From Polymyxa betae A26-41 (taxonomy: Eukaryota; Protista; Endomyxa: Phytomyxea), in assembly GCA_003693705.1 (NCBI GenBank), contig RBZT01000770.1, forward strand, positions 1 to 54,799: DNA of 54,799 bases, read 5' to 3'. Below, one piece after another: positions 1 through 54,799 of the stretch (its first letter is position 1; each line of letters starts with the position of its first letter). The notes beneath the pieces were generated by a model that worked only from the letters and a program-made list of their open reading frames with translations, made no database searches and was not told where the DNA came from. Made by a program: the position numbers and the translations under genes.

Positions 1-658
1 AACGAACAATTCCCTCCATTTTCGTCTTTAATTTCCTGGTTAGGTCCTTGAACTGCGAGAACAACAGTTATTGAATGTACACGATCTGTACTCCCCGATG
101 CAATGAATCTATGCTGCCAGCTGATAAATGTCTCGCCGACAGTTGTTTACGAACTCTTGCAAGGTGTGCCATTGTTCGTTTAACTTGATGATGTCGCATT
201 GGATGTCTGGCGCTTGCTTCGCATAATATGGGCTTGAAATCCTGCTAAATCCATGCTTTATGATCGACTAGAATTCTTTTTCACTCTGTTTTAATACCAT
301 AGGGTTAGGTCATGGCAAAGTAATACCATCTCATTTGCAATCGAATACGAAATAGGTATGTTTTGGTTCTTGTCGTATTTACTCGTTGTGTTCTCGGGCG
401 CAATCGAATTCGAAATCACAACGAGTAACTGCACAGCAAGAGAATGAGCTTCAAGTGTCAGAGGCACGCGTGCCGTTTCCTTCATGTAGTACCGATCCGA
501 TCTTGGATGCCTTCTTCATGTCTACCTTCACTTGATCGGTACAAAGCCCGACTCTGATAAAGATTCCAGTAGCGTTGCAAGCGATCTCGGGTGCATCGAC
601 CCGTACTTGACCATGAACAAAAGTCTGATCAATCGAGCGAATCACTTTCATTACCATC

Positions 659-3537
659 ATGTTGCTCGCTGCTATCTTCGTTATTGTGCTGGTCACAATA
701 TCAGCCAACCCACGCCATATTCTTCTCGTAAATAACGTCATCAACACCGAATCTGCTCCAGATTTCGAGTCGTTTCAGCACACATCACGACATTTCCGAG
801 GTCTCTCAGCCGATGAGCTCCTAACGCATCCCCTCGAGAACACCTTTCTCGTTCATCTCGATGAAGAACGCTCCGCATCGGTACGTGATCAGATCGAGCG
901 AGATCATGGTGTTGCAATGGGCACGTATCTGCCTCATAACACGTTCGTCGTTCTGGCCACGCATGAGACTGCCAAAGCCATCACCCAAGTTGATGGTGTC
1001 CGATGGGTCGGAAATCTCCCTCAAACCGACAAGATCTCACCCACCGTTTTATCTGGTCCTGAAACCGATCAAGGAGAGTTCGTATCGCCACCTAACGAGC
1101 TCGCCATGTTCAACGTCACAATCAGTAGCGGACCTGTGAACTCGGCGGACGCCTTCAGGTTAACCGACACGAATCTCAATGAGTCGTCATCGACGTCGAC
1201 GGCTCCGAGTGTGGCGTCGTTGATTTTGACGCTGACGTCATCTCTGAGCGACGATAAGATGGGTGTTCTTACTGATCGACTTCGCGAGGAGTTTCTCAAT
1301 GATGATCGCAGTCGCATTCTGTATCATGTTTCTATCGATATTATTCGAGCTGATCGTATTCGTATTGATCTAAGATCAGAATCCGATCTGCAGAATGTGG
1401 CCCAGGTCGCTGCTGATGACCCCGCCGTCCTTTACGTTGAACGTCGAATGCGGCCACGGTTTCTGAATCGTTGGGCGCGGGGCATCGTTGAGTCTGGATT
1501 GCAACAATCGGCGGATTACACGACCGGTGCTGGGCTCCTATCGGTCCGGTATAACCTTCATGGTCAAGGACAGATTATTGGCATAGCTGATAGTGGCATT
1601 GATTATAATCATTGCTTCTTCTATGATCCCAATTATTATCCACCTTTTAAGACCTTTAAAACGTCACCAACCTCAGCCGATATCAAAGCCAGCGATTTCT
1701 ATCATCGTAAAATCGCACAGTATGTTGTATATGGTGATGCCGGTGATGATTCTGGTGGTCATGGAACTCATACAGCTGCTACAGTAGCTGGACAGGCTAT
1801 ATCCAATGATCCCAGTTATGGTCCTTATGAAGGCATGGCTCAACAAAGGTATGTTCAGATACTTTATTTGTTACGTCATGATAATAATATTCTCACCCTA
1901 GTAAGCTGGCATTCTTCGATATTGGAAAATCGGATGGAACGCTGTCAATCCCGGATGATCTCGCGGATCCGTTCTTAGGATGGTCCTATCTAGCTGGTGC
2001 TAGAATCCATTCTAATAGTTGGGGTGTCTCAACTCCATATTATACCACATCAGCACGTGATTTCGACCAATATATGTACGACCACAAAGATTTCATTGTG
2101 GTTGTCGCTGCCGGTAATGATGGCAGCTGTAATGGTCGGATGACGTTGGGATCGCCAGGCACTGCTAAAAACATTATTACGGTTGGGGCGACCATGACAG
2201 ATCTTGATAGTTATTCCACAATTGGATTATCACCAGCTTATTATTCCAATTTGAATCAGGATCAGTTCACTGCCAATAACATCGCCGTATTCTCCTCACG
2301 TGGTCCAACTGCAGATCAACGTATCAAGCCTGATATCGTGGCACCCGGATATAACACAGTCTCGGCCAAAGCAGGTGGTGGACAATGTGGTCAACCTCTG
2401 TCCAGCTTATTGGCAGCAAAATCTGGTACATCGATGGCGACACCAACTGTTGCCGGCAATCTGGCCCTGATTCGTCAATATTTCCTGGATGGATTCTACC
2501 CATCAGGGTCGCGAAATCCAGCTAATAGTTTCGTACCATCTGGGTCGCTGATCAAGGCGGTGGCGATTGCTGCTGGGACCCAACTCACCGGATATCGTCT
2601 CGTCACCGATCTCTTCATGACTAATTCGGCATCGTGCAAGACGCCTCAATTCGTATCGATCTCACAGTATCCTGGTATTGATCAAGGATGGGGCCGTCTT
2701 CAACTCAATTCTGTTCTGAAATTCCAGTCGGCATCTGCAACATCGTCATTGTATCTGTTGGGATTTAATCCAGCCCAGAAAGCTACATTTGGTGATATTT
2801 CCATCGCTCCTGGTCAGACACATACATATAATCTATGTGGTTATAAATCCAATCTACCAGCACCGAAGATCGTGTTAGTCTGGACTGATCCACCTGCTCA
2901 ACCAATGAGTGCAGTTCAGCTGGTTAACAATCTCGATCTGGAAGTCTACTACCAACAGACCGGACAAACCTATCTTGGCAATGCTGGTGTATACGCTGGT
3001 ACTGGACCTGATACTCGGAACCCGGTCGAAACTGTCAGGCTGGACCCTGTCTCTGGCTCCAGTATGAACATTCAGGTCGTTGTCCGAGCTCGTTCCATTA
3101 ACGTTGGAGCATCACAGCCGTATTCGCTGGTTGTTACTGGAAGTGTTCAACCATCAACATGTGCTAGAACCATGGATGTTGACGCTGGAATCGCCACCCT
3201 CGATCAGCTATTCAACGAAGGTGTCAGACCTGTTATCTCGACCAGGTCAGGCACAGGAATGAATTCCACGGCGCCCACCGAAACGCTGGTTACGCCAGCG
3301 AAAACCGCTTCTGATGAGAAGGCGGGAACTTTCGGACTGATCGATATCCTGGCGGCGGCGATCTCAGCAGGAGTCGTTGTGGCGTTTCTGTCAGCGGGCT
3401 GGATCCGAAGTATTCATCTAAAGCACCGACAAGAAGTGAATGTGAGGAATATGAAAGTGCTGTCTCTGAATATGAGTAATCCTTCTAATGTTACTACTGA
3501 GTCTATTCCTCAGTCTACTACAAGTCCTGCAATATGA
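659..3537 (+). CDS. Subtilisin-like serine protease (S8, KP-43/TagC-like) with signal peptide, prodomain and C-terminal TM helix
   Basis: ORFs 659..1978 and 2074..3537 join through a GT-AG intron at 1849-1901 (QQS|KLAFFDIG). Catalytic motifs IADSGID, GHGTHTA, AAGNDG and GTSMATP; KP-43-type LVWTDPP..LVNNLDL; hydrophobic N-terminus and hydrophobic segment LIDILAAAISAGVVVAFLSAGW. Confidence 0.93.
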
Positions 3538-3923
3538 TCTATTTTGCATTTGCTGATTTTTATTAACATTTGATACAATAAATCAGTCTTCACATGCTTT
3601 TTCGTCAATAATTGAGGGTTCCCTGAAATATGATCCCAACTCTCAGTTTAAAAAGATGCTGCAAGTTGAGCATTTTGATAAATTTCTCTGGAATCTGACC
3701 TGCCATGTCGGACAACATTTCGATTGCTGCTATATGTGCACTCCATGGCCAACATTAACCCAAGGTCACACCGACTTACCAGAAGTCACGTTCTTGATAA
3801 CGCACGATCCTGTAACTCGCCTGAGGGACCTAATAGTAATAAAGGGTCTAAACGGAACAGATTACGTAAGCCTCCATAAGCTCCTAATCACCGTTTCAGT
3901 AGTAGATGTTGCGATGTGATAAT

Positions 3924-4487
3924 TTATTGAGACGATGGCATTAGAATATGTGCTATATCCAGTGCACGATGTCGATCTGTGTATTCTTGACCGAGTTTGA
4001 ATAACTTATATGGAGGTACAGGTAGGACAGCGGGTGGCTTCTCGAAATTGATTCGACTCATGAGCTCCAAGCTTGGCTTCCTCATGATGGTCAGCAAACA
4101 TGGCACATAGTCTATAGATATCAGCAAATCTTGTTTCTGTACGATAATGCTTATGATAAAATCGCCGACATGATAGGCTTGTCCTTGGCAGCTGATTGAT
4201 AGTCTTGGAGCTGCATTCTGCAATTCTAGCAGAATGTTCAGATCAGAATTGCACTCGACGACATCGGTCGGCATGACAACAAACAATTTCGAAGGCATCC
4301 TGGAATCGCGGATCGTGCGAATTTCTACCGGGGATCGGGACTCACCAAACGTCGAACGAAGCTGAAACATCTGCACATGAACGGTGAATGGCGTCCCGAG
4401 CGGCACCGGTATAGGCAGTGACGAGGCAATTGTTGACAAAATCGAGGCTGGCGTCTCCCCAGGAGGCGCTCGCCAGTAAACTCGCAT
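3924..4487 (-). CDS. MED20: Mediator subunit Med20-like
   Basis: Intronless 187 aa; motifs GQAYHVGDFIISI and ISIDYVPC resemble the Med20 C-terminal domain. Confidence 0.65.
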   Translation of the reverse strand: MRVYWRAPPGETPASILSTIASSLPIPVPLGTPFTVHVQMFQLRSTFGESRSPVEIRTIRDSRMPSKLFVVMPTDVVECNSDLNILLELQNAAPRLSISCQGQAYHVGDFIISIIVQKQDLLISIDYVPCLLTIMRKPSLELMSRINFEKPPAVLPVPPYKLFKLGQEYTDRHRALDIAHILMPSSQ

Positions 4488-4829
4488 TCTGAACAGAATT
4501 CTGCGAAGCTTCCTGTTGGCTTTTTCGTCACTTTCGTCTCAGTACTGCATTGCTAAACGTATCTGCTAAGATGTGAGATATCAGACCTGAAGGCATCTAC
4601 AATCTGTGGAATTTGCTAACGTCGTTCCCCCAAGCCATCATAGCTCAATTCAAATGTGCAGACAAGGAACAATCATTACAAAAATTGCGAGATAAAAAAA
4701 TTTCATTCTTTAAACTGACGCAGTTTTGAACGAAATGTGTTTTGCTGGTTAAATATCGCGCAACTTTTGAGACGGAGGTGTCTGAAGTCCGAGGTTGTCA
4801 AGAAATCATAACGTCGTCTGCAATCTGTC

Positions 4830-5465
4830 ATGGCGAACTCTGTCAATGGATCGAGTCCGGCTGTCTATGACGAATCCGTGATTGCTCCTCTGCAGAACGA
4901 AATCGTCGAATTATGTAAATCAGGAAAGGATTTGCCGCTCGACAAGTGCCTGCATCTGTTGCGCCTATATCGGCTTTATCCATCGGCAGCACAACTCTCA
5001 TGCGTGCTCAGAATTCTGTTAAACCAGATGGCAGTTAAATCTCATGGCCCCTGTGAGCTTCTTATTCCTCAATCAATGTATAACTCGCCAGAAATTCGCC
5101 AATTTCAAGAATTTTCGAGTGCCCTACACTTCTCGAAGTTCACATGTCTATGGTCGATGATTGACCAATATCGATCACTTATCAGCGAATATTGCCCCGA
5201 TTTTTCGGAACGCATTCGTTCCCAAATCGCCAATACCATGGCGCAGACGTTCGAGAATATTAAGGTGGAAGACGCAAGCCAGCTCCTGAACGAATCCGAC
5301 AAGAAAACCATTGAAAGCCTGCACCCCAATTTCAAAGTGGAGAATGGCGTCCTGTCAACAGGGTACTCAGCCTCGAAAAACTTCGCTCTTGAATCTGGAC
5401 CAGGCTGTACACAAAAAGTCATTTTCGACACTATCAAGAAATTGGACGAGCTATCTGCTCTGTAA
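4830..5465 (+). CDS. EIF3K: eIF3 subunit K (PCI-like)
   Basis: 211 aa; LLRLYRLYP and FSERIRSQIANTMAQTFENIK..ASQLL match the eIF3k/CSN8-type fold pattern. Confidence 0.75.
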   Translation: MANSVNGSSPAVYDESVIAPLQNEIVELCKSGKDLPLDKCLHLLRLYRLYPSAAQLSCVLRILLNQMAVKSHGPCELLIPQSMYNSPEIRQFQEFSSALHFSKFTCLWSMIDQYRSLISEYCPDFSERIRSQIANTMAQTFENIKVEDASQLLNESDKKTIESLHPNFKVENGVLSTGYSASKNFALESGPGCTQKVIFDTIKKLDELSAL

Positions 5466-5865
5466 CCAAATAAATAGTCAGATTTCAAATTGTCAATTCT
5501 AAGGTGTCCGATTTCGGATTTGTAATCTGAAACCAGGCGATGAGCAAGCAAAAGTGTTCTGCTGCCTTCACGAAGGGTATTCGGTCAGAATGAGTAAATA
5601 GCTTTATACGTGCAAACCCTATTACAGTGAATTTTCTCTTAGCCTAACATAAACCCCTAATGCGACTCGGCGACCTTTCGATGTGACAGACGACACCGGA
5701 CCCTTACTTGTCATCGCAGAAACCCCTCACCATGTCGTCTAACATCCCCTTCGTCATGTCGTTATGTCCATTGTGCAAATGTTACTTGCAATAATGTTAC
5801 CTACAAACTTAACGCTGTTTTCTTCTCATTGTCGAACCTCATTGCTCTCAATTCTGATCGTCGCG

Positions 5866-7845
5866 ATGGTGGCAACAGTGGAAGGTGTCGTTGTCAATTG
5901 TGATGTCCCAGCCGGGGCTGAATGGCTGATGAACAAGGAGGCAGTCAGCTTTTTGGCCCAATTACACCGACAGTTCAACGGCCGACGGCTAGAACTGCTT
6001 GAAGCTCGGCACAAGAGACAGGCCGAGTTCGATGCAGGGAAACTGCCTGATTTCCTACCTGAAACTGAGTGGATTCGGAACCAGGAATGGCGATGTGATC
6101 CGCCACCTGCTGATCTTGAGGATCGCCGCGTTGAAATAACTGGCCCTCCTGACCGGAAAATGGTTGGTTGACGAGGGTTTAAAGGTTACCGGAAAGTTGA
6201 TTTTGCAGTAGGTGATCAACGCTCTTAATTCTGGGGCCAATGCATACATGACAGATTTTGAAGACTCGCTGTCGCCGACGTTTGCTAATCTGCTCAATGG
6301 GCAAGTAAATCTACACGATGCTGTTACCGGAAAAATCACTTTTGAAGGCAATGGTAAACATTATAAGCTAAATGAAAAGGTGGCCACTCTGCTTGTGCGT
6401 CCAAGAGGTTGGCATTTGGATGAATACCATGTTCATGTAGATGGTCATCCTATCTCGGTATGGATATGGTCGTGTTTTTCGCTCCTAATATGTTTTAGGC
6501 TTCTATCTTCGATTTCGGTCTGTACTATTTCCACAATGCCCGCCTCCTAATTCAGAAGGGAACTGGACCCTATTTCTACTTGCCCAAGATGGAATCCCAT
6601 TTGGAGGCTCGTCTCTGGAATTATATCTTCATTACAGCCCAGAACGCTCTGGAAATCCCAGTCGGTACTATTCGAGCAACTGTTCTGATTGAGACTCTAC
6701 CTGCTGCATTCGAAATGGATGAAATCATTTATGAACTTTGTCAACATTCGATTGGTTTAAATTGCGGTCTGCTCCCTGTTGTCTTCACCGTGATTATGCT
6801 CATATGTATGGAGATAGGCCGCTGGGATTACATTTTCAGTTTCATTAAGAAATTGAGAAACCACCCTCAATTTGTTTTGCCTGATCGCGACGAAGTCGGA
6901 ATGACGAGACCTTTTATGAACGCCTATGTTCGTCTGCTGATTGTTACTTGTCATCGTCGAGGAGTTCACGCAATGGTAACTGCATTCTTGACACATTAGG
7001 AGTTTAGGATATCAAACTGACCCGTTCTCAGGGAGGAATGGCAGCGCAGGTTACGGTTCTAGAATAAGCAGAAATCATTAATGATGTCGATTGATTAGAT
7101 TCCTATAAAAGACGATCCAGTAGCAAATGAAGAGGCAATGAAGAAAGTCGAGGACGATAAATTACGTGAAGTTAAAGCTGGCCATGACGGAACTTGGGTA
7201 TGTTAAGCTTGGTTCTCTGCAGATCTGGATTGAATTAAGACTTGCAGGTTGCACATCCTGGTCTGATCCCCTTCGCCAAGAAAGCGTTTGATGCTCATAT
7301 GAAGGGCAAAAATCAGCTGTCGTTAATGCCCCATTATTCGAAGCCGATATCGTCGGAGGACATGCTCACGATCGGTAACGGGGGCTCAGTTACCCGAAAA
7401 GGATTAACAATGAATCTGGACGTCGCTCTGCGCTATGTTGAGGTGAGTTTACTAGCTGCCGGGCGCTTCCATTCATGTAACTTCTTTCTCAGTCTTGGCT
7501 TCGAGGATTTGGATGTGTCCCAATTTATCAAAAAATGGAAGATGCTGCGACCGCAGAGATCAGCCGGGCGCAGGTCTGGCATTGGCTTCGACATGGAGTC
7601 GTTCTAGATGATGGTTAGAATGGCTGCACGATCTTATAACGGTGGGTGCTAATCATCCGATTTTAGGAACCAAAGTGACACCAGAACTTGTCACTGCTGA
7701 ATTCGATGCCGTCGTTAGTAACATATTGAAGAGTACAAAGTCAGATCACAAGTTTGATTTGGCATCAAAAATTCTTCGTCAACTGGTTCTCGATCCAAAC
7801 TTCTCTGAATTCCTGACACTGGATTGCTATAAATATATTATTTAA
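5866..7845 (+). CDS. MLS: Malate synthase (MSA type), multi-exon
   Basis: Spliced exons give [61 protein letters not shown], an 18-nt exon GGMAAQ (7032-7049), GHDGTWVAHPGL and [17 protein letters not shown]. Confidence 0.96.
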
Positions 7846-7919
7846 GCATTCACATACAGGAATGCTACAACCACTGTCTATGCGAAATAAACTATTTGAT
7901 ATATTATAATACTTCCGAT

Positions 7920-8974
7920 CTATCGCAACGGAGGATGCACAATGCCACTGTCGACCACAACAATGTTCTTCGTTGGAAGTTCACCATTGCCCCCAGCCAA
8001 TCCCATTTTATCAACGACGTCAAATCCTGAAAGAACCCGCCCGAACACAACATGATGGCCTATGATAAGTAAACGCAAGCACGACGACCAAGATGAGATT
8101 GCAGTACCGTTTAGGTGCGGCGCATCTCCAAGCATAAAACAGAACTGAGAACCATTCGTATTAGGTCCTAAAGACAAATATTCAATAAAATATACATTTT
8201 TCTAGGTTAGGAACGCACCCGAATTTGCCATTTGAAGTAAATATTTTCTGTCGTGTTTCAGCGACAATCCAGCTGGCTCATCATCAAACTGATAACCATA
8301 CACACTGACAGAGCCTGTTCCATCTCCATTCGTAATGTCACCACCTTGCACAATAAACCCTTTTATAATTCGGTGAAATCTCATACTAAAAACTGTCAGC
8401 AATCGCATCAGATGCATCTCTGTTCTCTTAAATACTTTTTATAATGTAGGTTTGGGGCAAGTTCACCTGAGCAGAGCTTGGCGAAGTTTTCTGCTGTCTT
8501 GGGAACTGTATCTCCAAATAATCCCATCACTACTCTTCCGACATATTCTCCATCGATTTCAATGTCGAAAAAGGTCTCAATAGTGACTTTCGGGAGCGTA
8601 TCTAGCTTTTGGTCGTCCTGAATCGTATCGGGATCCACCCAATCATTTCTTGTTGTAACTGTATCTATCGTCTAATTGGACTATTAACTTCTACCAGAAT
8701 GATCTCGTTCTGTGATGCATACCTCTGGCCATAATTCTGAAATCTTACACCATAGTATGAACAGAGTGCCAATGCAAATGACGACGAGCAGCTTCAATGT
8801 TCTAGACACCAAAACTGGGTTCTGATGACAATGTCACGATCGCCTGGCGATTTGCTGATGCAAGACCGATACCAAGCTTGTTCGTCTGGCAAAACGTGAA
8901 GCGCCGCCGTTCAAAGGAATTCGCACAACATCACTGGCAGGTTTCGTTGGAGTTCCAGGTCTTCGGAAGATCAT
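7920..8974 (-). CDS. Cyclophilin-type PPIase with an N-terminal type II transmembrane anchor, multi-exon
   Basis: Model MIFRRPGTP...RTSL|[33 protein letters not shown]|TIDT... then [43 protein letters not shown] and HVVFGRV. First intron 8822-8872. Confidence 0.9.
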
Positions 8975-9256
8975 TAAATATGAAATTTGCGGATTGCTTG
9001 AAGCAGTCAGTCACCTTTTATGGATTTCTCTCGAAGTTCACGATGAGTTTCAAACCAACTAAAAAATGACCACAAGTTAGTTGTAGACTGTAGACCACAA
9101 ATTGCAAAGAGAGTTGAAGACCAATGTTCTGGAAGATAATATTGATGTTGACATTACTAAGGCAAACAAGCAACTTAAGATAGCAAATAAACAGTCTGTT
9201 TATAAAAAAGTAAATACACCTTTACAATAAATTAATTAATTTGAAGTAACAGATGT

Positions 9257-12133
9257 TCAGGAATCCCATCTCGATCGTTTTTTAGCTGGCTCAGTTTCAT
9301 CTTGTAAAGATTCATCAGAAGCAGCAACTTCGAGGATCGATCGCTTCGTTTCAGATGAAACATCTGTTGGTTTAATGGGCTCTGCAGAATCCCATCGAGA
9401 CGGCTTCAAAGAAGACACGCTTTCAGCAGCTCCATTCAACTGTGACACTTGAACAGGTTCTGCGGAATCCCATTTGGAAGATTTCAATATCGAGCCACTT
9501 TCAGCAGATTTACTGGTCGGCGTTGTCGATTCAGCAGAATCCCATCTCGACGCAGGTTTCGAGGATGGGACAAACCCGCCGAGCGTCTGCGACGATTTCA
9601 GGAATCCGGATTGAAATTGCTGCCGTAGTTTCTCCGCAGATTTTGGGATGATCGACGAAGCGAATCTTTGCGACATCCTGCAGCCATCTATCAGTATCTA
9701 GTTTGAATACAGAATCATGTAATTGCTGATACTTGACAGATTCTGATGGAGCACCGATTCCCGATGTAATATACGGGTTCGATTTCAGAAATTGTGGACC
9801 TGAACCTCCCTTCCGTCCTTCTTTGGGCGTCTTCAATTTCGAACATTCTTCGGAAGCAAGTTGGTACTAAAACGATGTCAAAAGGTCTCATACTCAGCAG
9901 CACAAAATAATACAGCAAGGTCCCAGGCCTGCTGGGGAGCTTTCTGTCCGGTTTGTTCAATGTTCTGTAGAATTAAAGGTAGACTACGAGCCATCTTCTG
10001 CTCCATATCTTGAGTTAGCAGAGTGAATGCCACACCGGTTTCGTCCTGACCGGCAGATTAGGGGCTCATCAGCGACAAGCGCGAAGAAACAAACCTGGCT
10101 TTTCCGACCGACTCGACCGATTCGATGAACGTGAGAATCGACATCGCGAGCTAATTCGAAATTCACAACCGTTGCAAGATTGGTGATATCCAGGCCTCGA
10201 GCTGCTACATCAGTGGCAACCACCACCTGAATATTGTTCAACCGAAACATTCGGAAAATGGATTCATGTATTACCTGAATCTCATTTTTCTTGAGCTGTT
10301 GCAAAGATTCCATTCTTTGAGCCTACATAATATTAGAGTAATCTATAGCTGATTGCATGCTCAACAACCTGAGTTTTATCTCCATGTATAACAGAACATT
10401 TGACCGGACGTAGCTCACGGGCCAGTACCTCACATGACGCACGAGTTCCCGCAAATATAAGTAGTTGACCACGTGTTAGGAATTCGTTCACGTTGTGACG
10501 AAGCCATGTAAGTCGATCCGCCGAATTCGTGAACACCTATATAGGTGGACATCCAATCAGGACAGAAAAACTATCGGCAACAATCGAAACAAAAAAATGA
10601 ACGATCGCGAAGCAACGAGTACATGCAAATTGGATGGAATACTGGACCTTGACAACTTGTTGTACGGTTTTGCTAGACGCCCCGATCGTTCCGACCACAA
10701 TACGAACCGGGTTTTTCAAAATCGAACGTGCTAACGCCTCGACCCGTTTCTTGAATGTCGCTGAAAATAGAAGCGTTTGCCGGTCTGGACGGATCTGGCC
10801 CAAAATCGCTCTACAGAAACATCAAAAGGGAGAGCCCGCACATGAGACACAAAACCGACCTGGCTTGGGCCTCGAAACCCATTTGCAACAAACGATCCGC
10901 CTCATCGATTACGACGAGCGTGACCTGGTCGAGATGGGCCTGTCCCTTTCGTAGATGGTCACTAAGCGACACGATTAAGTTTATATGGGATAGAAGATAT
11001 GATAGCGCTAACAGCAGACGTCCTGGTGTAGCGATTATGAGATCAGTGCCGGCAGCGAGCTCCAAAGATTGCTGATACATTTGCATTCCTAAACCGAAGT
11101 CAGTAGACGTAATCAATAAAGCATTCATTGATACCTCCAAATACCCCAGCTACACGAAGCTTTCGATGTGTTGGCATGCGTTTATTGGCCTGAGCTTTCT
11201 TCAATATCATACGAACAGATGTATTAACATTGCTTACTGCTTTGATGTATTTCTTGGATTCCAGATAGATTTGTGTAGCCAATTCTCGGGTCGGCGCCAA
11301 CACGACGGCTTGTGGACCTTCACCCGTCTTCATCGGTGAATAAGTTTGGTTCTAATAAAAGTCAGATAGGAAGGATCGGGTTGAAGGCTGTTCGCCACCT
11401 GCATGTGAAGAATCAAAGGCCAGAGGAACGCTGCTGTCTTTCCGCTGCCAGTGGAAGCGATGCCAATCACATCACGACCTTTCCAACTAAGTTAAAAAAC
11501 AGAAAAACGAAGGCAGGGAATCGATACCTGCTAAGACGACCGGAACAGCTTGGCTTTGAATGGGAGTTGGAGATTCGAAGCCAGAATTTGATGCTGCTTC
11601 TAGCAAGCGCTCTGATAGCCCAAGATGACCGAATGATAGCCCTATCCCAAATCTCAGAATTTTGTAACATCTGTAAACATGATATCGACCAGGAGCTGGG
11701 ATATTTCCAACCCCATGGATTTGAACACCGATCGCATTTCGTGCCTTTTTAATTTGTTCGGTCGTCATAGCAGCAACATCAGCATGCACCTGAACTCATT
11801 CTCACAAAATGAATTAAGAAGAACGACATGTTTCTGCACTTTGAGAATTTCACGACGGAATGGAGGGTATTTCCGTGATGAATGATCGACCATGGGAAGG
11901 ACAGCGATATCCTTATCGCTCATAGCAGCTGCAACTTCGTCGGCATCGTCGATATCAACATGGGCGTCGTCGGCAACAGGCTCGGCCGGTGCCTTCTCAA
12001 CATAATCGGCCATGTGATCATCAGCCTCCATGAGCTCGGGCTTTCGCGAAGCCAGATGTCGGTCAGCCATCTCCAGCTCGACGCTGACCGATGCCATAAA
12101 GGCGTCGAGAGGGTCGATTTCCTCCTCCGCCAT
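9257..12133 (-). CDS. DDX42: DEAD-box RNA helicase DDX42-like, many introns
   Basis: N-terminal DPLDAFM; [59 protein letters not shown]; C-terminal SRWD repeats. Confidence 0.9.
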
Positions 12134-12269
12134 AACGATTCTGCCTTTATGGCTTCATTCAAATCGCAAACAAGGGATGCGCTATACGCTGATCAAAATT
12201 GCGCTTACATTTGTCATCCCTTGAAATCTTTCTTCTCACATTTGCATTCGAGCTTTGTCGTCCAGCTCC

Positions 12270-13007
12270 ATGTCGGTGGAGGTGGCCAGGTCAGAAGCAG
12301 ACACCGGTGTCGTCGCTGATCGTCCGATCTATAACGACGACGAACGTTGCAATGTTAAGCTAGACACCTCAATGGGCGACATTGAGATTGAACTGTATTG
12401 GAATGTAGGAATCGCTTGCTGTATGGGGATGAAGCTGTTTACAGTTTCTTTCAGGAAGCGCCATTAACGTGTAAGAATTTCGCTGGGCTTGCGCGGCGTC
12501 AGTTTTACGACAATGTCCCGTTTCATCGGGTAGTAAGAAATTTTGTCATTCAAGGTCAGGAATCGCTTGCCTTGGAAGTCGTATGTGACTGTCGTTAGGC
12601 GGTGATCCAACCGGAACTGGTCGCGGTGGTTCTTCTATCTGGAATGCTCCTTTCCAAGACGAATTGAATCCTGCTCTACGCCATACCGGTGCCGGAGTCA
12701 TCTCAATGGCGAACAGTGGACCGAACACGAACAAAAGGTTTTTGACGTCTGTGATTATGTAGTGCCAATTCCTGACATTTTGACAGTCAGTTCTTTATCA
12801 CATTGGCTCCAACGCCATGGCTTGATGGTAATCTTCTCGTGATTCGTTTTCAATCCCATGATTTCGGTTGCAGGCAAGCATTCCATATTTGGAAGAATTA
12901 AGGCTGGAATGAAAGTCGTCAAGCGCATATCCCTGGTTGAAGTCGATGCTAGCGACCGACCAGTTGACGTATTGAAGATTCATCGAGCAACCTGTATTCC
13001 TATATAG
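12270..13007 (+). CDS. PPIL1: Cyclophilin PPIL1-like (spliceosomal PPIase), multi-exon
   Basis: [15 protein letters not shown]|[21 protein letters not shown]|[46 protein letters not shown]|GKHSIFGR. Confidence 0.88.
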
Positions 13008-13077
13008 ATGCATTATTTAATCTCGCAATATGTTTAAAACCTCCATCGACTTGGTTAATAACAGTATAGAAATATTA

Positions 13078-13806
13078 TTATTTCTGTAGTAATACATATA
13101 ACCCAATAGCAGAAACGAATACCATCACAACTAACAGTTTGCACATTCTGGAACGAGCATGTCGCTGGTATCGAGCAGCTGTCTGCACCTCTTCGTAGCC
13201 TCGTCGGCTGTATGCCTCGGCACTGACAATATTATCTTCGATGTGATTGATCCCTTCCTGTTGCTGTTCAACGAGTATTCCCATATCCTTAAACATGTCA
13301 TTCAGTTCGACGACATCGCGCTCGATTTGGCGAATCTCAGCTTCGGTCTCCTCAATCTGACGGGCCTGTTCCGAGGCGACATCAATCTGAACTTGATCTT
13401 GCAAGAGTGGTTCGCGAGCTGTCTCTGGAAAAGTTTCAATTTGACGTTCTCGTGCATCCTGGTAGACTTGGTCGACGCGACGTTTCTCTTGTAAAGATGA
13501 CCTTTCAAGCGATGCTAACTGTTCAGCTAAGGCATGAGTTCTCTTTAATTCGCGCTCCAGAGTCTTTTTCAGTTTATCGTGAACGCGACGACCCTCTGGA
13601 GTGGCATTGACGCTAGCATCCTTCAGCAGCGATGCGATCTTCTTAGCCAAATTCATGCCCTTTTCCAAGCGGGTTCGTGAGCTCTGCGCCATGTCGGCAA
13701 CAGGTTCCACCTGGATGGATCGCTGGACTGCAGCATTATGGGATGCCAGCTCCTGCAGGCGAGCAGCGACATCGGTGAACACAGACGCCGCCGGCGGCCC
13801 GGCCAT
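13078..13806 (-). CDS. Syntaxin (Qa-SNARE, endosomal Stx7/12/Pep12-like)
   Basis: SNARE motif IRQIERDVVELNDMFKDMGILVEQQQEGINHIEDNI followed by a C-terminal TM helix. Confidence 0.88.
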   Translation of the reverse strand: MAGPPAASVFTDVAARLQELASHNAAVQRSIQVEPVADMAQSSRTRLEKGMNLAKKIASLLKDASVNATPEGRRVHDKLKKTLERELKRTHALAEQLASLERSSLQEKRRVDQVYQDARERQIETFPETAREPLLQDQVQIDVASEQARQIEETEAEIRQIERDVVELNDMFKDMGILVEQQQEGINHIEDNIVSAEAYSRRGYEEVQTAARYQRHARSRMCKLLVVMVFVSAIGLYVLLQK

Positions 13807-14580
13807 CTAGCGAATCAATGGACGAGTCTCTATTGCGATAAGAACGAGGTAGGCCAGCTGTTGCCTCACGAGTGGCACCTTGAGCGGCAAGTTAGTAAAT
13901 GTGAAAGAATCACCCGATTGATCTGTCGGTTTAAATCGTAATGTGAATGGCGCAGCCCTGTCATCATACATCGGTCATATTGGGTCCCTTATCTCAAATG
14001 TATCACAAATTCACTCACCTATTCGACAAGCGGCCGATTGGTCGTCTTCTATAACGGTAATGGTAGCGATTTATTCCAGTCTGCTCCAGAACTTCATGAG
14101 TCATCGCTGGACGCACGTTCCAGCTTATCGACTAAACAACATCTGACTTTGCTCATTGACATTTGTGGAGCCGGTTAGATAAATCAGAAGAAATTCGTCT
14201 GCAATTCTGTTTATATTACTCATTACCCATATTTATTTGTGTAGCTCATTCAAGAACCATCTCTGTTTCAGAGGATCAAAAAGGGATTTATTTTGCTGGA
14301 ATTTTTGATCAGCGTTGGAACCTCACACAATTATGTAGTCCTCCGACTTTAATCCAACAAAACTTGAAATAGACGCTACTCTCCATTGTTGACAGCAGAT
14401 AATTTCATCAAATTCTGGTTGCACTTCCAATTAGCTTTCAAGCAACCAGCTTTGCGATCAAACCTGTAATAATATTGCAGAAACGTGTGATCTCTTCAAA
14501 GAGGGTTTTAGGGTTTCTTGTGTTTTCAGTTCTGTCTAGAAATTGCGATCGCCACCATACAGCTGATATGGTCGCCTAAT

Positions 14581-15774
14581 ATGAAGGTACTATCTCGTCA
14601 GTTAAACCCAGACCGCTCTGGCACTATCCGACTCCAGCCAGAGACTGGCGAGGACATCTGGCATCTGTACAATATCGTTGCTGCTGATGACGAGGTCTCT
14701 GCTGTCTCCTGGAGGAAGGTCCAGAATGTGTCGAATACCGGCTCGACGACGACGAACAAGGTCAAGACGACCATCACCCTGGCAGTTGTCACCATAGATT
14801 ATGACGCCCCAGGCGAGACGCTGAGAATATCGGGGAAGAACGTGAACGAATCGAAATTCCTGAAGCTCGGCCAATTTCATACTCTGGAAATTGTCTCGCA
14901 GCGAAATATTTCCATTACAAAGTCGTTCTGGGATGATCTTTATCTGGAGCGTGTTCAAATCGCCAGTGATCCAGCAGCCAATTCAGACGCCGCCGTTGTT
15001 TTAATGCAACCAGGTCTAGCACATATTAGCTTGGTGGGTGCACATATGACGACCCTCGTCTCTCGGATCGAAACGACGATTCCAAAGAAGCGAGTGGCGT
15101 CGACGACTAGGCACGATAAGGGTCTGCTTCGTTTCTTCGATCAAGTATTGACAGCAATTAGCACGAAAATTCGATTCGATGTTGTGAAATGCATTGTGAT
15201 TGGCAGTCCGGGATTCTTAAAAGACGATCTGATGCAGTTTATGATGGAAGAGAGCTCCAAGAGGGATCTAAAACAGATTCTCAATAATCGCCATAAGTTC
15301 ATTCTTGTCTCGTGTTCATCCGCTCACATGCAAAGTCTGCAGAAAGTACTAACAGACCCGGCTGTATCGGCGTTGATCGAAGACACCAAAGCTGTTGCTG
15401 AAGTCAAGGCTCTTGAAGATTTCTATCAGGTTTTGAATTTCGAGCCGGATCGTGCTTTCTATGGTCCAAAACACGTTCAGCGCGCTGTTGATGAGAAGGC
15501 CATTGATACCCTGCTAATTACCGACGAGCTGTTCCGCTCTGCCGATCCTCGACAAAGGAAGGCGTATGTCTCGTTGGTCGACAACATCAAGGATAACGCC
15601 GGCCAAGTTCTCGTGTTCTCCACTCAACATTCTTCTGGTCAACAGCTCGCCGAGTTAACAGGGGTCGCCGCCATTCTACGATTCCCTATTCTCATCGACA
15701 GCGATAATGAAGAAGATATCGGTTCTTCAGAAGAAGAAGAAGACATTTCTGGCAGTCCAGAACCTGATTCATAA
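14581..15774 (+). CDS. PELO: Pelota/Dom34 ribosome-rescue factor
   Basis: EDIWHLYN, LGQFHTLE, SPGFLKD, PDRAFYG and HSSGQQLAELTGVAAILRFP; intronless; ATG at 14581. Confidence 0.96.
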   Translation: MKVLSRQLNPDRSGTIRLQPETGEDIWHLYNIVAADDEVSAVSWRKVQNVSNTGSTTTNKVKTTITLAVVTIDYDAPGETLRISGKNVNESKFLKLGQFHTLEIVSQRNISITKSFWDDLYLERVQIASDPAANSDAAVVLMQPGLAHISLVGAHMTTLVSRIETTIPKKRVASTTRHDKGLLRFFDQVLTAISTKIRFDVVKCIVIGSPGFLKDDLMQFMMEESSKRDLKQILNNRHKFILVSCSSAHMQSLQKVLTDPAVSALIEDTKAVAEVKALEDFYQVLNFEPDRAFYGPKHVQRAVDEKAIDTLLITDELFRSADPRQRKAYVSLVDNIKDNAGQVLVFSTQHSSGQQLAELTGVAAILRFPILIDSDNEEDIGSSEEEEDISGSPEPDS

Positions 15775-15900
15775 CCAATCCCATTCGTCTAATATATTCC
15801 GAAGGAGCAATCGTTTGAAGATGTTTTTCGTAGATTTTAGTTCGCCTCGTCGTACCTTCGGTATCGTACTGTACTCGATTGCGGGGGACCAGCATGACCG

Positions 15901-17682
15901 ATGGATCCCGGTGATGCATCTGAAGGCGGTGATGATTGTACGAATACCGGCCCCGGCTCTGATTTCGAGACGAAACCTGTCCCATCAGATAACTATGAAT
16001 TGGTGCATCATCAGGCGTCAGAGATCACCAAAGAATTCAAGAATCTGACCAATGGCGATGATCGGCGTCGCGATGCAATCATGCATGCGTCTCGTCGCCG
16101 GCATCAGAAGGCGCTCTCGTTAGAGCAGACCGATCACTGGAAAGTGCAATATGAGATAACAGCGACATTGTCGTCTGCGGTGAAGTTAACCGATCTTAGT
16201 CGGCAATCTGTTGATAATCGAATCGCCATGGAAATCGTCCAGATCGGCCCCGGCATCGCCTCCAATCTGCATCATGCGCAACGGAAAGCGAAACACGTTC
16301 GATCGATGCACGAGCGAATCGAACGTGATGGCCTTCGTGAAATCCTCGAACAAGGAGATGCGCGAAGCTTTCAGGAACAACAAGCCAAGAGACGCCTGGT
16401 TGAGCGAAGTCTCGAGAAACAGATTCAGATGTCTCAAACAAAGGCGAGTTTGGCTCTAGAACTCAGTAAACGTCTTCAAGCCAAGGTTGGGTTTATGATA
16501 ACCCGAATCGGTCTGGTTAAATATTTCAATATCAGGTGAAGGCGGCATCGTTGGAGCTGTCGGCGAATTACCGCTTCTTCAACGATCTCACGCAGCAGCT
16601 TCTGGAGCGCCAAAAACTGATTCAATCTGCGTTCGAGCCTATGCGTCAGATCGCCGATGACAAACTGGAATCTCGACGACTGTTGCAACAGCTGGAGCTT
16701 GAAGCAGCGAACGATCGCAGGCAAGTTGGATGTGTTGGCTCTTCCGATCTTCTGCTTATTTGTTAATTGTAGAAATCTTGAACAGCAGCAATCGAATTTG
16801 TTCCATACTGATCTGACACGGGAGAAGAAACCTGACCAGGCGCCTAAACTTCAGATAGAGCCACCTCCAGCTACACCAGCACCTTTGGATGCGACTTCGT
16901 TGTTCTTTGGTGGCCTCGAAGATGCCACCTCGAAGAAACCGATTGCACGGGTTAAACCATTACCGACGATACCGAAGAAGAAGACGTTGACATTAGATGA
17001 AGAATTAGAAGAGGTCGAGATACGAACTGTTCAAGCATCCTGGGGTCTGGCTATCGTTAAGGCAAAGCTGCAATCAGCACAAACTCGACTCGATAAAGTC
17101 CGTGTTGTAGCGGATCGTGTTCTGCAGGCTACAACAGCACACGATCTTGAATCGATTTCCAATTTCTTTATGAACGCCGATGAATTCGCATTGGTGCTGT
17201 ACCAGCAACTTGGAGAACTTCGTGATGAAGTCGCCGCCCTCGAATCCGGAATGCGAATCGAATCGGAACGACAGACGACGCCAATGGATCTCAAACGACA
17301 AGAATTACGGCAGCATCTCGAGAGCGTGACATCAGAAGACGACCTCCTGAAAAGCAAACTGAATGACGGCCATCGTGATCTGGCTCAGATCTGCGAGAAA
17401 GTCTCTGGCATGATGGATGATTTCCGACTTCCGAAACCGATGGTCGATATAAGCGATCTGAACTTATTCGAAGCGGTTGGTGTCGTGGAGACGTTCGTAC
17501 ATTCAATAACATCGGGAGGGAAGCCACCAAGCTGCAGAGAGATCTCTCCCGTTATCGAAGACCCCAGCGCACAGCGCTTCTTCTCATCGTGGAACACGCC
17601 CCATCATCGCCGGGTGAGGACGTACTTGGATGCCCAAGAGCTTAGCAGAGCAATGAAAGAAGAGATGAAACTTGTAGATTAG
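15901..17682 (+). CDS. Coiled-coil protein resembling outer dynein arm docking complex subunits (ODA1/CCDC114/CCDC63 family), probably 3 exons
   Basis: Three in-order ORFs separated by short introns. Segment ATTAHDLESISNFFMNADEFALVLYQQLGELRDEVAALE resembles the ODA-DC conserved block (recalled pattern, not searched). Confidence 0.45.
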
Positions 17683-17966
17683 AGGCTGATTAGGGAGACA
17701 ATGATGCTTGAGCGAAGCTGACAGCCCGGCGTTTAAGCTGGAAACGATATCGTCTCTGGTACGACGGACTGTAGCCACAACTGCTTTACAACGATGCCGG
17801 AAGGGAGCAATATAGAGAGCGACGTTTACGAAAGGTCATGTTCGAGCTACTGTATTTTGGAACTCCTTAAATTTGCCACCCAGGACTATTAAAGGCTCAG
17901 GACCCAAATCCTTGGCAGCATCTTGCAATCCCTGCATATTAAGTAAAAATGAAGCAATCATTGAGC

Positions 17967-20136
17967 TCATAAATCTTCTTCTTCGCGAATAAAACCGCAT
18001 GCGCAGCGCGATGTCCAGATGTTAGTTTCTGGGTCCAATGATTCATGAAATTCATGAGCATGTTGCTTCGGGGTGATCTGCACACGAGAACGCTGAGCTC
18101 GTCTCCTTTGGTCAGCATCGTCGTCTTTCTCTGCAACGGCATGCTTTTCCACGACAATTTGATGACGGACGATCGTTCCTTTGACCAATGCCCTCCATAA
18201 CGTCTGGATCGCCTCAACACGACGCTTTTCAATGTTCGCTTTCCGCCGTTCTTCCATCTCATTGTATGCGGCTAAGACAGCATCTTTGTTCTCGATCGCC
18301 GTCACGATTCCTTGAATAATCGGGATGGAGCCCATCGAACTGCTTTCAAAACCCATCATGGCTGGAGCAAAATGAACTTTACACTGAAACAACAAAATCA
18401 GAAATCTCATTTCGAACAATTCTGCAGAAACTCGAACAGACCAAACCTTACGAGCAGCCATTGCTATTCGGGGATGTTTTAGATGAACAGCACCGGCAGG
18501 AAGATGTTTACTCGTCCATAGCTCACAGTGACCATACATGGAGGTCGGTACGACCCCGTCCCGAACCGGTTCCGGCATCCAGGGCTCTGTTTGCCAGATC
18601 CCGTACAGGCTCTGCATTTCGTCGGCGTCCAGCTTTCTCGATCGCGACTAAACGTCGAATTCAGAACCTCGCCAACGAATGCAGCAGCATCGGTCTGACC
18701 TTCACTTTCTTGAACGCCTGCTCGCCATCACGGACGCATCGCATTGGCTCACGAAGCCAATTCTCTTTCGCATGCAGAGTATGAACATTAGCACGACTAT
18801 ACACAGCATGGCCTTTTATCTCCCCGACCGTCTCATCATCTGGATAGATCACTTCGTATTTTTTCAGGAACTTCTTGATCGCGTATTTCGGGTGATTGCG
18901 GAATTCATCCAATCTGGTGGGCATCGCGTCCTCATCGGCGAACGCATCGAGCTCGGCGCATTCCTCATCGTGATCATCTGCATAGGGGCGCCGACAGGCG
19001 TAATTCTGCAACGTCTCCAGCCACCAATTCCTGGCCGGCGTCCGCTTCAGAACCGCAGCCCAGCTACTCGCATATCGTTTGACGACATCGACGATGCGGC
19101 GACGTTCGTCGATTGCAACGATGTAAGTTGGCAGCGCCGGAAGCAGAGCCTCGAAGGCGTGACGATCATCGATCTGCTTGTGGAGGAGGTTGATCGGGAT
19201 CCAGCGCCCTTTATCATGAACTTCCACCCAACAATCAAATCGAGAGAGAGGTTCTCGTTTCTGCTTCTTGCTGATAGGACGATCGTCGTCATCCTGCATG
19301 GACGACGCCGATTCGAGGGTGTTCCGACAGCAACACGAAGCGCCACGCGACTCGGCAGCAATCGTATCGGAGGCGCGAAATCGGTCGTTGAGTTTAACAG
19401 AGGAGGTCGGGAGCGGGTCAAGGGACGCCACCAGACGAGCCCGCCGCCCCAGAGCCCGACATAATGATGTGAACAGCATGGCGCTCGTTGACGGCGCTAC
19501 GTTCGCCTGACCATGTGCGATTAAATTGATTAATTGTCGTTTTAAACAAAATTTCGGCGTTGAACATCGCGACAGTAACTCCTCCACCAATAAAGACGTT
19601 CGAAATCGGGAGCAAAAGAACTTCAAAAGCGATCGAAGGTCGGCATCGTAATCGCCGTTATGGATCGAGATCAGATGAGCGCGAACTTCATCATCGTCGC
19701 AAACGATAGAGCGTTGACGATATCGGCCAGCGAAGAGAACAGTGCTGAGACGATGTGAGGCGGTCGAGATTTTACGACATCGAGCGACGGCTGCCGATGG
19801 CTGTAAGACCGGGGCGCTCTTATTAGCAGGACAGCTCCCCTCGAGATTGATTTCGAGGTCGGCGGGCGCCGAGGGAGACGCCGGCGCCGGTGAGCTCGGG
19901 GCGCCTTCCGAAGAAAGTTCAGGCTCGGGACAGGAGAGGAGGACGGCGTCCAGGTCGGCATTATCAGAACGACAACGAATAGTCGGGAGACTTTCCTCGA
20001 TCTGACGCTGCTCGTCGTCGTGTTGTTGTTGAAGTCGGCGCTGTTCATGGAGTTCAATCAGGGAGAGGCTACGATGGGCGCCGAGAACATCGACGCTGAT
20101 CGACCGCCCGATCAGCTTCTTGAGACCTATGGGCAT
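17967..20136 (-). CDS. XPC: DNA repair protein XPC/Rad4
   Basis: LCRALGRRARLVASL, WVEVH, DVVKRYA, MPTRLDEFRNHPKYA, VYSRANVHTLH..NWLR, LYGIWQTEPW, FAPAMMGFE; two introns. Start at 20136 is chosen over upstream alternatives. Confidence 0.92.
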
Positions 20137-21931
20137 GATGAATACAGGCGAGGATGGAATCTGGACGAATAGAAGGTCACCTGCAGAGCATTGTGTCCCT
20201 AGTTCAGACGTCACTGTCATCAATACAGTACAAGACAATCAGCCAAATCATCGCCGCAATATTTTGGCATTCTGTGGATGCTTCTTTTGCGCAGGAAAAT
20301 ATTCGCCTATTGTAGGCGTCCTACCGTATCTCGCGACTCTGCTCCGACGTCGCTCAGCGTATCAATCTCAAGTGAAGATCTGCGAATTCATGCGAAGACT
20401 AATAGAATGGCTATCGCAAGCCCACAACCCATTCTCACCAGACCTTTTTAAAAACTTTACGAACTTCAGTTTTTTTCAGCCAAGAAACGATATCGTATTT
20501 AGTTACTGTGTGATCATTGAAAAATTTGTCGATCTGGAGTCAAGCCCATTGGATTGGATTGGATTCGACTAGTTTAGGTGATGTCACACCAGGGCGGCGC
20601 TCTTTCCCATCGTGCAGGGACCTGAGTCCGAAGATCCCGGGGTCTCAGGGGTTTCTGAAAATCACAAAGTACAGAATTTCACCCATCCGCGTCAACTTTT
20701 TACGAAGGCGTTGCCTGTCCACCGGCCACTAAGAGCAGCTAACTGTTTACCGGTTGACCGAGTATAGACGTACACCACCATACCTCTTTAACCAACTGCA
20801 CCACAGCTGCATGGCTGAACAAGCACAATGATGATCGACATCATGATCTGCGATCACTGATTTCCATTCCTTTCATTTTATGTTTTATATTATCTTTATG
20901 ACAATCGTCAAGTATACATACCGTCCTATTTTCTGTACATGAAAAAATTCAATCCTGATGATCGTGCTGTATATCGAGTATCCGGCTGAGGTTATCGTCG
21001 ACGCGGTGCAGAACTTTTACAAAGCGCGCTAAAACTTTTGCTGCGGACATTCTTAAGATGCTCAAACATTAAACAGGCGGAATGCCGTCACAACTTTTGC
21101 GGTAGAGGTATTGTTGTCTTTGTTAAAACCGCATTCAAACGACGCTCGCAAATACTCACGTTTCGCATGCAAAACATTTTGCTTTTGAAACTACCGGACA
21201 GACAGTTATGGCATGAAGTTCATTCAACTGCTCCGAGCCTCAGATGACGAGCTTGTTCACAATCCCTGCCGCCTTAATCCCAGCCGATCCGCTCCCCGTG
21301 GCTGTTGGGGTTGCTAACGCGTTGCTTAAGTCAACGGGCACACGACCACACATATCCGGAAGCTGGACCCGACAGGAGCGCACCTCCCCCGATGTGCCCA
21401 GATCATTTTCTCATACGAAGATGCAAATTATGCGGAATCTGATCGCATAGAGCTAGGTTTGACCATTGTGATGATAACCGATATAGACGAAATAACAAAT
21501 CAGAATGCTCTAGATGTCCGTTTTAATGGTCGCTTTTTAAAACAGGCTGCAAGCGTTTCTCCGATGTCAATATCTTGGGTCTCCATTGTCGTTGGATTGT
21601 CAATCATACAAAATAGTTCACAAGCTGGGACATTTACTACGTTGTTGGAACGGCCATATCCAAAATCCCCCTGGAACTGAAGCCGGAGAGCGGCTCGAAT
21701 CTGTGCTGTTTGGTGCTGTCATACACTTCATTATGTACGTCTGGAAGGCGATGAGTCCTGGGATCCAAATGCGCTGCAACGATTGATGGCTTATTCGGGA
21801 TTGGTCCAGGCATCAACTGACTGCCGATGAAAGAATCATCGATTAAAGCCATTTACAATCTGCAGGCCCCTCATATGACAGAGTAGCAGATTGATGTCGT
21901 TCTTGAAGATGAAGCGAAAGATTCGACAGAA

Positions 21932-22689
21932 ATGGAGTTTACTGCACTTACAAAGCTAGCGAAAACTGCTCACGAACTTTTGGATCTTTACGCCGGCATG
22001 TTACCTGCTGAACTTCACAAGAAGATCGCCGAATTTATCGGACCTGTTAAATTTTGTTGCCGTACGGGATTCCCGCCTAAAGCATTAACTTATCAAAATG
22101 TATGTTTATGTGTTAGTCTGTTAGTATTAATAACAGCTTCGTTTTGACGGCTGGAACTGCATTCAGCCATCATGCTATGTTGACGGAGTTGATTTCGCCG
22201 TATTCGAACAAAGTACCTGGACAAAGGACGACTTTTCTCACAAAATGAAACATGCAGCTCTGCGCTATGAAGTTGCGACAGCTTTGGGCTGTTCAAAAAT
22301 AGTTCACATTGCAGGCGGTGTTCCTGCCGGTCTCTGGCCTGATTTAAAACTGGCCCAAAATAATATTATCCGTCGTATGATTGATGATGAAATGGCTTGC
22401 GGATTTAGGTTACCGAGATGGCCGCTCTCGAATGATGACACCGTTCCGAAATCCAAGCCATGAAGAAAAAGTAATTAACATGGAAATGCCCGTCATTGCA
22501 GCTCGTCATGAAACAGTGAACTGTCGACTGAAAACATTTGGCTGTCTTGGCGTGAAGTATTTTCTCCACGGGCGCGACTTCCATCCGATTGTATTTACGG
22601 CATGTGCCAATCTCGTGCAGCTGCATTTGGCTGAAGAGCCGAATTTTGACTGGCGTACATGTGTTGCAAAACTCAAAATTAGTGATTAA
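21932..22689 (+). pseudogene. PIF/Harbinger-superfamily (DDE_Tnp_4-like) transposase relic
   Basis: SCYVDGVDF..E....FSHKMKHAALRYEVA...IVHIAGGVPAGLWPDLK, then a frameshift near 22393 into ADLGYRDG...ARHETVNCRLKTFGCL. Possible short intron at about 22100-22137. Confidence 0.8.
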
Positions 22690-23837
22690 AAATTAGTTTG
22701 CTTTTCTTGCAGTGATAAAAGATAAGCTAAGGTTCTAGTTTCATACTATTTTGCGAGAAATACCGTAGCCTCCCGCGCGCTTTTGCCGCACTTACATGTG
22801 AAGACTCTGAGTCGGGACAGACTTGGGGCGACGAATCTATGTCATTGAAATGTGGCACATGAGGAATTGAACCGTGCATCGATTTCAGGAATACAACATA
22901 CAAAGCGTTTTCCATAGAAAAAATCAAATGATAGAAAGTTCGTGCATGCTACTGAAAGTAGATGTAGGATTGGTGAGGTCAATAGCACAATGAGTTTAGT
23001 AACAGATATAATTTGGACAACAAAGGACTTGAGGATCTCGTCGAGGACGCAACGCGATCGAGGGCGCACGAAAATGGGTGGTCATGCGCCAGCTATCAAT
23101 GAACGTCTGTCAAGGAACATCAACAGCACGAGGTGTAACTTTGTGGTTGTATACAAGAACAAAATACGCGATACCATCGGAAAGTTCATAGATTAGTCGC
23201 CCAGATTTGATTTTGATACTTCTTATAATAGTCCAGCGGTTGACCATATTGAATGAAACAAAGCAAATAACAACGCGGATAACTTAAGATAGGTAACAAC
23301 TCAAAAAGAATGGGCATAACAGAGTCGATAATAATGAGCACGTAAATATCATGAAAGGAATGATGGAAATGGATACAGAATTCAGAAAGCGATTTGACAA
23401 AGCGTTTGGCAGTCTTAATGATTACATTGAGTTTCGATCGGGTGAAAGATTGACAGTAACGAAGAAAAATGCCCAGTATTCGTGGATCATTATAAAATTA
23501 AGCACGTAGCTCGAAGTCAATTTGGGAAATATCAGTTGATCATATGACGACCGACATTATTGAAATATGATAAATCGTTCGAAATCGATGCCGCAAAGAA
23601 AACCCGAAACGAGCTTTTACACAACTCATATCAATGCTCAAAGGGACAATGACCCAGTACTCCCTCTTTATAAACACACTCTTTTAAACGACATCTTCGT
23701 ACAGGCCTTTTAATGTTACAACGCACCGATATTTCTTCTTAGAATTTTTAATAACGACTTGACTGAGATGGCGGCGCAGTCAGCCTCAGTTTGAATGGGG
23801 CTCATTGTCTTGCAGACTATCTATCATTAGCGAATAA

Positions 23838-23880
23838 AAAAACCCCTAAAAAAGACCCCCTAAAAGATCCCTAAAAGAAC
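23838..23880. repeat. Degenerate interstitial telomere-like array, (C)CCCTAAAA x3
   Basis: aacccctaaaaaagaccccctaaaagatccctaaaagaacc. Confidence 0.5.
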
Positions 23881-24414
23881 CATTAATCTTGTATTGGTCT
23901 CGTCTAAGCCTTTTGCAGCAGCTAACAGAGTCCGATCTGCGATCTAGCACGTGGACTCGACCTTCAAAGATGGTCCCCGACCCTAGCAAAAACCGGGCAT
24001 CTTTCGATATTGCAGAAAAGAGAATGATATGTTAACTTTGCATTGACAACCCTAGAGAAAGAAGACGAAACTTGTAGAACTCGTATTGCAGTAATACTAA
24101 GTCTTATGGAAGTGCTGGCAAGTGACTGAGGGTTTAGGATTTCCATACGGTTCCCAGAGCGCAACTATTGAAATTATACGACATTGTTGTGGTCTGTACC
24201 GGTGTCGTTATTAATATAAAGAGGGAGTTTTCTCACTATAGGTTACGTTACCTTCCGTACGCACAAAATTTGCGCCATTTTTACCAGTCCGAAAGCACTC
24301 TCCACTCCAGGGGCTTTATAAACCTCTGACCAGAGGCTCTGACCAGAGCAAGGCGATCTGCTGTATATACTTGCTCAGTATCATCTGACAGCATAGCTGA
24401 TAAGAGGATTCATA

Positions 24415-25815
24415 ATGTCTGAAAGCGAGCCGGTGATGGCTGGAGAATCCACTACGGCCGATGCTGGTCAACTTCAGACCAATCTCGAATCGAAACCGGA
24501 CACGGTTGCACCCGAAGGCGGTGAGCGAGAAACGGCCGACGGATCCAAGCCGATGGAATCAGAGAAAAACGCCACTGTAGGATCGACGGAATCTGGCGAC
24601 GACGAAAATCGCGGCAAAAGCAGCGTTTCTTCACAGGAGCCTTCTACCGATGAAGGCGTCGAAGAAGAGCGGCCCAATTTCGACTTTCCTCATTTCCTCC
24701 AGTCGCTTCATAACATTGAAGGTTGCGTTGATGACGCCTTGGATGCGATCATACATCAGATCGCCGAAATCGACCATCTCATCGCTTTAGCTGATCTCTA
24801 CAATCGTGCTGAAGGTCGGGTAGATGCCATCCGTCGTGCGCTTCGTCAGAATGTCGACAAATCCGCTCTGGATCGCCTCCATGTCATCGCCACCCGTAAA
24901 TCCTGTTTCGACTCAATGCTGGTCCTGGCCGAGGCCGACCACGTCCTGTCCCAGCATGCCATCGCCCTTTTATACTCAGAGCGTCAGTGCCCTACTGAAT
25001 TCGAAATGTGGTTATCACGAGCTGCCGACTCCGGCCACGTTCTAAGCATGATGGGAATGGTCTCATTATTATCACAGCGCGACCCACAGCGCAGCTTCGC
25101 CTATGCTCGAAGTGCTGCAGACCTGAACTTAAGAGCTGCCCAATATATCGTTGGGCGCTGTCTGATTATGGGCCAGGGCGTCGCTGCCGATTTCAAAACC
25201 GGCCTGGAATATGTCGTCAAGGCAGCTGATGCCGGCATGTCGGATGCTCAGGTCCTGGCCGGAGGTGTTTTCATTCAAGAGCATAATGGCGTCGCTGCTG
25301 ATCCCGCGAAAGCTCTGCAGTACTTCAAGCAAGCCGCCGAACAAAACAATTCCGAGGCGCTGTATATCCTTGGCTCGTTAATGATGTCAGGACAGAACGG
25401 GTTGGAAGTAAACCGCGAGGAAGGTGTTCAGCTAATTAGGCGTTCCGCCGAAGCCGACAATCCTAGGGCCCAGCTCGACCTCGGCAAGATGTACAATGCC
25501 GGCGAGTATTTCGCTGAAGATTTTGAGGAAGGGTTTGCGTGGTGTCTCCGGGCAGCTTTGCATGGTCTACCGATGGCATCCTTTATTGTCGGTATCATGC
25601 ATCTAGAGGGGATGGGATGCGAACGCAACATCCTCGCCGGTTGTCATTGGATAGAACGCGCCGCTATTATGAACCACAGCGAGGCACGTAAGATGCTGGC
25701 GACGTTGCTTGCCGATCCGAAGATCAGCGAAGGATTTGAAGATTGGAAGATGACGCAGTCCCTGTTGAAGATAATGGCGCCTTCACTACGAGTGAATCTC
25801 GTCAATTTATGTTAA
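24415..25815 (+). CDS. Sel1-like repeat protein with acidic disordered N-terminus
   Basis: Repeated AQY.VG...GQGV..D......KAAD.G, ALQYFKQAAEQNNSEALYILG and AQLDLG..Y..G units; intronless. Confidence 0.9.
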   Translation: MSESEPVMAGESTTADAGQLQTNLESKPDTVAPEGGERETADGSKPMESEKNATVGSTESGDDENRGKSSVSSQEPSTDEGVEEERPNFDFPHFLQSLHNIEGCVDDALDAIIHQIAEIDHLIALADLYNRAEGRVDAIRRALRQNVDKSALDRLHVIATRKSCFDSMLVLAEADHVLSQHAIALLYSERQCPTEFEMWLSRAADSGHVLSMMGMVSLLSQRDPQRSFAYARSAADLNLRAAQYIVGRCLIMGQGVAADFKTGLEYVVKAADAGMSDAQVLAGGVFIQEHNGVAADPAKALQYFKQAAEQNNSEALYILGSLMMSGQNGLEVNREEGVQLIRRSAEADNPRAQLDLGKMYNAGEYFAEDFEEGFAWCLRAALHGLPMASFIVGIMHLEGMGCERNILAGCHWIERAAIMNHSEARKMLATLLADPKISEGFEDWKMTQSLLKIMAPSLRVNLVNLC

Positions 25816-25819
25816 TATA

Positions 25820-27298
25820 TCAATTTGTATGGTGCAGCTCAGCTCCCAAATCGTTCAGAAGCGCCATCAATTGTTCGGCGATCGGGTCCCCTGGTTCGGA
25901 CCGAACCGCCGATTTCAACCTGGTTTGATGCTGGCGGATCTTGACCGGATCCCCAGCTCGGAAACATTCCAGCGCGGTTTGGGCAAAACGTTTCCTGTTA
26001 ATGTCACCGATTACAGTGAAGAACGGCACCCAAATATCGGGATCGATATTGTGTCCGATCAGTCTGACACAATCTAATGCCTCTTGGCACATCAGGGCGT
26101 CGTCATCACCTGATGTCAGCGCTGTCAAAATGTCGACGGCATGGGCTGCCGCTTTCTCTTCTGCATATAACAGCAACATGCGAACCAGCGAGACTGACGA
26201 CCTTCTCGTGGTCTCTCTCCAGTCGCTGATCTCCAGCAGCAACGGCGGTAACAATCTTTGCATTTGACTGCGAACGGAAAGTCGTGCGCCGAGACTCGGT
26301 CTCGAAGTCAGCGGTGGTAGAACCAGCGAATCCTCGGGTTTCTGCTTCTCCAAATCTGGACGAAATCGAATCTCATCGTAGAACTGCTCTTCGTGTTCCT
26401 TCATGTATTGATTACCGCAAGCTTCAATCGTGGAAATTGTGGATTTCTGGATTTCTTCGTCGCTGTCAAAGAACCCAGAAAACAGATATGGCGCCAGCAG
26501 CGTTTCGTAATCAATACGTTCCGGCAAGTCAATCGACCAACCTTGGATCATTTTGTAGAATCGAGACCGAACCTTCACATGCGGATCGTCAACCAGAGTG
26601 GCAAAATAATTCGTTCGATACTCGGGTCCATAGAATGATGCGATCGGGACGACATTCGCCTCGCGAAAAGCCGCCAGCGTCCGTATTGTCTCTCCGGCCC
26701 CGAAATACATGAAGGCGGCGACCACATCGAGAGCGGCAATGCGTAACCGAGCATGACGATGCTTCAAAATTGGCATCACTGCATTGATGCAGGCGATCGC
26801 TTTCTTCGACAGCGCACGAGGAACGATTTTCGCGACCTCGGTCAGGTTTGTGCAGCTCTGGAAAACGACGTCCGGATCGCGGTCCCCCAAACAACCAACG
26901 ATGATATCAAAGATCTCGCTGATGTAAACCGAGATGGTATCCACGAATCGATTCGTGATGACATTCAGCAGCTGAAGAAGGTCCCGCCGCTGGATCTCGC
27001 TTGGTTCGGTTTCACCAGCCAGGCGATATTTAATCACCGGAATCAGCAACGGCAGGCAATCGTTTGACAGACAGTTATAAAGCTGAGTCAGATGCAAAAG
27101 GCTTTTGCAGGCCGATAAACGGCATGCTTCACGACGGTCCATCAACCGCTTCAGCAGAGCCCGAAGCAGGAGGCCGACGTCGGTGATCTGCATTGATCCG
27201 GATGCGAGCCGGGTCTCGATCTCCCGAACACTAGCAAGACGCTCGGCGACCTCGGCCGACGATGACAGCGCTATGCATCGGTCCAGCGGCGCCGACAT
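25820..27298 (-). CDS. DNAAF5: Dynein axonemal assembly factor 5 (HEATR2)-like HEAT protein
   Basis: LLRALLKRLMDRREACR, EPSEIQR..LL, LKHRHARLRIAAL, RPSLGARLSVR and EISDWRETTR...LLLYAEE blocks typical of HEATR2. Confidence 0.8.
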   Translation of the reverse strand: MSAPLDRCIALSSSAEVAERLASVREIETRLASGSMQITDVGLLLRALLKRLMDRREACRLSACKSLLHLTQLYNCLSNDCLPLLIPVIKYRLAGETEPSEIQRRDLLQLLNVITNRFVDTISVYISEIFDIIVGCLGDRDPDVVFQSCTNLTEVAKIVPRALSKKAIACINAVMPILKHRHARLRIAALDVVAAFMYFGAGETIRTLAAFREANVVPIASFYGPEYRTNYFATLVDDPHVKVRSRFYKMIQGWSIDLPERIDYETLLAPYLFSGFFDSDEEIQKSTISTIEACGNQYMKEHEEQFYDEIRFRPDLEKQKPEDSLVLPPLTSRPSLGARLSVRSQMQRLLPPLLLEISDWRETTRRSSVSLVRMLLLYAEEKAAAHAVDILTALTSGDDDALMCQEALDCVRLIGHNIDPDIWVPFFTVIGDINRKRFAQTALECFRAGDPVKIRQHQTRLKSAVRSEPGDPIAEQLMALLNDLGAELHHTN

Positions 27299-28150
27299 TG
27301 CAATCGATATTCAACAATTGAACTGAATCCGTCATAGTGCTAAGATGGACACTCGCACTATGACGATTACGTTACACAACCTCAAAGGCTTCTCAGCTGG
27401 CAACGATCTTCCTACTGATTGCCAATCTGGACACGAAATCTGCACGAAGTACAATATCAAACATTTGTGTATGGCTGCCGGAAATTGTCGAAACGAAGTT
27501 CGTGGGGGCGCTTGAACATTGGCCATCTTAGAGGATAAGGGTTCGATTTCCATAATGACGAAATGGACGGTCCGTGGTTCACATTACCGACGTCAGCGCC
27601 AAATAGAATCACATCGAGCGAGGCGCTTGAATCGTTTACCAAATGGCTGCTTGAATGCATACTATACATTGGCAGATTACAGTAATCGGTTCCAGGCCTT
27701 CTGAAATCTCCCTGCTTGTTCTAGTCTTATTTTATCAGTGAAAACTGTTGGAGCCATTTGTGTGATGAAAAACCTATCCGACGAAGTGCTCCTGCAAATG
27801 AAAAATGTGGCGCTTTCTGCTACCAAAGTGCCTTTTTAACGTTCACACAGCTCAAAACGGCTGGATCATTGGTCTCTCCGTATATTCGATATTCGAACGT
27901 ATGTAGATAAGCCATATTGAGAAGAACTTGCCACAAACAAACCAATCTAGAAGGTCAACGAAATCAGGGCGGATTGGTGGTTCAGATGGCGTTATTGTTG
28001 GAGCCTCATCTCTAAGAGCCGATTCGGCCAGTAATGAAACCTGCGCTCTATTCTCTCTCTATCTGTCATTGTCATGTCATTTCAGATATTCAGGCGATCG
28101 GCATCGTATAGATCGGTACCCAAGCGGTCCAGCGCTGTCGGCTGCCGACC

Positions 28151-29275
28151 ATGGCCACCGACCAAGACCTGATCAATTCCTGGCTGGAACGCGACGATCT
28201 CGGCTTCGAACCATCGTCCGACGACGACGATGAAGTCGCTGCCCAATCGCCAGCGTCTGGGTATTCATCGTCCGGGCCGGTTATCAACTCTCAAAGGCGG
28301 AAGCTCAGCCGTGACGCCTGGAACGCTCAGGCCCACGACCTGCGCAAGCGAATGGCTCGACGATGGCACGATCATCTGCCGAATATGACGCCGCTGACTG
28401 CCGACCAGATCTATACTCATAAGCATCTCGTCAGGCGTGGCATCCCATCGCGACTTCGCCCAAAAATCTGGTCCTGGGCTCTCTCGATCCCAGTAATATC
28501 AGCGACGCATCCTGGCGAATTCCAGCTCCTGCTGAATCGAGCCGCTCAGCAGACGGCACCCTGCACGGCCCTCGAGCAGATTGAGAAAGATCTGCAACGA
28601 ACCTTTCCGAATCATCCGTTTTATCGCACGGATTCGGGTATCGCCGCGCTTCGACAAACTTTGACAGCGTTCGCGCTCAGAAATCCCCATATTGGATACA
28701 GCCAATCGATGAATTTTGTCGCTGGAGTTCTCAACCTGATATTCGATCCGGAAAAAGCGTTCTGGATGCTGGTCGCGATCGTCGAGCGAATTCTGCCGCG
28801 CGATTTTTACGATCTTTCACTGCTGGGTTGCCGTGTCGAGATTGGCGTTCTACGCCATCTGATTCAAAAAATGCTGCCGGAAGTTGATGCCGTCCTTGAG
28901 AATTTCAATATCGATATCCTGGTTGTCTGCGTTGGCTGGTACCTGCCGCTCTTCATCAACACACTCCCGATCGAGACCGTGCTTCGTGTCTGGGATTGCC
29001 TTCTCGTCGAAGGAGATAAAGTCCTCTTCCGAATCAGCATCGCCTTACTGAAGCTGCATACGGCCGATTTGCAGGCCTGTCGTGACGTCAATCAGGTCAT
29101 TCGGGTGCTAACCAGGATCGGAAAGGACCAGTACGATGGCGACGCTCTTATCCACACTGCGTTCAGGAAAATTGGGACTCTGAAACGTTCATCGATTGCG
29201 AAATATCGCTCACGATGTCGAGAGAAAGAAGAGGAGATCGAAAGGCGACATAGCGAAAGGAGAAAGACTGGCTGA
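28151..29275 (+). CDS. TBC-domain Rab GTPase-activating protein
   Basis: VRRGIPSRLRPKIW, QIEKDLQRTFP (arginine finger), IGYSQSMNF (glutamine finger), TVLRVWDCLLVEG. Confidence 0.95.
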   Translation: MATDQDLINSWLERDDLGFEPSSDDDDEVAAQSPASGYSSSGPVINSQRRKLSRDAWNAQAHDLRKRMARRWHDHLPNMTPLTADQIYTHKHLVRRGIPSRLRPKIWSWALSIPVISATHPGEFQLLLNRAAQQTAPCTALEQIEKDLQRTFPNHPFYRTDSGIAALRQTLTAFALRNPHIGYSQSMNFVAGVLNLIFDPEKAFWMLVAIVERILPRDFYDLSLLGCRVEIGVLRHLIQKMLPEVDAVLENFNIDILVVCVGWYLPLFINTLPIETVLRVWDCLLVEGDKVLFRISIALLKLHTADLQACRDVNQVIRVLTRIGKDQYDGDALIHTAFRKIGTLKRSSIAKYRSRCREKEEEIERRHSERRKTG

Positions 29276-29419
29276 TCTATCACAATCACTAATTAATGTC
29301 TTAACTTTCAATGATATTATCATCAACCGGTATTTTCCTCTGAGCATTCGTTTTCGCACTTCTGCTAGATGTGAAAGTTTTCTACTTCAACTTTACAAAG
29401 CACCGCAAATTATGTTTTA

Positions 29420-30067
29420 TCAGGAAAGGTTCAAAATTCGCTTCAGTGTTGGGACGTGAACTTCCAAAGGAAATTCATCCGAGTTTCGGAAACGGACTGG
29501 AATCGATTGCCATTCAGCCGCCCTCTGGCAGCACCGGCTTTCGTCGTGGTTTTGCGCCTCTTCACGGGCTCGCTTACCGAGACTAGCGACGCCTGGACGC
29601 TGCACGTTGGCCCCTGATTCAGGCCCGGTTTCTTCGACAGACGTCACCAGCAGTTCAGATCCCGTTTGGGCGATGGTTGGCAAAACCGGCGCCGATGGCT
29701 TGTCGCTGATGTAAACGAACAATGGGACACCAACATGCTTCGCTTCGTTTTTCTGGCGTTGGTACCAGCTGGAAATCTGTTCCACGAAATTCTTGTCATT
29801 CAAAACGACATAGTCGGCTTGCGTTGTGGTTGTTGTCGGCCTGATTTTCACCGAGACGTCGTGGCCGATTTCGACCGGCAGCGAACGCCGCAGATGCGCT
29901 GCAATGACGGCTTGTAGGGCACGATATCCAAACGAAAGGCGAAATTTGATTTCGGTGTCTGCTTCCAAGTAATGATCGCGACGACGGCGACTGTCGTCAC
30001 CTTTATAGACGATTAAGAGGGCGACGAAGTCGTCCGGAATGTTCGAACTCATTGAAATGTGTTTCAT
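29420..30067 (-). CDS. Hypothetical protein resembling an uncharacterised oomycete-type family
   Basis: Intronless ORF of about 215 aa with KIRPTTTTTQADYVVLNDKNF...W...LFVYI and a C-terminal VRFRNSDEFPLEVHVPTLKRILNL. The start may be 30067 or 30052. Confidence 0.55.
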   Translation of the reverse strand: MKHISMSSNIPDDFVALLIVYKGDDSRRRRDHYLEADTEIKFRLSFGYRALQAVIAAHLRRSLPVEIGHDVSVKIRPTTTTTQADYVVLNDKNFVEQISSWYQRQKNEAKHVGVPLFVYISDKPSAPVLPTIAQTGSELLVTSVEETGPESGANVQRPGVASLGKRAREEAQNHDESRCCQRAAEWQSIPVRFRNSDEFPLEVHVPTLKRILNLS

Positions 30068-30166
30068 CGGAAAACATGACTCAATTCTTGGCGCGCTGCA
30101 GAAGATCAATCCACATTGAATTAAACCCTAAATAGTTTGTCGCTGTCAATAAATGGAAGATCTCTT

Positions 30167-31102
30167 TCATTGCGATTCGAAACTGAGCCTGAGATGAAGA
30201 TAGAGACGTTTGATGGTATGCAATCGGAGCCGTTTACGAAGCAGATCGGTGGGCTTCTTATACAGTTCCAGGGCCAGATCGACATCGGGTTTGATCTCGT
30301 CCACGTCCATGAACGTCCAGCATTTCATGCTGAGTTTGTGAGCCGGCGTCGTCTTCAGATGTTTGAATTCGAACACGATCGCATAGCCCGGCAGGAGATC
30401 CTCGAGCCGAACGGGCAGCAGCATCTGCTTCTGGAATATAATATACGACTGGCTTCGCTGGGTGGAGATGGCAGTCTCATCGGGTGGCGCCACGAGCGTC
30501 CCGAGTCGATCCACGATCGACACGGCGATCCGCGGCTCGTTGTACTTGGCGGCGTCCTTCAGGCCGATTTGCTGGATCAATAAACGGACCTTGGTGGACG
30601 GCGGCGGCGACGGCACGGCCGCGAGCGGCTTGACCCGATTGCTGGGCGGTGATGATACCGCAGGCGCCTTGGCTTTGGCGCCTTCGTCCGGGAACAGATT
30701 GTCGGCTTTCTCGAGGATGCCCTTCAACTCTTTGATGGGGATGGGATTGTCGCCGGTCTTCAGATAGCCTAGACGGCAACGGATCGATTTCCGCACCGAA
30801 CTGATCGCGGTCTATCAAGGACCAATTATGCTTCAATAAAAATCATTCATGGTCGCATCACTGACAAGTTCAGGCTGTGTAGCCTGTTCAGGTTTATCTG
30901 AATAATTCAGTAGATGAAGTAAGCTGCAAACAAACGACAAATGAGAAAGGGATTCCGGTTTGGAGGCAGCGAACCGTTCGTATCCTTCCATGGCCTCGAG
31001 CGTCTGACCCCATTCGTCTGCATCCACCGTCTGCTTCATCAGTCGATACCATTTGTCTCGCAGCTGGCGCCCGGTATCGACAACCTTCAAGCCCTCGGCC
31101 AT
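30167..31102 (-). CDS. AIDA: AIDA (axin interactor, dorsalization-associated), C2-domain protein
   Basis: N-terminal ADEWGQTLEAMEGYER; Aida_C2 motifs IGLKDAAKY.EP.IAVSIVD, AIVFEFKHLK, SMKCWTFM and LELYKKPTD..RKRL; two introns. Confidence 0.9.
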
Positions 31103-31705
31103 GTCTTTGTAGATTCGTTCAGGTTCCTGTCACTGGCTGCACCGATCCAGGAATGCCGGCCCCGAATCGGCTCTGCATCCCCTAATTCCCTTCTTACAGA
31201 TCTCAGACCATGCTATGGGACACCTTCCGATAACAGAGATCGAAGATAAATGCGACACAGGTGAAGTATTGCGATTATACAAAGGCATCATCGGTGTACA
31301 TTATGAACGGAATCAGAATAATGCCAAACATGACAGCAATTAATTCCTGGGCTTGCAGGCTTCTAGCGACCACTCTAACTAGTATAAGGTATTCTGAATC
31401 CTGTAGGTTGGGATCGTCTGCGAGAGAATTATTCCGGCGTGTTGTTCTACATGACCATGAAAAACATTTATTTCGAAGAAAAGTCGAGAATTTTGTGCGA
31501 GCCATGCCCCATAGAAATGCACTTTGGTACGCCGAGTCTTTCGATTCATGTCTGGGCAAGAGCGTCAAGGGTCTCAGTCGGTGCTGGCCTCCGGAGTCCG
31601 TGACGGACACCTCACAAAATGCCCTCCCGCAAATAATCCGATTCGGAGCGCCGACTCTGCTACCAGACCGCCCAAGCTTTCGTCCCGGGTTTGCCGGACC
31701 CAGCC

Positions 31706-33324
31706 ATGATGATGATGGGTCATCATTACGTCGCCGATCGCTACGAGGACCTCGATCAATTGTCAGTCCAGATCGGGCTTGGCTGCACAACGTTTTCTGA
31801 TGGTCTGCTTAGCCGATTTCTCGACGAAGAGGAGCTCCTAGACGATCACGGCGAGTTCGAAGAAGTCATCCTCGATGAAGACGTCGAACTCGACGAGGTT
31901 CGCCATGGCTACATTCAGGAGGGACACGATTCTCTGGGCCTTCTGCCGACCTTCAATAACGATTACTACCACATGGATCCGCCATTCTTGCCGGACATGA
32001 CGCCGGGGCCAGCACCGCCCCAGCCGCATCTGTTCTTTGGGTCAGGGCCGGACCACGACCAGGTCCGCGAGCGTTCATAGAAACGGTCTCGATGAACCTA
32101 ATCGATTCTTATCTACAGGTCTTGGTCAATATGGGCCTAATGAGTCAGATCTATCAATGGATCGGCAGCCTTGAATGCTTTCTGGTCGATCACGGGCGAT
32201 TCTGTGAGGCGTATGAAGCAAACAAACAGCAGCTTGAGAACGGACCCGTCCCTGGAATCTGCTGCTTCACTTTGAGCTCAAATACGAACCTGGATCTGGA
32301 CCTGGAACAGGATGACGATGGTCGTGTGAAAATCTTCATCAAGAACTCCTACACGACTGGTCTAATTGGTAATTGCAATGAGACTATTTTCTCGATCTGC
32401 TTATGCTGACGCTTCAAACAGGCATCGTCCCCGACGTGTTCAGCGTCGTTCTTCTGCCATTGGTTCAATCACAACTGATTCAGATCTCGGGTAAGATTGA
32501 CACGCTCATCCATCCGGATTCGTGTCCGCCGCCGTTCAAGCTGATCATCAACGCCGATCTGAACGCCATCAACAACCGAGACGACCTCGAGGCTGTGAAT
32601 GTCCAAGCTTTGAAGCAACTCAGAAGGTACCACCAACAATTTTCTGCATAGTTTCCTCCTTTGAAATTCTTTCGTGCTCGAAGTTTCAGCTAATGATATT
32701 GTTTGTAGATGGCTAAAAAGGCCGAAAGGCGTTTTCATTTCCCCCGAATTACCAGCCCATATCAATTCAATCAGAAAAGCGTTGAACCGGCCCGAAAAGA
32801 AACGGCTCGCCGCTGCCGAAGATGCCATTCAGAGACAACAGTCGCAAGCCGACTTGACGCCAAAACAACCTAGACAGAGCAAATCGGTGCCGGCGCAGCC
32901 GAGAGCATCCGGTGGGAATGTCTGCAAATCCGATTTGGCACCGCAGTCGCGATCCAAAACGTCATCGACCATGGAGCTGCTAAATAACCGAAGAAGAATG
33001 AGGAATCGTCGAGAGCTGGAGCAATGCAAAGCTGCCGATGTACCGCGTCTGATCAAGACCATCAAGCACGAATCGAAATCGTGGAGCTCGACGGAGCGTA
33101 TTGAGACAATCGTGACCCAGTTTGTGGATTGCCGAGATCCATTGTCGTGTATCGGACGGTTGCTTGGTGCCACGATGGCGCTTTCAGTGCTGCCACAGAT
33201 GAGCGACCTGCTGAAAGAAGGATGGTCGGTGGTGATGTCGGGAGGCAAAGGCGGCCCCATTTTGGCGTCACCGCTCAGGTCAGCGCTGAAACAGTTGCTG
33301 GCTGATCTTCGTTGTCCATATTAG
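31706..33324 (+). CDS. Hypothetical multi-exon protein with a possible HIRAN-like domain
   Basis: Four in-order exons with GT-AG introns (about 32062-32118, 32369-32421, 32627-32708). VKIFIKN...LIG|IVPDVFSVVLLPLVQSQLIQISG resembles a HIRAN fold. Confidence 0.5.
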
Positions 33325-33801
33325 CTATAATATTGCTTTCCGTTCATTGTAATAAGCCATATTCACTCCAAAATTCAAGACGTTCGAGTTCATTCAGTTG
33401 TCAAATTGTTTGCATCCTCAACAAGAGAATTTTGGTCCCTATTTAACGAACAATCCTGTGTCTGGTTCCTACGTAGTCCATTATCTATATCCTGGCCGCA
33501 CGAACCCGAAAACAATCTAGCTCAGATGGTTAACTTTGTCGCGATTCGCCCCAGGACTATAGCTTTGACAGAATCGGCGTCTCCCTAAACTAAATCAGAC
33601 TGGATAGCAGAGGCTGCTGCTACAGCAGAAGAGATGACTGTTGTCGGGGGTCCCATAACCAGTGAATGGGCAGCTGTAACGTAGGCGACTGTGGCTAGGG
33701 TTTTCAGTTCGCTCTGCTGTCCGTCACAGGGCATATTCACTGTACCTCTGTTTGATCCCATCTCTGTTCTAGAACACATTGCTTTATCGATTGTGTGCTG
33801 C

Positions 33802-35360
33802 TGTCAGCGCCAGGTCGATTGACAGGCAACACCAGAGGTTCATACGACAAAACCAACAAGCGCCAAGCTCATCTCAGTCCATGCGCGTCGGTGTCAACGA
33901 GTTCTTCCGAGTGTTCAAGGGCGAGTCCTGACACGGCCTACTTAGGGTGTTCGTGATCAGAATTTCTTGAGAGATTTTTCGCTGCCGTTCAGGTTGGATG
34001 GTTCGAGTATCATCGTTCTTGGTCTATTCCCGCGTTTCCAGAGAATTCCGGCGACAAAATGATCAGTCGAATCGGCAATCGCTTGTTCCCGTGAGCCCAT
34101 CGAGCTTAGAGCAAGGGCTACAAGGTCATCGTATTATGCCTCTATCTCCTCCTTCGAAAATGCTGGAACAATCTTCAATTGAGCATTCTGCTGAATTGCA
34201 CTATTCAATTTGAAATTCCATGCCAGAAGTTTCCTTTGCGTGCTGTACAAAGTCGATTTACTACAAAGCCCTAACTGACATTGATTGAAATACATCATGA
34301 ACTATTCTATTTTTTTTATCAAGCAACGTATCACATAAATAGATAATCAGTGCAGCTAAAGCTTCCAAGCTTTCAGAACTTATCAATCTGAGTAGTCTGC
34401 TGATGATTGCCAGATTCCAAACTCGATTTTCTACTTCTCATGTATGCACCCGCTGTTTCTGTTAAGAGTAAATTTCGAGGAAACAAAGTGAATGAGCCAT
34501 TGGTCATCATGAATGGCGGTATCTAGTATCCTCGCAAGGCCGCTGGAGACCTTAAAGCTAGGTTACCTAATCTCATCGTTTCTCGGGAAGATCTGTTTGA
34601 CGAAATTTATATGTCCATGATGGACAACACTCACCAACAGTAACCCCATCTGTAAAGTCGCTAGTTGAGTTTTCGGTCAAACTCACTACTGTGTTATTGG
34701 CGTAATTGGTGCTGCATTGTTGTTAGAGGTTGACAGCCCACCGCCCGATGTTACCAACAAACTAGTTGAATCCAATCCAGGTGGACAGCTACAGACTGTT
34801 GACATTGGCGATGAATCCAATGACAAAGGGTCGAATTATGTATCTCAAGGATCTATTCTGCAAAAATCAAGCTGTGCCACCACCAGAAGACGTAGTCTGG
34901 TTGCTTGATTTTAGGTTGGCTAGCAACACCCGAGATGGTCCACAAAGAAGACGAGTTTTTATCAAAGACCGGAGAACTTGATCAAATGGGGATGGTCAGT
35001 ATTCAGAAGACGTTCATTGATGGCGGAAGATGACTAGAAGACGGCTCCTTTGACACAATAGCAGACACGCCTCATCAAACGGTTACGGAGAAGCCGAGGA
35101 GATCAGAAGATGGTCTCCTAACAAAAGTGGCAACCACCTCATGCAATTGTGTTGAGAGAAGCACAAGATGACGCCTGTGGCAGGCTGCCAGCCAACTTGG
35201 GTTTGGGTTGCCCGAAGTCAGGGACTCCGAACGAATACCGCGACGCCATTTGGTGTCTGTTGCCCAGTTCGCCTTGGACGTGGCAATCCCCATTCGACTC
35301 TTGACAAGTTCAGCTTTATCCACGCGCTTGACTTAGTGGGTTGACGATTGCTACAATCCC
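33802..35360 (+). mobile_element. Highly decayed LTR-retrotransposon remnant (possible LTR plus RNase H fragments)
   Basis: TGTCAG...TCCTGACA termini at about 33802-33933. Interrupted + frames near 35170-35360 read LWQAASQLGFG and RLLTSSALSTRLT*W..LQS, resembling the Ty3/Gypsy RNase H motifs DAS..G.G and L..RL.RW...LQ. Confidence 0.4.
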
Positions 35361-35600
35361 ATTGTCAATCGCATGGCAAAAACAGCAAACCAGTTCTTTG
35401 CAAATTTAGAACTGGCATGGGCTTAGCGAGAAGAAGTGGCCGAGATAGGTTGTATCATGCGTTTTATGCATACTACTTGTCTGTTTCCCTTCAAACGCAG
35501 AAATCGGAGATAAGCATAAATATGCATTCTAGTCAAACTGTAATATTAGCTCGAACCTGCGAGCATGTTTCTATATATGGACACCGCAGCAAACTAATCG

Positions 35601-37269
35601 TCAGCCTGTTTTTAGTTTAGATCGCGTCTGATACCCTCGAACATGTTTCTGAATGACAATCGCAGCAGTTTCCCTTTGCTCCGATTTCATCAATTTTCTT
35701 GTTTGAAATCCTCGAACATGCTTCTGTATGGCAATCGCAGCTGCTTCCATTTCCTCCGATTCCATCTTCTTTCGCATCTGATGTCCTCGAACATGCTTCT
35801 GAATGGAAATCGCAGCTGATTCCCTTTGCTCCAATTGCATCTTCTTTCGCGTCTGATATCCTCGAACATGCTTCTGGATGGTTGTTGCAGCAGCATGGTG
35901 TCTTCCTCCAAGACTGGCTTGTTCTAATGATCCTGAACTGCGCTTATCTATAATTCTAAAGGAGAAAAAGCGTTGATGAGTTTGCTTCAACGCGAAAGCT
36001 GGCCAGCTTACAAGAGTTGCATTTCCTTGTTTTCATCGATCCTTTCCATTGTGTGCCTTCGCCAAGCTTTTTGAATTGTTGCTGCAGCTTCATCTTCTGC
36101 GCTTGAGCTAAGCTGCTTATTCCTTACATTCCGCTCTCTAGTAGTTCTCTGCCGACTTTGGCGTCCTCGTACTAGTTTTTGGATCTTTGTGGCTGCTTCA
36201 TGACGATTTTTATCAACTGCGCTATTGCGCTTCAAACGTCTCTTGAGCATCGCTCCTCGCCAATTTTTCTGAATCACGATTGCTGCAGCATCACGATCAT
36301 TTTCCTCCACAGACCTCATTAAAACACCGTCGCTGAAAGCGCTATCCATTTTGACGGCCTCGTCGCGGATTGCGTCTTGATACTTCTTTTCGTCATCGCA
36401 GCGTTTTCGCACCATTCGTCCGCGATAAACGCTTTGAATCTTAATGGCTGCTGCATCTCGATCAATCAACTGATTTTCATGATCCACCACAGCTCTCGTC
36501 AAAACGCTGTCGCTGGATGGTTTTTCCATTTTGACATCCTCGTCGAGCATGGCGTCTTGATACATCCTTTCGACTTCACATCGTTTTCGCTCCATCCGTC
36601 CTCGATAAACGCTTTGAATTTTAGTTGCTGCTGTATTCTCAATATGCTCGCTTTCTTGTGCAACAATACTAGCAGCAACAGGAATTTTTGTAAGCAATTG
36701 TATATCATGTAAACCATCACCTGAGTGGAACCGCAATGCGTCTCTCGTTCGAATATCGTTCGAATGAAATTGCAATACTTTTCTCGTGCGATCTGTTGAT
36801 TTCAACTTTCCATGAACATGAGTAGCTTTGCCCTTTGAGCCTGGCCTCATCTCTGTTTCGTGCCGTTTATCGGCAAGTTTTCTGAAACGCTCCTGAAGAT
36901 TATCTTTAGGTTCCAGACATTTAGGTATCGAGGTATCAAGACGATGAGGCACATGGGGAAGAGTCGGTCGTAGGCGTTGGTATCGCTTGACGTTTCGTTG
37001 AGCGCTCGATGGTAGCAGATGACGCGAGCTCCATCTCCTGCCGAACCTCGCCATTTCATTTGCAACGATATCGTAATGGCCATGCTGAGGCATATCTTCA
37101 GCAATTAAGCGGTATAATGCCGATCGCAGTCCATCAAGATACCCGATTGTTGTAAGGAAATCTAACAGTTCGTCAGAAATTGATTAAAGACATTCGTTTG
37201 TGAAACGCAACTGTAAGATTCGTCATCGAATTCGAATCCATCGATTTCATCTGCAACTACGTCCCTCAT
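35601..37269 (-). CDS. IQ-motif repeat protein (about 9 IQ motifs) with a possible N-terminal Dpy-30/RIIa-like docking helix pair
   Basis: Exon 1 MRDVVADEIDGFEFDDESY splices to NFLTTIGYLDGLRSALYRLIAEDMPQ. The IQxxxRG-type motif occurs 9 times, and an intron near 35957-36011 joins ORF 36008..37093 to ORF 35601..35990. Confidence 0.85.
35615..35895 (-). repeat. Coding tandem repeat, 4 x 75 bp (25-aa IQ unit)
   Basis: cctcgaacatg recurs at 35635, 35710, 35785 and 35860. Confidence 0.95.
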
Positions 37270-37746
37270 TAATTATATAGCTTGCAGAAGAGGCACGCGA
37301 CTGCTGCAGGTTTCTATCGGCAACGGCAGCGGTTCCAGCTTGTTGTTTGAAATCCTCAAGTCCAAATGAAGGCATTTCCATTACCAACAACAATATGTTA
37401 ATAACGTTTGAGAGCAACATCTTGGATTTTGTAAAGAAGATTGGAGCAAAAAAAGCAGCTCCCCAGGACCATCATATTCCGGACGGCGTCTCTTTGTGTA
37501 ATGATTGAAACTGGTTAGATTACAAAATAAGTAATCGCTTCATATTTCGGGCCAGCAGCCCACGAATCTAGGCGATCCATCATTCTGAAAGCAGAATGCA
37601 AAGATAGACAGTTGGTACGGAATGTTTTATGAACCCTTATCATGATTGTAATGTAATGTTACACACTTATCGATCATTCACTAAAGGAGGCCGTTAGGCT
37701 ACCTAGGCTACAAGCTGCTCATCCAGTTTTGAATTTTGTCCCAGCC

Positions 37747-39403
37747 ATGCATCGTGTCGGTCAAATTGTTGCCCATACAACTGCCAGCGTCAAGGTTCCC
37801 GTGCCTAAATGTCATTCCGATTACTTCCAGTTTGATGAAATGCTCACTCCAGCTGAGAGGACGCTGCGCTATCAGGTTCATTCTATATAGCGGGAAGCTG
37901 GATTTTCCTTATATTTCAACAGATTCGTAAATTCGCAACTGAGAATGTTGCTCCAATTGCTGTTGATTATTGGGAGCGGGCTGAGTTCCCTTTCGAATTG
38001 ATAAAAAAAATGGCGCCGCTTGGTATCTGTGGATCGACTGTCAAAGGGTTTGGCTGCCCTGGCCTAAGCCATATGGCGAACGTTGCTATTCTGCTTGAAT
38101 TAGCTCGTATCGATACCTCGATTTCGACGTTCTTCCTAGTGCATAACTGTTTAGCGATCCAATCTATTGCCCTTTGTGGCAGCATCGAACAGAAGAGTTC
38201 CTACTTACCGGCAATGGCCAAGATGGAGAAGATTGGCTGTTTTGCCCTCAGCGAGCCTGATCGTGGATCCGATGCTAGCGATTTAGAAACAACGGCGACC
38301 CCCGTCGACGGAGGCGAGTTTTCTGTAAAGAGTTTGAAGAATGCTCATTCTGGATTCAGGCTGGATACTAAACGGCCAAAAGCGCTGGATTGGAAACTCG
38401 ACTTTTGCCGACGTTTTCGTCGTTTGGGCGAAGCAAACCCAAAGCAATACAATCCTTGGCTTCATTATGGACAAAGGCGCTCAAGGACTATCTGTCACGA
38501 AAATCGATAACAAGATCTCTCTTCGAATAGTTCAGAATGGTAATATTATATTCAACAACTGTTTTGTCTCAGAGAAGAACCGGATGCCAGGAGCTAAGGT
38601 ATCAGGATTATGAAAATGCCTATACCACTTATTGACTGAATGAAGGACTTCGCTAGTGGACCTGGGCAAGCTTTGACAGTTTCCAGAGTCATGGTGGCTT
38701 GGCAACCTGTTGGCATTGCAATGGGTATCTATGACAACTGCCTTGTTTATTTGAAGAACCGTCGTCAATTTGGAGCTCCCCTTGCTTCTTTCCAGCTTAA
38801 TCAAGTAGCTAGTGTCTCTGTAAAAGTTGCTTTTTTTTAAGTTGTTTAGGAAAAGCTTGCAAGAATGTTAGGGACAATTCAAAGCATGATGTATATGTCG
38901 CTGCGATTAAGTCAGCTTTATATCTCCGGCAAAATGACTCCTGGCCACGTTAGATGATTGCTTTGAAGTTTTCTCTTCAAAATTTGATTGCAACTCAGGC
39001 TGCCATCACGAAAGCGACGAATTCTCTTCGTGGAAGGGTATTCATGGAACTGTTAATTATTTTTTCGGTATTAACGATTGCTCTAGGAAGTTGCTGCATT
39101 GGGAAGAGAACTTCTTGGAGGGAACGGAATTGATGGTAACGAATAGTCAAAAAATATTTGATTTCACGATTGGTAATGAGAATTGTAGGATCATATCATG
39201 TCGCCCGTTTGTTTTGTGATATGGAATCGATTTACACTTATGAAGGTCAGTCAGGTATTATTCTCAGAGTCATTGCCTGATGTGAGGTTCAAGGCACATA
39301 TGATATCAACATGTTAGTTGCTGGTAGAGAGATCACTGGAATGGCTGCCATCAAATCCTCATACAAAGAACCCAAGTCTAAGAAAGCCGCTAATCATCAT
39401 TAA
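37747..39403 (+). CDS. Acyl-CoA oxidase 4-like / acyl-CoA dehydrogenase family, about 9 exons
   Basis: [83 protein letters not shown] and [19 protein letters not shown]. Confidence 0.92.
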
Positions 39404-39810
39404 GAGTTTCATTGTCCCAATGCCGAATGGGCAAATAAAAACCACCAATGGCATACTTATAGTTTTTGAATTTAAAGAAAGTCAATTTGCGCTGACTTCT
39501 CTGTGCTCATTCGATTTTAACAATAGAAGCGAACTGCTACTGGAAAATTGCAACAAGCATCATTCTCTTCTGAAGGCTCTGTCATTTGTTTATGATGCCG
39601 ACTTTCAAACACTTTGAAAAATTTTGCAATAAACTCGGTACAGTATTCCAACCTCAACTCTTTTAAGACCTCACGAGACCAGGAGTTTGTAACGCAATCG
39701 GAGATTTTCGACCGACTTTGCGAGCAGAGACTTTGTGGGTGAACTTGGATCTCTCTGCTTGGCTCCAATATAGCTGAAATCTACCCTATCTAATTCCGAA
39801 TCGCCAAACG

Positions 39811-40864
39811 ATGGTCAAGTTGTTTGAGCACCAGCACACGTACAAGTTCGTGCTCATATCACTTCAGTTTCTATCATTTGGCTTAGCGAGATCTGTCTAG
39901 GCACCCATGGGCCACGGTCTCAAGCGCGTTTTGGAAGAAATATCCGAATCCAGCATATCCTCACGTCAAAGAAGTAGAACCTGATAACGCTGTGCCTTTT
40001 GTGCATAATTAAGAAAATTGCAGATTGATTGCTTTGAAAGGAGACTAGACACTCACACCGGTGATTTGATATCGCATCGCTTAATAACAGCAGATACCAA
40101 TTTCCCTTCGTTTCTACATTCGGTACGATCAATGTCTCGATGTGCTAATTTGCCTTCAATCTCGATGCAGATCGGTGCTCCGAAATCCGCTTTCGGACTG
40201 GAAGAATCGATCGTCAATGCGCGCGAGCAAAAGCTGGTCCTGAAATCGAGGAATCTAACGGGGTAAATTAGGTTGCTATTTAACCAATCGATCTATTCAG
40301 CGTCATCATTCAGATCAGACTTTTTAGTAGTCGAAGAAACTTGTACTTATCGTCCACATCCAGACAATCCAGACTGGACGTTATACACACAACAGGCTAC
40401 AATTACAGGTCAGAACCAATTCCTTTCTAAACACAACATGACTTATAGCTCTCTCAATCAGGAACCGCTCCTTTGTTTTCTTCAAAGTTTGAAAATCATG
40501 GATTGTCAAGGTTGCAACATCAAGCAAAACAGGTTCAGATCGTCACCACAGTTCGCTTGTTAGCTGAAGTGATTTGCAGGGACTAGACGTGATGGAGAAA
40601 ATCTGTCAAACGATTTCAAATGAAGCAGAATTACTCGCCTCTGAAGCCATGTCTGAATTCGAATCTCTGATTCACGACGTCGAGACTGGGTTTTCCCAGC
40701 TATTCTCCGAACCCGGCAAGGCTACAGCGTCGGCAAACAGCTCTTCGACAAAGCAAGCACCAGGCAAACAAGAAGCTTTCTGTCCAAGAGAACAAAACGC
40801 AGAGAAGCAGAAGCCAAACGAATGTCCCCATTCATGTCCACACGAACGGCCAGCGCCTCGATAG
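39811..40864 (+). CDS. PRELI/MSF1-domain mitochondrial lipid-transfer protein (Ups/PRELID-like), multi-exon
   Basis: MVKLFEHQHTYK|HPWATVSSAFWKKYPNP, EESIVNAREQKLVLKSRNLT, VEETCTYRPHPDNPDWTLYTQQATI and GLDVMEKI. Confidence 0.9.
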
Positions 40865-41420
40865 CCCATTCTCTTTGTTGTTTGTTTCTCTGCGCTGACG
40901 CTCCCTGTCTCAATGTAAAGCCCTTTCTTTCTGAACTTCTAATATTAAATGTTTGGACCAACCCTGGTTATTTGAAGGAATCTGCAATAGGGGCTTTATT
41001 AACAACAAAACCGGCGAATCGCATTACCAGTTCTTGGCTACTTTATATTGATAGCAAGCCAGAAGAAATATCTTATGTAGAATCCCGACATCGTGCAGTT
41101 TAACACCCCTGCGCTCCAATGGCGCTCATTCCAGGAAGACAGATTTACCCAATGTCTTCAACTATCAACTACTTATCCGATTAAGTTTAAGAAGCAGATC
41201 GACAACAACTTTCCGCCACTAAGGACCATAGTTCAAGTTTACCACAACGCATTCTCTTGAAGCTGATGGGTGGAACTATTAAGAAAAATTAGCTTGTGCT
41301 TTTGCCCTAATCAATCCATGCTCATTGATACAGCATACTTGCAGGCAGACGCGTGCCGCCGCCGCATGGAACCACAATAACTAAACCAGTTTCAAGGTTC
41401 CAAAACAGGTTGTGGCGGCG

Positions 41421-43329
41421 ATGGGGTCGGTTTGGACAAGGCTGCGCAATCAAGATCCTGATGAATTGTTCGCTGTAAGCGTGGCGTGGCCCTCTCATAC
41501 TCATAGGGTCACTTCTTTTATGAAATTCACTTTAAAATGGTCACTTTAGTACTCGTCTGCTAAAGTCGTCCGAATTCGTGATAGACGTCTGGGGCTTTTA
41601 CGTCTAGCATTCCAGATCGCTATTGCGGTGTACGTGATCGGTTTTGTGATCATTAAGAACCAGTGAGAAGCGTTCCATTAAGAGATGGTTTGGCACCTGA
41701 ATGCCTTGTAGGCAGTATCTCGAGTATGATGAACCGTCCGGAACCATCCAGACGAGTTTACGTAAACCAGATGGCGCTGTGGATCCTGCTGGTTATCCAT
41801 TTTGTAAGCAATATACGGGACCAGCACCGTCCAATCCTTCTGTCGACACCGGTGCGGCTCTGAAAGGCGTCGATTCGTTCATTCTATTTTGCTAAATGTT
41901 CGTCAGCGGAATGCACTGTCTGGGATGAACAGCAAGTTCAGGATCCGATTTCCGTCGATAACAAGTGCTGAAAGCTGTTTTCGAATCTTTTCTATGCTAG
42001 CTGTTGCCTGATTGTGCCCCCGTTTTGTAGCTTTCGTTCTGGCATATTTTAAGTTTTACACTTCTATCGATAACCTTTCTAATTTCCCATGATAGCATGT
42101 TCATCACGACACGAGCCAGCGTATCAACCGAAGCCCGGGCCTGCTCCGAAGGCGCCGTTTGCGATCATCCCTTCGTAACAACCAGCGGCGTCATTAAATA
42201 TTTCACAGTTGGGGTTGAGAACTTCACGATTGGCATTTTACACAGCTTCGAGGCGAGAAGTTCGTCTTGTTTTCTTTTCTATTATTTTTTATTAATCTCA
42301 TATTTATAGAGTTCCTTGAAGATTCCAGCAAAAAGACTTCCACCGGAACAATGATTTCCGGAACCGGCAATCAGCTTTATGCTGGCACATCGAAGGTTGG
42401 TAGCAGTTTTAGAATCATAAAAACAATGAAATGATTTGTTCAGGATCTTACTGGGTCGCTGGTGTCGAGAGATGGGACCGTCTTACAGAATTTCAATGGC
42501 AGCTCGAACGGGATTAATATCATCCCTTTACAAATGATCTTGGATGCTGCAGGCTTGAACCTAAATGAACCCTGTACCGTTACATTTATATCGATGACGT
42601 CGTTGATAATGATGCTGTTTAACAGCTGATTCGGTGGCAAACGGTGCCAAGCCGGAATCAGTTCGTAACGCCGGCGTAATCCTCACTGTTGAAATCAAAT
42701 ATTCGATTTTGAATAATCAAAAAACATTCGTCATTTCTGCCGATCAGTAAGTTGTGTTGAGACGTATTCATGCCCAGCATCTGACAATATGCTTTCAAGC
42801 ATTCCTGGCTCAGAGTTCAAAGTTGTTACAACTCGAATGCTGAATTCAAGTAAGCGTTATTTTCAGCTTATCGTTTTTTCTGATAAGTACTGAAATCAGC
42901 TCATCGCTTCAATTACAATCGACATGGCGTTCAAATAAGTTTTATCCAAACAGGATCTATATCAAGGTACTAAAATGGATTATGCCTAATTTGAGCGTTA
43001 AATGATGCTGCTGATAGATTTGTTTTTCAATCTTTCCTGATCCAATTATTCACTGCATTGGGTATGCTGGCGATGGCCAACGTACTTGTCGACACAATTA
43101 TGTTGTACATTTTGCCAGAACGGGTCTTGTACGCTTCAGCTAAGGTGATGCATTGTTTGTTCGGCTGTATGACATTTTGCTAAACTGGATGTTGTTGTAG
43201 TACGACGTCACCGAGGACTTCTCTGATGTGAGAGGAAAGAAAGCCCCTGGAGATGTGAACCCCAATTCGATGACTGATTTCGACAAGGATGTGAACGAAA
43301 TGCCGCAAGAACCTTTACCTCAACCCTGA
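41421..43329 (+). CDS. P2X-type ATP-gated cation channel (Dictyostelium P2X-like), about 10 exons
   Basis: Spliced model: MGSVWTRLRNQDPDELFA|YSSAKVVRIRDRRLGLLRLAFQIAIAVYVIGFVIIKNQ (TM1) ...TSLRKP...CTVWDE...MFITTR...VGVENFTI...LDAAGLNL...SVRNAGVILTVEIKYS...EFK...NRHGVQISFIQTGSISRFVFQSFLIQLFTALGMLAMANVLVDTIMLYILP (TM2) ERVLYASAK|YDVTEDFS...QP*. Confidence 0.92.
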
Positions 43330-43393
43330 AAGGCTTACAGTGTTCTACACTGTACGAGAAATATTTTTCGAATCTGAATAGATCAGACATAGG

Positions 43394-43889
43394 TTAATCA
43401 GAATCATTGTAATCTTCCATATCGGTCAAATCCCTAAATCGAGGTAGCGAAATTTCTCTTGTTCGTCGGCGACGTCTACGGCGTGTGCTGTTCATGTTTG
43501 CTGATCTTGGTCTTCTTTGTCGCTCGTTTTGAGCGGTGGATGTTAAGGGAACTATCGAATCCGGATGGTATTCGACAACAACCGCCATTACAGGTTCGAA
43601 AAAGATGTCATCAGTAGATGTGTGAACATCGATCTGGACCACATCTGGGTCGTCCGGATCACGATCCTCAACATTAATAGATTGATTGCTAGAAATCACG
43701 ATAACGGAACCAAACCGAGCCCGACACCTGACCGATAGTAAGATTGTCAGGAAAGTTAAAACTTTCGATTACAAAGGACAGCGATTGGTGACGTTCGCCC
43801 ACTGAAGTATGCAGGACAGGCACATAATATGCCGAAGACATGATGAAGGCACCGATGCAGAGTCTGCATAATCGTGGCAGACAGGGCAT
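43394..43889 (-). CDS. Small orphan protein with a putative signal peptide and poly-Arg NLS-like tract, probably 2 exons
   Basis: ORFs 43689..43889 (MPCLPRLCRLCIGAFIMSSA...) and 43394..43699 (RRRRRRR) can be joined by a short GT-AG intron of about 37 nt; the splice is uncertain. Confidence 0.45.
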
Positions 43890-44174
43890 ATAGTTAGGCT
43901 ATCGTCCATTACATTCAATCTGGATGATGATAAGACTGCTGATTGCAATCAGCTATTCATTCTGGAACAAAACGACATTGAGGGTATCATAAATAACTTT
44001 AATGTATTTACTTATAAAAACAATTCAACGATGTGCGAGAGCAATGCATTTTTTGGCCAGGTTTCTCTCAGAAACCTGAAGGGCAACAGAGAACGCTGAA
44101 TCTGGCTTGTCCGTTTGAAACATCATGTCAGGCAATATATATTTTAATCAAAGAATCGCTTTCCGATCGTCGAC

Positions 44175-45498
44175 TTAATGGATTGTTGGAGAGTCGTTCA
44201 AAGCAACGCAGGTGACCGCTTTCGAATGGCCACGATATTCCAGAACAACATCGCCCGTGCCCAAATCGAAAAGACGAGCGGTCTTATCAGAAGAAGCTTG
44301 AGACAACCAATTTAGGATGATGGTAATCTGAATGAAGACTGAACCGACCTGTTACTAGATATGCACTGTCTGCAGAGAAAGTACAATCCCAAACCCAGCC
44401 TTGATGTCCATGAAGAGTCCGTCCCAATTCAATTCCATCCGAAAGATTCCATATGCGAACGGAACGATCTGCAGATGTCGTTGCCAAATATCTGAACTCA
44501 ATTTCAGTTGATGTCAGAAAATAATCGAAACTATCATCAAATTTTGTAATGAAGTGCATTAGTAACAATATTTCTGATCACGTAACTTGCTATCGGGTGA
44601 AATCAAACATCTAAGAAGATATGCAGAATGGGCGTTGATTGTATGTGACAGCTCAAGCTCATGCTGATCATTAACAGACCTAGAGAAAAGTAAAGAACAG
44701 TTCTGCCATCACTGATCAATCTTAATTACCAGAGAATACATTTGCCCTTATTGTTTGCCGCTGCAATCATTGAGGCATCACTCGCAATAGAAACTGATCT
44801 CAAGCTGGTTCGATCCTCAACGGCCTACTTAACTTCAGCCCATAGCAAAAACATCGTCTCAACTGGTTTTTACGGACCAGAGCCAAGGAGCATTTGCCTG
44901 CAGCAAGATCGTAAATACGAAGATACCCTGTTTCATCGACAGTCACAATCTCGCCCTGGATTGAAAATGAGAACACAAAACCAACAGAAATAGGTTATTA
45001 TTTAAACGACTTGGTTGGGATGCAGAATAGCATCGCTAATAGAAACTCCAACAGAAAAATCTCTCTGGCAGCCTCCAGCTCGAATATCCCAAATCTTTAT
45101 AAGCCCATCTTCCGATCCAGAAAACATCCATCTCGCCTGCTTTTGAAAAGCGATCGTTGTCACGTTCCCTTTATGGCCAGACAACGTCCGAATCTGCTGA
45201 TCAATCAGCCAGCGTCGCCACAACAGCAAATAATCAGTACTGAATTTTGGTTCTGGCTCAAAGACGCAATATCGAAGATTCGGATCATGGGATTGCCAGC
45301 GGCCGCTAGCATCTGCTTATCAACTGTAATATCCAGTCGATTTACTTGCTATCAATTCCAATCAAGAATCGACAACACAAGCTTAGGGTCTCAAACCGAA
45401 TCGGGATGCTGAATGGACTGGCGACATTGAGCTGACGTCGCTTGCCACAAGCGAATGGACCCATAGCCGGCCGTGGCCAGGATGACGCTGGCCGACAT
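44175..45498 (-). CDS. LST8: TOR complex subunit LST8 (WD40), multi-exon
   Basis: [84 protein letters not shown] and [13 protein letters not shown]. Confidence 0.95.
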
Positions 45499-45802
45499 CA
45501 ATACCTGGCCCGGCCACTACTTGCGATAATGAATCTGCGACAGCCTTGGGGATACCCTTTCGGCATTATCCCTCGATCGGCTTCATATGAGAGGCCTTTG
45601 ATCGAGTTTAAATGCGTTGTTAAAGCAGGTAACATTACACTTCTTTCAAAGTGACTTTTATTTCGACTACGTAACAAACTTGCAGCTGAAGGATGTGATT
45701 GTAATGTTACATAGCCACAATAATTCAAGCCTATGTAACATTACTTTGAAGGCAGCTATGCGTGGGTAGTTTCGCAGCTTCCATGGACCATTTCTGCCTT
45801 TC

Positions 45803-47473
45803 ATGTCGTCCAAAAACGTTTCGGACTGGGCTGAGCGTGAAGCCTTTCATTCTTCCAATACATTGTCACCAGTAAGGCCACAGCCGTTTGTGGCCAGGAA
45901 CGCGCTACAGTAAATACCGATCCGGCCTGCTCCTGCCACTCCGGCAAGCCCTTATCGATCGACTTCCAGGCTGCTGTCATCGCCTGGAAAATGTCGTGTT
46001 CCACTGGATAAGGCGCTAGACAACGTAATAAACTCAACGCCGTCGCCAATTTCGCCAGCTTTGTACGAAGTACAGCTTTGGTCACTCAGCGAAGTCTCAC
46101 ACGTCATCTTAGTCGCAGACCGTTGTACCGCAAGTCGCCTTAAGCCAATGCCACCTAAAGAGTCTGACGACGAAGGGGATGATGAGACCCAAGTGGAAGT
46201 GGGCAAGCAGCCACATTACCCTTGAGCCAAATTGATATCGGCTGTGAAATCACTTATCTGCCATTGGGCAGTTATGCTTATTGCTTTGAACACCGTCGTG
46301 CTTAAGTGCAGGGGCACTTCAAGGACGTGTATCCATATTCAATGTATTAATTGCTAAATCTAATAAACTGTAAAGCCTGTGTTATCCGTTGACGAAATAG
46401 CAATCAGATTGCATCGAAACTCGATCGTATCGACCTGCTGCCTTTATTATTGCAGTCGTTCAGAAAGTCATTTGGTTTTCCTCTAAATTGTGATTTATTG
46501 TTGAATTCTCAGCTATCACCGTCTAGAGGGACTGGGTTCAAGGATCTTCGAATGGTTGATCAAATAATCGAAAGACCATCACAGGTTGAAGCGCTTTTCA
46601 TGCGAAGAGTTATTTGAATTAAGAATAGTATACGAGATGAATATGATTTTTTTGTTCCCATTTTTACTGATCAATATTGGGTGGCACGCTCCATGTTGAT
46701 GTATCTGCAAGCAAGAAAGCGAACGTAAACTAAAAGCGTTCGCATGCCGAGCTCTAAACTTTCCAACATATCGTCTTCCAAGGTATGGCCTTACAACTGT
46801 CCATGGAATCGGTAGCTTACTGATGACAGAAAACATCATGGAAAAAAGTCCATCGGGTTCACCATTCTCCAGCAGAAATCAAGTACGTTTCTGACAATGA
46901 AGTAGCACAGAAAACGAAATGGTCAGTAGGATGAACTCTGCTTACAAGCAATAGTAATATGATTGCAAGCAGCATGCAATCGAATGATACAGCGATGGAT
47001 AAAACACCCTGGAAACCCGGTAAGAACATCCTTGTTACGACCGTCTCTTCTCTGATTATTGTTAGCACCGCGAGCTATCAAGCACGACCCCGTTAAATAT
47101 GACTTTCAGGTAGATCTGTTATCGTACAGACGGGCTTCAGAACGACAACCATCAGCAAGAAGTAAATCATCAGAACGTCAACCTGAGAGAATATGGAAAC
47201 CGACTAATCCCAATTCCAGAAGGTGATTTTTCCACTTCGAAACCAAAGAACGAGTTTGAATGTGAGTCCAGGCCGTATAATGAACTAAAGCTCTCTTCTG
47301 AAAATCTAATTGACATCGTTAAAGCCGACCAAGAGAGGAACAGAAAAGAGAAGCTGGAGAAGGCGAAGGTCCCTTTGTATGGACCTTGGATTCCAGCTGA
47401 TCGGCGTTATAAACGGGGTGTGAATTGGGGAACTATCAATCCTTTTCCACCATATGATCCTTTTCTGCAATAA
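45803..47473 (+). CDS. Unidentified gene with many small exons (boundaries approximate)
   Basis: Regular GT...AG intron-sized spacers between short protein-like blocks: MPPKESDDEGDDETQVE, ALNFPTYRLP, RLQAACNRMIQRWIKHPGNP and a terminal DQERNRKEKLEKAKVPLYGPWIPADRRYKRGVNWGTINPFPPYDPFLQ*. Full phase not resolved. Confidence 0.4.
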
Positions 47474-47525
47474 AATCGAGAGGACAAACTGGCAGGAATG
47501 GTGAGCTCGTAGTTTAATAGGAAAT

Positions 47526-47992
47526 TCAGTGGTGATCATCATAGCCTTCAATTTCCACAAGTTTCAGCTTGAACACCTGACCGCATTCCATGCATTTCTG
47601 CATGGGGCCATCCGTCAGCAAGAAATACAATGGGAAATGCTCATTATCCGATGGGCCGACACAACCAACGATCCGTTCTTTCAGGCCGCTCGGGACGATA
47701 GCCGGCTTTTCTTTGGTGCCGAATGGGCCCCGAAGCGGATCTTGGCTGAAAAGAACCTTGCCTGCCTCTTCGGCTTTCAATTCTTTCAACTCTTTACCGG
47801 TAGCGTACTCCAAACTGGTCCCAACTTTTTCGGGATCGCTACCTGGCTGGAAATCAGTACACCAGAATCATCAAAAGCTGGATGACCTCCTGATGCCTGA
47901 GCGGCAAACCAACATCGTGAAACTCGTGGGCGAGTGAGCTGTGCTCGGGCGAAAGGGAGCAAACACGAGCGAACAGCTCGAATCGACGACAT
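47526..47992 (-). CDS. COX5B: Cytochrome c oxidase subunit 5B (Zn-binding), 2 exons
   Basis: Arg-rich mitochondrial presequence; ATGKELKEL, GPFGTKEKPAIVPS..ERIVGC and KCMECGQVFKL. Confidence 0.93.
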
Positions 47993-48467
47993 TGTAAAGA
48001 CAAGTTTGAGTCTGCGCGCCGCACAACTTAAAGGGGCTTTGTCCTTTGTAGAGTCACATAGTGAGAAATAGACAGATAGTCCCCCGAATATCATCGTCAT
48101 CATCTTCATCGTTCTCTGATACCCTATAATAGACACAATACACCATGCTGTACTAGGCCAAAACATTTGTCATGAGCTGGGGACCGCCAAACTGGTTTAT
48201 GCAGATTCAAATGTTTGTTCGATTTCGGAATCTTTTTTCTGTATTCTCCCAAGAAATCGGGGATGCCGAAAACGCCGAATTCTTAAGATCTATCACAAAT
48301 TTGGGGCCAGTAAATGGTGGCAGTAATAGTTGATGACTGCAATAAAGCTTCAAAGCTGCCAGATGGCGGTTTATAGCCAGATTCAGGACGCGTGCCCGAA
48401 TATCGACGAATTCAGCGATTTCGCGTTCCAATCTGGACCGAAGCGCTGCTTAACTTAGCTTGATGGT

Positions 48468-49139
48468 ATGACAGGCTTAGATGAAGAATCTTCACCGGAA
48501 CGGCTCGCTTCCAGTAATTTAGAGAATCCGGCGCTACACCCTGGTTCGCTCCGGTCGATACATACTAAAGCAGATGACGATCAGGCCTCGTCTGTTTCTG
48601 TCAATTTATTCGTTCCAGAGGATATAACCGTTTTATTGCCGACGACGCAGCGACCTAGTCGAGGCTCTTCCACTTTGAAAGCCAAGCTGAAAACCGTGGA
48701 CCAGCATTCCTCGACCTCCTCGTCATGCGATATTGTCCCACCATTACAACCAAGCAAACCAGCTAATCCCCGACCAGTTTTAAAAAAAAGCAATTCACAG
48801 ATGCAGTTGGAACTGCAACAGTTTGATGCTGCAAAATCTTTCAAACCCAAACCTTTGCTAAAAAGTTTCTCGCAATCCAATATTCCAGAACCCAGATTTT
48901 CACCAGCGCCATTCGCTACAGCCGCTACAAGGTCGATTTTAAAGCGAAGCGATTCATGTTCAAGCAGAAAAAGTTTCGAAGAAGAAGAAGCCGGTGCGAT
49001 GCCAAGAAGATCGCCATCCCGTCAGTTGAGCTTTGCTGACGATAAGAAACAACCTCTGGCAATTGTTCACCACGTTCCTGACACGCATTACCCTTCGAGG
49101 AAGGCATTCTTGTGCTGCGGCTGCTGCCCAATACAATGA
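48468..49139 (+). CDS. Disordered protein with PP1-docking motifs (SILK, RVxF-like) and a Cys-rich CaaX tail
   Basis: RSILKR, RQLSFADDKKQPLAIVHHV and the C-terminus FLCCGCCPIQ*. Confidence 0.65.
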   Translation: MTGLDEESSPERLASSNLENPALHPGSLRSIHTKADDDQASSVSVNLFVPEDITVLLPTTQRPSRGSSTLKAKLKTVDQHSSTSSSCDIVPPLQPSKPANPRPVLKKSNSQMQLELQQFDAAKSFKPKPLLKSFSQSNIPEPRFSPAPFATAATRSILKRSDSCSSRKSFEEEEAGAMPRRSPSRQLSFADDKKQPLAIVHHVPDTHYPSRKAFLCCGCCPIQ

Positions 49140-49184
49140 TAATACAAATATAAACAAAAATTTAATAATGAACAGAATGAAGAT

Positions 49185-50566
49185 TTAGACAAGATATTTT
49201 GCCAACCCTTTGCGGTGATCTCGGAAGCACAAACGCGATCGTTGTCGCCAGAATCGCCCTTTTCGGCCTGATAATATAAACGTGCAAAAAGCGGCCAGAA
49301 TAACGCAAATGAGAATCAGCATGGGCAAAATCCGAAGCCTGACTTTCCCAGCAAAACCACAAGACGGTATTCGATCGGCTTGTTCTACTCTTGGCTGAGC
49401 ATCGGCTTGAAGGAAGATATCAGCGAGCAGGTTAAGCAAGCCGCCGATTACCCAATGTAGAACCCAATCAGCACGGGAATAGGTCACGTGGACCGAAGGG
49501 TTGATCAAAAACTTTGAATACCCTTTCAGAGTTAAGTCTTTGAACAGCAGGGCACATTCAGACACAGGACAATCAGCACTATATACATGCGTTTCAGAAT
49601 CTTGTATCGTGCGAGGTTCGTTCGAATTCCAGCTGCGAAACTGGACGTTTGCCAACGCTGCCGCCTTTATGACCACAATGCCATTCCAACAGCTGGTTAC
49701 CGGAAACGGTCGATTCTGTCGTAACAGCACAGCCGATTGCTGATCATAAACATAAGGATAAACAGGAGACATAGTGAAGCCATTAATGTCTCGCGATACC
49801 TAACAGCTAGCTTCAATAATTTGGAGGCATTAACGACCAAAATTTTGACCCAAGTGTCGTAAAATGTGACACGATTGAAGTCCATAGCACAAACAGCATC
49901 GTAATCAAGCTGTTCAGTTAAAAGAAGACGCATAGCGTCTTCAGCATCGAACATGACATCGTTGAAGAATATGACATCGTCGAATGAATGCTCTGATAAA
50001 GGCTCCATAACTCGGTTGCGAATGTGAGCCATGTATCTGGACGCAATCAGCATAGACAATGGCTTACTGCAAGACCTACTTGATTCGCTCTTCTATATTA
50101 TAATCAACATTATAATCCGTCCAAGATGGCGCTGCTTCAGACAAGATCCTGTGCAGCACATTATGCTGCCGAAGAGTCTCACGAAAGTGCCCGATAATAG
50201 CAGGTGTAGTGTCTTTCGAGCCATTTTCGTATATGGAAACGAACACATCGCCGCCTGCTTTGCGAATCATTTCCATTACACGCAGGATCTACCACAGTTA
50301 GCGAAGTCGAAGCTAAACTAGGAATGAGATACCTGCTGAAAATGAATAGGTAGAATATGCTCGTTGTTGTAGTAGTTGGCAGCAATGAGAATGTTTCTGT
50401 TGTTGAGAAGGATTTTGTCAGTCTCTGGCACTGGATAATGACGACGTTGCATAGTGGCGAACACCAGAGAACATGTTACAATCTGCAGCGAGAGCAATGC
50501 AATACCAAGTAGCTTGAAATCGACAGAAGAGCTAGCAGAAAGAGCCTTTTGCCTGAAAGACACCAT
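49185..50566 (-). CDS. GT69 / CAP59-like alpha-1,3-mannosyltransferase (CMT1-like), multi-exon
   Basis: IAANYYNNE.ILP, VFVSIYENGSKD.T, MAHIRNRVMEPL, VIFFNDVMF, YDAVCAMDF, FYDTWV, PFPVTSCWNGIVV and SECALL; N-terminal TM helix plus C-terminal hydrophobic segments. Confidence 0.9.
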
Positions 50567-51493
50567 CAAGCAAAAGGCCAAGAAGGGGGGGGGGACCCAC
50601 GCAATATCTCTAAAACAGAGATTTTGAATGGTGTGGGCAGGCGGTGGAATAAGCGATTCGTATCATCATTCTGAGTTGAGTCCAATGCTTCACGCATCGT
50701 GAAAGCAAGCTTTGTCGGAGATTGGTGAAATGATCCAGTACAACAGTTATATTTGTTTCGCTGTCTGAGACATGATTCTTTGTACTCGGCCCTTTGTTCT
50801 CTGAATGGATATGGGCAGGAAGCCCTGCCCTTTATCGCTCTGAATCCGTTTCTCCTACCAACAGGCAATCACATGCTGATTTGCGTTTGAGGCTATAGAT
50901 AGAGCAAGATTCAACTCCCCCAGTTCACATCAGCACATGAATTTCCAGCAACTTCAAATGAACTTGCAGGACCCACACTTTGTTCAACAGCAAGAACACG
51001 TTGATAACCAGCAAGAACACAATGACTCTCAAACCCTGCAAAATCAACTCCTTCCGATCATAAAAGAGCTCAAATGTTATCGTAATGAACTCTAACAACT
51101 GCGAAGTCGTATTCCATCTACCGGCTACCCGTAGAGTCTCGCATACGTCATACTCCAGTAACCTTTTTGTATCCCCTGCCGAATTGTATGACAGTATGAG
51201 CATCACTAATAAGTCGCTTAATTCTTAAATAAGTTAACGGGTACAAAATTTTCAAAAAATTAGTTATGAGAGATTGCTTAAAAGTTAAACCCATTTATGT
51301 TTTGAAATATGATGCAATTGAGGTTTGTTGCAAGCGTTCAAGCTTTTCGCAACGTTGCTGACTGCTGGAATCGTCCAAATAATGTCGAAGAACGATGATT
51401 GCTTCATGGTTTTCACTCTGATCCTCGTCAAGAATGTGAAGATTTGCTCTCTGTCCCTCAATCTTGTTCTCAATGGGGAAATCCGCCGGCAGT

Positions 51494-52596
51494 TAGGGCT
51501 CCGATCGGGTTCGGGTAGTATCCGAAAAACCCGGGTCGGGTCGGGTTCGGGTCGGGTTCGGGTAGCTGGTCGATACTCGACCAGCTACCCGACCGTATCC
51601 GACGGTTAATAATTTGAGCTGCGCACGGATTTACGTTCAGCTCCCATTTGTGTATTTTGTCAAGTTGCATCATTGCAGTCACGAATATTGCAACCCGCAA
51701 GAGCAAAGCCATTTCTTCACCGACGCTTTCGCAGCTACTCAAAAACTGGACTTCAATATTGATTACTCTGACCTTATCGAACCTGTTTCACTTCTGATAA
51801 TCTCTAATTGGGAGAAAAAGTGACCGATTGGGAGAAATAGGTACTGCTGAGCAGTATAGCACTTTCTACTAAAGAGACAGACTTTTGTAACAGTGCTGTA
51901 AATGGAATCTGTATTTCGACAGCTAGTCAGGGCCAGGGTAGTCTCGGTATCTCGCAGTCCGTGACGCAGCTTCCGTCGGAACGTGAATCTGGCCTTTCCA
52001 GCTTGTAGTCCAGGTGTTTTGACAATGGAGACATTCTTCCAGATACTGCGCGAGTTGCGCACTTCCTTCTATTAGCGCACTTTTTATTTCTACTTAGAGA
52101 GAAAATATATATTGATACAGCAGGTCCCCACCGCTACCACAGGGGCAGCTGGTGAAGATTCTTCTCTTTTCACGTACCTCGATGTTCTCTCAATGCGTTT
52201 GTGAAGGCCAATAATGGACAAGGCCGACAATTATCTGAGCTTGCGCTGCGAGGATTCTCTGTTGATCTTTATATTACATTACATCGCATGCGATGCAGTT
52301 TCACATCTTTTGTCGCAAGAGACATACTGTCAATCCCTGGATCGCCCGTGTCGGATTTAAGAAATTTTCAACTGCGGACACAATGTTTTTAGACTGCGTC
52401 GACATTCCCTTCAGCCTGAGACACTAAGTGCATTGAAGTTGGGTAATAACGCGCCCAATCAAGATGTTTTTACAGCGCTTCTGCGAATTTTTTCTCTCGC
52501 CATACAATTGTCGGGTAGCTACCCGACCCTACCCGGAAAAGTCGGGTTGGGTTCAGGTATGGGGCTGGTATCCGACCCGACCCGATCGGAGCCCTA
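51494..52596. mobile_element. Non-autonomous hAT element (1103 bp) with perfect TIRs and TSD
   Basis: 17-bp TIR TAGGGCTCCGATCGGGT (51494-51510; inverted copy 52580-52596), 8-bp TSD CCGGCAGT (51486-51493 and 52597-52604), and subterminal TCGGG/CCCGA repeats. Confidence 0.95.
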
Positions 52597-52619
52597 CCGG
52601 CAGTGCAGCAACCTCAATC

Positions 52620-53079
52620 CCAATTTCTTCCAAAGGTTTCGGATTCCTCTGCTGTAACCATAATCAATATCAATTCATCATCATCCGAAAGCTCCGGAAC
52701 CGATTGCCTCCAGACGTTCGTTCTGGTCTTGGCTGTTTTAAGCTTCTTCGACAGCCGCACGACCTTCTTCTTCGCTTTCCGAAGTGGATCGGATTCGCGT
52801 CAACCCAACTCTTTCGTTTCTTGGAGGCCACAACGCTCTCATAAATGATACGTCCTAAAAAAAGGTTTAGTTTTTTGGGCTAAAGTTTATACTTGGGGTT
52901 ACTTTTTTGTGCTGCGGAGGCAGTGTTGCAGCAGTCCAGGATTGGACTTCCTCCGGCGCAATAGTGGCATGCGCCTTCCGGCCATCGCCCGACAGCATGT
53001 GTTTACGCAGCCGCTGGATATCCGGGAATTCCCGGCCATCATAGCCACAGACGTAGACCGTCGTGTAGAGCTTTACCAT
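52620..53079 (-). pseudogene. Frameshifted fragment with a degenerate zinc-finger-like N-terminus, lying inside the pogo relic
   Basis: YVCGYDGREFPDIQRLRKHMLSGDGRKAH followed by a GT-AG intron (about 52856-52902) and basic/acidic frames broken by frameshifts. Confidence 0.4.
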
Positions 53080-53605
53080 CGCTCGAAGTGAAAGGAGATA
53101 TTACCTCCTCAAAAGTGGTAACATCGGCATCAGTTTGAATGAGCTCTTTAATAGAGAAGGGGCATTGAACGCCAAGTTGCGCAACCTTGTCAGCAAGCTA
53201 TCAGCTTCGTTTGAATCAGCAGGGTTAGGTGCATCATTTAAGGCCCTCAAAGTGGACCAAATGACAGAATGCTGCCAGCAGTTGCTAATCGATTCAGGTG
53301 TAACTTGCTGCCACGTCGTTAAGCACCATCTCATTGCTTTCAAAATGTCGATGTTGTTAAGGAATGGTCCAATTGATAACAGCGGAACATTTTCTTGAAT
53401 GCTGCAATTATTCCTTGATCCATTGGCTGAAGACGAGACAGGGAACTCGCAGGGAGAAACTGTACTTGACGTAGTCAGCTCTTACCCCTTGATGGAATGC
53501 AATGGGGCGCTATCCAGAAGCAAAAGAACATGGCGGTTGGACAATCTCATTTCCATTCTTGAAAGAGCAACGTAACATCGTCATCCAGGCTTTGTTATTT
53601 GCATG

Positions 53606-54460
53606 CAGGCCACTCTAAATAGCGGTTTGGCCATATTTACATAAATAGCGCATTTAGTGCTCGCCGCCAAAATTATTTAGTCATGTTATTCAGTGAAACC
53701 GTTTTTATAGCCAGTAATACGCACTGTTCCTCGCTCATAACGCCAGCAATGTGAAGAAGTACTGATCGGCATGAAGGATCTTTTCTAGTGAGAAGTCGGT
53801 CATTGATGTCCGGAGAGAAGACTTTTCCCTTTTGATCGCTGAGAAGTCTGCTTCAACCCGCGCAGTCGTGCAGTATTTGAAAAAACAGTGGCAATCTCTC
53901 CACAGAAATCCTGCTGGGCTGGACTCGACCAGCAAACATCTTCCAGCACTCTTGGAATGGGGTTCCCGAATTATACTCGTCAACAGCAACTTCTCAATTG
54001 GGTTCATCTTTAAATGCGGATTTAAGTCGGCGAAATCAGCTTAGATATGTCAGGAGGCGCGACCCCGACCCGCCCTAATGTTACCAAAGTGTAGTTTGGC
54101 GATAGTTTGCAGCAGTAAGACTGCATGCACAATAATACAGTCACTTTGTAGAACCGAATTGAGAATAGCTCAGCTCGGTTAACGCCGTATTTGAATCAAC
54201 TTCTTCGTCTCGTTTCGTTGTAGTTTTAGTTCCTCGTCGTCGTCTTCCTGTCGTTCTTCCTGTTCTTCGTTATTCGTTCTCCTCTCATTATTCTTCTACC
54301 TCTTCTTAGACTTCTACTTACTTCCTAATTATATCTTCTATAGTTTATTTGTTATAGAGTTGGTTCTTGACAAGATACTCTGGATATCAATATCAGACAT
54401 TCCGTTCCGCCTCAAGCGCGGTTCCATCTGGTGTGGTGATCTGGTTAGCGCAGCCCACCT
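53606..54460 (-). mobile_element. hAT-like transposase C-terminal relic with one terminus, split by a solo LTR
   Basis: Frames read QMEPRLRRNGMSDIDIQSI*ADF/RRLKSAFKDEP...QDFCGEIATVFSNTA/TARVEADFSAIKREKSSLRTSMTDFSLEKILHADQY. Putative terminus CAGGCCACTCTAAATAGCG at 53606 cuts the pogo ORF. Confidence 0.7.
54048..54372. mobile_element. Solo LTR (325 bp)
   Basis: Starts TGTCAGGA and ends TCTTGACA (7/8 inverted match); flanked by the 5-bp direct repeat AGATA (54043-54047 and 54373-54377). Removing it rejoins the hAT-like coding sequence. Confidence 0.85.
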
Positions 54461-54590
54461 ACGCTACTTTCTACTGTACGCAATTAATACAGACTCAATT
54501 CTATTTTATTGTCTCCATCTGTGATCGACTGTCTCGTACCTCAGATCGGCACAAAGCGCTTTACTGTACCTGCGGGAGAGAGCAGCTACA

Positions 54591-54799
54591 ATGTCGGACG
54601 ACGAACGACAGGAGCAACAGCTGTCGGCGGATGCCGATCGGGACTCCTCCAAATCGGGGAAGGCCCCCAAACCGGTAACTTCTGGGACGATGTCTACGGA
54701 TGGTCGAACTGGTAGTTATCGCAGTTCAAACGTTGCAGGAAACCCTTGTCCGGAACTGATTAGTTTCGCCAAGGAGGAGATTGTCTCTTTTCTCAACGA
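54591..54799 (+). CDS. 5' end of an ORF running off the window (possibly retrotransposon gag-like)
   Basis: ATG at 54591 is open to the window end: MSDDERQ...NPCPELISFAKEEIVSFLN. Confidence 0.4.
   Translation, partial: MSDDERQEQQLSADADRDSSKSGKAPKPVTSGTMSTDGRTGSYRSSNVAGNPCPELISFAKEEIVSFLN

Follow-up and report, generated by a model that had tools for sequence, protein, structure and literature searches.

P2X receptors occur in animals, choanoflagellates, Amoebozoa, early-diverging fungi and some green algae. Vertebrate P2X contacts ATP through four basic residues, Lys68, Lys70, Arg292 and Lys309 in human P2X1 numbering, and TM2 carries a conserved acidic residue, Asp349 in rat P2X2. Extracellular ATP is also a plant damage signal, read by plants via receptors unrelated to P2X. 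In Dictyostelium, P2XA-E are intracellular receptors of the contractile vacuole and belong to 'Branch 1', in which Dictyostelium, fungal and algal P2X group apart from bilaterian P2X (PMC10620158). Four of these five are ATP-gated despite missing several vertebrate ATP-contact residues (PMC10620158; PMC3853471); the receptors that work lack at least two of the four basic contacts (PMC10620158), and P2XA is gated by ATP although it has none of the ten vertebrate ectodomain cysteines (PMC3853471). Certain 'primitive' P2X homologues, DdP2XC among them, do not yield an ATP-gated channel when assayed in heterologous cells, and the Ostreococcus tauri receptor OtP2X carries Asn at the TM2 Asp position, resulting in low Ca2+ permeability (PMC3853471). 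The host plant has no P2X (PMC10620158).

Here we describe a locus on contig RBZT01000770.1 of the root parasite Polymyxa betae, whose draft genome comprises 1,001 contigs, 27.09 Mb in total, with a GC content of 45% (PMC6328671); the window, meaning the whole stretch analysed, is 54,799 nt long. We found no report of P2X in plasmodiophorids or Rhizaria in the literature searched. The locus probably harbors an expressed, single-copy gene for a Dictyostelium-type ('Branch 1') P2X channel subunit, with 412 codons in 12 exons (probability about 0.88), and would extend a known channel family by one member, in plasmodiophorids (Rhizaria).

Comparison with described P2X receptors

The predicted Polymyxa protein has in common with Dictyostelium P2XA-E two TMs, a Y-x-[ST]-x-K motif followed by VR.(K/R)DR.LG, RHG...TG before TM2, an acidic TM2 residue and YxxxK after TM2. 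Both are without the ten vertebrate ectodomain cysteines and several vertebrate ATP-contact lysines. In contrast to Dictyostelium, the loop of the Polymyxa protein holds four cysteines, in alignment columns that most relatives conserve, and its C-terminus carries a DFSDVR motif that is absent from the Dictyostelium sequence, and the Polymyxa genome holds one gene rather than five. When compared with vertebrate P2X1-7 (human P2X4, 9bqh; zebrafish P2X4, 4dw1), exons 2 and 11 align directly, and these TM exons show ~40% identity to human P2X4 over 35 residues, whereas the ectodomain is very divergent, with four cysteines instead of ten. The vertebrate head-domain insertion is missing from the Dictyostelium-type family, as seen in the alignment of human P2X4 to profile A1, which we built from 14 full-length relatives of the protein. 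By its published description (PMC3853471), OtP2X is an ATP-gated protist P2X with an N-terminal YxTxK/R like that of the Polymyxa protein, but it has Asn for the TM2 Asp and is without YxxxK, both of which the Polymyxa protein has.

The closest full-length relatives are P0002 and P0004 to P0010, which are JGI/Logan environmental sequences, with P0005 being a transcriptome entry of the euglenid Ploeotia vitrea, together with chytrid proteins from Gaertneriomyces (P0015), Fimicolochytrium (P0024) and Anaeromyces (P0025). These environmental and chytrid homologues belong to the same length class (~390-430 aa), have both the four cysteines and the DFSDVR tail, and show 35-39% identity summed over exons; none is closer than ~39% over the full length.

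Gene structure and splicing

From the sequence, we built a model on the + strand spanning 41421-43329, in which 12 exons are separated by 11 GT..AG introns of 48-131 nt, with intron phases consistent across all exons and a coding length of 412 codons. An in-frame stop lies upstream at 41382. The start at ATG 41421 and the TGA at 43327-43329 coincide with those given in an earlier note on this DNA, which had proposed about nine introns; both the splice model and RNA contigs give 11. The features are as follows.

40995-41420, + strand: probable 5' leader, ~425 nt, with six short out-of-frame upstream ATGs (uATG scan)
41421-41474, + strand: exon 1, 18 codons; predicted cytosolic N-terminus MGS...DPDELFA; joined from 41474 to 41550
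41550-41662, + strand: exon 2; YSSAK at 41550-41564, then VVRIRDRRLG and TM1 at ~41598-41654
41712-41851, + strand: exon 3; predicted start of the ecto/lumenal loop; TSLRKP; R-K pair; YPFC with a conserved Cys
41907-41964, + strand: exon 4; ECTVWDE block with conserved Cys, Asp and Pro
42096-42259, + strand: exon 5; FITTR; C-x5-C pair; ENFT sequon; conserved His
42310-42395, + strand: exon 6; variable stretch of the loop
42444-42573, + strand: exon 7; loop with conserved Gly residues, LDAAG block and NGS sequon
42626-42746, + strand: exon 8; ESVRNAGVILTVEIKYS, with conserved Arg, Gly and Tyr
42800-42849, + strand: exon 9; IPGSEFK, like the vertebrate PGYNFR block with Lys in place of Arg
42900-42966, + strand: exon 10; R...NRHGVQISFIQTGSIS; beta strand into TM2; RHG at 42920-42928, QTG at 42947-42955
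43018-43144, + strand: exon 11; TM2 at ~43034-43090, Asp at 43091-43093 (VLVDT), YASAK at 43130-43144
43201-43329, + strand: exon 12; predicted cytosolic C-terminal tail with the family-conserved DFSDVR motif; TGA at 43327-43329
43330-43400, + strand: 3' untranslated end, ~65-70 nt; the spliced contigs end at 43392 (X7) and 43400 (X3)

Exon 1 aligns with the N-termini of relatives such as P0005, the R-K pair of exon 3 sits by column mapping at the position of the vertebrate K-x-K ATP-contact motif, and the run GTGNQLYAGTSK in exon 6 is common to the fragment P0001. As the earlier note had pointed out, a prokaryote-style list of open reading frames holds just pieces of the gene; in the Polymyxa betae draft, which is unannotated, intron-dense genes of this kind go unseen.

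Intron-less contigs from two studies, X3 and X5 from one and X7 from another, matched all 11 junctions base for base, skipping exactly the 11 introns with no extra letters. The gene is therefore transcribed, and its RNA is spliced to a single open frame. Judged by their record coordinates, these contigs can accommodate neither an additional exon nor the loss of one. The last junction was also present in the root metatranscriptome X1, in which a contig spans 42399-42570 and hence includes most of intron 6. At the 5' side, the X3 and X7 spliced contigs begin ~101-107 nt upstream of 41100 and are unspliced to 41474; the contigs give neither the RNA strand nor the true transcript start. In the metagenome contigs scanned, a 33-nt stretch of exon 11 had no exact match.

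Two alternative structures were considered and rejected. Intron 3 could in principle begin at 41804, where GTAAGC offers a 5' splice site in the same phase, but all spliced contigs join 41851 to 41907 and the segment they retain carries the conserved YPFC block. Likewise, the 131-nt intron 4 holds no micro-exon, since from exon 3 to exon 5 the spliced contigs leave exactly 59 nt, which exon 4 (58 nt) and the final base of exon 3 account for in full.

Family assignment

We scored the exons singly against Pfam P2X_receptor (PF00864; cut-off, 27 bits). Exon 2 scored 24.4 bits (E 1.8e-5; profile positions 3-38) and exon 11 scored 17.6 bits (E 2e-3; positions 321-358), a simple sum of 42 bits for exons that individually lie below the cut-off; the ectodomain exons, taken singly, had no Pfam match. 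A search of the whole 27.09 Mb genome with PF00864 at E <= 10 returned only two places, exon 2 and exon 11, in colinear order. Against the PDB, phmmer matched exon 2 exclusively to P2X structures, best to residues 15-49 of human P2X4, and exon 11 only to P2X, at residues 336-369 of human P2X4 with Asp aligned to Asp; the ectodomain exon 5 had no phmmer match in the PDB.

Profile A1, which matches human P2X4 at E 1.2e-30, scored the exons far higher than the animal-dominated Pfam profile. In the 27 Mb genome, its only hits were five colinear exons of this gene: exon 2 (48.8 bits), exon 3 (20.6 bits, positions 52-89), exon 5 (38.7 bits, positions 118-175), exon 7 (27.6 bits, positions 186-234) and a match including exon 10 (53.3 bits, positions 288-357), summing to ~189 bits. 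All 12 exons tile the family alignment end to end, with the same residue in 48 of 57 strongly conserved columns.

That each single-exon Pfam score, 24.4 and 17.6 bits, falls short of the cut-off could speak for a chance resemblance to P2X, either of a two-TM membrane protein from elsewhere or of a pseudogene that is expressed. This explanation is extremely improbable given that the two PF00864 matches are colinear and unique in 27 Mb, that A1 collects its ~189 bits over five colinear exons, that the 48 conserved columns are kept and that the frame is open through 12 exons once all introns are removed.

Searching with exon 5, the longest exon, found P0001, P0002 and P0003. P0002, the nearest full-length relative, matches PF00864 at 77.4 bits, and PF00864 is present in all of the ~25 relatives, among them a purinergic receptor of Dictyostelium purpureum and proteins of chytrids, with at least 77 bits in the full-length ones. 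An AF2 model of P0002 (pLDDT 77.8, pTM 0.67) matched P2X structures in Foldseek (E 2.1e-19, probability 1.00), with P2X occupying all of the best 50 matches and a TM-score of ~0.6 to solved P2X chains when normalised to the solved chain. The P2X identity proposed in the earlier note is thus supported for the predicted channel subunit by the P2X-only exon matches in Pfam and the PDB, by the PF00864 domains of its relatives and by the match of A1 to human P2X4, and it is further backed by the fold of the P0002 model and the single open frame in spliced RNA.

Relatives and origin of the gene

Summed over exons, the protein is 39% identical to P0002 and P0005 and 32% identical to the Dictyostelium purpureum receptor P0012; exon-wise identity is highest to relatives including Dictyostelium and chytrid sequences, at 28-39%. 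The nearest sequence of all is P0001 (UniParc UPI0006B2D62D), a mere fragment of 162 residues that is 50% identical over exons 4-7 and has no Pfam match. The exon 5 search and word-indexed searches for the protein's own full-length record returned relatives only, and a region-restricted search found nothing beyond its own query; the 413-aa P0023, considered as that record, was rejected as it is only 26-58% identical to the aligned exon pieces. A search for the contigs encoding P0002 and P0003 gave no usable genomic context.

The draft is the product of binning a mixed sample, namely sporosori derived from roots (PMC6328671), and we considered whether the gene might come from another root-dwelling protist or a chytrid rather than from the plasmodiophorid. 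The affinities of the protein would fit such a contaminant, since its nearest relatives of full length come from environmental sequences, chytrids and the transcriptome of a euglenid. However, the gene lies inside a 54.8 kb contig, the GC fraction around it (~0.39-0.49) matches the published genome mean of 45.1%, and bacterial, phage and plant contigs were removed in the published workflow (PMC6328671). Moreover, identical spliced transcripts appear in two independent studies and in root metatranscriptomes. We consider a foreign origin very unlikely and treat the gene as that of Polymyxa betae in what follows, a source that fits the zoosporic protist guessed in the earlier note.

Motifs, topology and ATP-contact positions

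The motifs listed in the earlier note (YSSAK, VVRIRDRRLG, RHG, QTG, VLVDT and YASAK) are all present at the places given there, within one frame-consistent model. The predicted protein contains exactly two hydrophobic segments, in exons 2 and 11 and ~275 residues apart: TM1 at 41598-41654, with a 19-residue Kyte-Doolittle mean of 2.32, and TM2 at 43034-43090, with 2.03. Between them lie two N-glycosylation sequons and all four cysteines, each of which occupies a column that the Dictyostelium-type alignment conserves. Both termini are short and, by homology, would be cytosolic, with the loop ecto/lumenal.

At the N-terminus, YSSAK aligns with YDTPR of human P2X4, with Ser for the Thr of the Y-x-T-x-K/R motif. 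The TM2 Asp (codon 43091-43093) aligns with the Asp of ..VLCDIIVLY.. in human P2X4, a position occupied by Asp or Glu in the relatives, and YASAK aligns with YREKK; none of the 14 relatives departs from the Tyr and Lys of this YxxxK motif.

Of the basic ATP contacts, mapped by profile alignment and exon placement, Lys67 of human P2X4 would correspond to Ser, Lys69 to Arg followed by Lys, and Lys313 before TM2 to Asn followed by Arg. The Arg of NFR may pair, by eye only, with the Lys of GSEFK in exon 9, a stretch that HMMER aligns differently. Arg for Lys at the second contact is as in the ATP-gated Dictyostelium channels, and the positions holding Ser and Asn are non-basic across the whole Dictyostelium-type alignment as well. 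As functional Dictyostelium receptors are without at least two of the contacts, these residues do not define the wider P2X family. In the same way, the protein has only four cysteines where vertebrate P2X has ten in the ectodomain (five disulfides), and since Dictyostelium P2XA is ATP-gated without any of the ten, they define the animal branch and not the family.

These substitutions bear on whether the channel opens to ATP at all. A P2X-family protein might instead respond to a different ligand or, in the manner of the non-functional Dictyostelium P2XC, have a structural or regulatory part: by profile-based mapping, Ser and Asn, neither of them basic, stand at two of the four canonical contact positions, and several cloned primitive P2X homologues gave no ATP currents (PMC3853471). 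Yet the same positions are non-basic in the entire Dictyostelium-type alignment, and four of the five Dictyostelium receptors are nonetheless ATP-gated. The pore and trafficking motifs are intact, and the gene is the sole copy in the genome, which makes a degenerate paralogue unlikely. We regard a lack of ATP gating as unlikely, and an ATP-gated channel as the preferred reading.

Predicted channel and possible role

By homology, three subunits of such an ATP-gated channel would assemble around a cation pore that TM2 lines, and the pore would open when ATP binds to the loop. The A1 search of the genome revealed no paralogue, so the channel would be a homotrimer. Ca2+ permeation would be expected because the TM2 Asp is kept, its loss being what lowers Ca2+ permeability in the Ostreococcus channel.

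The channel may reside in an internal osmoregulatory compartment or acidic Ca2+ store, as in Dictyostelium, or in the plasma membrane, and it may serve the wall-less zoospore or plasmodium stages in either osmoregulation or host-ATP sensing, the roles suggested in the earlier note, which also saw in it a possible target that plants lack. A specific form of the latter, in which P2X in the zoospore plasma membrane would sense root-released ATP and trigger a Ca2+ signal leading to encystment and host entry, is in our view rather doubtful; if true, an obligate root parasite would possess a host-finding receptor without counterpart in the plant. The gene is expressed, single-copy and open to cloning, and it is a candidate for a part in osmoregulation or ATP-gated Ca2+ signalling while this root parasite, a vector of viruses, is without a wall. 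With it, the Dictyostelium-type branch extends to a further supergroup, in support of the P2X family having arisen early in eukaryotes.

A spliced P2X gene in an unannotated genome

The published Polymyxa betae draft (RBZT01) comprises 1,001 contigs and 27,085,946 bp at 45.1% GC; no gene annotation accompanied its release (PMC6328671). A prokaryote-style ORF list of the + strand from 41000 to 43800 contained fragments only, of 25–70 residues, bearing out the earlier note's claim that the ORF track breaks the P2X gene into pieces. Read with short GT..AG introns, the gene consists of 12 exons:

41421–41474, + strand, exon 1
41550–41662, + strand, exon 2
41712–41851, + strand, exon 3
41907–41964, + strand, exon 4
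42096–42259, + strand, exon 5
42310–42395, + strand, exon 6
42444–42573, + strand, exon 7
42626–42746, + strand, exon 8
42800–42849, + strand, exon 9
42900–42966, + strand, exon 10
43018–43144, + strand, exon 11
43201–43329, + strand, exon 12

Each exon was checked in its own frame and split codons singly, without a joined sequence. Phases were consistent, none of the 12 exons contained a stop, and the sum was 412 codons plus TGA. Ten of the 11 introns measured 48–75 nt and one 131 nt, with a GC of 0.37 in introns versus 0.46 in exons. An in-frame TAA at 41382 lies upstream of the start ATG (41421), from which the N-terminus aligns with those of the relatives. Local GC around the gene is about 0.39–0.49, and the contig itself is unlikely to be a contaminant.

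A run search found ~48% of the sampled words of 41300–43400 in five sequencing runs, approximately the share expected from a spliced mRNA, and small shares in two root metatranscriptomes. We compared contigs from four runs with 41100–43700 (2,601 letters). Those from X3 and X5, runs of one study (P2), and from X7, a run of another (P3), were 100% identical to the window and omitted precisely the 11 proposed introns, all GT..AG. The earlier note had held that the gene would fall if its transcripts did not splice into one open frame; since these contigs skip exactly the 11 introns and the frame stays open, they do. The last junction was also seen in the root metatranscriptome X1. In record coordinates, short-exon lengths equaled the exact gaps between listed contig pieces; therefore, an extra micro-exon in the 131-nt intron, for which no spare length is left, and an alternative donor at 41804 were both ruled out.

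The spliced X3 and X7 contigs end near 43392–43400 and start near 40995, which suggests a ~425-nt leader before the start codon, RNA ends and strand being beyond proof from contigs. This start is common to the two independent studies. The stretch 40995–41420 carries six short out-of-frame uATGs (uORFs of 1–21 codons) and may either serve as a regulatory leader or stem from overlap, in the assembly, with the 3′ end of an upstream + strand gene, represented by ORF fragments at 40018–40864. Separately, one X1 contig spans 42399–42570 ungapped, taking in most of intron 6 (42396–42443), and reflects either unspliced RNA or DNA carry-over in that library.

Family assignment

The P2X family, its motifs and its wide distribution among protists are well known. 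A full-text search of incomplete coverage found no relevant report of a P2X or purinergic receptor in Plasmodiophora, plasmodiophorids or Rhizaria, which is absence of evidence only; for specialists, the gene is more useful than surprising.

A six-frame search of all 27.09 Mb of the genome with PF00864 (P2X_receptor) returned two places only, both within this gene and colinear. The exon 2 peptide scored 24.4 bits (E 1.8e-5, profile positions 3–38) and that of exon 11 scored 17.6 bits (E 2e-3, positions 321–358); exons 3, 5, 6, 7, 8, 10 and 12, of which six are ectodomain exons, gave no score singly, and exons 1, 4 and 9 were too short for this test. In a search of every PDB sequence, exon 2 matched P2X chains only (top match human P2X4, residues 15–49) plus 5f1c_A, a chain described at deposition as an uncharacterised protein, in an entry whose title names the Gulf Coast tick P2X receptor. 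Exon 11 matched P2X chains only (human P2X4 residues 336–369, with the TM2 Asp opposite Asp), and exon 5 matched none.

Exon 5, the longest, was also searched against 1.84 billion representatives, yielding three matches: P0001 (162-aa fragment, 50% identity), P0002 (406 aa; PF00864 score 77.4 bits) and P0003 (153-aa fragment). Word-indexed searches seeded with P0002 and an alignment added about 25 proteins. Among them were a purinergic receptor from Dictyostelium purpureum, proteins of chytrids and Neocallimastigomycetes, an entry from the Ploeotia vitrea transcriptome and many environmental sequences without a name. All of these save the fragment P0001 carry a precomputed PF00864 domain, and tblastn aligned them with the successive exons of the gene in the right order, the matches running from 41421 to about 43300. 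P0001 (UniParc UPI0006B2D62D), the closest database relative at 50% identity over exons 4–7, has no Pfam match, and its end resembles run-on into non-coding sequence. Public protein sets appear to mis-model relatives of the gene, an error that would conceal P2X from domain-based surveys.

A profile of 14 full-length Dictyostelium-type relatives (A1) matched only P2X purinoceptor chains and 5f1c_A in the PDB (best human P2X4, E 1.2e-30). In the Polymyxa genome it gave five colinear exon matches at the P2X locus (53.3, 48.8, 38.7, 27.6 and 20.6 bits) and none outside it; judged from the assembly, the gene appears to be single-copy.

Conserved residues and fold

Added to A1 as separate fragments, the 12 exon peptides tile the alignment, its first and last conserved columns included. 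In 57 columns 12 or more of the 14 relatives agree, and the window residue matches in 48 of these; a script flagged 46, and two more were masked by the misplaced tail of another fragment. Kept are DR.LG before TM1, four cysteines, WDE, TTR, a conserved His, R..G in exon 8, the Lys of SEFK, R...RHG....F...G before TM2, LG.L...V....L...P in TM2, Y...K after it and the tail motif DFSDVR. Exon-summed identity stands at 39% for P0002 and P0005 and at ~35% for other environmental relatives; Dictyostelium and a chytrid both reach 32%, the most distant relative 28%. The cytosolic C-terminal DFSDVR lies just past YxxxK in exon 12 (43201–43240; A1 columns 495–500) and is shared by the window protein with 12 or more of the 14 relatives, whereas the Dictyostelium purpureum sequence lacks it.

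Sufficient hydrophobicity for membrane helices is confined to exons 2 and 11, and both N-x-S/T sequons and all cysteines sit between these segments. A model of P0002, the nearest full-length relative, built with A1 (mean pLDDT 77.8, pTM 0.67), has two long helices (residues 32–56 and 320–347) flanking a beta-rich body. All of the best 50 Foldseek matches listed from the PDB were P2X structures, led by human P2X4 (E 2.1e-19; target-normalised TM-score ~0.6).

ATP site and proposed function

The ATP site was mapped to human P2X4 through the A1 profile alignment. In place of the Lys67/Lys69 pair stand Ser and Arg (..TSLRKP..), the next residue being a Lys, and in place of Lys313 an Asn (..YNRHG..) with an adjoining Arg; measured against vertebrates, an earlier, separate claim of altered basic ligand-binding residues therefore stands. 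By eye, IPGSEFK resembles vertebrate PGYNFR, but HMMER aligns that stretch otherwise, leaving the Arg295 equivalence uncertain. Because these departures recur throughout the Dictyostelium-type alignment and four of the five Dictyostelium receptors are ATP-gated nonetheless (PMC10620158; PMC3853471), the altered residues are the norm of this branch and no mark of decay.

Our analyses show an expressed, correctly spliced and apparently single-copy gene with all P2X pore and trafficking hallmarks. By analogy with the family, its product would form a homotrimeric cation channel that opens when ATP binds in the loop, with the TM2 Asp favouring Ca2+ permeability (PMC3853471). We consider ATP gating probable (roughly 0.7).

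The hypotonic problem of Dictyostelium is also met by a wall-less zoospore in soil water; P2X of animals and algae act at the plasma membrane. In Dictyostelium, the P2X receptors lie on the contractile vacuole, their loop turned towards the lumen, where luminal ATP triggers Ca2+ release, and aid regulatory volume decrease (PMC3853471). An internal role in osmoregulation or at a Ca2+ store is plausible for the Polymyxa channel, at slightly under even odds. A channel at the plasma membrane could instead read root-leaked ATP, although such host sensing seems improbable.

Neighbouring transcripts

Directly downstream of the P2X 3′ end, separate X3 and X7 contigs cover 43380/43443–43700, and beneath them lies a − strand ORF (43394–43699, 101 codons) with an Arg run (RRRRRRR). 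The 3,208-nt X5 contig extends into both neighbours, uniting the P2X mRNA in one record with the 43380–43700 region and with the sequence upstream; neighbouring transcripts therefore abut or overlap.
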